Shown piece after piece: positions 1 through 24,000 of a stretch of DNA of 24,000 bases; position 1 is the stretch's first letter, and the number at the start of each line of letters is the position of its first letter. The position numbers were made by a program, and so were the translations under genes. The notes beneath the pieces are model-generated. The model worked only from the letters and a program-made list of their open reading frames with translations. It ran no database searches and was not told the DNA's origin. Source of the stretch: Candidatus Calditenuaceae archaeon HR02 (GTDB lineage: Archaea > Thermoproteota > Nitrososphaeria_A > Caldarchaeales > Calditenuaceae); NCBI GenBank assembly GCA_002898395.1, contig BEHE01000007.1, positions 3,631 through 27,630 of the forward strand, written 5' to 3'.

Positions 1-53
1 GGGGAGTCCATCAGGATTTAATTCGGAGCATACCTCTCTGGGTTGATTGGGAC

Positions 54-443
54 ATGCATGTGAGGGTAAGCGTCAGGGCGGAGGTTTTTCCGACGGAGGA
101 CGTGGAGCGTGTTTTGAGGGCTGTTAGAAAGATTTTTCCTACTCTCGAGTTCAGGGTTTCTGAGGAGGGAGGGAGGACCTTCTTAGAAGCTGAGTCGACG
201 GAGCTCTCAGCCCTGAAGTATCTCAAGGAGAATTGGAGGATGAGGAGGGTGAGGGCAGCTGCTGGGAGGCTGCTCCGGTCTGCGTCGGGCTCAGGCGTAG
301 TTAGGGCTAGGCTAAGCAAACACGCCGCCTACGTCGGGGTTGCATCTATTCTCGACGAGGATGAGAGGCCGGGTCTGGGCGACATCAGCCTGGAGATTGA
401 GACTGACGATGTGGAGGGTCTCATGAAGTGGTTGACGAGCTAA
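54..443 (+). CDS. UPF0201/COG1931-like small predicted RNA-binding protein
   Basis: 129-aa ORF. Its size and N-terminal pattern (V-x-V-x-A-E-V-F-P-T-E-D-V-E-R-V) recall the conserved archaeal UPF0201 family. The antisense ORF 11..319 is low-complexity and was rejected. Confidence 0.55.
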   Translation: MHVRVSVRAEVFPTEDVERVLRAVRKIFPTLEFRVSEEGGRTFLEAESTELSALKYLKENWRMRRVRAAAGRLLRSASGSGVVRARLSKHAAYVGVASILDEDERPGLGDISLEIETDDVEGLMKWLTS

Positions 444-859
444 ACCCCCATGTGCGAGAAATGTTCGTGAACAATCTTCCACGAGCCATCCTCGCGAACC
501 ATTACTGTTGTGCATCGTGCCTTCCTTATCCATCTCTGCCCTTCAAACCTATACTGATAGACAAGTATGCCGCTCATCTCTAGCTCATATGCAGCATAGG
601 CCACGTCTCCATAGACACTGAGGTGTAAGTCTCGAATCTTGTATGAGATGTCTTGGACTTGATTCATGAGGCTGAGTTTTAATCTGACCCCCATCTCGCC
701 TTCTAAGAGCTGGTATGGAGGAGCGTCGTTGAAGAGAGTATACCCTCTGCTTGAGTGGAGGTCTAGTAGCTTGGCGTGGTCCTTATTTTTGACGGCCTCG
801 AAGACGGCGATTAGTGTCTGTACTGCTTCATTCTCAATGGGGCTCATGAGACTGAGCAT
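440..859 (-). CDS. NTF2-like / SnoaL-like (DUF4440-type) small protein
   Basis: 139 aa. It ends in the typical NTF2-fold pattern (R-x-T-x-V-x-x-x-E-D-G-S-W-K-I-V-H-E-H-F-S). A TATA-like AAGTTATAT sits about 20-28 nt upstream of the ATG on the minus strand. Confidence 0.5.
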   Translation of the reverse strand: MLSLMSPIENEAVQTLIAVFEAVKNKDHAKLLDLHSSRGYTLFNDAPPYQLLEGEMGVRLKLSLMNQVQDISYKIRDLHLSVYGDVAYAAYELEMSGILVYQYRFEGQRWIRKARCTTVMVREDGSWKIVHEHFSHMGV

Positions 860-904
860 TTACTCCCCAGATATAACTTTAACATGATCCACATATTCCA
901 CTTG

Positions 905-1204
905 CTATTCTTCTAGGAATCGGATATCTCCGCTGACCTTGAAGTTGCCTTCTGTGACTCTCCGCTGAACCTCTGCCAGAATGCCTTCAAGCTGCTCCCT
1001 CGAAAAACCCTTGGAGATAAGCTCAGCCTCAGTATCGTTCGATAAAGAGATGCCCACCGTTGGGCCGCCGATTGTCATGACTGCAATACCGTTGAACCTG
1101 TATCTTTTATCTCCGAGGAGGAAGCTTCCAGTAAAAGTGCTGATCCTTCCCCTCGTCTCAGCCGAGTCTATCTCAACATCCTCGGGCTGCAGCTCACTAG
1201 TCAT
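905..1204 (-). CDS. hypothetical 99-aa protein, no recognisable family
   Basis: ORF with protein-like composition, 9 nt downstream of and co-oriented with the zinc-ribbon membrane protein gene. It appears to have no promoter of its own. Confidence 0.45.
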   Translation of the reverse strand: MTSELQPEDVEIDSAETRGRISTFTGSFLLGDKRYRFNGIAVMTIGGPTVGISLSNDTEAELISKGFSREQLEGILAEVQRRVTEGNFKVSGDIRFLEE

Positions 1205-1213
1205 AGCGGTCGC

Positions 1214-1825
1214 CTAGACGAATATTCTTCGAGCCGTCTGCTGGTCTATCTCGAGCTCGCTGAAGCAAATCCCGCACACGTAGATGTCATCCCCTATTCT
1301 TTGAGCGCTCGCCAGGTCTCCGCCACATATTGGGCAGGCTCTTATAGGGTCGCTGCTCTTAGCGAACTTCTCTCCACAATTCCTACATTTACTCCCTCCG
1401 AGCGGCGTTTCAAAGCCGCATTTCGGGCATATCAGGGAGAGTCCAGCGCTCTTCACTTTTATCCCCCTCCTCAGCGACTCCGCCTCAGAGGAGCGTCTGA
1501 GCCCCTCGAGTGTATTTACATTCCCCTCCTTTATCACTCCTCTTTCCTCGAGGCTCTGGATAACAGCCTCCCTATCAAGGGAGATCATCCTCTCGGCTGA
1601 AAGCTCCTCCCTCACACCTCTCCTGAAGAGGAATAGCCCGGACAGGGCAATTGGGACCCCCACAACAGAGAGTAGGAGGTGGAGTGGGAGCCCCGGCGCC
1701 GCTTCAAGCGCTAAAACACTCTCGATGCCGCTGGAGACCAGGGCTATGTGTATGAGGGGGGCTGCCAGCGAGATGGTCATACCAGCGGCAGAGAGTATGA
1801 GTCCTAAGGTGATCTTTGATGGCAT
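1214..1825 (-). CDS. membrane-anchored protein with two C-terminal zinc ribbons
   Basis: 203 aa. It has two N-terminal hydrophobic helices, then CPKC-x11-CRNC and CPIC-x17-CGIC motifs. A TATA-like TTTTATAT (plus coordinates 1851-1860) lies 26-35 nt upstream of the ATG. Confidence 0.6.
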   Translation of the reverse strand: MPSKITLGLILSAAGMTISLAAPLIHIALVSSGIESVLALEAAPGLPLHLLLSVVGVPIALSGLFLFRRGVREELSAERMISLDREAVIQSLEERGVIKEGNVNTLEGLRRSSEAESLRRGIKVKSAGLSLICPKCGFETPLGGSKCRNCGEKFAKSSDPIRACPICGGDLASAQRIGDDIYVCGICFSELEIDQQTARRIFV

Positions 1826-1949
1826 CGCTGTGCCATGTCATCTCTCAGCAATATAAAACTTATACACCAAGGGTCTGGGCCCACATAGACGGGATTGGAC
1901 GAGGGAGGATACTGAAAAATTGTGAGATGTCTCCTGATATGCGGTCTCA

Positions 1950-2246
1950 TTGAGGCGGGGGGTGCGTAGTGTTGCGGTGAGTGAAGTGCTCAGACTCTTG
2001 GAGATAGCCCTTTCAACGACCGATGAAGCGCTCAGGAGGGAGGCCATGGCTCACGCGGTGGAGTTATCAAGGAGCTTCAGGGTCAGAATACCTAGGAGGC
2101 TCAGCCTACTGATTTGCAGGAAATGTATGAGGCCGTACAAGTTTGATGGATCAAGGGTTAGGGTTCGGAGGGGGCGGGCTGGCTTGACAGTCCTAGTGAC
2201 GTGTGGATCATGTGGGGCTGTAAGGAGAATACCACTTAAGCCTTAG
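1950..2246 (+). CDS. rnp4: RNase P protein component 4 (Rpp21/Rpr2 family)
   Basis: Small basic protein with an N-terminal helical region followed by a zinc ribbon (CRKC ... CGSCG-x-x-RRIP), typical of archaeal Rpp21. The start is uncertain: TTG at 1950, GTG at 1962 or GTG at 1977. Confidence 0.7.
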   Translation: MRRGVRSVAVSEVLRLLEIALSTTDEALRREAMAHAVELSRSFRVRIPRRLSLLICRKCMRPYKFDGSRVRVRRGRAGLTVLVTCGSCGAVRRIPLKP

Positions 2247-4767
2247 ACTCTATTGCCCCAGCCAGTATCGAGACTCTCTCCACAAGCCTCCGGTTCTCTT
2301 CCTTGATCCTCTCAAGCTCCTCCCTCAGTTCCTTATACTCGATACCCTTCTCCAAGCTCTTCCTAATCCTCTCGGCAGCGTCGCGAGCGGCTCTACGGTT
2401 CATCTCGTAGACATCGTTCTGAGCGACATCCTCAAGAATGCCTATCGCCTCGCTGCTCAGCAGCTCCCTACAGGCCGCCACAACAGCCCTCCTAACCCTG
2501 TAGTTCGGGTCTCGCGCATATTGTCGGAGGACCTCCACCACCTCCCGCCGCCCCGGAAACTTTCCAAGAGATGCAATTGCCGCAGCCCTAACGGTCGACT
2601 GCTTATCGGCCTCCGCATATCTCATGAGTGTCTTCAAAGCCTCCTCGCCACCCAGCTCGGCAAGCCCCCTCAAAACTCCCACCGTTATCGCTGAGGCGTG
2701 GGATGGAGTGTCAATGTGTCTGAGGAGAATTTCATAAACGCCCTCCTTCTTGGTCTTCCCGAGGCTCGTAGCCGCTGCCTGTCTAACATAGTAGCTCTCC
2801 TCACCGTTTGAGAGGATCTTCGAGAGGGCCTCCACCACATCATATCCCCTAAAGTTTCCCAAAGCCTCGCAAATAGACCTCTTGACCTTAGTGTCTGTAA
2901 CAATCGATAATGCCTCTATCAACGCATTCTTTGCCTCCTCGGTTCTAAGCTCCCCGAGGGCCTTAGCTGCCTCAGCCGAGACGCCCCAGAACCTATCCCC
3001 CAGCACGCTTCTTTTCAACGCCTCGACCGCCTTTGCCCCGCCCAGCCTACCGAGCGCCCGCGCGGCTAGGACCCTGCAGTAGACGTGCTCATCAGACTCT
3101 AAGACTTTGATGTGCTGCTCGACCCCCCTAGCAAGCTCCAGGGTCTTGAAGACCTCAAAGCGCGGGTCTATACATACAAGCTCCGGTTGCTCATCCAGAC
3201 TTATAACATGTGTAACCTCCTTCTCCCTGAGCTCTACGGTGAACTCCTTATCGGAGGACTTGGTCTTGACCCTCACGGGTATGTCCAGGTGGTAGATTGG
3301 GAGGGAGTCTTCCCCCTGGGTCTGCTTAAACCTCAGCACCAGCTGCCTAGTACTGTCCCTCCACTCCTCCTCAACCCTGATCGCTGGGTGTCCCGCATTA
3401 TAGAAGAACTGCTCGAAAAACTGCTCCAGACTCCTGCCCGAGACCTCTTCCATGACCTTCCTGAAGTCCTCTGTGTCCGCGACCGAGTAGGCATACCTTT
3501 TTAGAAAGAGGTTCAAACCCTTCCTGAAAGTATCCTCACCTAAGAGTGCGCGGAGCATGTTAAGTACGACTCCCCCCTTCGGATATGTGTGTGCGTCGAA
3601 GAGCTCTGCTGCATACTTGTAGACGCGAGTGACGATCGGCCTCGCATAATAGTCCCTATACTCGCTCAGGTATGAGTCCATGTCTCTTATATTCTCGTAG
3701 ACGAACTCGTCCTCGCCCTTATCATGCCTCACAAACAGGTTCTCGAGGAAAGTTGCAAAGCTCTCGTTGAGCCAGATGTGGGGCCAGTCCCTGCAGGTGA
3801 CAAGGTCTCCGAACCACTGGTGGGCGGCCTCGTGGGCTATAAGCGGGTCGCTAGAAAAATCGATATGAGCCTTCTCATCGTGGAGTGTTAGCTCGGTCAG
3901 AGTAGTAGCAGTAGTGTTTTCCATCCCTCCAAAGATAAACTCGTAGACGGCGACCTGAGCATACTTACCATAGGGGTATGGATAATCTAGGTACTTGGAG
4001 AAAAACTCTAGTATTTTCGGAGTCTTTTCGAAGCTGAGGCGATAGAATTTTCCGTAGCCTGGTGGAACATAGTAACTCAGCCTCACCCCATTGAATTCTT
4101 CGCCGTATTCCTCGAAAACCCCGGCGACGACGCTGATCAGATATGGTGAGTGGGGCTTATCCATTCTCCAGTGCCAGTAGTCCCACCCATCCTTCGAGCC
4201 CCGCGAGATAAGGTCTCCGTTTGAGATGCCTATGAAGCCCCGGGGGACGTAGACTATGATTTCGGAGGTGTGTTTCTGCGAGGGGTGGTCGACCAGTGGT
4301 AGCCAATACCTGTTATACTCAGTCTCGCCCTGGCTCCAGGCTTGGGGGGCTCTATCCGGGTTGGCCTTGTCAGGCTTAATGAAGTGGAACCCCTTCCTGG
4401 GCCTCGCTCTATAGGAAATCTCTACCCTGCACCTCCCTGCATCCAGCCGGACATGTAGCCTCTCGCCATCGTACCTCCACTCTGCATCCTTCCCATCAAC
4501 CTTGACGCTTTCAATCCACATCTCACAGGCATCAAAAGCAACCCATCCACCACCTGCGCTGTGCTCGACCTCAACCTCCTCGAAACCCCTGAGCGACTGT
4601 CCCTCAAAGTCTATCCAAAGCTCCAGCTTCAGATGACTTACTCGGAAATTGTTTACGGGTGGATACCGCGATACGTATTCTGGGTAGGCGAATCCGCGGC
4701 CCGGCTTATAGTAGGGATATATGAGGGTCATGCTAATCTGAATCGGAGGGGGCGGATATATATCCAC
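2236..4767 (-). CDS. M1-family zinc aminopeptidase fused to C-terminal HEAT/PBS-lyase-like repeats and a terminal coiled coil
   Basis: Carries the GGMENTT exopeptidase motif, HEAAHQWFG (HExxH) and a downstream E (WLNESFA). The C-terminal ~300 aa contains repeated A-x-x-A-L-G-x-L/HEAT-like units. An alternative start at M13 (4731) fits the GGATATATATCC TATA-like element at about 4755-4766. Confidence 0.9.
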   Translation of the reverse strand: MDIYPPPPIQISMTLIYPYYKPGRGFAYPEYVSRYPPVNNFRVSHLKLELWIDFEGQSLRGFEEVEVEHSAGGGWVAFDACEMWIESVKVDGKDAEWRYDGERLHVRLDAGRCRVEISYRARPRKGFHFIKPDKANPDRAPQAWSQGETEYNRYWLPLVDHPSQKHTSEIIVYVPRGFIGISNGDLISRGSKDGWDYWHWRMDKPHSPYLISVVAGVFEEYGEEFNGVRLSYYVPPGYGKFYRLSFEKTPKILEFFSKYLDYPYPYGKYAQVAVYEFIFGGMENTTATTLTELTLHDEKAHIDFSSDPLIAHEAAHQWFGDLVTCRDWPHIWLNESFATFLENLFVRHDKGEDEFVYENIRDMDSYLSEYRDYYARPIVTRVYKYAAELFDAHTYPKGGVVLNMLRALLGEDTFRKGLNLFLKRYAYSVADTEDFRKVMEEVSGRSLEQFFEQFFYNAGHPAIRVEEEWRDSTRQLVLRFKQTQGEDSLPIYHLDIPVRVKTKSSDKEFTVELREKEVTHVISLDEQPELVCIDPRFEVFKTLELARGVEQHIKVLESDEHVYCRVLAARALGRLGGAKAVEALKRSVLGDRFWGVSAEAAKALGELRTEEAKNALIEALSIVTDTKVKRSICEALGNFRGYDVVEALSKILSNGEESYYVRQAAATSLGKTKKEGVYEILLRHIDTPSHASAITVGVLRGLAELGGEEALKTLMRYAEADKQSTVRAAAIASLGKFPGRREVVEVLRQYARDPNYRVRRAVVAACRELLSSEAIGILEDVAQNDVYEMNRRAARDAAERIRKSLEKGIEYKELREELERIKEENRRLVERVSILAGAIESKA

Positions 4768-4885
4768 ACTCCCCTCCCACAGCTATCGTCGTTGATTATA
4801 GCGATAACGGCTCAATCCCTAGACTCTATGACAACGAGGTTCTATCGTCTGAGTAATCTGGCGCGGCGCGTGTTACTGTTTGGGG

Positions 4886-4893
4886 TTTTTATC
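4886..4893 (+). promoter_or_regulatory. TATA-like box for sufC (leaderless-type spacing)
   Basis: TTTTTATC centred about 31 nt upstream of the ATG at 4921. Confidence 0.4.
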
Positions 4894-4920
4894 GTGCCTC
4901 AGCACCGGTAACTCGCGGAG

Positions 4921-5670
4921 ATGGTTATACTGGAGCTGAGGGACGTCTGGGCTAGCATTGAGGGGAAGACGATACTGAAGGGTGTGAATCTAGTAGTTAA
5001 GGAGGGAGAGATAGCGGCTCTCATGGGTCCGAATGGCAGTGGGAAAAGCACGACCGCGCAGGTCATTATGGGACACCCGAAATACACAGTCGAGAAGGGT
5101 GACATACTGCTTGACGGGGAGAGCATACTTGGCCTCTCACCCGACGCTAGGGCGAGGCGAGGGCTATTCCTGGCATTCCAATATCCGGTAGAGATAAGTG
5201 GAGTCACTATGGCGAACTTCCTCAGACGCGCCTACCTCTCGGTCCAGGGGGACAGTACCAAGAAACTCTCGGTCTCGGAGTTCCACAAGCTGCTTGTAGA
5301 GAACTTCAAGCTTCTTCAGATGGACGAGTCTTTCGCCAAAAGATACCTCAACGAGGGCTTCTCAGGTGGGGAGAAGAAGAGGAGCGAGATCGTTCAACTC
5401 GCCACACTTAGTCCACGTATCGCAATACTTGACGAGACTGACTCAGGCCTCGACATAGATAGCGTAAAGATAGTGGCCGAATCTATTAAGAAGATAAATG
5501 GGGATAGGGGGACTGGCTTCCTAGTCATAACCCACTATGCGAGGATACTAAACTATCTAAGGCCAGACGTAGTGCACGTCATGTACGATGGTAGGATAAT
5601 AGCGTCTGGGGGCTTTGAGTTGGCCGAGGAACTTGAGAGGAAGGGCTACGCGGCACTAAACACTACCTAA
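4921..5670 (+). CDS. sufC: Fe-S cluster assembly ATPase SufC
   Basis: Walker A GPNGSGKST, then GHPKYTVEKGDILLDG, FLAFQYPVEISGV, the ABC signature FSGGEKKR and Walker B ILDETDSGLD. These are the characteristic SufC motifs. Confidence 0.9.
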   Translation: MVILELRDVWASIEGKTILKGVNLVVKEGEIAALMGPNGSGKSTTAQVIMGHPKYTVEKGDILLDGESILGLSPDARARRGLFLAFQYPVEISGVTMANFLRRAYLSVQGDSTKKLSVSEFHKLLVENFKLLQMDESFAKRYLNEGFSGGEKKRSEIVQLATLSPRIAILDETDSGLDIDSVKIVAESIKKINGDRGTGFLVITHYARILNYLRPDVVHVMYDGRIIASGGFELAEELERKGYAALNTT

Positions 5671-6314
5671 TAGAAATTCACACTCTCTCTCAGATATCTA
5701 ACAACCTCAGCGTCGGTTACTTGTGCGAATTTTTCATAGAACTCGCCTACAGCGTAGAATTCCTCCTCCACATATGGGCAGACGACCTGGTCTACGAGGG
5801 GTCTGAGCTTGGATGCTGCTGTGGTGGACGCCACCGGTGCTGAGGCTATCAGCCTTGAAGGATTCATCTTCTTGATAGACTTGACCGCAGCCACCATCGT
5901 CGTGCCCGTAGCCAAGCCGTCGTCGATGACTGCCACAGTCTTCCCAGCCGGTTCTATGAACCCCCTGCCACCCCTATAACTCTCCGCCCGCCTCCGGAGG
6001 TCAGGAACATGCTCCGAGGCCCGCTTCAACACTGCTTCTCTCGAGATCCCGTAAAAAGCCACCACCTCCTCCTCTATGGCCACGTCTCCGAACTCTGTGA
6101 CAGCCGCTGCAGCAAGCTCGGGGTTGAAGGGAGCCCCAATCTTCTTTACGACGATGACGTCGAGGGCGCAGCCGAGTCTTCGAGCCACAACGCCCGCAAC
6201 CACGACTCCGCCCCGCGCAATACCGTAAACCACTGAGTCGGGTCCCAGATACTCCCTCAACCCTTCAGCAAGCCTTAGGCCTGCGTCGAACCTATCACGG
6301 AAAATAACCCTCAA
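5667..6314 (-). CDS. predicted phosphoribosyltransferase (COG1926-type)
   Basis: N-terminal FRDR-x-x-AG-x-x-LA pattern and the PRPP-binding loop VAVIDDGLATGTTM. Confidence 0.8.
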   Translation of the reverse strand: MRVIFRDRFDAGLRLAEGLREYLGPDSVVYGIARGGVVVAGVVARRLGCALDVIVVKKIGAPFNPELAAAAVTEFGDVAIEEEVVAFYGISREAVLKRASEHVPDLRRRAESYRGGRGFIEPAGKTVAVIDDGLATGTTMVAAVKSIKKMNPSRLIASAPVASTTAASKLRPLVDQVVCPYVEEEFYAVGEFYEKFAQVTDAEVVRYLRESVNFY

Positions 6315-6382
6315 ACCCCCCGTCCTAAAATCGAGATAATGTAAGTGGCATTTACACGTTTGTCGCGGCGGATCTATCCAAC

Positions 6383-6397
6383 CGTGTCTCAGACACG
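6383..6397. promoter_or_regulatory. perfect 15-bp palindrome CGTGTCT-C-AGACACG upstream of the oxidase-like operon
   Basis: 7-bp arms read directly from the sequence. It lies about 40 nt upstream of the TATA-like box and 75-89 nt upstream of the ATG at 6472. Confidence 0.4.
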
Positions 6398-6436
6398 CGT
6401 AGTCTAATATTCCTATTAATATAAGCTAAGATAAAG

Positions 6437-6444
6437 CTAATATA
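6437..6444 (+). promoter_or_regulatory. TATA-like box for the oxidase-like operon
   Basis: CTAATATA centred about 31 nt upstream of the ATG at 6472, within an imperfect direct repeat (AAGCTAAGATA / AAGCTAATATA). Confidence 0.45.
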
Positions 6445-6471
6445 GGGGCAATTTTCTATGAAGGGCCTGAA

Positions 6472-7026
6472 ATGCTGGGCACAGGATTTGGTGCGATACT
6501 GCTCCTTCTCTACCTCACCTCACCCTTCCTTATCATCTTCACACTACTCATGCTGCTGGCTTTCAGGAGAGGTAGAGGGGTAGTCAGCGTTGGGCTGGGA
6601 GAAAGGAAGGCTCGGGCTATAGAGGTGGCCTGGCTAATAGGTGTAGGCTTGGCTTGGACAGTCATAAACCTGGTCAGCATACCCTGGCTCCCGTGGCTCC
6701 AGCCACTGGCCGCTACAACTGGCCAGTCACCTTCAGAGCCTGCACAGGTCGTCAATGTTGAGGCCTTCATGTGGGGGTATACGCTCGACACCTATGAGGT
6801 CAGGACAGGTGCTGTAAAGTTTGTCTCCACCTCCCGAGACACGATCCACTCACTCACGATCTACTCGCCGCGGGGCGAAGTCCTCGCTACAGTGATGCTG
6901 ATGCCAGGCATGAAGGAGGAGCTGGTCCTAAACCTGTGGGAGCCTGGAGAGTACATCATCAGGTGCCTAGAGTTTTGTGGTGACGGCCACTCAGCAATGC
7001 TCTCAAAGCTCAGGGTGATGGGGTGA
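6472..7026 (+). CDS. heme-copper oxidase superfamily subunit II with a complete CuA site
   Basis: N-terminal TM helices plus a cupredoxin domain. CuA ligands are all present: H126 ... C165-L-E167-F-C169-G-D-G-H173-S-A-M176 (H ... CxExCxxxHxxM). Confidence 0.85.
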   Translation: MLGTGFGAILLLLYLTSPFLIIFTLLMLLAFRRGRGVVSVGLGERKARAIEVAWLIGVGLAWTVINLVSIPWLPWLQPLAATTGQSPSEPAQVVNVEAFMWGYTLDTYEVRTGAVKFVSTSRDTIHSLTIYSPRGEVLATVMLMPGMKEELVLNLWEPGEYIIRCLEFCGDGHSAMLSKLRVMG

Positions 7027-7027
7027 G

Positions 7028-8500
7028 ATGCTCTCGCAAATTAGGCTTGAGGATCTGACGTTCTATCCGAGGCTGATGGTTCTCTCCGCTATTGCCTGGT
7101 TCTTCGCGGGCGGAGTAGCCGGGCTCACAATGGTGGTCGCACACCTTACAGGCGCGCTCAGGGTCCCGGACTACAACATGCTCCTCACATTCCACGGACT
7201 GGTGATGCCTTTCGGCGGCTTATTCCAGCTCATGATGGGTCTCTCACTCCTGAGGGCGGGCTTCTGCTACGGCAAACCTGTGAAAGGGGTTCTAGTAAGA
7301 GCCGCATACATCACCCTCAACTTAGGCCTAATCCTACTGCTCGCAGGCATTTTTGCATTCCAAGTGAGAACGAGCTATACTCTAATGTTCCCACTACCGG
7401 CTGCGGGCGTCTTCAAGGGGCTCTGGCCGCTGGAAGGTCTAATAGTTTTTGTGTGGGGCATCATCTTAATACTAGCCGTTAACATCGCCCTATACCCAGC
7501 GGCGCTTGCGAGGCTGATCTTCGGTGGAAAGACACAAGAAGCCCTCGTGCTGGAGAGATTCGTGGGGACTATCAACCCCTCCGGGATGGCAAGCATGCTC
7601 CCCTACATCTTCATCATCCCCCCTCTCGGCTCCGCAATCACCATAGGTGCACTGACAATAGGTCTCGCGCTACTCGGCATAATACCTCTGAGCTCGGCGG
7701 GCTGGGTATTGCAGCCCTTAAACTTCAACTATCCCTTCTGGATCTGGGCCCACAACCTGATGGAGGCGATGGGCATAATGGCTTTGGGCACCGTCTACTG
7801 GCTCACCCCCCGCTATACAGCCGTGTTGGGAAGTTCTGAGGGTGTGGAGCCGAGGCTTTACAGCGAGAAGCTTGGCATCTTAGCGATTATATTCTATTCC
7901 GCCGCAGCGGTAATGGCCTTCCCACACCACCTATTCACAATGCCTACATCCCAGCCGGTGGGGCTTAGCTACACGGGCCAGGTAGCCAGCTGGCTGACAG
8001 GGTTCGGGGCGGCCTTCTCCGTCTTCAACGTACTCGCAACCGCATACGCCTTCGGCCTGAGGCTCACGCCCGCCTCTCTAGCAGCCATGCTCGGGTTTGC
8101 GGTCTACATAGTCGACGGATTCCTCGCGATGCAGCTGGGGACAATCGGCTGGGCGTACAGGCTTCACGGAACCTACGCAGTAACCGCTCACCTCATGACG
8201 ATACTCCTCGCTGTATCTCTAGTCTGGATAGGCGCACTCTATCACAGCTACAGACTCCTCTTCGGCACTGATGTAAACAGGAGGCTCGCATACATCCATA
8301 TCGTGTTGACAGCTGTGGCGGCGCTAGGCCTGTTTTATTTCATGGCCTTTATGGGAGGTTCTGGAGTCCCTAGAAGGGCCTACCCGCTTCCAATAGCCAG
8401 CGATGCAGGAGTGTTGGGTCTTGTGGGCTTTGGAGCAATTCTAGCAGCGGCCCAGACCATCTTCCTATTCCAGCTCTTTAAATCCCTGAAGGCAACATAG
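7028..8500 (+). CDS. divergent heme-copper oxidase superfamily subunit I (NOR-like active-site signature)
   Basis: The start is 1 nt after the subunit II stop. Helix II reads YNMLLTFH56G, helix VI FWIWAH242NLME246, helix VII FPH300H301LF and helix X LH380GTYAVTAH388LM390. This is about 12 TM helices in 490 aa. Confidence 0.85.
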   Translation: MLSQIRLEDLTFYPRLMVLSAIAWFFAGGVAGLTMVVAHLTGALRVPDYNMLLTFHGLVMPFGGLFQLMMGLSLLRAGFCYGKPVKGVLVRAAYITLNLGLILLLAGIFAFQVRTSYTLMFPLPAAGVFKGLWPLEGLIVFVWGIILILAVNIALYPAALARLIFGGKTQEALVLERFVGTINPSGMASMLPYIFIIPPLGSAITIGALTIGLALLGIIPLSSAGWVLQPLNFNYPFWIWAHNLMEAMGIMALGTVYWLTPRYTAVLGSSEGVEPRLYSEKLGILAIIFYSAAAVMAFPHHLFTMPTSQPVGLSYTGQVASWLTGFGAAFSVFNVLATAYAFGLRLTPASLAAMLGFAVYIVDGFLAMQLGTIGWAYRLHGTYAVTAHLMTILLAVSLVWIGALYHSYRLLFGTDVNRRLAYIHIVLTAVAALGLFYFMAFMGGSGVPRRAYPLPIASDAGVLGLVGFGAILAAAQTIFLFQLFKSLKAT

Positions 8501-8549
8501 ACAGGCGCGACATGGTATAGGGCAAACAGTCTGACCCACACTCAACCAC

Positions 8550-9767
8550 TCACTCGAGGCTGTGCATCATCCGGAGTGCCATTACTATGCCGCCCAGATA
8601 TAGGGCAGAGATGGCAATTGTTGCGAGTGGTGTGCCAGGCGACCCGGCTAGGAACCAGGAGACCCTTAGCACGTTGCCGGCGTTGAGAAGGGCTGCAGGG
8701 TATAGTGTGAGGCCGGCGTAAGGGATTCTCGCCGACATTAGTCCAGGCATCAGTATTGGCGCGTAGGCGAGGATCATGTTGCCTATAAACCCGATGGCTA
8801 TAGAGTGTATGTATGCGTCCCTGAGAGTGTACCATAGCGGATGCGCCAGCAGCAGGCTGACCGAACTCGACGCAGATAAGAGACACCCTGCTAAAAGCCA
8901 GATTGACGCAACCCTGTACAGCGCCGAGAAGTATAGATACCTGACCCTATCCCTTTCCCTCATCCGCGCGTACTGCTCGCCTGACTTGACCCGTCTGAGG
9001 GCGTCGACAGAAACCACCCAGACAGCCGATGCCAGCAGATACCCTACGGATGCGGCCAGCTCCAGGGACTCGCTGTGAAGGAGTGCCGCTGCCGAGGCCG
9101 CTGCAGAGGATGCTGTGTGTAGTGGGGTGACCAGCCACCAAGCCCTCCTCCTCAGTTTAGTGTCCACCCGGAAGTGGACCGTCCTTATCCCAACACCCAT
9201 TACCATTCCAGCTGGAGCACCTAAGAGGAGTATCAGTAGTAGGCCTGGTCTGCCGAAGGCATGAGCGCTCTCAAGCTCAGCGAAAATTGTTAGGGCTAAG
9301 GAGAGAGGCATAAGTGTCATCGACGCAGATATGAGTGGGTCGGCTGCGGCCAGAGGGCCGGAGGGCCTACCCAGCGCCCATACGGAATAGAAGGCTGCAG
9401 AGGATGTACCTGCTAGAGCAGCTAGATAGCTGAAGAGCCAGGCCACAGTACCTGGCTCCGCAAAAGTGAAAAACCATACACCTACGGTCATGACTATGAG
9501 GGAAAAGACCCTGAGGCCGAGATAACTCGAGGGTTCCACGTTTTTGAAGCGCTGGACAAGAACCATCGCCACAGAGACTATGAAAACGTAGACGAATCCA
9601 AAGATCATTAGTTTGGGGTGTACCAGTGCTGACGGAGTGAAGGGTAGGGCGCCTGAGAGTGAGAGAAGCCACACCGCACCTAGAACAGCCCCTAGAACGC
9701 CGCTAATTGTTGCAAAAGACACCCCAAGTATGAGTACTAGTCGGGCAGACCGGAGTCTCTGCTCCAA
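8550..9767 (-). CDS. NnrS-like polytopic membrane protein (putative heme/copper protein of the NO-response family)
   Basis: About 12 TM helices in 405 aa. VH50PKLMIFGF resembles the NnrS H-x-H-E-M-x-F-G-F motif. IHSIAIGFIGNMILA resembles the second NnrS motif H-x-x-x-x-G-x-x-G-x-M-I-L-A. The predicted start is TTG, with a TATA-like TTTATTTTAA about 30-38 nt upstream. Confidence 0.5.
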   Translation of the reverse strand: MEQRLRSARLVLILGVSFATISGVLGAVLGAVWLLSLSGALPFTPSALVHPKLMIFGFVYVFIVSVAMVLVQRFKNVEPSSYLGLRVFSLIVMTVGVWFFTFAEPGTVAWLFSYLAALAGTSSAAFYSVWALGRPSGPLAAADPLISASMTLMPLSLALTIFAELESAHAFGRPGLLLILLLGAPAGMVMGVGIRTVHFRVDTKLRRRAWWLVTPLHTASSAAASAAALLHSESLELAASVGYLLASAVWVVSVDALRRVKSGEQYARMRERDRVRYLYFSALYRVASIWLLAGCLLSASSSVSLLLAHPLWYTLRDAYIHSIAIGFIGNMILAYAPILMPGLMSARIPYAGLTLYPAALLNAGNVLRVSWFLAGSPGTPLATIAISALYLGGIVMALRMMHSLE

Positions 9768-9826
9768 AGCCCTGAGAAGTTAGTTCTCGTCGTTAAAATA
9801 AACCTAGACCAACCCGCGTATGGTGT

Positions 9827-9860
9827 GATGCTTCGCCTCCTGAAATCTCGCCTAAGCATC
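9827..9860. promoter_or_regulatory. inverted repeat GATGCTT-N20-AAGCATC in a divergent intergenic region
   Basis: Perfect 7-bp arms read from the sequence. The spacer contains CGCCT twice. It lies between the NnrS-like gene and the C69 peptidase gene. Confidence 0.3.
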
Positions 9861-9929
9861 TGTAAGCGCGGTAGAGTGGGCCAACTATTATTATAAACCT
9901 CTGCTCACTTTTCACTCTAAGGTGTCGTT

Positions 9930-11189
9930 ATGTGTGACATCCTCGTAGCAACGCCTAAGGCTACCAGGGAGAAGGTGATGCTATTCGCAAAAAACTCTGA
10001 CAGAGACCCTAATGAGGCTCAGCTCCTAGAGCTAATCCCTAGGAAGAGGCATGAGGAGGGTGAGGTTAGGCTAACCTACGTCCAATACCCACAGGCGGGG
10101 GAGACGTATTCGATAATTATATCGCGCCCCTGGTGGACGTGGGGTGCTGAAATGGGTGTAAATGAGCTCGGCCTAGCCATAGGGAATACAGCCATCTTTA
10201 GCAGAGAGAAGATCCCCGAGAAGGGAATACTCGGAATGGATATTGTGAGACTGGCCCTAGAGCGTTCTAGAAATTCTGAAGAGGCTTTAAAACTCATAAC
10301 AGAAATCGTGGATAATCAGGGCGGGAGCGGGAGCTACGAGCACAGGCTAATCTACAGCAACTCGTTCATCATAGCGGACCCAAGGGAGGCGTGGGTGCTG
10401 GAGACGGCTGGCCGACACTGGGCCGCCAAGAAAATTGAGGGAGTATATTCAATATCTAATGCGCTGACAATAGAGGATGACTGGGATGTTGCCTCCGAGA
10501 GTGTAGAGAGTCTTGCTAGGAAGGGTGGCTTCAGCTTCGCCAAACACTTCTCCGACAGATTCTACACATACTTCGCCCACGGGAGGGATAGAAGGGCCTT
10601 TACCTATAGGAGGCTTAGGGAGAAGGAAGGCGACATAACAATAGAATACATGATGTCTATTTTGAGGTCTCACTCTCTCGAGCCCTACTCGCCCCATAAA
10701 GGGTCGATGAGAGATGTCTGTATGCACTATGGCGGATTAACGAGGCCGAGTCAGACCGCCGCATCCCAGCTATCTGAGCTGGGAGAGGCAGGAATTCACT
10801 GGTTTACTGGAACATCACTACCTTGCCTAAGCATATTCAAGCCCCTTAACTTTAACACAGAGCCACTTCCCATGGGAGAGAATCCAACAAACAAATACAA
10901 TCCCAACAACTACTGGTGGAGGGTCGAGCGCTTCCACAGGAAGTTCCAAACCAACTACACTCACATGCACCAGTTCTCGATAGAGAGGGATGAGCAGCAA
11001 AGAATGGTGCTGGAGGCTGTCCAAGAATTTAGAGGAGGCGCCGACCTCTCCACGCCCCTCAGACTGGCCTTAGAGAAGGAGAGGGAGCTGATAGAGAGGT
11101 GGGATAAGATGATAACCCCCACCAGACAGCCCTTCCCATACAATATCTGGTGGCGAAAAGTGAACAAACGGGCCCATATTGTAATCTAG
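9930..11189 (+). CDS. C69-family (secernin-like) Ntn-hydrolase dipeptidase
   Basis: Starts M-C-D (catalytic Cys2) followed by FAKNSDRDPNEAQ, the secernin/C69 N-terminal signature. A TATA-like TTATTATAAA lies at 9888-9897. Confidence 0.8.
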   Translation: MCDILVATPKATREKVMLFAKNSDRDPNEAQLLELIPRKRHEEGEVRLTYVQYPQAGETYSIIISRPWWTWGAEMGVNELGLAIGNTAIFSREKIPEKGILGMDIVRLALERSRNSEEALKLITEIVDNQGGSGSYEHRLIYSNSFIIADPREAWVLETAGRHWAAKKIEGVYSISNALTIEDDWDVASESVESLARKGGFSFAKHFSDRFYTYFAHGRDRRAFTYRRLREKEGDITIEYMMSILRSHSLEPYSPHKGSMRDVCMHYGGLTRPSQTAASQLSELGEAGIHWFTGTSLPCLSIFKPLNFNTEPLPMGENPTNKYNPNNYWWRVERFHRKFQTNYTHMHQFSIERDEQQRMVLEAVQEFRGGADLSTPLRLALEKERELIERWDKMITPTRQPFPYNIWWRKVNKRAHIVI

Positions 11190-11190
11190 C

Positions 11191-11215
11191 CTCCTAAATT
11201 CTTCTCTCTTAGGAG
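11191..11215. terminator. hairpin between convergent genes (CTCCTAA-N11-TTAGGAG)
   Basis: Perfect 7-bp stem read from the sequence, with a pyrimidine/T-rich loop, in the 57-nt gap between the C69 and MFS gene ends. A terminator role is inferred only. Confidence 0.25.
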
Positions 11216-11246
11216 TTGAGACATGCCGGCCTAGTCGGTGTGTTTT

Positions 11247-12545
11247 TCAGCCGGGCTGTCCCCTGAGTTTCTCGGCCCTCTCCCTCATCAACCTCCTCAA
11301 CTCGCTGATATCCCTAGGTATAACGAGTGCAAGCACCGTGAAGAAGACTCCACAAACAATCCATGTGGAAGAGGATATGTAGAGTATTCCAAACCCTAGG
11401 CCGTAAACGTCGGCCAGATATCCGGCTATAAGTGGTGCTGTCGACGAGCCTGCGGACTCGAATATAGAGAGGAGAGAGTATGCCGAGCTCCTCGCCTCGG
11501 GCTGTGTTATGTCTGTGACCGATGCGGCTACGTTTGGACCTGCCATCGGCAGAATGAATGAGGTTACCGTCCCCAAAATTATGAACCCATTGACATCTTC
11601 AACGGGCCATGTCAATGTGATGTAGATGGTTAGTGCGGACAGAAACACGACTACTGCACCCACTATCGCGCGCCCACTAGGTATCCTTGAGAAAAGAGCG
11701 TCGCCAATAGCACCTCCAGCGAAATTACCTAAGATCATTACAACCAACCATATGAACATGGCGAAGAGTGCCGTCACTTCATCAAACATTCTCTCCCTCA
11801 ACATGTATGTGAAAACCCACGCTTGGAGTGTTGTCCAGGGAAAAACGCCGAAGAAGCCCTGTAGGCTGAGGAACATCATCGACGGCTTCTTCAGCGGGCC
11901 AAATATTTCTTTAAACCTTATTTTGTATAACTCCTCCTTTATTGTCAGGCCTGTTAGCTCAGGTTCTGAGCTTCCCCTCGGCACATCCTTTACAGCAAAG
12001 TATACGATTGCTGCAGTCAATATGCCTAGGCCCCCAGTTATCAGGAAGAGGAATCTCCAACCATACGCGTAGCCTATCAAGACTCCGAGGGTTGTCCCTA
12101 CCAATGCTCCGGTTGCGCCCGTTGCTCCGATAAGCCCGAGAGGCTTACCCCTTTTCTTCGGGAGGAAGTAGTCGCTTATCAGACTCTCAATGCCGGATGG
12201 AGGTGTGTTGTCTATCCCTGTCAACGTCCTTGTTACAAAGAATTCTGCGAAGCTTCGTGGCAGTGTATTGAGCCATGTAGTGAATCCCCAGATGACGCCT
12301 GCGATGCTTATCAGGAGCCTCCTCGAATACCTGTCAAAGAGATACCCCCAGACAGGGTAGAGAGAAACGGATAGGACGGCGGTGGCCGTTATTAGCGCAC
12401 CGCCATAAACATACGTGATCTGGAACTCGTCCAAGATTTGAGGAAAGACAACCGAGATAACATAGATATCAGCGATGTGAAGAGATTGAAAGATGAACAG
12501 GATAATCGCCACAAACCAAGCATACTTTAAAGAATATTGGGGCAT
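11247..12545 (-). CDS. MFS-family transporter
   Basis: 432 aa with about 12 TM helices. The loop 2-3 motif is GYLFDRYSRRLLI (MFS G-x-L-x-D-R-x-G-R-R type). A TATA-like CTATAAGAA lies about 25-33 nt upstream. Confidence 0.85.
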   Translation of the reverse strand: MPQYSLKYAWFVAIILFIFQSLHIADIYVISVVFPQILDEFQITYVYGGALITATAVLSVSLYPVWGYLFDRYSRRLLISIAGVIWGFTTWLNTLPRSFAEFFVTRTLTGIDNTPPSGIESLISDYFLPKKRGKPLGLIGATGATGALVGTTLGVLIGYAYGWRFLFLITGGLGILTAAIVYFAVKDVPRGSSEPELTGLTIKEELYKIRFKEIFGPLKKPSMMFLSLQGFFGVFPWTTLQAWVFTYMLRERMFDEVTALFAMFIWLVVMILGNFAGGAIGDALFSRIPSGRAIVGAVVVFLSALTIYITLTWPVEDVNGFIILGTVTSFILPMAGPNVAASVTDITQPEARSSAYSLLSIFESAGSSTAPLIAGYLADVYGLGFGILYISSSTWIVCGVFFTVLALVIPRDISELRRLMRERAEKLRGQPG

Positions 12546-12651
12546 ACGCGGACATTAGTGAGCTTCTTATAGTCCTGTATAAGGCTTACCTCACATAATG
12601 CAAACAACATCAAGAGGAGATGGCGTCCCCGCGGCCCGAATTAAATAAAGA

Positions 12652-12822
12652 ATGTCAAAAAAGTATTACCCGAGTAAGTTTTCTAAGTTTAGAAGCATAT
12701 TTAGTATTGAGCTATTAGCTATAGTCAGCGACAATGGAGTTGCCAAACCAACGTTATCAAATGTAATAGCGGAGATTTACCTAGACAATCTTCAGGACGC
12801 TCAGACAAAGTCGGGAGAATAA
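12652..12822 (+). CDS. possible 56-aa ORF (MSKKYYPSKFSKFRSIFSIELLAIVSDNGVAKPTLSNVIAEIYLDNLQDAQTKSGE), helix-turn-helix-like
   Basis: I translated this by hand; it is below the ORF-track size cutoff. It lies in the AT-rich gap. No convincing promoter spacing: TTAAATAAAG abuts the ATG. Confidence 0.25.
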   Translation: MSKKYYPSKFSKFRSIFSIELLAIVSDNGVAKPTLSNVIAEIYLDNLQDAQTKSGE

Positions 12823-13015
12823 GTACAATAGATTATAACATAACAGAACGGCCTTATCAAAAATCAGATAAATACTCATCACCAGCCATGCCTCGGCCTA
12901 GCGGCATAGATAAAAAGCAATCCACCTACCGTATGGATGGGTGCTCTAGCGAGTGAAACATAACGCAGGGGTCTTCAGCCGAAGCGGTGGAGAGAGCCCT
13001 TCACAGTACTTCTCC

Positions 13016-13876
13016 TTATTGGCTGGTTGAAGCCCTACTCCTGATGGGTCGTTTGATGAACGCTGAGGCTACACTGATGGAGTCTAGCGTCTCCCGGATG
13101 TTGTGGGTTCTGACGATGTCGGCTCCCTGGAGTACTGCTATGGTCTCTGCGGCCAACGATCCGGACAGCCTGTCAGCAGGATCTGTCTTTCCCGTTATCT
13201 TGCCTATGAAGCTCTTCCTCGAGCACCCTATCAGTACGGGGCGCCCGAGGGCCTTGACCTCCCCTAGCCTCCTCAGGACCTCGAGGTCGAACTCGTACCA
13301 TTTCAGCGACTTGTGACTCCGGTGGAACCCGATGCCAGGGTCGACGATAAGCATCTCCTCGGACATGCCGGCCTCAAGGGCCAGGGAGATGGAGCCCCTC
13401 AGCATCGACGTTATGCCCACGATGGGATCACCCGACTTGACGTTCCTGGCCATAATAATCAGGGAGGCTCCGCTGTCAACTATATCGCGGATCACACCCT
13501 TCAGATAAGCTAGCCCGTAGACATCATTGACCGCGTCGACTCCGAGTCTCAGCCCTTCGAGGACTGGCTTCGGCCTGAAGGAGTCGAGTGAGATTGGGAG
13601 GTCCGTCACTTCTCTTACAGCCTTCAGGGCCATCCTGACTCTCTCGACCTCTAGGTCCTCATCTATCCAGGTCTCGAGGTAGGGGGCGGACGACATAGCG
13701 CCTATGTCAATGAGGTCGGCGCCTTCCTCCTCCATCTCAGCAGCGGCCCTTGATACTTCCTCAGGAGTTAATCTCACGGAGCCCTTGTAGAAGGACTCGG
13801 GGCTGACATTGATGACTCCCATAACCCTGACGGGGAGTCCTTCGCCGATCTCAAGCCCTCCTATCCTCGCCTTCAC
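13016..13876 (-). CDS. folP: dihydropteroate synthase (pterin-binding domain)
   Basis: VMGVINVSPESFYKGS, ADLIDIGAMSS, SLDSF and NDV motifs match DHPS. The predicted start is GTG. Confidence 0.85.
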   Translation of the reverse strand: MKARIGGLEIGEGLPVRVMGVINVSPESFYKGSVRLTPEEVSRAAAEMEEEGADLIDIGAMSSAPYLETWIDEDLEVERVRMALKAVREVTDLPISLDSFRPKPVLEGLRLGVDAVNDVYGLAYLKGVIRDIVDSGASLIIMARNVKSGDPIVGITSMLRGSISLALEAGMSEEMLIVDPGIGFHRSHKSLKWYEFDLEVLRRLGEVKALGRPVLIGCSRKSFIGKITGKTDPADRLSGSLAAETIAVLQGADIVRTHNIRETLDSISVASAFIKRPIRSRASTSQ

Positions 13877-14063
13877 GTAGGATAAATTCTGTTAGACGCG
13901 TATTTCGGGCTTACCATACAGCTCAGAGGCACTATTAGACTCGGAGTTTGTCAAGGACTTGGGGACGATTATTAAAGCAAATCCCTACTCTACATAGAGC
14001 CTGTCAAGTCAGCATAAAGTAATGCAAGGCCTCGCCTTTACAAAATCCGTACGCACCCTTTTT

Positions 14064-14370
14064 GGGGGCGTGCGGCCCGTAGCCCTCCTTCTGTTTTAGG
14101 CGGGATTGGTCTTCTCGGCTCTCCGCGGGCCTCGCCGGCGCTTCTCATCGGCCCGGCGCGCCTTTCCCCGTCAGGGTCGCCCGTTTCATCCATTCTCCAC
14201 CACTCGTCGCCGCCTCTGGTTGGCGGGTCAACCTCATCTGCGGTGGAGGGGTCTCGTTTCTGTGGCGTTGCCGTGGGTCTCCCCGCCCACCTCGCGGTGG
14301 CTGACTGCACCGGTTGGGGGGAGGAACTTCCTCGGGAGCTACCCCGTGGCCCGCCCGGCCGCTCGCCCCC
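14064..14370 (-). ncRNA. rnpB: RNase P RNA, archaeal type A
   Basis: On the minus strand the 5' GGGGGCG(AGC)GGCC pairs with the 3' GGCCGCACGCCCCC to form P1. Other matches are CR-I-like GAGGAAGUUCC, GCCACAGAAACG, GAUGAAACGG, the AGNNNNAU element AGACCAAU and CR-V-like ACAGAAGGAGGGCUACGG. It is about 307 nt and very GC-rich relative to its flanks. Confidence 0.85.
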
Positions 14371-14393
14371 AATAAAGAAGATGGGCGGGGAAG

Positions 14394-14403
14394 GGTTTAT
14401 TCC
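14394..14403 (-). promoter_or_regulatory. TATA-like box (GGAATAAACC) for RNase P RNA, overlapping the xdhC-like stop codon
   Basis: Centred about 29 nt upstream of the inferred RNA 5' end at 14370. The TAA stop of the upstream CDS is 14397-14399. Confidence 0.35.
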
Positions 14404-15323
14404 TTGTCTTTGAGGGCAGTGGTGGTGCTGTCGCAAGATACGTTACTTAGAGATATTGCTGTCTCGGTCTCCTGGCTTGTCTGGGTCAGGCCGGCCTCGG
14501 CCTTCCTGGCCACAGGTACACCCCTAATTCTCGCCACCACCTCGGCCAATATTGAAAGAGCTATCTCCTCCGGCATCTTCGCGCCTATATCGATACCCGC
14601 GGGCGAGCTTATCCTTGCTATGAACTCTTCACGCACCCCCCTCTCCCTGAGAAGCTCCAGATTCCGCAGAGCCCTCTTCCTACTGGCCATCAGCCCCAAA
14701 TAGAGTGGTGTCTTCCCCGAGATGGCCTCGAGGACCTTAACATCCCTCTCCCCCTTAGTCAAGACTACGACGCAGTCCCGGGGCCCTATCTCCAGTTTGG
14801 AGAGGTCGAAGTCTATATCTGATATCAGCCTGTCAGGCTCCGCCTCCAACATAGGCATAGGGTCGATGACCCAGACCTCGAAGCCTAGGATCTTCCCAAT
14901 CCTGACCAGGGCCTCCTCCACATCATCCTTCCCTCCCTGGCCTATGATGAATAGACGCCTCGCAGGCGTAATCGGGTCGACAAAGATCTCCATAGTACCT
15001 CCACAGAAGGTCTCGACGAATATCTCATCCCTGCTACCCGAGGTGGCCATACCCCTCACAGCCTCCTCTGTGCTCTCGAGATGCACCTTAACCAGCCTAG
15101 GCTCCTCCTCCCTTATACACTCTAATGCTATAGAGATGATAGGGCCCTCTGGACAGACTCCCCCCAGAGTCCCATAGACAATCTCCCCCTTATCATCAAC
15201 CACCATTTTAAACCCTGGCTTCCCCAGGCTTGAGCCGGAAACCCGAACAACCGTAGCGACAGCATAAGGGCGCCGCTCAGCCTCAAGCCTAGAGAGAGCC
15301 TCACCCAGAGACCTATATGGCAT
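14397..15323 (-). CDS. XdhC/CoxI-family accessory protein (N-terminal XdhC domain plus Rossmann-like domain)
   Basis: The N-terminus ...RRPYAVATVVRVSGSSLGKPGFKMVV ... GGVCPEG is typical of XdhC. The central region is LFIIGQGGKD Rossmann-like. Confidence 0.8.
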   Translation of the reverse strand: MPYRSLGEALSRLEAERRPYAVATVVRVSGSSLGKPGFKMVVDDKGEIVYGTLGGVCPEGPIISIALECIREEEPRLVKVHLESTEEAVRGMATSGSRDEIFVETFCGGTMEIFVDPITPARRLFIIGQGGKDDVEEALVRIGKILGFEVWVIDPMPMLEAEPDRLISDIDFDLSKLEIGPRDCVVVLTKGERDVKVLEAISGKTPLYLGLMASRKRALRNLELLRERGVREEFIARISSPAGIDIGAKMPEEIALSILAEVVARIRGVPVARKAEAGLTQTSQETETAISLSNVSCDSTTTALKDKE

Positions 15324-15439
15324 CTCTAAATCTCTATTTTCTCAAAAAGGCCCCCGGTATATAAATTCCAGCCCACACAACATTTGTATGGATGCCGTGT
15401 CACACAGCCTTTTCACCAGTTAATATCGGTGGATAAAGG

Positions 15440-15447
15440 TTATTTAT
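15440..15447 (+). promoter_or_regulatory. TATA-like box for the radical SAM gene
   Basis: TTATTTAT centred about 29 nt upstream of the ATG at 15473. Confidence 0.4.
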
Positions 15448-15472
15448 CAGTAGAAGTACTCGATTCCAGCAG

Positions 15473-17212
15473 ATGACGCAGGTAGTGCTAACATACGATC
15501 CATCACTGGGACACATGTTTCACAATTTTCCGCTCCTCAGCTTTCTACCTTGCGCGCCTGTCAGATACGTTCCACCGCCTATATACAAGTATCTGAGTAA
15601 GCCGGATGTCCCGGCAGACGAGTATGGACGCGCCCTCCTAGCACCCTACGGGATCAGGAAGATTGAGGCATGTCTAAAGACGAAGTCGAAGCTACGGGCC
15701 GAAGTCGTCCATCACAACCACCTTGATAGACACATCAGAGAGGATACTAAGATAATAGCCGTTAACACAATGGACCCGTTAGGGATTGGGCCTCTAACGA
15801 TAATGTTCAACAACTGTGGACGTGAGAAGTCTTGGGTCGCATACGAGTTTGAGAACCTCATATACACGATAAATGTTCTACGTAGGAATAGGTGTCCCAA
15901 GGCCAAGCTCATAGTGGGTGGTGCGGGTGAATGGGAGTTTGAGATTAGGCCAGAAATGATAGATGCACTTGGGATAGACCACGTAGTTCAGGGAGAAATG
16001 GACGACATAATCCACATCCTATTCGAGGGTTTGATTGAGAACGACATCGACAACTCTATATTCTTTCACGGTTTCAGAACAACCGTCTTCAACCAGTACG
16101 GGCGCGCTACAGTAACCTATGTGAAGGATCCTCGTGGGCGCTTCATAACGCGACACCCATTCTCCAAGTATAGGCTCCCCAAGATAGATGACATTCCAAC
16201 CATTGTTGGCGGCACCATCAGCGGCCAAGTAGAGATTATGAGAGGGTGCGGGCTTGACTGTGACTTCTGCGAGGTTACGACGCGCCCTCTCCGATATTAT
16301 CCGCCAGAAAAGGTCCTAGAGGAGGTTAGGGTGAACCTGAGATATGGTGTTAGAAACGCGTGGTTCATTACAGATAATCAGTGGGCCTACATGTTAAGAG
16401 ACCCTGACTACTGGCCGAATAGAGAGGCAATCGAAAAACTCTACAGAACCGTCATGTCGCAGAACGGTGTGACGCATGCAAACCCAATGCACGCGACACT
16501 CGCGCCCCCCGCCGCAGACCCAGAGCTGCCCATGGTGATTTCTAAGATAGTGGGGGCGGGTCCGGGGAAGCATGTTGGTGTTCAGATAGGCTTGGAGACT
16601 GGAAGTGACAAGCTGATCCTGCAACACATGTCGAGGAAGGCCCTACCATTCCGTGTTGGCGTGGATGCGACCTGGTCCGAGATAGTGGTTGAGGGGCAGA
16701 AGGCCCTAAACGCTGCCTACTGGCTTCCAGCCTACACTATAATACTGGGGCTCGGAGGTGAGACGGACGACGACATCTGGGACACTATTGGTCTGATCAA
16801 CCACATGGCCTCCCTAGGGCTCCTCTTCACTGTCACTCCCATGGCGCTCGTAAGCCTTGGCTCTCTACGCGGAAACCAATCCCTCACCGACGTCTATGCT
16901 AGCCTAACTCCCGCGCAGGCAGCCCTAATCTATGTCTGCTGGAGGAATACGCGGAGGATGGCTGAGCTTCTCGCGTGGAGGCTTGGGAGCGATAATCCGG
17001 TACTAAAGCTTGTCACAGGGGGGATCCTCGCTTTCGGCGCTAACTTCTGGGTAAACTCTATTGAGCGCTACTTCAGAAAGGTTAACCCCGAGGCGGGAAG
17101 AGCCATCGAGAAGGCTAAAAACTACACTACAGTCTACTCGAAGGGCACCGACTTCAACAGGCTTAGAGAGCGGTTTAAGGAGATCAAGAGCAAGCCCACT
17201 ATACCTAACTAG
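15473..17212 (+). CDS. B12-binding-domain-type radical SAM enzyme, function unassigned
   Basis: Contains C259-G-L-D-C263-D-F-C266 (CxxxCxxC). The N-terminal ~200 aa is Rossmann-like (APYGIRKIEACL ... IIAVNTMDP ... LIVGGAG), as in class-B radical SAM enzymes. 579 aa. Confidence 0.8.
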   Translation: MTQVVLTYDPSLGHMFHNFPLLSFLPCAPVRYVPPPIYKYLSKPDVPADEYGRALLAPYGIRKIEACLKTKSKLRAEVVHHNHLDRHIREDTKIIAVNTMDPLGIGPLTIMFNNCGREKSWVAYEFENLIYTINVLRRNRCPKAKLIVGGAGEWEFEIRPEMIDALGIDHVVQGEMDDIIHILFEGLIENDIDNSIFFHGFRTTVFNQYGRATVTYVKDPRGRFITRHPFSKYRLPKIDDIPTIVGGTISGQVEIMRGCGLDCDFCEVTTRPLRYYPPEKVLEEVRVNLRYGVRNAWFITDNQWAYMLRDPDYWPNREAIEKLYRTVMSQNGVTHANPMHATLAPPAADPELPMVISKIVGAGPGKHVGVQIGLETGSDKLILQHMSRKALPFRVGVDATWSEIVVEGQKALNAAYWLPAYTIILGLGGETDDDIWDTIGLINHMASLGLLFTVTPMALVSLGSLRGNQSLTDVYASLTPAQAALIYVCWRNTRRMAELLAWRLGSDNPVLKLVTGGILAFGANFWVNSIERYFRKVNPEAGRAIEKAKNYTTVYSKGTDFNRLRERFKEIKSKPTIPN

Positions 17213-17634
17213 TCCCTTACATGCGTAGGTCTATGCTTATGCTCGAATACTGTGGTAATTATGCTCTCCCTCACTTGGCTTGGGAGAATAGCTGACGAAA
17301 GCCACATGCCAAACGCCCTCCTCTCATAAACGTTCGCAGGTCTCTTGAACACAATCAACCTCTTTATCGTCTGGTATACGCGATTGTTGCTGTGAACCCT
17401 CGGAATATAGTATAGTCTGAGTATCCGTCTGCTTCCAATTCGGCCCCGAGGCCTTGCAAACCTCCCCAACCTCATCTCAACAAAACTTAGTAGACCGTCA
17501 TAAACGAGCCTGTTCAGCGTGGCCTGGGCGGTCGCCATCTTACACCTTGCCCTACGTGCGATAAGGGGCACAGGTAAAGGCCCATACCTCTTAAGAGTTG
17601 TAATAACCCTCGCAGTAGCCGGCCCCCTAATCAT
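17209..17634 (-). CDS. very basic winged-helix-like DNA-binding protein
   Basis: 141 aa and Arg-rich. The N-terminal segment ARVITTLKRYGPLPVPLIARRARCKMATAQATLNRLVYDGLLSFVE looks like a wHTH. An AT-rich promoter region lies immediately upstream. Confidence 0.45.
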   Translation of the reverse strand: MIRGPATARVITTLKRYGPLPVPLIARRARCKMATAQATLNRLVYDGLLSFVEMRLGRFARPRGRIGSRRILRLYYIPRVHSNNRVYQTIKRLIVFKRPANVYERRAFGMWLSSAILPSQVRESIITTVFEHKHRPTHVRD

Positions 17635-17841
17635 ACGCTTCTAAATATATTTCGATATACTTTGATTTAAATCTACTTAAGCTATATAAAAAAGATAATA
17701 TGCCGGTACTCCTGCCTGGACGCCGGTCAGACAGCCCCCCTCCTTATAAGACTGCGCAAAATCTGATATTATTAGCAGGCCGGCATTATTAGGTCTCCTG
17801 GGTGAGACGTCACGGGCCCCCAATCCAGGCAGAGCACGGAA

Positions 17842-18495
17842 ATGCTTGCCACAGGTATACGTAGCCTGGATTCGATGCTCGGGGGGCTGGAGGCTAGGCG
17901 GCTCCACCTGATCGTCGGGGAGGAGAAGAGTGGGAAGACGACCCTCGCGCTACAGGTTGCATCAATAGCCTCTGGAACGGGGTTTGAAGTTCTCTGGCTA
18001 GACTGTAGTGGTAGACTGCACCCAGCCAGGCTTAGGTCCCTAGCAAATCACTGGAGTGCAGACCTGTATAGAATTAAGATTTCCATCCCTGAGACCTTCT
18101 CTGAGCAGTTGAGGCTAATAATTTGGGCTTGCGACTACATCCAAGAACCGGGCATAATAGTTGTGGACGACTTCACATACCTACACAGGGTGGAGGCTTC
18201 AGGAGTCTCTCCTCGTGATAAGTGGATTTATAAGATGCTCGCGTTCCAGTCCGCCCTCCTCAAAGAGGTGACGCGGTCCCGCAACGTGACCTCAATCATT
18301 GTCTCAGAAATTCATGAGAGGCCTGGCCTAGGCCAGCCTCAGCCAATAGCTAGCGCGATCATCTCTTATTATGCGGATACTGAGTTGTGGATACGGCCTA
18401 TTACAGCCGGTAGACGGTTGTTATGGGTGAACATAAATGACAAATCGTTATCACTCCGTGTTAGATTATTCGAAGGCGGAATTGCAGAAGACTAG
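17842..18495 (+). CDS. RadA paralogue (RadB/aRadC-like RecA-superfamily ATPase)
   Basis: TGIRSLDSMLGGL, Walker A G26EEKSGKT33 and Walker B IIVVDDF. 217 aa, a core ATPase domain only. Confidence 0.75.
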   Translation: MLATGIRSLDSMLGGLEARRLHLIVGEEKSGKTTLALQVASIASGTGFEVLWLDCSGRLHPARLRSLANHWSADLYRIKISIPETFSEQLRLIIWACDYIQEPGIIVVDDFTYLHRVEASGVSPRDKWIYKMLAFQSALLKEVTRSRNVTSIIVSEIHERPGLGQPQPIASAIISYYADTELWIRPITAGRRLLWVNINDKSLSLRVRLFEGGIAED

Positions 18496-18870
18496 CTATA
18501 TTTTTGCCGTATATCCCGCGAAAAGTCCAAGTGCAGATAGGAGAATGAGAAGCGATGCTCCAAGTGTAGCGTAGCCAACTGCCCTATCAGTTAGACGCCC
18601 CGTCGAGGCAAAGTAAAACAGGGTTAGACCGATTAAGCCCAAAGCGTAGTACAGTGAGACGACTATAAACTCGGCCACTGTCTGGATAGTTTGCGTTGGT
18701 GCAAAGATTTGGCGGCCATAGAAAGTGGCTACATGGCTCACTGTTACGAAGACCACGCCACTCATGACGAGTATTACTGTGAACATCAAAATTGCAGCCA
18801 GCAAGCCGCGCCCCTTAACTACCCAGTCGAGCGAGAGCACGGTGCCTAGAGTTCTCTTAACCCTCTCCAA
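18496..18870 (-). CDS. small three-TM membrane protein, unknown function
   Basis: 124 aa with three clear hydrophobic helices. A TATA-like element (plus AAATATA, 18894-18900) lies 24-30 nt upstream. The start is uncertain: TTG at 18870 or internal GTG/ATG. Confidence 0.45.
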   Translation of the reverse strand: MERVKRTLGTVLSLDWVVKGRGLLAAILMFTVILVMSGVVFVTVSHVATFYGRQIFAPTQTIQTVAEFIVVSLYYALGLIGLTLFYFASTGRLTDRAVGYATLGASLLILLSALGLFAGYTAKI

Positions 18871-18905
18871 CCCCTATGAAGTGCAAGCACCTCAAATATA
18901 ACATT

Positions 18906-18929
18906 ACCGCTATCGGAACCGCTATCGGA
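18906..18929. repeat. perfect tandem duplication 2 x ACCGCTATCGGA
   Basis: Read directly from the sequence. It lies just upstream of the TATA-like box of the small membrane protein gene. Confidence 0.6.
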
Positions 18930-19159
18930 GTGGAGCCGCGCTAATAGTCTTGCAACCTTATAATAAGTTTGTTTTTGAGAAAACATTCCATAACTCTAAA
19001 ACACATCCCAAGACCCTGTAAGATATGGGGCCGAAACTAGTTCTGCAGACTTGAGGGCCCTCTTCTACCCCGAGCACGGTCCGGGTGGACTGTAATCGTC
19101 GATAAAATTGTTAGCAGCGGTTAGGGTATTTGATCCTACGCAGGATGTGTGATTATCAC

Positions 19160-19166
19160 TTTATAT
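19160..19166 (+). promoter_or_regulatory. TATA-like box for aglB
   Basis: TTTATAT centred about 29 nt upstream of the ATG at 19192. It is preceded by a small palindrome, ATCCT-ACGC-AGGAT, at 19133-19146. Confidence 0.45.
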
Positions 19167-19191
19167 GCTGCTGCTCTAATGGTCTGAGGAG

Positions 19192-21336
19192 ATGGCCGGC
19201 TCGGTGAGGGCTTTCCTCGGTAGGGCGTCGGATGTTTTCTTAAGCTTGGACAGGAAGGTTGGTGGTAAGGAGTTTTACGCCCCTCTCGCCGTGCTATTGA
19301 TAGCTGTGGCAGTGACTTTCATGTCGAGGTCGCTACCCGCTAGGTGGGGATTCATTTTGAGCGAGTTCGACCCCTGGTGGCACTTCAAGACCGCTTCCAT
19401 GATCGTTGAGAGGGGGTGGGCAGGGTTCTTCGAGTTCTCCGGACTCGTAGATAATAAGAGCTGGTATCCGACCGGCCTCCAGGTTGGCAAGACCTTCTAT
19501 CCCGGAGTCTCATTCACCCTCGCATTCATCTATCTCGCCCTCTCCTCCATCGGAGTCAATGTAGACTTAATCGAACTCGCGTCAACCCTACCGGTATTAT
19601 ATGGCATCTTAGCGGTAGTAGTCACATTCTTGCTAGCTAGGTACGTTTTGGGGACAGGCCCAGCAATATCCTCGGCCCTGCTAATGTCCATAAGTTATGC
19701 ACACATCTCTAGGACGCACCTTGGGTGGCTTGATGACGAGGCGCTAGCTATCCCGCTCATGCATGCAGCCTTCCTGACATATCTCGCATCGATAAACGAG
19801 AAGAGGTCTATTAAGGGCTCCCTAGTCATGGGGCTGCTTACAGGGCTTCTCCTCGGCTACACCGGCGCTACATGGGGTGCACACAGGCTTCCAGTCATGA
19901 TGGTCTTCCTGTTTACTGCGCTCCTAGTATTCATGGGCAGGTATAGGAGGCAGCTTCTAGCGAGCTTCATACCACTACTCGCCTCAACGTCAATAATACT
20001 GTTGAGTGTCCCGAAGCTAGGCTTCTCGTACCTGTTTGAGATCACTCTCCTTTCAGGATATTTGTCACTGGCGTATGTTGTGTTGGCTGAAGTGCTCTAC
20101 CGATATATAGGGTCTCAGAGAGCGGTAATAGCACTAAGGGGGATTGCCATAGGGCTCATGTTGCTCGTAGCCGGCTTGGTTGTAGCCGAGGTTGCCAATC
20201 TTCCGGGGCTAAAATTCCTCTCAGTGGTTTTCCCCCAGCTAAGAGGCGAGCTGGTGATAATCGCCTCGGTAGCCGAGAACCAGGCCGCGACTTGGTCAAC
20301 ACTTTTCACAGACTTTGGACCAACGCTGATGTTGGTGCCTTTTGGAATCTACCTCCTCATCAAAAGGGCTGGAGACGGGGACATATTCTTCACACTCTAC
20401 GCAGTCCTCTCACTGTACTTTGCCTCCTCGCTTGTCCGGCTGGCCCTACCCACCTCCCCCATCGTCGCCATCTTGGCTGGCTTTGTCTTAACAGAGATGC
20501 TTGCGCTCGCGTCTAGAAATCTTATCCAACCCCGTGGACCTAGGGTGAGAAAGACTGGTGAGAGGAGGTTTTTGATTACTGTCCCACTGATTATTATGGC
20601 TCTGATATCAATCTACTATCTCCCACAGGCGATGGGAAATACTTGGGCATTCTCGTCCCTCGACGCTGCCTATACTCCCAGCACGATAACCTCCGCATCA
20701 CTTCCAACAGGCAGGAACTTAGTATTGAATGACTGGGTGCGCGCGGTTGAGTGGATGAGGAACAACCTTCCAGACAACGCCGTTGTAGCAGCATGGTGGG
20801 ACTATGGCAACTGGATATCAATAGTGGCTAACAGGACCTCGCTAGTAGATAACACGACAATAGACAGTCTAAGAATAGCAAAAGTAGGGTATGCATTCCT
20901 ATCACCAACCAACGTTAGTCTAAGGATCTTCAAAGAGATGGGCGCGACACACGTTCTCATCTTCGTCACACATAGACCACAGACGGGGGCTGGAGACTAT
21001 CCCAGGCTCCTCTACTATGGCGACGAGTCTAAATGGTTCTGGATGCTCCGCATAGCCAATCAGCATGCACGCCAGCTCGGGCTGGCTCCAATAGACGAGG
21101 TGGCGGTCCTCGGTCCCAATAGGGACCCGACGAACCCTACAGAAAAGTTCTGGACCGATACTACGCTCGGTAGACTGATACCGTTCAAGCCTAGGCAGAC
21201 CACAGACGCATTCGGCAACACTGTAACTGCATACTATTATGAGGAGCCTAGGGTCGAGGGTTATAGGCTAGTGTTCGCATCCTCGGCACCTTACTCTAGC
21301 TTGGCGTACGTATACATCTATGAGATTACTGGTTAG
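19192..21336 (+). CDS. aglB: archaeal oligosaccharyltransferase AglB (STT3 homologue)
   Basis: WWDYGNWI motif (20794-20817). The first external loop has EFDPWWHF, followed by WLDDE. There is a multi-TM N-terminal domain and a soluble C-terminal domain. Confidence 0.92.
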   Translation: MAGSVRAFLGRASDVFLSLDRKVGGKEFYAPLAVLLIAVAVTFMSRSLPARWGFILSEFDPWWHFKTASMIVERGWAGFFEFSGLVDNKSWYPTGLQVGKTFYPGVSFTLAFIYLALSSIGVNVDLIELASTLPVLYGILAVVVTFLLARYVLGTGPAISSALLMSISYAHISRTHLGWLDDEALAIPLMHAAFLTYLASINEKRSIKGSLVMGLLTGLLLGYTGATWGAHRLPVMMVFLFTALLVFMGRYRRQLLASFIPLLASTSIILLSVPKLGFSYLFEITLLSGYLSLAYVVLAEVLYRYIGSQRAVIALRGIAIGLMLLVAGLVVAEVANLPGLKFLSVVFPQLRGELVIIASVAENQAATWSTLFTDFGPTLMLVPFGIYLLIKRAGDGDIFFTLYAVLSLYFASSLVRLALPTSPIVAILAGFVLTEMLALASRNLIQPRGPRVRKTGERRFLITVPLIIMALISIYYLPQAMGNTWAFSSLDAAYTPSTITSASLPTGRNLVLNDWVRAVEWMRNNLPDNAVVAAWWDYGNWISIVANRTSLVDNTTIDSLRIAKVGYAFLSPTNVSLRIFKEMGATHVLIFVTHRPQTGAGDYPRLLYYGDESKWFWMLRIANQHARQLGLAPIDEVAVLGPNRDPTNPTEKFWTDTTLGRLIPFKPRQTTDAFGNTVTAYYYEEPRVEGYRLVFASSAPYSSLAYVYIYEITG

Positions 21337-22091
21337 CCGATATAGGAGGGTGCGCTCCCCCTCCGCTCCATCTCTTCAAAGAACCTACTAGCCTCTCTCA
21401 GAAGTTGCTGCTGCTTCTCTATCTCCGCGTCTAGCTTGGACGTGTCAACGGGTATCCCGAGGTATCCTGACAGTATTGCCAAAACCTTCTTCGCCGAGGC
21501 TAGGTCTGGCGCGAGGCCCATAGTGTCTGATATTAAGAGATCCATGGGTATGCGGTTCAGGTGGAACCGTAGCATCAGCGAGGATGTGAGTCTATCGACA
21601 GGCAGTGTTTCGATGTTCGTTGCAGCTTTTGCTCCTAGGCGGACCAGCCGTCTTACCCTCTCCATATCCGTGGATGATGCGTAGACCTCGCCTGAGGCAT
21701 TGACCCTACCGCTTGTAAGGACTACAAGGGCGCTGATCTTTGACGAGGGGAGATAGTTGAGCAAGATCTCCGATACCTCTTCACCCACCTCGGTTGTCTC
21801 TATGATGAAGTTCCTCGTCACGATAAGTAGTGCTTGCCTCTGGTTTGTGCGAGGCCTCGCGAGGTAGACCTCAATCTTAGGTGGCGCGGCAACGCCTTCA
21901 TTGTTTATCAAAGTGACTTGGGGGAAATGTGGTGAGAGGATCTCCGCGGCCTTAATCGCCTCTAAGCTCTCCTGTAGGATGCTAGAAACGATGAGTGCGA
22001 CAACCCCAGGCCCACCACCTGCATCTACGATGGTGTACTCTACGTCGTCTATCGGTACTTGAGTAAGCTTATTAAGCCTCGTCTCCCTCAA
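21333..22091 (-). CDS. PAC2-family proteasome assembly chaperone homologue (PbaA/PbaB-like)
   Basis: 252 aa. The N-terminal GGGPGVVALIVSSIL ... SPHFPQV pattern and the C-terminal helical tail are typical of archaeal PAC2/COG1938 proteins. The predicted start is TTG. Confidence 0.65.
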   Translation of the reverse strand: MRETRLNKLTQVPIDDVEYTIVDAGGGPGVVALIVSSILQESLEAIKAAEILSPHFPQVTLINNEGVAAPPKIEVYLARPRTNQRQALLIVTRNFIIETTEVGEEVSEILLNYLPSSKISALVVLTSGRVNASGEVYASSTDMERVRRLVRLGAKAATNIETLPVDRLTSSLMLRFHLNRIPMDLLISDTMGLAPDLASAKKVLAILSGYLGIPVDTSKLDAEIEKQQQLLREASRFFEEMERRGSAPSYIG

Positions 22092-22194
22092 GCCCTGCCT
22101 TTAATCCTGATATACGGTCTATTAAATACATCAACGAGTCCCATGTTTTGTATAGGCTGGTCTTTTTATATCATATTTGTGTAGGTATATGCAG

Positions 22195-22205
22195 TTTAAA
22201 TATAT
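22195..22205 (+). promoter_or_regulatory. TATA-like box for the rhodanese gene
   Basis: TTTAAATATAT centred about 34 nt upstream of the ATG at 22234. This argues against the longer ORF start at 22177. Confidence 0.45.
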
Positions 22206-22233
22206 CGATAATAGGGACCTAATACGATGGTAC

Positions 22234-23079
22234 ATGAGCGAAGAGCAGGAGTTACCGGTTCTGGTTTCCACCGAGTGGGTTGCGAAAAACCTCAACAGAC
22301 CCGATGTCCGTGTAGTTGAGGTCGACTATGACCCGCAGACAGCCTATTTTCAAGGACATGTGCGGGGGGCCGTCCTTTGGGACTGGAAAAAGGACATCAA
22401 CGATCCTATAGAGAGGAACATCATCAGTAAGGAGGGGTTCGAGTCCCTCTGCTCGCGTAGCGGAATCTCAAATGACACCCACATAGTCCTTTACGGCGAT
22501 TTCAACAACTGGTTTGCCGCCTTCGCATTCTGGGTTGCTAGACTTTACGGCCACCAGAAGTTGAGTATAATGGATGGTGGTAGGAAAAAGTGGATAGCTG
22601 AGGAGAGGGAGCTTGTGAAGGAGGCCCCTAGCCCAGCCCCGACCAGTTATAAGGTCACTAAGGTTCGATATGAGTATAGGATTCTTCTACCTGATGTCCG
22701 CGCAAGGCTCGGGAGCCCCACGGTAGCTTTAGTCGATGTGAGGTCGCCGGATGAGTATACTGGAAAAATCTTAGCTCCTCCCGAGTATCCTACAGAGCAC
22801 GCGCAGAGGGGAGGCCACATTCCTGGCGCAGTAAACATACCGTGGGCACGGGCACTTAACGAGGACGGCACCTTCAAACCCATCGAGGAGTTGAGAAGGC
22901 TCTACCAAGGCATGGGAGTGACGCCTGATAAAGAGGTGATAACCTACTGCAGGATTGGTGAGAGATCGTCCGTGACGTGGTTTGTTCTCAAGGAGTTGCT
23001 CAAGTATCCTAAAGTCAGGAACTATGATGGAAGCTGGAGCGAGTGGGGCAACGTAGTCGGCACACCAATAGAGAAATAA
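22234..23079 (+). CDS. tandem-domain rhodanese (thiosulfate/3-mercaptopyruvate sulfurtransferase family)
   Basis: Two rhodanese domains. The active-site loop is YCRIGERSS in the C-terminal domain, followed by [10 protein letters not shown] chose the start at M20 of the track ORF from the promoter position. Confidence 0.85.
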
Positions 23080-23104
23080 GCCGAGAGGGTAGTTATCCTA
23101 GGCT

Positions 23105-23782
23105 GTGGTGGAAGAAATCCAAGCCTGCGGCTTCTCGAGCAACCACCTATACTTTCTCGAAGAGATGCTGTGGCTGAGCCCGATTCGGGACAGAGTTTTT
23201 AGAGTCGGAATACTACCAATTACTCAGACTCTTTGGGGTAAGGTAACCTCAGTAAGTGTTAAGCAGCCTGGTGACGAGGTTGCGGCGAACAGGGCTATCT
23301 GCCTTATAGAATCCCGTAGATTCTTAGGCAATGTCAGGGCTCCTTTCGACCTGAGGATAGAGCGCCTCAACATGGAGGCTGTTGAGCGGCCTTGGATTTT
23401 GCAGAGGGGCTTCGGCGAGGCTGCCTGGCTCTGCGAAGTGGCCGCCTTAGAGGATAATTGCTTGACCAGGCTGAAGAGTTGGAGCGAGATAAGGGGGGAG
23501 GTAGAGAGGATGATCAGCGAGAAGGGGATAATCTGTTTCAGAGAAGTGCCAGACTATGTACACGCCGCGATCGGGATTGACTGTAGCCAGCTACTTATGG
23601 TGCTCTCAGACAAACTTGAAGGTCTTCCTGAGGGAAGCATCATCCACATAGTTGCCGACTATAATGAGGGGGCTGAGAAGGATTTGGAGAAGTGGAGCAG
23701 AATTACGGGGAACGAGGTGCTGGACTTTAGGGTAGAGAAGAGGCTTGCCCACGCGCTGATTCGCCGTAGGACCCAATTTTAG
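23105..23782 (+). CDS. fusion of a GcvH-like domain (lipoyl-lysine replaced by Arg) and a TusA/SirA-like domain
   Basis: The N-terminal half aligns by eye to GcvH: LYFLEEMLWL ~ LKYSKEHEWL, VGI, and ESRRF in place of ESVKA. The C-terminal half aligns to TusA: GIDCSQLLM ... GSIIHIVADYNEGAEKDLEKWSRITGNEV ... ALIRRR versus GLRCPEPVM ... ADDP ... DI ... IRK. The GTG start lies 25 nt after the rhodanese stop. Confidence 0.65.
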   Translation: MVEEIQACGFSSNHLYFLEEMLWLSPIRDRVFRVGILPITQTLWGKVTSVSVKQPGDEVAANRAICLIESRRFLGNVRAPFDLRIERLNMEAVERPWILQRGFGEAAWLCEVAALEDNCLTRLKSWSEIRGEVERMISEKGIICFREVPDYVHAAIGIDCSQLLMVLSDKLEGLPEGSIIHIVADYNEGAEKDLEKWSRITGNEVLDFRVEKRLAHALIRRRTQF

Positions 23783-23795
23783 CTCAAGAATTAAA

Positions 23796-23803
23796 CTTTT
23801 ATT
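23796..23803 (+). promoter_or_regulatory. TATA-like box for the partial SIS-domain gene
   Basis: CTTTTATT centred about 28 nt upstream of the ATG at 23828. Confidence 0.4.
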
Positions 23804-23827
23804 CCACGAGTCTCTTCTCCGTGGTGA

Positions 23828-24000
23828 ATGGTGCTACTGAAGAGTAGCCTTGGATATATGAACAGTGTTATGCAAAACCTCGCGGAGATAGATCTAAACC
23901 AGGCCGCGGAGCTGTACCGGGACCTTAAGTCAGCCGGAGTTATTGTCCCACATGGAGAGGGAAGAAGTAAAGGGGCTGTAAGCATAATCTGCAGCGAGCT
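23828..24000 (+). CDS. 5' part of a SIS-domain sugar-phosphate isomerase-like gene (runs off the window)
   Basis: Hand translation gives MVLLKSSLGYMNSVMQNLAEIDLNQAAELYRDLKSAGVIVPHGEGRSKGAVSIICSE with no stop to the window end. The G-x-G-R-S motif after an N-terminal helix is typical of SIS/PHI-type proteins. The antisense track ORF 23791..23985 was rejected. Confidence 0.45.
   Translation, partial: MVLLKSSLGYMNSVMQNLAEIDLNQAAELYRDLKSAGVIVPHGEGRSKGAVSIICSE

Follow-up and report, generated by a model that had tools for sequence, protein, structure and literature searches.

Assignment of a CuA-linked heme-copper oxidase homologue of the hot-spring archaeon Candidatus Calditenuaceae archaeon HR02 to the nNOR family

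The window analysed here, a stretch of 24,000 nucleotides from contig BEHE01000007.1 of assembly GCA_002898395.1 (positions 3,631 to 27,630, forward strand), carries two adjacent genes for subunits II and I of a heme-copper oxidase homologue, preceded by an AT-rich region and followed by a convergent gene for a membrane protein. The pair is a genuine two-gene operon of the hot-spring archaeon Candidatus Calditenuaceae archaeon HR02. An earlier note on this DNA had placed it in a crenarchaeal context; the host belongs to the aigarchaea (Caldarchaeales; GTDB phylum Thermoproteota) and is not a classical crenarchaeon. The genes, the upstream region and the CuA residues are located as follows, in window coordinates.

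6416–6444, plus strand: AT-rich region with two TATA-like boxes, read from the sequence
6416–6423, plus strand: TATA-like box TTAATATA, 56 nt ahead of the subunit II ATG
6437–6444, plus strand: TATA-like box CTAATATA, 35 nt ahead of the subunit II ATG
6472–7026, plus strand: subunit II, assigned to nNOR (GBC71034.1, 184 aa), with two N-terminal hydrophobic helices, a cupredoxin domain and a CuA site
6847–6849, plus strand: CuA residue H126
6964–6966, plus strand: CuA residue C165
6970–6972, plus strand: CuA residue E167, at the backbone-carbonyl position
6976–6978, plus strand: CuA residue C169
6988–6990, plus strand: CuA residue H173
6997–6999, plus strand: CuA residue M176
7028–8500, plus strand: subunit I, assigned to nNOR (GBC71035.1, 490 aa, 12 TM helices)
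8550–9767, minus strand: HRbin02_00813, a polytopic membrane protein (405 aa) convergent to the pair, weakly NnrS-like

Subunit I matched the Pfam COX1 model (PF00115) over residues 16–454 with an E-value of 1.2e-32, and its AF2 model (pLDDT, 86; pTM, 0.90) consists of 12 long helices. In a Foldseek search, the model gave a TM-score of 0.83 against COX1 structures, and the nearest solved folds are oxidases. The length, the helix number and the COX1 match bear out the earlier identification of this ORF as a heme-copper oxidase subunit I homologue. Both the translation and the AF2 model are devoid of an N-terminal quinol-binding extension, and the heme-propionate Arg pair (R449/R450) is retained. 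The GenBank record of GBC71035.1 carries the label 'Alternative cytochrome c oxidase subunit 1'.

The best PDB match of subunit II, and thus the closest solved subunit II, is that of Thermus thermophilus ba3 oxidase (subunit II/CuA domain; 1EHK; E = 1e-8), and matches to the COX2/CoxB models are weak. All of the residues expected of the upstream partner with a complete CuA site, as had been noticed before, are present (H126, C165, E167, C169, H173, and M176), and the CuA ligands are invariant in five orthologues of 40–79% identity. The TGA stop codon of subunit II (7024–7026) lies one base ahead of the subunit I ATG, and such a partner gene 1 nt upstream is conserved across all complete loci inspected. 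In comparison with an 86%-identical orthologue, subunit I has a dN/dS of 0.08 and subunit II one of 0.10, and both subunits are under purifying selection. It is possible, judging from the two TATA-like boxes, that the region at 6416–6444 serves as an archaeal promoter, from which the transcript would be leaderless or have a short leader.

The predicted heme and metal-B ligands of subunit I are distributed over helices II, VI, VII, and X.

7193–7195, plus strand: H56, helix II, predicted first axial ligand of the low-spin heme (invariant; aligned with NorB H53)
7751–7765, plus strand: helix VI metal-B motif H242-N-L-M-E246 (alignments to COX1 and NorB; published nNOR E-242)
7751–7753, plus strand: H242 codon, helix VI His, predicted metal-B ligand
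7763–7765, plus strand: E246 codon, Glu in place of the cross-linked Tyr of O2 reductases
7925–7930, plus strand: H300-H301, helix VII, predicted remaining two metal-B ligands (aligned with NorB H237/H238 and bovine H290/H291)
8189–8197, plus strand: helix X H388-L-M390 (H388 aligned with NorB H326, M390 with NorB H328)
8189–8191, plus strand: H388 codon, predicted proximal ligand of the high-spin heme
8195–8197, plus strand: M390 codon, in place of the canonical second His of H-x-H

Helix VI reads PFWIWAHNLMEAMG. In a phmmer search against the PDB, the segment WAHNLME was aligned on FGHPEVY of mammalian COX1, with H242 at the position of bovine H240 and E246 at that of Y244; similarly, PHHLF was aligned on AHHMF, and TAHLM on VAHFH. 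The codons, read directly, and this alignment onto the GHPEVY-type segment confirm the H242-x3-E246 motif as it had been described. For the comparison with nitric oxide reductases, we used an authentic cNOR NorB, that of Sinorhizobium meliloti pSymA, verified against PDB entries 4xyd_A (2e-199) and 3o0r_B (1e-155). Alignment of the nNOR family profile to this NorB by hhalign gave only a spurious 40-column match (21% probability), and was replaced by a MAFFT alignment with bridging sequences. In the latter, E246 is aligned with E190 in the HLWVE motif of NorB, H242/H300/H301 with the His ligands, and H388/M390 with the H-x-H pair. As aligned, E246 takes the place of the Glu that ligates FeB in cNOR, in agreement with the equivalence drawn in the earlier note. 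The same note regarded the HH pair and helix X as intact; H300/H301 and H388 are indeed present, but it overlooked that the second His of helix X is changed to Met390, by which the low-spin heme is predicted to have His/Met ligation.

The H-x3-E, HH, and H-x-M motifs are invariant in all 24 family members examined, down to ~40% identity; H-x-M in 24/24 family members stands against H-x-H in 32/32 out-group sequences. A cross-linkable Tyr was not found either at the i+4 position of helix VI, which is E246, or at the C-family position in helix VII, a possible source of Tyr that had been raised before and looked for here; the residue there, A294, precedes H300 by six positions and is almost always Ala in the family, and Y290 lies ten residues ahead of the HH pair.

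A putative proton path is found on the C-terminal side of the helix VI motif.

7796–8041, plus strand: putative K-channel-like proton path, mapping onto the published nNOR channel residues
7796–7798, plus strand: Y257 (published nNOR Y-253)
7814–7816, plus strand: Y263 (published nNOR Y-259)
8018–8020, plus strand: S331 (published nNOR (S/T)-324), aligned with bovine K319
8027–8029, plus strand: N334 (published nNOR (N/T)-327)
8039–8041, plus strand: T338 (published nNOR T-331)

The five residues correspond one-to-one to the published nNOR set (Y-253, Y-259, (S/T)-324, (N/T)-327, and T-331; Supplementary Table 1 of bioRxiv 10.1101/2021.10.15.464467), with an offset of +4 and then of +7 past a loop that is three residues longer. 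Residue 331 is Ser or Thr and residue 334 is Asn or Thr throughout the family. In the same table, the published nNOR E-242 sits in the row of ba3 Y-237.

The nNOR family was first named by Murali, Hemp, Gennis et al. (bioRxiv 592808, 2019) and described later in bioRxiv 10.1101/2021.10.15.464467 and PNAS 2024 (PMC11214002), with the sequence from Aigarchaeota archaeon SCGC AAA471-B22 as the reference. As published, it is B-family-related and combines a CuA-type subunit II with the active-site residues of cNOR/qNOR, that is, three His and Glu without Tyr (PMC11214002), and His/Met ligation of the low-spin heme is a trait of the family (PMC11214002; bioRxiv 592808). The HR02 pair matches every one of the published sequence features and differs in nothing substantive; Glu at the Tyr position, the His/Met heme, the CuA subunit, and the K-channel-like residues together are what defines the family. 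From these features, the genes at 6472–7026 and 7028–8500 almost certainly encode a member of nNOR. The pair had earlier been described, with no family named, as NOR-like, dependent on CuA, and non-canonical within the superfamily; this description holds, with all nNOR sequence features present in the pair, and the enzyme is one already known through a published family, not a new kind of enzyme. Placement in a characterised O2-reductase family, which that description had set against itself, is not what was found, as nNOR is not such a family. Supplementary Table 4 of bioRxiv 10.1101/2021.10.15.464467 lists NNOR = 2, GNOR = 1, nirK = 1, nosD = 1, and nosZ = 1 for GCA_002898395.1 (HRBIN02), and NNOR = 1 for GCA_009889515.1 (L003). 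The former assembly is almost certainly the genome of GBC71035.1, going by the HRbin02 locus tags and the GTDB genus name HRBIN02. Matching its count, which reflects recognition by the family HMM of these authors, the HR02 MAG has two nNOR copies, GBC71035.1 and its paralogue GBC72117.1, which are 67% identical. A further homologue (P0004; 75% identity) bears the exact published reference numbering.

The family is sharply bounded, with about 30 clusters at E < 1e-130 and the next matches at 1e-15; only 13 representatives scored E < 1e-30. The 24 sequences compared span Archaea and Bacteria. In a neighbor-joining bootstrap tree (capped distances; 60 replicates), nNOR was monophyletic in 60/60 replicates, as was a superclade made up of nNOR, sequences with H-x3-N (sNOR/bNOR-type), and B-like sequences with GHPVVY; the sister group of nNOR within the superclade was divided between 26 and 34 of the 60 replicates. 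The presence of GHPVVY-type relatives in the same superclade is a likeness to the B-family. In both the sequence and the fold searches of the PDB with subunit I, however, A-family COX1 ranked above ba3, and a profile search with the family alignment recovered only A-family oxidases at E ≤ 1e-3, and not ba3, cNOR, or cbb3. The support found here for a relation to the B-family therefore comes from subunit II and from metagenomic neighbours.

The nearest relatives outside the family carry H-x3-N, HHLYMD, and H-F-H, their assignment to sNOR/bNOR being by motifs alone, and fit the published statement that nNOR is close to sNOR. Both sNOR/bNOR and nNOR have a CuA-type subunit II and K-channel-like residues and are without Tyr, but sNOR/bNOR have Asn at i+4 and a bis-His low-spin heme in place of Glu and His/Met in the HR02 protein. 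With ba3, the HR02 protein shares a single K-type channel, putative in the latter, in which Y257 corresponds to ba3 Y248 and S331 to the position of ba3 T312; in contrast, ba3 is equipped with a His-Tyr cofactor (Y237), CuB, and a bis-His low-spin heme. The eNOR of Rhodothermus marinus is the only experimentally verified member among the new families studied in PMC11214002, bNOR having been characterised earlier. Like nNOR, eNOR is an oxidase-derived CuA-type NOR with a K-like channel and without Tyr, and some of its members also have an altered low-spin heme ligand (His/Lys); it nevertheless forms a separate clade with Gln (Q-245), not Glu, at the Tyr position. Thermoflexus hugenholtzii has one eNOR and one nNOR; the paper on Chloroflexi eNOR mentions neither Thermoflexus nor nNOR.

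The closest correspondence in the metal-B site is to cNOR and qNOR (Pseudomonas aeruginosa, PDB 3O0R; Geobacillus stearothermophilus, PDB 3AYF), with identical ligands and spacing (H-x3-E, HH), a helix X His on the high-spin heme, and no cross-linked Tyr. Outside this site the enzymes diverge. Electrons would enter through CuA in the HR02 pair, but through the cytochrome c subunit NorC in cNOR or the quinol site in qNOR, and the low-spin heme is bis-His in both of the latter. The second active-site Glu (S. meliloti E194), which follows the first on helix VI after one more turn, is conserved in cNOR/qNOR and missing in the HR02 protein, where hydrophobic residues are found; the helix reads H-N-L-M-E-A-M-G-I here and H-L-W-V-E-G-V-W-E there. 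Whereas protons of cNOR come from the periplasm, the HR02 protein has the polar, K-channel-like path described above. The nearest relatives of its subunit I are CuA-type sequences, not NorB, and in the published tree nNOR falls with the B-family, cNOR/qNOR being a C-family-related branch; the cNOR-like active site is thus assumed to have arisen by convergence.

Taken with the published family, these features are likely explained by an nNOR in which NO is reduced to N2O with electrons fed through CuA, possibly in an electrogenic manner. Within this explanation, NO reduction as the dedicated function of the HR02 enzyme is a fairly probable prediction; for nNOR as a whole, the authors who described the family predicted it (PMC11214002). 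The binuclear CuA of subunit II would receive single electrons from an external donor, probably a cytochrome or blue-copper protein, and pass them to the low-spin heme, whose predicted ligands H56 and M390 form a His/Met pair expected to raise its potential. The electrons would then reach the binuclear site, composed of the high-spin heme (H388) and metal B, the latter bound by three His residues (H242, H300, and H301) and by the E246 carboxylate. Since these predicted ligands are the FeB set of cNOR/qNOR, metal B is probably iron. Without a cross-linkable Tyr, such a site appears suited to two-electron NO reduction (2 NO + 2 e- + 2 H+ → N2O + H2O) and unsuited to four-electron O2 reduction. 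Protons may be taken up from the cytoplasm along Y257, Y263, S331, N334, and T338, in which case the reaction would be electrogenic, unlike that of cNOR. In HR02, the enzyme could bridge NirK, which makes NO, and NosZ, which consumes N2O, or could serve in NO detoxification.

O2 is reduced slowly by cNORs, a point in favour of another reading, in which the HR02 protein is an unusual terminal O2 reductase, of low efficiency or high affinity and with a Glu-ligated metal B, that serves the aerobic Calditenuaceae. We consider this unlikely. An O2 reductase would suit organisms that are described as aerobes and in which anaerobic activity was undetected (PMC12979851; PMC4681859), but the His-Tyr cofactor, which A-, B-, and C-family enzymes are held to need for O2 reduction (PMC11214002), is absent here, with an invariant Glu at position 246 and Ala294 at the helix VII position. 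The features kept in common with oxidases (CuA, the two hemes, and a K-like channel), the oxidase folds nearest to the model, and the public annotations as cytochrome c oxidase all agree with O2 reduction; the purified eNOR, however, which is also without Tyr, reduced NO and not O2 (PMC11214002). At least one related genome (L006) has, in addition, a separate A-family COX1–COX3 oxidase close by.

A non-respiratory nitrogen-oxide enzyme, acting in NO detoxification under oxic or nitrosative stress, in NO dismutation, or in N2O reduction, is less probable still. The gene neighbourhood is in keeping with it: in the nine distinct nNOR loci inspected, among them the HR02 locus and its syntenic relatives L001–L003, no nir or nos genes or NO-responsive regulators adjoin the nNOR genes, and the only conserved unit is the subunit II–I pair. 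Other offshoots of the heme-copper oxidase superfamily have also been proposed as NO dismutase or N2O reductase (PMC11214002), but the ligands of the HR02 protein are those of cNOR/qNOR and not the proposed NO dismutase or N2O reductase sets, and nirK and nosZ in the genome give a respiratory NOR a place. Other aigarchaeal nNOR loci have a third, downstream gene for a blue-copper or small membrane protein, which the copy of the HR02 lineage lacks; unlike them, the latter faces HRbin02_00813, a lineage-restricted membrane protein whose weak likeness to NnrS would also fit NO detoxification.

The NnrS link is statistically weak. HRbin02_00813 matched the Pfam NnrS model (PF05940) over its full length with an E-value of 6e-4 and 19.7 bits, below the gathering score of 28; two of its seven homologues matched the model, and hhalign against authentic NnrS was not significant (E = 0.11). 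Four His residues (H50, H198, H321, and H402) are invariant. Its homologues form only nine clusters, the named ones being from Aigarchaeota/Calditenuaceae, and it adjoins nNOR in close relatives only. A motif is shared with a membrane protein of Rrf2-hemerythrin-DUF2249-NnrS gene clusters on Burkholderiaceae plasmids, a further point for a non-respiratory role, and hhalign with a hypothetical membrane protein of pHG1 gave 83% probability over 76 columns. A hemerythrin gene follows the nNOR homologue of Pyrobaculum, which points the same way. In the speculative extension given below, HRbin02_00813 would be distantly related to NnrS and to the uncharacterised membrane protein of the Burkholderiaceae Rrf2/hemerythrin clusters; both HRbin02_00813 and this link appear to be previously undescribed.

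The remaining reading, a decaying or non-functional cytochrome oxidase paralogue that lost Tyr and His by drift, could draw on the two copies in the genome (67% identical) and on standard models that score subunit I far below their trusted cut-offs, but is very improbable and was ruled out by the dN/dS of 0.08 to 0.10 and the invariance of the substituted residues in 24/24 sequences from Archaea and Bacteria, with the other cofactor ligands and R449/R450 all kept and the predicted fold confident; the site looks functional rather than decayed, as had been supposed before.

The nosZ gene of HR02 has been reported independently (PMC5877337), and a 2023 survey of Caldarchaeales genomes found nirK and nosZ and stated 'no nitric oxide reductase' (PMC10547907); nNOR would supply this nitric-oxide step. 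Counting against NO reduction is the finding that nir, nos, and NO-regulator genes do not adjoin nNOR in the nine loci. In Calditenuis, a relative in culture, isotopes were not incorporated when oxygen was excluded (PMC12979851), so that a respiratory denitrifying role is unproven. The combination of a cNOR-type active site, CuA entry, and a cytoplasmic proton path would make nNOR a natural test of the coupling of NO reduction to energy conservation, a question raised by the family's own authors. In a more speculative extension, which we regard as doubtful, an electrogenic CuA-fed nNOR would work in Calditenuaceae of the HR02 type under oxic conditions at ~70 °C between NirK and NosZ, with HRbin02_00813 as a dedicated NO-handling partner; if true, denitrification in these archaea would include an aerobic, energy-conserving step. 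The practical value of the assignment lies in the correct annotation of these genes and in a good candidate for expression. In public records, nNOR genes are still labelled 'alternative' or 'cbb3-type cytochrome c oxidase'. Organisms of the HR02 type grow in bioreactors at 65–70 °C.

The two genes of the pair lie on the same strand, and by direct read the TGA stop of the first is separated from the ATG of the second by one base:

6472–7026, forward strand, subunit II ORF, 184 aa
7028–8500, forward strand, subunit I ORF, 490 aa

Subunit I matches Pfam COX1 (E = 1.2e-32), whereas against all NCBIfam oxidase models its score falls far short of the trusted cut-off. The AlphaFold model of subunit I, built from 21 homologues (pLDDT 86; pTM 0.90), contains 12 long helices and resembles COX1 structures (TM 0.83), and PDB searches by sequence and by fold ranked A-family structures above ba3. 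H242-N-L-M-E246, H300/H301, and H388, pointed out in an earlier note, were each confirmed by direct translation and correspond in the phmmer alignment with mammalian COX1 from the PDB to H240, Y244 (for E246), H290/H291, and H376, respectively. In the same alignment Met390 (8195–8197) occupies the position of COX1 H378, a ligand of the low-spin heme. Helix X, which had been called intact, thus retains H388, but its low-spin-ligand His, overlooked at the time, is Met390; this replacement of the canonical second helix-X His is found in 24 of 24 family members. The CuA site of subunit II is complete: H126, C165, C169, H173, and M176 are all present, and E167 holds the carbonyl position. Among solved structures, the closest match to this subunit is ba3 subunit II from Thermus (E = 1e-8).

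The pair belongs, almost certainly, to nNOR, which Murali et al. (PNAS 2024, PMC11214002; 2021 preprint) describe as one of four families that have a CuA subunit and are related to B-type oxidases; a 2019 preprint (bioRxiv 592808) gives the same description and places nNOR close to sNOR. The nNOR reference in Supplementary Table 1 of the 2021 preprint (bioRxiv 10.1101/2021.10.15.464467), Aigarchaeota archaeon SCGC AAA471-B22, is listed with E-242 (in the same row as ba3 Y-237), Y-253, Y-259, (S/T)-324, (N/T)-327, and T-331, which map one to one onto E246, Y257, Y263, S331, N334, and T338 of the window protein, with an offset of +4 and then of +7 past a loop three residues longer. A 75%-identical homologue (P0004), standing for 62 IMG sequences, has exactly the published numbering. 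The family is published, and the source genome itself stands in that publication's tables. An exact look-up matches subunit I to GBC71035.1 and subunit II to GBC71034.1, both from Candidatus Calditenuaceae archaeon HR02. Row 1 of Supplementary Table 4 holds GCA_002898395.1, assigned to Caldarchaeales, family HR02 and genus HRBIN02, with NNOR = 2, GNOR = 1, nirK = 1, nosD = 1, and nosZ = 1; the window gene has therefore been classified in print, the link between protein and assembly being drawn from their names. The same table gives NNOR = 1 for GCA_009889515.1, which bears a syntenic locus, and ENOR = 1 and NNOR = 1 for Thermoflexus hugenholtzii. A second HR02 nNOR subunit I, GBC72117.1 (P0008, L007:853-2331), is 67% identical and lies on another contig. 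Three putative NORs (two nNOR and gNOR) are present in a genome of roughly 1.5 Mb, as judged from a related near-complete contig. The earlier reading of a CuA-dependent, NOR-like, non-canonical heme-copper oxidoreductase was sound, and its object is a member of this published family. Subunit I and four homologues (P0011, P0012, P0023, and P0028) bear one of two public labels, "Alternative cytochrome c oxidase subunit 1" and "cbb3-type cytochrome c oxidase subunit I", and a CuA-partnered, Tyr-less enzyme is suited by neither.

The nNOR-type family is small and has sharp limits. Searching 5.8 billion proteins by word index returned ~30 clusters at E < 1e-78, beyond which the family profile found no further match stronger than 1e-15 in the same 5.8 billion. 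When 1.84 billion representatives were scanned exhaustively with HMMER, 781 relatives came up, only 13 of them scoring < 1e-30. Named members come from Aigarchaeota/Caldarchaeales, one Pyrobaculum MAG, and Thermoflexus. Our alignment set the window protein against 23 other members of the family and an out-group of 32 sequences: H-[N/T]-L-M-E, HH, and H-x-M occur in every family member, and helix X reads H-x-H in all 32 of the out-group, where the i+4 residue is Asn or Tyr except in P0120 and P0165 (Phe or Leu). These two unclassified HCO subunit I homologues, found outside the window in the representative search, carry Q-H where other sequences have the helix-VII H-H and are missing the helix-VI Tyr (motifs GHPARF and AHPATL). 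In a neighbour-joining tree, the H-x3-E/H-x-M clade received 60/60 bootstrap support and fell, together with GHPVVY B-like sequences and H-x3-N sequences, which we take to represent the sNOR/bNOR motif, into a superclade (60/60) separate from the A-family. This superclade agrees with the published picture, as a neighbour-joining result and not a curated placement, and bootstrap support for the sister relation inside it is split (26/60 against 34/60).

For comparison with cNOR, the signature HLWVEGVWE was used to pick out a reference NorB from the pSymA record, which is unannotated. This NorB was checked against the PDB (4xyd_A, 2e-199; 3o0r_B, 1e-155) and aligned with subunit I by MAFFT with bridging sequences included. 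H56, H242, E246, H300, H301, and H388 of the window protein coincide with NorB H53, H186, E190, H237, H238, and H326, whereas the NorB H328 position is Met390, and the second Glu of NorB (E194) has no counterpart. An invariant Tyr290 lies 10 residues ahead of the HH pair, and the C-family Tyr position, six residues before HH, is Ala294; according to the authors, too, such families have no alternative Tyr (PMC11214002).

From the observed ligand inventory of the pair we infer the functional steps. Electrons would enter at CuA and pass to the His/Met low-spin heme, the potential of which is raised by ~150 mV in the authors' estimate for such ligation (PMC11214002), and then to the high-spin heme paired with metal B, the ligands of which would be three His and the carboxylate of E246, as for FeB in cNOR. 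The Tyr-less site would fit two-electron conversion of 2 NO into N2O and be unfit for four-electron O2 reduction. A polar path of Y257, Y263, S331, N334, and T338 could carry cytoplasmic protons, making the reaction electrogenic. The HR02 genome encodes nirK as a source of NO and nosZ as a sink for N2O (bioRxiv 10.1101/2021.10.15.464467; nosZ also PMC5877337). For MAGs of Caldarchaeales, a survey from 2023 reported nirK and nosZ and "no nitric oxide reductase" (PMC10547907); nNOR would be the natural candidate for the missing step if those MAGs carry it. We consider it fairly likely, as a prediction from sequence, that the window nNOR is a dedicated NO reductase. Against this role, nNOR genes are without operon linkage to nir or nos, and cultivated Calditenuis showed no anaerobic activity (PMC12979851). 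An atypical oxidase is unlikely, two-electron NO chemistry being favoured because the Tyr is absent, and other NO-related roles are about as unlikely. A decayed paralogue is very improbable given dN/dS values of 0.08 (subunit I) and 0.10 (subunit II) against an 86%-identical orthologue and the invariance of the altered residues in the family. The pair is worth re-annotating and makes a reasonable candidate for expression.

Across lineages, the II–I gene pair is the only unit kept at nNOR loci. Some aigarchaeal loci have a third gene directly 3' of subunit I:

L006:9476-9943, type-1 blue-copper protein (C-x2-P-G-H-x4-M)
L008:2115-2573, small membrane protein, unrelated to the blue-copper protein
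L009:3917-4408, small membrane protein, likewise unrelated to it

The blue-copper protein is a plausible electron donor to CuA; tblastn of the window found neither its gene nor those of the L008/L009 membrane proteins. Downstream at the Pyrobaculum locus lies a gene for hemerythrin. Genes of heavy-metal (copper-type) P-type ATPases, which may supply copper for CuA, recur beside or near nNOR operons of distant lineages, with none in the window:

L013:3373-5709, P-type ATPase
L014:4672-7008, P-type ATPase
L005:8807-9676, P-type ATPase
L006:17036-17479, P-type ATPase

No nir, nos, or NO-regulator gene adjoins the nNOR genes at any inspected locus.

In the window and close relatives, the nNOR pair is adjoined by a convergent gene:

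8550–9767, reverse strand, HRbin02_00813, 405-aa polytopic membrane protein

Its protein has four invariant His (H50, H198, H321, and H402), an AF2 model with pLDDT 82, and only nine clusters of relatives, the three named ones all aigarchaeal (Calditenuaceae, Aigarchaeota). The match to Pfam NnrS is full-length and under threshold (E = 6e-4), and similarity to authentic NnrS is not significant. The motif RDAxxHxxxxGFxxxMxxAxAPxxxP is common to this protein and a hypothetical membrane protein from Cupriavidus pHG1 (probability 83% by hhalign, E = 9e-6), which, like a Paraburkholderia membrane protein from the same tblastn search, is encoded amid Rrf2-regulator, hemerythrin, DUF2249, and NnrS genes. 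The tie to NnrS/Rrf2-hemerythrin clusters is a lead and no more, and this lineage-restricted four-His protein appears to be the sole thread so far undescribed.

The remaining window genes are housekeeping (M1 peptidase, ABC ATPase, PRTase, C69 peptidase, MFS transporter, pterin-binding enzyme, XdhC, radical SAM protein, AglB/STT3, and rhodanese). Two further features were assigned:

14068–14366, reverse strand, archaeal RNase P RNA (Rfam RF00373, 156.8 bits, full length)
22177–23782, forward strand, tandem-rhodanese protein followed by a fusion of glycine-cleavage-H-like and TusA-like domains

The RNA falls within the window's kilobase of highest G+C content (0.59), and the mechanical ORFs overlapping it (14038–14436 and 14314–14703) are probably spurious. 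The genes at 22177–23782 look like a sulfur-relay pair unrelated to nNOR.

Follow-up and report, generated by a model that had tools for sequence, protein, structure and literature searches.

An invariant methionine at the low-spin haem ligand column of a probable nNOR-type haem-copper oxidoreductase from Candidatus Calditenuaceae archaeon HR02

Among the haem-copper oxidoreductases (HCOs), the family closest to the enzyme considered here is nNOR, which was described by Murali, Hemp, Orphan and Bisk in 2019 (bioRxiv 10.1101/592808) and by Murali et al. in PNAS in 2024 (PMC11214002). According to the later report, nNOR is related to the B family, is close kin to sNOR and carries CuA subunit homologues. 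Its active-site residues are those of cNOR and qNOR, namely three histidines and a glutamate with no tyrosine, and it possesses a conserved proton channel analogous in location to the K-channel of the B family (PMC11214002). Both domains contain members of this rare family, which has been counted in 6 NCBI genomes, 32 GTDB genomes and 289 IMG metagenome hits (PMC11214002). Its low-spin haem has been described as His/Met-ligated, with a potential estimated to be about 150 mV higher (PMC11214002; bioRxiv 10.1101/592808). The function of nNOR was predicted from active-site similarity and context (PMC11214002) and, since no member has been purified, both the ligation and the NO reductase activity are predictions. 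Another article, PMC11696919, contains nothing on the nNOR enzyme.

Several better characterized enzymes serve for comparison. The NO reductases cNOR (NorCB) and qNOR (NorZ) use an H-x3-E motif and an HH pair as ligands of the non-haem metal and have no tyrosine cofactor, as is also seen at the present locus. In P. aeruginosa cNOR the FeB ligands are H207, E211, H258 and H259, and the spacing of four between the histidine and the glutamate equals that between H242 and E246 here. In contrast to the enzyme at this locus, the low-spin haem b of cNOR and qNOR is bis-His-ligated, and a cytochrome c subunit or a quinol site takes the place of CuA; unlike nNOR, these reductases are without a cytoplasmic proton channel. 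The B-family oxidase ba3 of Thermus thermophilus resembles the present enzyme in its two-subunit core with CuA, in having Ser/Thr where the A-type K-channel has its lysine and in a tyrosine 15 residues past the helix-VI histidine, but differs from it in having an H-x3-Y cross-link and a bis-His haem b. In A-type oxidases, the first histidine of the helix-X H-x-H pair binds the high-spin haem, while the low-spin haem is bound by the second histidine of this pair together with a histidine of helix II. Cytochrome b562 and cytochrome bd, the latter in its haem b558 (CydA His186/Met393), are well-known examples of non-covalent His/Met haems, which act there as relay haems of relatively high potential. 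The folds of these cytochromes are unrelated to that of nNOR, and the analogy is one of coordination chemistry only.

The window analyzed here is a stretch of 24,000 nucleotides of the genome of this hot-spring archaeon of the Caldarchaeales (assembly GCA_002898395.1, contig BEHE01000007.1). Two adjacent open reading frames in it, at 6472-7026 and 7028-8500, are quite likely to code for both core subunits of an HCO of the nNOR type that reduces NO and carries a His/Met-ligated low-spin haem. The features discussed below are collected in Table 1.

Table 1. Coordinates of genes and key residues in the window
Feature	Position	Strand	Conservation or other evidence
Subunit I of the probable nNOR-type haem-copper oxidoreductase, 490 aa (P0001)	7028..8500	+	COX1 1.2e-32, AlphaFold2 model, Foldseek, tree
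Subunit II, membrane-anchored cupredoxin with complete CuA site, 184 aa (P0002)	6472..7026	+	NCBIfam CoxB 1e-14, Pfam COX2 0.0018
H56 in helix II, predicted axial ligand to the low-spin haem	7193..7195	+	41/41 sequences covering the column
H242-N-L-M-E246, helix VI, first CuB/FeB His and Glu at the cross-linked-Tyr position	7751..7765	+	both 42/42
Y257 (H242+15), candidate residue of a K-channel-like proton path	7796..7798	+	42/42
H300-H301, helix-VII active-site metal ligand pair	7925..7930	+	42/42
S/T331 and N334, candidates for a K-channel-like proton path with Y257	8018-8029	+	42/42, 40/42
H388 (predicted high-spin haem ligand), L389, M390 (Met at the low-spin column)	8189..8197	+	H388 and M390 each 42/42
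R449-R450, Arg pair equivalent to haem-propionate binders	8372..8377	+	42/42
405-aa polytopic membrane protein, convergent with the nNOR genes, weak NnrS resemblance	8550..9767	-	system membership uncertain

The unusual residue lies in helix X of subunit I. The codons CAC CTC ATG at 8189-8197 encode H388-L389-M390, just as the original prediction had read them, and the gene is intact, its reading frame running through without a frameshift or a stop codon. The Pfam COX1 domain spans residues 16-454 of the protein (E 1.2e-32). In a phmmer search against all PDB chains, LHGTYAVTAHLM of subunit I pairs with LHDTYYVVAHFH of bovine-type COX1, and this alignment is gap-free over residues 331-395. Because the gap-free stretch covers the helix-X A-H-F-H block, M390 is placed by sequence alignment at the column of the second helix-X histidine, that is, the low-spin ligand column, occupied in the bovine enzyme by H378, a ligand of haem a. 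H56 pairs with the helix-II ligand position in the alignment to solved oxidases. The arginine pair R449-R450 falls at a position to which we ascribe the haem-propionate role known from A-type oxidases.

Conservation of these residues was assessed in a non-redundant set of 42 family sequences, which come from independent assemblies, span 35-91% identity and include both archaeal and bacterial members. M390 is found in all 42, as are H388, H242, E246, H300, H301, H380, R449 and R450; H56 is present in every one of the 41 copies that cover its column, the remaining copy being cut at its N-terminus. Position H+4 of helix VI is a glutamate, tyrosine being absent there throughout the set, and Ala or Ser occupies the place in helix VII, six residues ahead of the HH pair, that cbb3 oxidases use. 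Every readable HCO match outside the family keeps H-x-H. Together with the methionine in 42 of 42 members, this indicates that the substitution is a fixed trait of the family and not a product of chance, sequencing error or private mutation. The original prediction had allowed that close relatives might carry histidine at this column, and none does.

The reading in which the methionine stems from faulty sequencing or assembly, or is a private mutation of a gene in decay, retains a negligible probability and is ruled out by the orthologue alignment. The residue recurs in independent assemblies from three phyla, the open reading frame is undamaged and the second paralogue of the same genome likewise reads H-L-M. 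We found no support for this reading; one Pyrobaculum copy (L044) is frameshifted, yet it too reads A-H-L-M. As separate observations, the L044 copy is broken into several frames and represents either a pseudogene or a poor assembly, and in a same-genus MAG (L034/L023/L028; G034 contig C1) a TAG codon splits nNOR subunit I into pieces of 137 aa and 384 aa, perhaps as a pseudogene, perhaps through misassembly.

Two other histidines were considered and rejected as substitutes for the axial ligand. The one that had been proposed as H405 is in fact H406, residue 405 being a tyrosine; it is conserved in 37 of the 42 sequences and is separated from M390 by 16 residues, over four turns of helix. H380 corresponds in the alignment to the histidine of the Mg site in A-type oxidases and not to an axial position.

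Database searches delimited the family sharply. A word-indexed search of 5.8 billion proteins returned 30 relatives at 40-91% identity, and 1.84 billion cluster representatives, scanned exhaustively with HMMER, yielded only 7 clusters at E<1e-30, after which the next matches fall to about 1e-10. A scan of one genome per species, covering 185,579 species, located 16 loci, and the gene occurs in 10 of the 76 genomes of the source organism's own order. The hosts belong to three phyla and comprise Caldarchaeales (Calditenuaceae/Caldarchaeum), Pyrobaculum and Chloroflexota (Thermoflexus, Thermomicrobium and HR28), a distribution that matches the one published for nNOR.

Several features support the assignment to nNOR. 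First, the active site has three histidines and one glutamate (H242, H300, H301 and E246), and a cross-linked tyrosine is absent both at H+4, where Glu is found, and in helix VII, where the residue is Ala or Ser. Second, methionine replaces the second helix-X histidine at the sequence level. Third, a CuA subunit II homologue accompanies subunit I. In the window, the stop codon of the subunit II gene lies 1 nt ahead of the subunit I start, and the CuA ligands comprise H126 in the motif DTIHS and C165-L-E-F-C-G-D-G-H-S-A-M176 (6964-6999). The upstream histidine and the motif C-x-E-x-C-G-x-x-H-x-x-M recur ahead of subunit I in every intact locus inspected. The replacement of Tyr by E246 and of His by M390 sets the enzyme apart from the O2 reductases of the A, B and C families, and M390 and the CuA site on subunit II set it apart from cNOR and qNOR. 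Y257, S/T331 and N334 would occupy, as judged from their spacing and the phmmer alignment, the positions of ba3 Y248, T312 and T315; in the same alignment S331 falls on bovine K319. We found no difference from nNOR as described by Murali et al., to which this genome adds context only, in the form of two paralogues and their neighbours.

The methionine substitution is already known, as it has been described from sequence since 2019 and is a published hallmark of nNOR. The suggestion in the original prediction of a His/Met low-spin haem with a shifted potential agrees with these reports (PMC11214002; bioRxiv 10.1101/592808), in which the ligation is itself predicted, and its remark that the substitution is absent from characterized members holds, no nNOR ever having been purified.

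Structural and phylogenetic comparisons were consistent with an HCO that forms its own lineage. An AlphaFold2 model of subunit I, built from a 27-sequence alignment, reached a pLDDT of 87 and a pTM of 0.90; helices II and X were modelled at about 89-97, with helix X (residues 383-406) at 89-96. Foldseek comparison of this model gave a TM-score of 0.83 to A-type COX1 chains versus 0.72 to ba3, a result that supports the HCO fold in the model and has no power to tell families apart; the higher scores of solved A-type chains over ba3 lend no confirmation to the published kinship with the B family. A family profile search of PDB chains left ba3, cNOR and qNOR unmatched and returned weak A-type matches only, so that it could not place the family. 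In a maximum-likelihood tree without named references, the family formed a clade with 100/100 support on a long stem, apart from A-like and B-like sequences. Its nearest outgroup was an H-x3-N sequence that keeps H-x-H, joined with weak support (80/42) and long branches. These data show the key residues and how invariant they are, as well as the fold, the CuA motif and where the family ends.

In the mechanism that we infer, which extends to Met-Fe ligation, haem type, metal identity, NO reduction and proton uptake, electrons would enter at the CuA centre of subunit II and move on to a six-coordinate haem with H56 of helix II and M390 of helix X as its axial ligands. From there they would reach a binuclear site, where H388 would ligate the high-spin haem and H242, H300, H301 and E246 would hold a non-haem metal that is probably Fe. 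Two molecules of NO would be converted to N2O at this site, and the polar path formed by Y257, S/T331 and N334 may bring protons from the cytoplasm. The haem at which electrons enter should have a higher potential with His/Met than with bis-His ligation, the published estimate being about +150 mV. The invariance of H56, R449 and R450 makes absence of the low-spin haem, an option that the original prediction had listed, unlikely and argues that both haems are present.

Ligation by M390 could also be looser than this scheme assumes. M390 might be non-ligating, or might ligate in one redox state only, and the "low-spin" haem, being five-coordinate or hemilabile, might then bind NO or O2 and serve as a sensing or second-substrate site and not as a simple electron relay. 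The ligand has changed in other families as well, with Lys in some eNOR sequences (PMC11214002) and with Glu and Tyr as haem ligands in gNOR and in the J family, respectively (bioRxiv 10.1101/592808). These changes of ligand in other HCO families indicate that the low-spin ligand site is evolutionarily plastic. We nevertheless consider a non-ligating M390 unlikely, as an invariant methionine exactly at the ligand column fits a ligand role, and H56 and the propionate arginines are invariant as well. His/Met pairing is, moreover, standard chemistry, as in cytochrome b562, haem b558 of cytochrome bd and class I cytochromes c. A further speculation, very unlikely in our estimation, is that the invariant methionine is hemilabile in a redox- or NO-dependent manner, so that the entry haem doubles as a gate or a second NO site, and that the two paralogues have different roles, e.g., respiration versus detoxification.

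The substrate may be considered against the background of the whole genome, which is 93.7% complete and contains four HCO subunit I genes, including the one at 7028-8500. One of the others encodes an A-type oxidase with fused subunits I and III and the motifs GHPEVY and AHFH, and a short CtaA-like gene is also present. It is conceivable that the enzyme of the window is not an NO reductase but a CuA-dependent reductase of another substrate that shares the His3+Glu site, acting on O2 in a Tyr-independent manner or on another N- or S-oxide. The function of nNOR has been predicted only from active-site similarity and context (PMC11214002), the hosts are described as aerobes and a full denitrification pathway was not found in the 93.7%-complete genome. 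However, the Tyr-free His3+Glu site is that of the characterized cNOR and qNOR (PMC11214002), the genome has a NirK-like gene and a canonical A-type oxidase is already there for O2, and we regard a substrate other than NO as distinctly unlikely. For the favoured NO reductase, a role in respiratory denitrification is not obvious, since relatives of the host have been described as aerobic heterotrophs and neither NirS nor NarG was found in this genome at its completeness of 93.7%. NO detoxification and micro-oxic NO respiration are both possible, and the NirK-like protein could possibly supply NO in this genome.

Among haem-copper enzymes of solved structure, a His/Met haem at the point of electron entry would have no counterpart. 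Such ligation is relevant to the repeated evolution of NO reductases from oxygen reductases and to whether NO reduction can conserve energy, a question already raised for nNOR in the literature. While the locus adds no new principle, it is a source of expression candidates in a thermophile genome of moderately small size that carries two nNOR paralogues and a gNOR-like enzyme. Relatives of the host have recently been brought to culture (PMC12979851).

Further genes of this genome deserve mention. A second nNOR operon (L003:916-3395; G000 contig C30) encodes a CuA subunit II and a subunit I of 67% identity in which both H-x3-E and H-L-M recur. Downstream of it lies a gene for a small cupredoxin of 146 aa that could be the electron donor, and the Caldarchaeum orthologue (L016) likewise has a cupredoxin of similar kind downstream. 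The gNOR-like HCO (L002:905-3057; G000 contig C3) reads G-L-D-L-I-A-D in helix VI, with Asp at the His and Tyr positions, while HH and H-G-H are retained; in its subunit II, the sequence S-T-E-Y-S-G-P-Q-H-P-W-M has Ser in place of both CuA cysteines. The NirK-like copper nitrite reductase homologue of 495 aa (L007:359-2454, minus strand; G000 contig C12) reaches 164.7 bits against TIGR02376, short of the equivalog cut-off. It carries a membrane anchor and, fused at its C-terminus, a plastocyanin-like (cupredoxin) domain, and its gene is followed by one for an SCO1/SenC-like copper chaperone.

The neighbour at 8550-9767 was considered as functional support and set aside as a weak lead. Its product matches Pfam NnrS over the full length at 19.7 bits, under the 28-bit cut-off, and only two of eight homologues match NnrS. 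H50, H198, H321 and H402 are invariant in its small, unannotated family, which has 10 matches in 5.8 billion proteins, and the synteny is shallow, the gene adjoining nNOR only within the same genus. In two Pyrobaculum MAGs, a hemerythrin-domain gene (PF01814) directly follows the nNOR genes (L015:8493-9032 and L044:~7407-7990); this domain occurs also in NO-stress iron-sulfur repair proteins.

Follow-up and report, generated by a model that had tools for sequence, protein, structure and literature searches.

What might a rhodanese supply to a neighboring protein that unites a glycine-cleavage-H-like half, with arginine in place of the lipoyl-lysine, and a TusA-like half? The question is raised by two genes in the window, the whole 24,000-nucleotide stretch of DNA from Candidatus Calditenuaceae archaeon HR02 that was analyzed here. 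LbpA and TusA have a central part in moving sulfur through the cytoplasm, and a protein that appears to join the two bears on whether TusA-type carriers pass sulfur straight to LbpA and on the role of the LbpA cysteines. The locus is made up of the following features.

22163..22205, + strand: AT-rich region, putative promoter of the rhodanese-fusion pair (TATA-like boxes, read by eye)
22234..23079, + strand: two-domain rhodanese of the thiosulfate sulfurtransferase type, 281 amino acids (Pfam Rhodanese, loop CRIGERS)
23080..23104, + strand: intergenic spacer, 25 nt, without a TATA-like box
23105..23542, + strand: module of the fusion assigned to the LbpA type (GcvH fold), residues 1-146 (GCV_H HMM, Foldseek, Cys columns, trees)
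23543..23782, + strand: TusA-like module of the fusion, residues 147-225 plus stop (TusA HMM, Foldseek, Cys160)

The rhodanese gene and the adjoining fusion

The upstream ORF scored 123.5 bits with Pfam Rhodanese, split over two stretches, and the solved structure nearest to it is the Thermus thermophilus rhodanese 1uar_A (E 2.5e-94). With two domains and a catalytic Cys in a C-R-x-G-x-[R/T] loop of the C-terminal domain (Cys239, codon 22948-22950, within CRIGERS), its product has the makeup of a thiosulfate sulfurtransferase (tandem rhodanese), and the two-domain rhodanese originally predicted at these positions of the + strand is borne out. The loop, as CRIGER[AS], was kept in 23 of 23 orthologs of the partner rhodanese. 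When the PF00581 profile was run over the genome, this gene was the single match, and no second rhodanese-domain gene was found.

The 225-aa ORF lies on the same strand after the predicted gap of 25 nt, and the same co-directional order, rhodanese followed by fusion, is seen in Caldarchaeales relatives. Because the spacer holds no TATA-like box, the arrangement suggests that the two genes are co-transcribed. The putative promoter of the pair contains two TATA-like boxes, TTTTTATAT at 22163-22171 and TTTAAATATAT at 22195-22205, located by eye 29-39 nt 5′ of the rhodanese ATG.

The fusion ORF spans 23105-23782, and an in-frame TAG at 23096 bars its extension in the 5′ direction. Residues 15-129 matched Pfam GCV_H with 43.1 bits (cut-off 22.2), while residues 157-220 matched Pfam TusA with 26.0 bits (E 8.4e-6), slightly below the cut-off of 28.6; a precomputed PF01206 match is already on record for most relatives of the fusion. 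AlphaFold2 (AF2) produced a confident single-chain model (pLDDT 92.2, pTM 0.84), with which Foldseek retrieved GcvH 1onl_A (TM 0.86, E 8.5e-10) as well as TusA chains 3lvj_C (TM 0.80) and 3lvk_B (TM 0.84). Both domains of the predicted fusion are therefore supported. That a frameshift or misassembly has fused separate GcvH-like and TusA genes can practically be dismissed: the frame is continuous and free of stops, independent assemblies, closed genomes included, yield more than 100 full-length homologs of 215-245 aa, the single chain is modeled with confidence, and no point in favor of such an artifact was found.

The homologs span Caldarchaeales, Nitrososphaerales, Bathyarchaeia, and Thermoplasmata, and, as judged from sequence, the LbpA-TusA fusion is a conserved, widespread, and uncharacterized archaeal family. 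Pipelines label its members "glycine cleavage H/TusA-related," "glycine cleavage H protein," or "hypothetical," and labels of the latter two kinds mislead metabolic reconstructions. The architecture, initially described as unfamiliar, is thus not rare, being widespread and automatically annotated; it is unstudied, in that a literature search for a GcvH/LbpA-TusA fusion returned no relevant paper.

Conserved cysteines and a variable lipoyl position

When the fusion was aligned by profile with solved GcvH structures, the lysine of the GcvH V-E-S-V-K motif fell on its Arg72 (codon 23318-23320), within E-S-R-R-F, as the original prediction had it. The change is conserved in this clade: Arg72 is invariant among the 15 sequences of the close clade, whose mean column identity is 66%. 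Conservation was tallied over 109 family sequences of 200-265 aa, in which the lipoyl site is R in 65, K in 34, and another residue in 8 (2 gaps), the non-K/R residues of the family being T, V, S, N, I, and G. Sequences of other phyla retained K in 35 of 80 cases. At least 10 K/R changes are forced by the starred branches of the tree, single genera contain both residues, and in one genus the E-S-x-K motif lacks its otherwise conserved Glu as well. The lipoyl K is kept in 37 of 40 single-domain LbpA-like and 40 of 43 GcvH-like proteins.

The predicted conservation of the Cys in the TusA half, despite its C-S-Q-L setting, also held. Cys160 (codon 23582-23584), in the context G-I-D-C-S-Q-L, corresponds by homology to the active Cys of TusA, is present in 107 of the 109 sequences, and in some relatives still stands in C-P-G-P or C-P-E-T. 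Two further cysteines, overlooked in the original prediction, are conserved family-wide: Cys8 (codon 23126-23128; 99 sequences) and Cys144 (codon 23534-23536; 101 sequences). All three are present in 30 of 30 species representatives, and in the sole cluster without Cys8 and Cys144 the two were lost jointly.

LbpA, which binds lipoate in the sHdr pathway of sulfur oxidation, is distinguished by two cysteines, Cys7 and Cys145 in Thioalkalivibrio LbpA2 (PMC6067878; bioRxiv 10.64898/2026.10.01.755906). Cys8 and Cys144 of the fusion share alignment columns with the cysteines of 145-aa LbpA-like proteins from Thioalkalivibrio, Hyphomicrobiaceae, and archaea, and the genome's own canonical GcvH has an equivalent of neither. 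NCBIfam GcvH equivalog models scored the fusion far below their cut-offs (45.3 versus 117 and 28.1 versus 115.85). In trees, a starred split (100/93) separated canonical GcvH, including that of this genome, from a group holding the LbpA-like proteins and the fusions. All fusions fell within one starred clade (99/94), and their monophyly was not rejected by the AU test (p 0.29); the narrower grouping of fusions with Cys-pair LbpA proteins was weakly supported (80/78). A comparison of pI values did not discriminate between LbpA and GcvH. Since the N-terminal half carries the LbpA-specific Cys pair and groups with LbpA-like proteins, it is by these sequence characters LbpA-type, not GcvH-type. 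Of the GcvH-like half originally proposed, the fold and HMM match stood, while its assignment to the GcvH type gave way.

In structural models of LbpA, the two cysteines lie within disulfide distance (Kumpel et al. 2026, bioRxiv 10.64898/2026.10.01.755906), and by homology Cys8 and Cys144 would be close together in the fusion as well. The same preprint shows that the LbpA cysteines are dispensable for recognition by the ligase, and only that (bioRxiv 10.64898/2026.10.01.755906).

The H-like half had been proposed to be a docking or swinging-arm scaffold. A passive adaptor that docks the TusA module to the rhodanese or to a downstream enzyme, with Cys8-Cys144 as a structural disulfide tying the N terminus to the linker, would agree with the free variation of the lipoyl hairpin, with the fixed inter-domain orientation suggested by the pTM of 0.84, with the joint loss of both cysteines in one cluster, as expected of a structural pair, and with the disulfide distance between their LbpA homologs. 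However, the pair is near-invariant from hot-spring Caldarchaeales to soil Nitrososphaerales, Thermoplasmata, and bacterial LbpAs, and purely stabilizing disulfides are seldom so conserved. Cys144 is at the domain junction, just 16 residues N-terminal to the TusA Cys, and a lipoyl site that is basic (K or R) in ~90% of sequences points to a retained surface function. Because the LbpA cysteines are near-invariant while the lipoyl position varies, an active role of the cysteines is likelier, and we consider the passive scaffold unlikely.

Rhodanese partnership and genomic context

The coupling of the fusion to a rhodanese, predicted from this locus, recurs elsewhere and has strong support from gene adjacency and from co-occurrence. 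In a sample of 30 loci from the window's phylum, 25 of them from Caldarchaeales, a rhodanese adjoins the fusion in 25, mostly co-directionally and convergently in three. In Nitrososphaerales, Bathyarchaeota, and Thermoplasmata, a convergent rhodanese lies within 3 kb of the fusion in 50 of 80 loci. Within the order, an ortholog of the rhodanese was present in 29 of 29 fusion-bearing genomes, unlinked cases included, and in 1 of 31 fusion-free genomes, counts that come from related, nonindependent genomes and correspond to about three concordant loss/gain events. No third conserved neighbor emerged from 89 loci beyond lineage-specific synteny, and the rhodanese is the only neighbor of the fusion conserved across lineages.

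This partnership bears on whether the three cysteines might instead bind a metal or an Fe-S cluster, perhaps with His or Asp, making the protein a redox/metal sensor or a cluster carrier. Three near-invariant cysteines would suit such a site, as would His181, His216, and Asp150, which the close clade keeps invariant. The His residues, though, are not conserved family-wide, Cys160 is homologous to the persulfide Cys of TusA, and the sole conserved partner is a persulfide donor; we therefore regard metal binding as very improbable.

Profile searches for GcvT, GcvP, and lipoate ligase were run over the genome, which is 93.65% complete, and PF02347, PF01571, and PF03099 had no match in it (GcvP, GcvT, and lipoate ligase not detected). 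The PF03099 ligase was absent from 8 of 8 genomes of the genus; ligase-family genes occur in some Caldarchaeaceae genomes. A role in the glycine cleavage system was rejected, given the missing Lys, the missing GcvT and GcvP, and the presence of a separate canonical GcvH.

The family could, alternatively, consist in essence of lipoylated LbpA-TusA proteins, with functional Lys members and degenerate, regulatory, or decoy Arg members. The Lys kept in 34 of 109 sequences and in 35 of 80 from other phyla would be explained in this way, as would the ligase-family genes of some Caldarchaeaceae. Against it, Arg forms are the majority and show strong conservation at their other positions (in the close clade, column identity averages 66%), close relatives alternate between K and R with at least 10 switches, six other residues occur at the site, the motif Glu is lost in one genus, no genome of this genus has the PF03099 ligase, and the rhodanese partnership is identical for K and R forms. 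Such a family is, in our judgment, quite unlikely.

The neighbors of the rhodanese-fusion pair are PAC2, STT3, SIS, and MFS genes. No standalone LbpA was found in this genome, and no shdr cluster was evident in it or near the pair. Membership in an shdr cluster is thus unsupported: none is nearby, and the genome's three CCG-domain proteins are scattered over three separate loci. The one CCG locus examined (on contig C10) is an HdrA/MvhD, HdrCB-like, and EtfAB cluster beside a 2-oxoacid oxidoreductase, with neither lbpA nor dsrE. A strict tie to the genome's DsrE-TusA-SQR cluster was likewise rejected, since the distributions overlap only in part: genera g8 and g3 have the rhodanese-fusion pair without DsrE/SQR, and genus g4 has DsrE/SQR without the pair. 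Of the companions suggested at the outset, then, no shdr, MoaD, or ThiS-type gene is a conserved neighbor, and the overlap with DsrE is partial.

A proposed lipoate-independent sulfur relay and its known counterparts

We favor, with modest confidence, the view that the pair is a sulfur-transfer unit in which the rhodanese is co-transcribed with a dedicated LbpA-TusA acceptor or carrier that here does without lipoate, since the lipoyl-lysine has given way to Arg. Read from sequence, the most likely activity is that of a persulfide relay of three cysteines that is independent of lipoate and receives its sulfur from the rhodanese; since about one-third of the family keeps the Lys, some members may be lipoylated and lipoate independence may not hold family-wide. 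In such a relay, Cys239 of the rhodanese would pick up sulfane sulfur, for example from thiosulfate, and pass it on to the TusA-like module, forming a persulfide at Cys160, whose role as acceptor we infer from the genomic linkage of the two genes. From Cys160, the sulfur could move to the Cys144/Cys8 pair, where the LbpA-like module adjoins, or be resolved by that pair, a protein dithiol that would replace the dihydrolipoyl dithiol of true LbpA, and it would then go to an acceptor or be released. Both the direction and the chemistry of transfer are conjectural here, as is the final acceptor.

A more far-reaching version can be offered only tentatively: the LbpA Cys pair may be a sulfur-handling dithiol that in this family wholly replaces lipoate and, with the fused TusA, may form a three-cysteine unit, complete in itself, that carries or reduces persulfide and is charged by the thiosulfate sulfurtransferase. 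If this is true, the family would be a lipoate-free counterpart, or even the precursor, of the step in sHdr sulfur oxidation that leads from TusA to LbpA, and would operate in archaea that lack sHdr, soil ammonia oxidizers included. More generally, in a natural LbpA-TusA fusion the lipoyl-lysine has been given up repeatedly and the cysteines are near-invariant. That the modules are fused and the cysteines kept while the Lys was lost argues that the modules touch each other when they work and that the cysteines have an independent function. Together, the rhodanese and the fusion provide a simple two-protein system for in vitro tests.

Several known systems are related to this one. With LbpA (Cao et al. 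2018, PMC6067878; Kumpel et al. 2026), the fusion shares a GcvH-type fold of ~145 residues, an N-terminal-side Cys in a G-C-x-F-P-x-D-L-x-Y context and a Cys near the C terminus of the module, both absent from GcvH, and an association with TusA and rhodanese sulfur transferases. In LbpA, however, the lysine is strictly conserved, whereas the fusion has Arg and its family K, R, T, V, S, N, I, or G. LbpA stands alone and is encoded in or beside an shdr cluster together with an sLpl(AB) ligase and LipS1/S2; in the fusion, the LbpA-type module is joined to a TusA domain, the gene is neither within nor near an shdr cluster, and the genus yielded no lipoate ligase.

The C-terminal module shares the fold of TusA/SirA (E. 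coli TusA 3lvj, 3lvk, and 1dcj; TM 0.80-0.84), a conserved Cys at the N-terminal end of the first helix that follows strand 1, and a sulfurtransferase partner. It differs in having C-S-Q-L instead of C-P-x-P, in an HMM score slightly below the Pfam cut-off, and in being the C-terminal domain of a larger protein. DsrE3-TusA relays operate in sulfur oxidizers (Tanabe et al. 2024, PMC11094781). The genome studied here also encodes two ordinary stand-alone TusA genes.

Canonical GcvH has in common with the fusion the fold, the Pfam GCV_H match, and the E-S-x-(basic) hairpin; the fusion, in contrast, is without the lipoyl-lysine, carries the LbpA cysteines, and falls far below the NCBIfam GcvH cut-offs. 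Finally, the rhodanese shares its two domains and its C-R-x-G-x-R loop with the two-domain thiosulfate sulfurtransferases 1uar, 3aax, 3hwi, and 3hzu, of which the last three, chains titled (putative) thiosulfate sulfurtransferase, are presumably from Mycobacterium tuberculosis. Compared with these, the enzyme itself is ordinary, and the novelty lies in its conserved pairing with a fusion carrier.

Architecture and distribution of the gene pair

The original prediction described a two-domain rhodanese followed, 25 nt later, by a 225–amino acid (aa) open reading frame (ORF) with a GcvH-like half, whose lipoyl-lysine is replaced by Arg, and a TusA-like half. Both ORFs are present, and the HMM, fold, and alignment results show that this observation was correct in every detail. 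The two genes are as follows:

22234–23079, + strand: tandem rhodanese, 281 aa (Pfam Rhodanese, 123.5 bits in two stretches)
23105–23782, + strand: LbpA/GcvH-TusA fusion ORF, 225 aa, starting 25 nt downstream of the rhodanese and co-directional with it

The N terminus of the fusion is fixed by an in-frame TAG at 23096; the promoter of the pair, read by eye, is putative. The catalytic Cys239 of the rhodanese lies in the predicted loop CRIGERS, which fits the thiosulfate-sulfurtransferase (TST) pattern C-R-x-G-x-R, and the nearest solved structure is Thermus thermophilus rhodanese 1uar (E 2.5e-94). This is the sole rhodanese-domain gene in the genome of HR02 (G000). Its CRIGER[AS] loop is kept in 23 of 23 orthologues, and it is far better conserved than the fusion (57 to 65% identity across phyla, as compared to ~21 to 28% for the fusion between Calditenuaceae and its sister family).

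Fusion residues 15 to 129 match Pfam GCV_H above the cut-off (43.1 bits), and residues 157 to 220 match TusA just under it (26.0 bits, E 8.4e-6; cut-off, 28.6); scores against the NCBIfam equivalog models for GcvH and TusA are far under their cut-offs. An AlphaFold2 model built with 15 homologues is confident (pLDDT 92.2, pTM 0.84), and by Foldseek one half matches GcvH 1onl_A (TM 0.86) and the other matches TusA 3lvj_C and 3lvk_B (TM 0.80 and 0.84, respectively). In a profile alignment with solved GcvH proteins, Arg72 of E-S-R-R-F occupies the position of the lipoyl-lysine of V-E-S-V-K.

The architecture had been put forward as unrecognized. A literature search for a GcvH/LbpA-TusA fusion found no paper describing one; however, the fusion is not rare. 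A word-indexed search returned 16 close relatives (41 to 100% identity) from Nitrososphaerota or Aigarchaeota metagenome-assembled genomes (MAGs), an exhaustive profile search added ~45 more clusters at 50% identity, their full-length matches being 215 to 245 aa long, and a second profile search added more members. Sources that name them use “hypothetical protein,” “glycine cleavage system H protein,” or, automatically assigned, [quoted passage not shown] Among the named hosts are Calditenuaceae, Ca. Pelearchaeum, Bathyarchaeia, Thermoplasmata or Methanomassiliicoccales-affiliated MAGs, Nitrososphaeraceae (including Nitrososphaera sp. AFS), Ca. Nitrosopolaris, and Nitrosopumilales MAGs. Full-length fusions occur in 34 of 401 species genomes sampled from the phylum, including 13 of 15 in Calditenuaceae and 16 of 17 in the sister family. 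Since the family is conserved, with many full-length members of the same length, an origin of the fusion by frameshift or misassembly is excluded.

The LbpA-type module and its lipoyl site

Three cysteines are near-invariant family-wide: Cys8 (in G-C-x-F-P-x-D-L-x-Y), Cys144 (in C-F), and Cys160, the TusA cysteine whose retention had been pointed out. Cys8 is absent in one cluster only, which also lacks Cys144. According to two papers from the Dahl laboratory, LbpA is marked by a lysine that is strictly conserved and by two cysteines, one by each terminus (Cys7 and Cys145 in Thioalkalivibrio LbpA2), that GcvH lacks; the cysteines are at disulfide distance in structural models and are dispensable for ligase recognition (PMC6067878; bioRxiv 10.64898/2026.10.01.755906). 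LbpA-like proteins of 145 aa from Thioalkalivibrio, Hyphomicrobiaceae, a probable Sulfolobaceae family, and Caldarchaeaceae have their two cysteines in the alignment columns of Cys8 and Cys144, while canonical GcvH proteins have neither cysteine. The latter include the Lys-bearing GcvH of G000 itself:

G000 C13:6670–7029 (L001/L020), outside the window: canonical GcvH (145 bits to GCV_H)

Profile scores agree with the alignment (130 to 143 bits for single-domain LbpA-like proteins and ~92 to 101 bits for canonical GcvH). In a 182-row tree, every fusion falls within one starred clade (SH-aLRT 96). In a 72-row tree (LG+C20 PMSF), 24 fusions and two long-branch single-domain sequences form a starred clade (99/94), and canonical GcvH lies across a starred split (100/93) from LbpA-like proteins plus fusions; the narrower grouping of fusions with Cys-pair LbpA reaches only 80/78. 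Fusion monophyly was not rejected by the AU test (p 0.29). Judging from these comparisons, the N-terminal module is of the LbpA type, and we hold the identities assigned to the pair and the fusion with high confidence.

The predicted Arg-for-Lys exchange is the majority state but is not strictly conserved. Of 109 family-sized sequences (200 to 265 aa), 65 have R at the site, 34 have K, 3 have T, 1 each has V, S, W, I, or G, and 2 have a gap; after reduction at 85% identity, 42 fusions have R and 20 have K. With K this frequent, a rival reading is that the family is lipoylated and the Arg forms are degenerate. Starred branches demand at least 10 K/R changes, starred sister pairs differ in state, and single genera contain both residues; in one genus the otherwise conserved hairpin Glu is lost as well. 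The cysteines are retained at 80 additional loci in other orders and phyla, where 39 sequences have R at the site, 35 have K, and 6 have T. Lysine is kept in 37 of 40 single-domain LbpA-like and 40 of 43 GcvH-like proteins. This pattern indicates that in the fusion the cysteines, and not a lysine at the lipoyl site, are under selection.

The lipoate/biotin ligase family PF03099 had no match in 8 of 8 genomes of the genus, and no standalone LbpA was found in G000. Lipoylation of the fusion is neither possible nor needed in this lineage. GcvT (PF01571), GcvP (PF02347), and PF03099 were not found in G000, and its canonical GcvH looks like an orphan H protein.

Some Caldarchaeaceae encode a true stand-alone LbpA, Lys-bearing and with the Cys pair:

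G231:C6:20095–22030: stand-alone LbpA locus
G058:C6:56843–58778: stand-alone LbpA locus
G303:C22:426–2272: stand-alone LbpA locus

A DsrE paralogue lies beside it in all three genomes, and a PF03099 ligase gene in G303. G058 and G303 also have the fusion; G231 has neither fusion nor rhodanese. The LbpA matches of G231 and G058 contain one in-frame TGA just beyond the gene end.

Genomic neighborhood

Among the 15 nearest fusion sequences, loci are not independent, because the entire neighborhood is syntenic. The rhodanese orthologue adjoins the fusion in 25 of 30 species representatives, mostly upstream and co-directional (convergent in 3). A convergent rhodanese lies within 3 kb in 50 of 80 loci from Thermoplasmata, Nitrososphaerales, and Bathyarchaeota. 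One genus keeps both genes but no longer linked. In an order-level sample, the rhodanese occurs in 29 of 29 genomes with the fusion and 1 of 31 without it, which amounts to only ~3 concordant events since kin are not independent. Clustering of all neighboring ORFs of 89 loci revealed no other cross-lineage neighbor, which leaves the rhodanese as the single conserved partner of the fusion.

Co-occurrence with DsrE and Hdr genes had also been raised. No shdr cluster was found. A DsrE cluster exists in G000, but within the order its distribution overlaps that of the pair only partly. Other loci are as follows:

G000 C10:6051–8330, − strand (L018): compact sulfur cluster of DsrE2/3-like protein (DrsE_2, 135 bits), stand-alone TusA (78 bits), SQR-like flavoprotein, and ArsR-type regulator
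G000 C10:26020–34660 (L019): 2-oxoacid:ferredoxin oxidoreductase subunits followed by 1128-aa HdrA-like/MvhD fusion, 379-aa ferredoxin plus 2xCCG (HdrCB-like) protein, and EtfAB
19192–22091: AglB/STT3 oligosaccharyltransferase (714 aa) and a convergent PAC2-family proteasome-assembly-chaperone–like gene, immediately upstream of the rhodanese
23828–24000, continuing into G000 C7 (L003:2459–3616): SIS-domain protein, 385 aa, directly after the fusion

L019 was rejected as a canonical shdr cluster; it may be an electron-bifurcating module. The STT3/PAC2 synteny is conserved in Calditenuaceae and appears unrelated to sulfur. Throughout this family, the SIS-domain gene directly follows the fusion, with an MFS transporter beyond. 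At two Thermoplasmata loci (L013 and L014), MOSC-domain, RidA-like, and GCV_T-family genes lie ~1 to 2.3 kb upstream on the opposite strand, the MOSC gene being divergent to the fusion, and some fusion genes directly follow a pirin gene. Such synteny is restricted to this lineage; MOSC is itself a domain that handles sulfur.

A candidate cysteine relay

The analysis establishes that the rhodanese is of the TST type, that the carrier combines a Cys homologous to that of TusA with the LbpA Cys pair but has no lipoyl site, and that the two are tightly coupled in genomes. A persulfide would form on rhodanese Cys239 and could pass to Cys160 of the fusion, a step analogous to the established transfers from rhodanese or DsrE to TusA (PMC11094781). 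The sulfur would then be moved to, or resolved by, Cys144/Cys8, which would substitute for dihydrolipoamide as a protein dithiol; rhodanese is known to accept dihydrolipoate as its sulfur acceptor (PMC6067878). The same cysteines admit two rival readings: a structural disulfide in a passive scaffold, or a metal or Fe-S site. We regard the three-cysteine relay as tentative, with slightly less than an even chance of being right; the identities and the relay taken as a whole are somewhat favored.

The fusion would work like a TusA-plus-LbpA unit, yet it lacks a defining feature of each parent family. Unlike GcvH, it has no Lys, and G000 has no P or T partners. Unlike strict LbpA, it lacks the Lys, lies outside an shdr cluster, and is not standalone. 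Compared to TusA, its C-terminal half is divergent, with a sub-threshold HMM score and without C-P-x-P.
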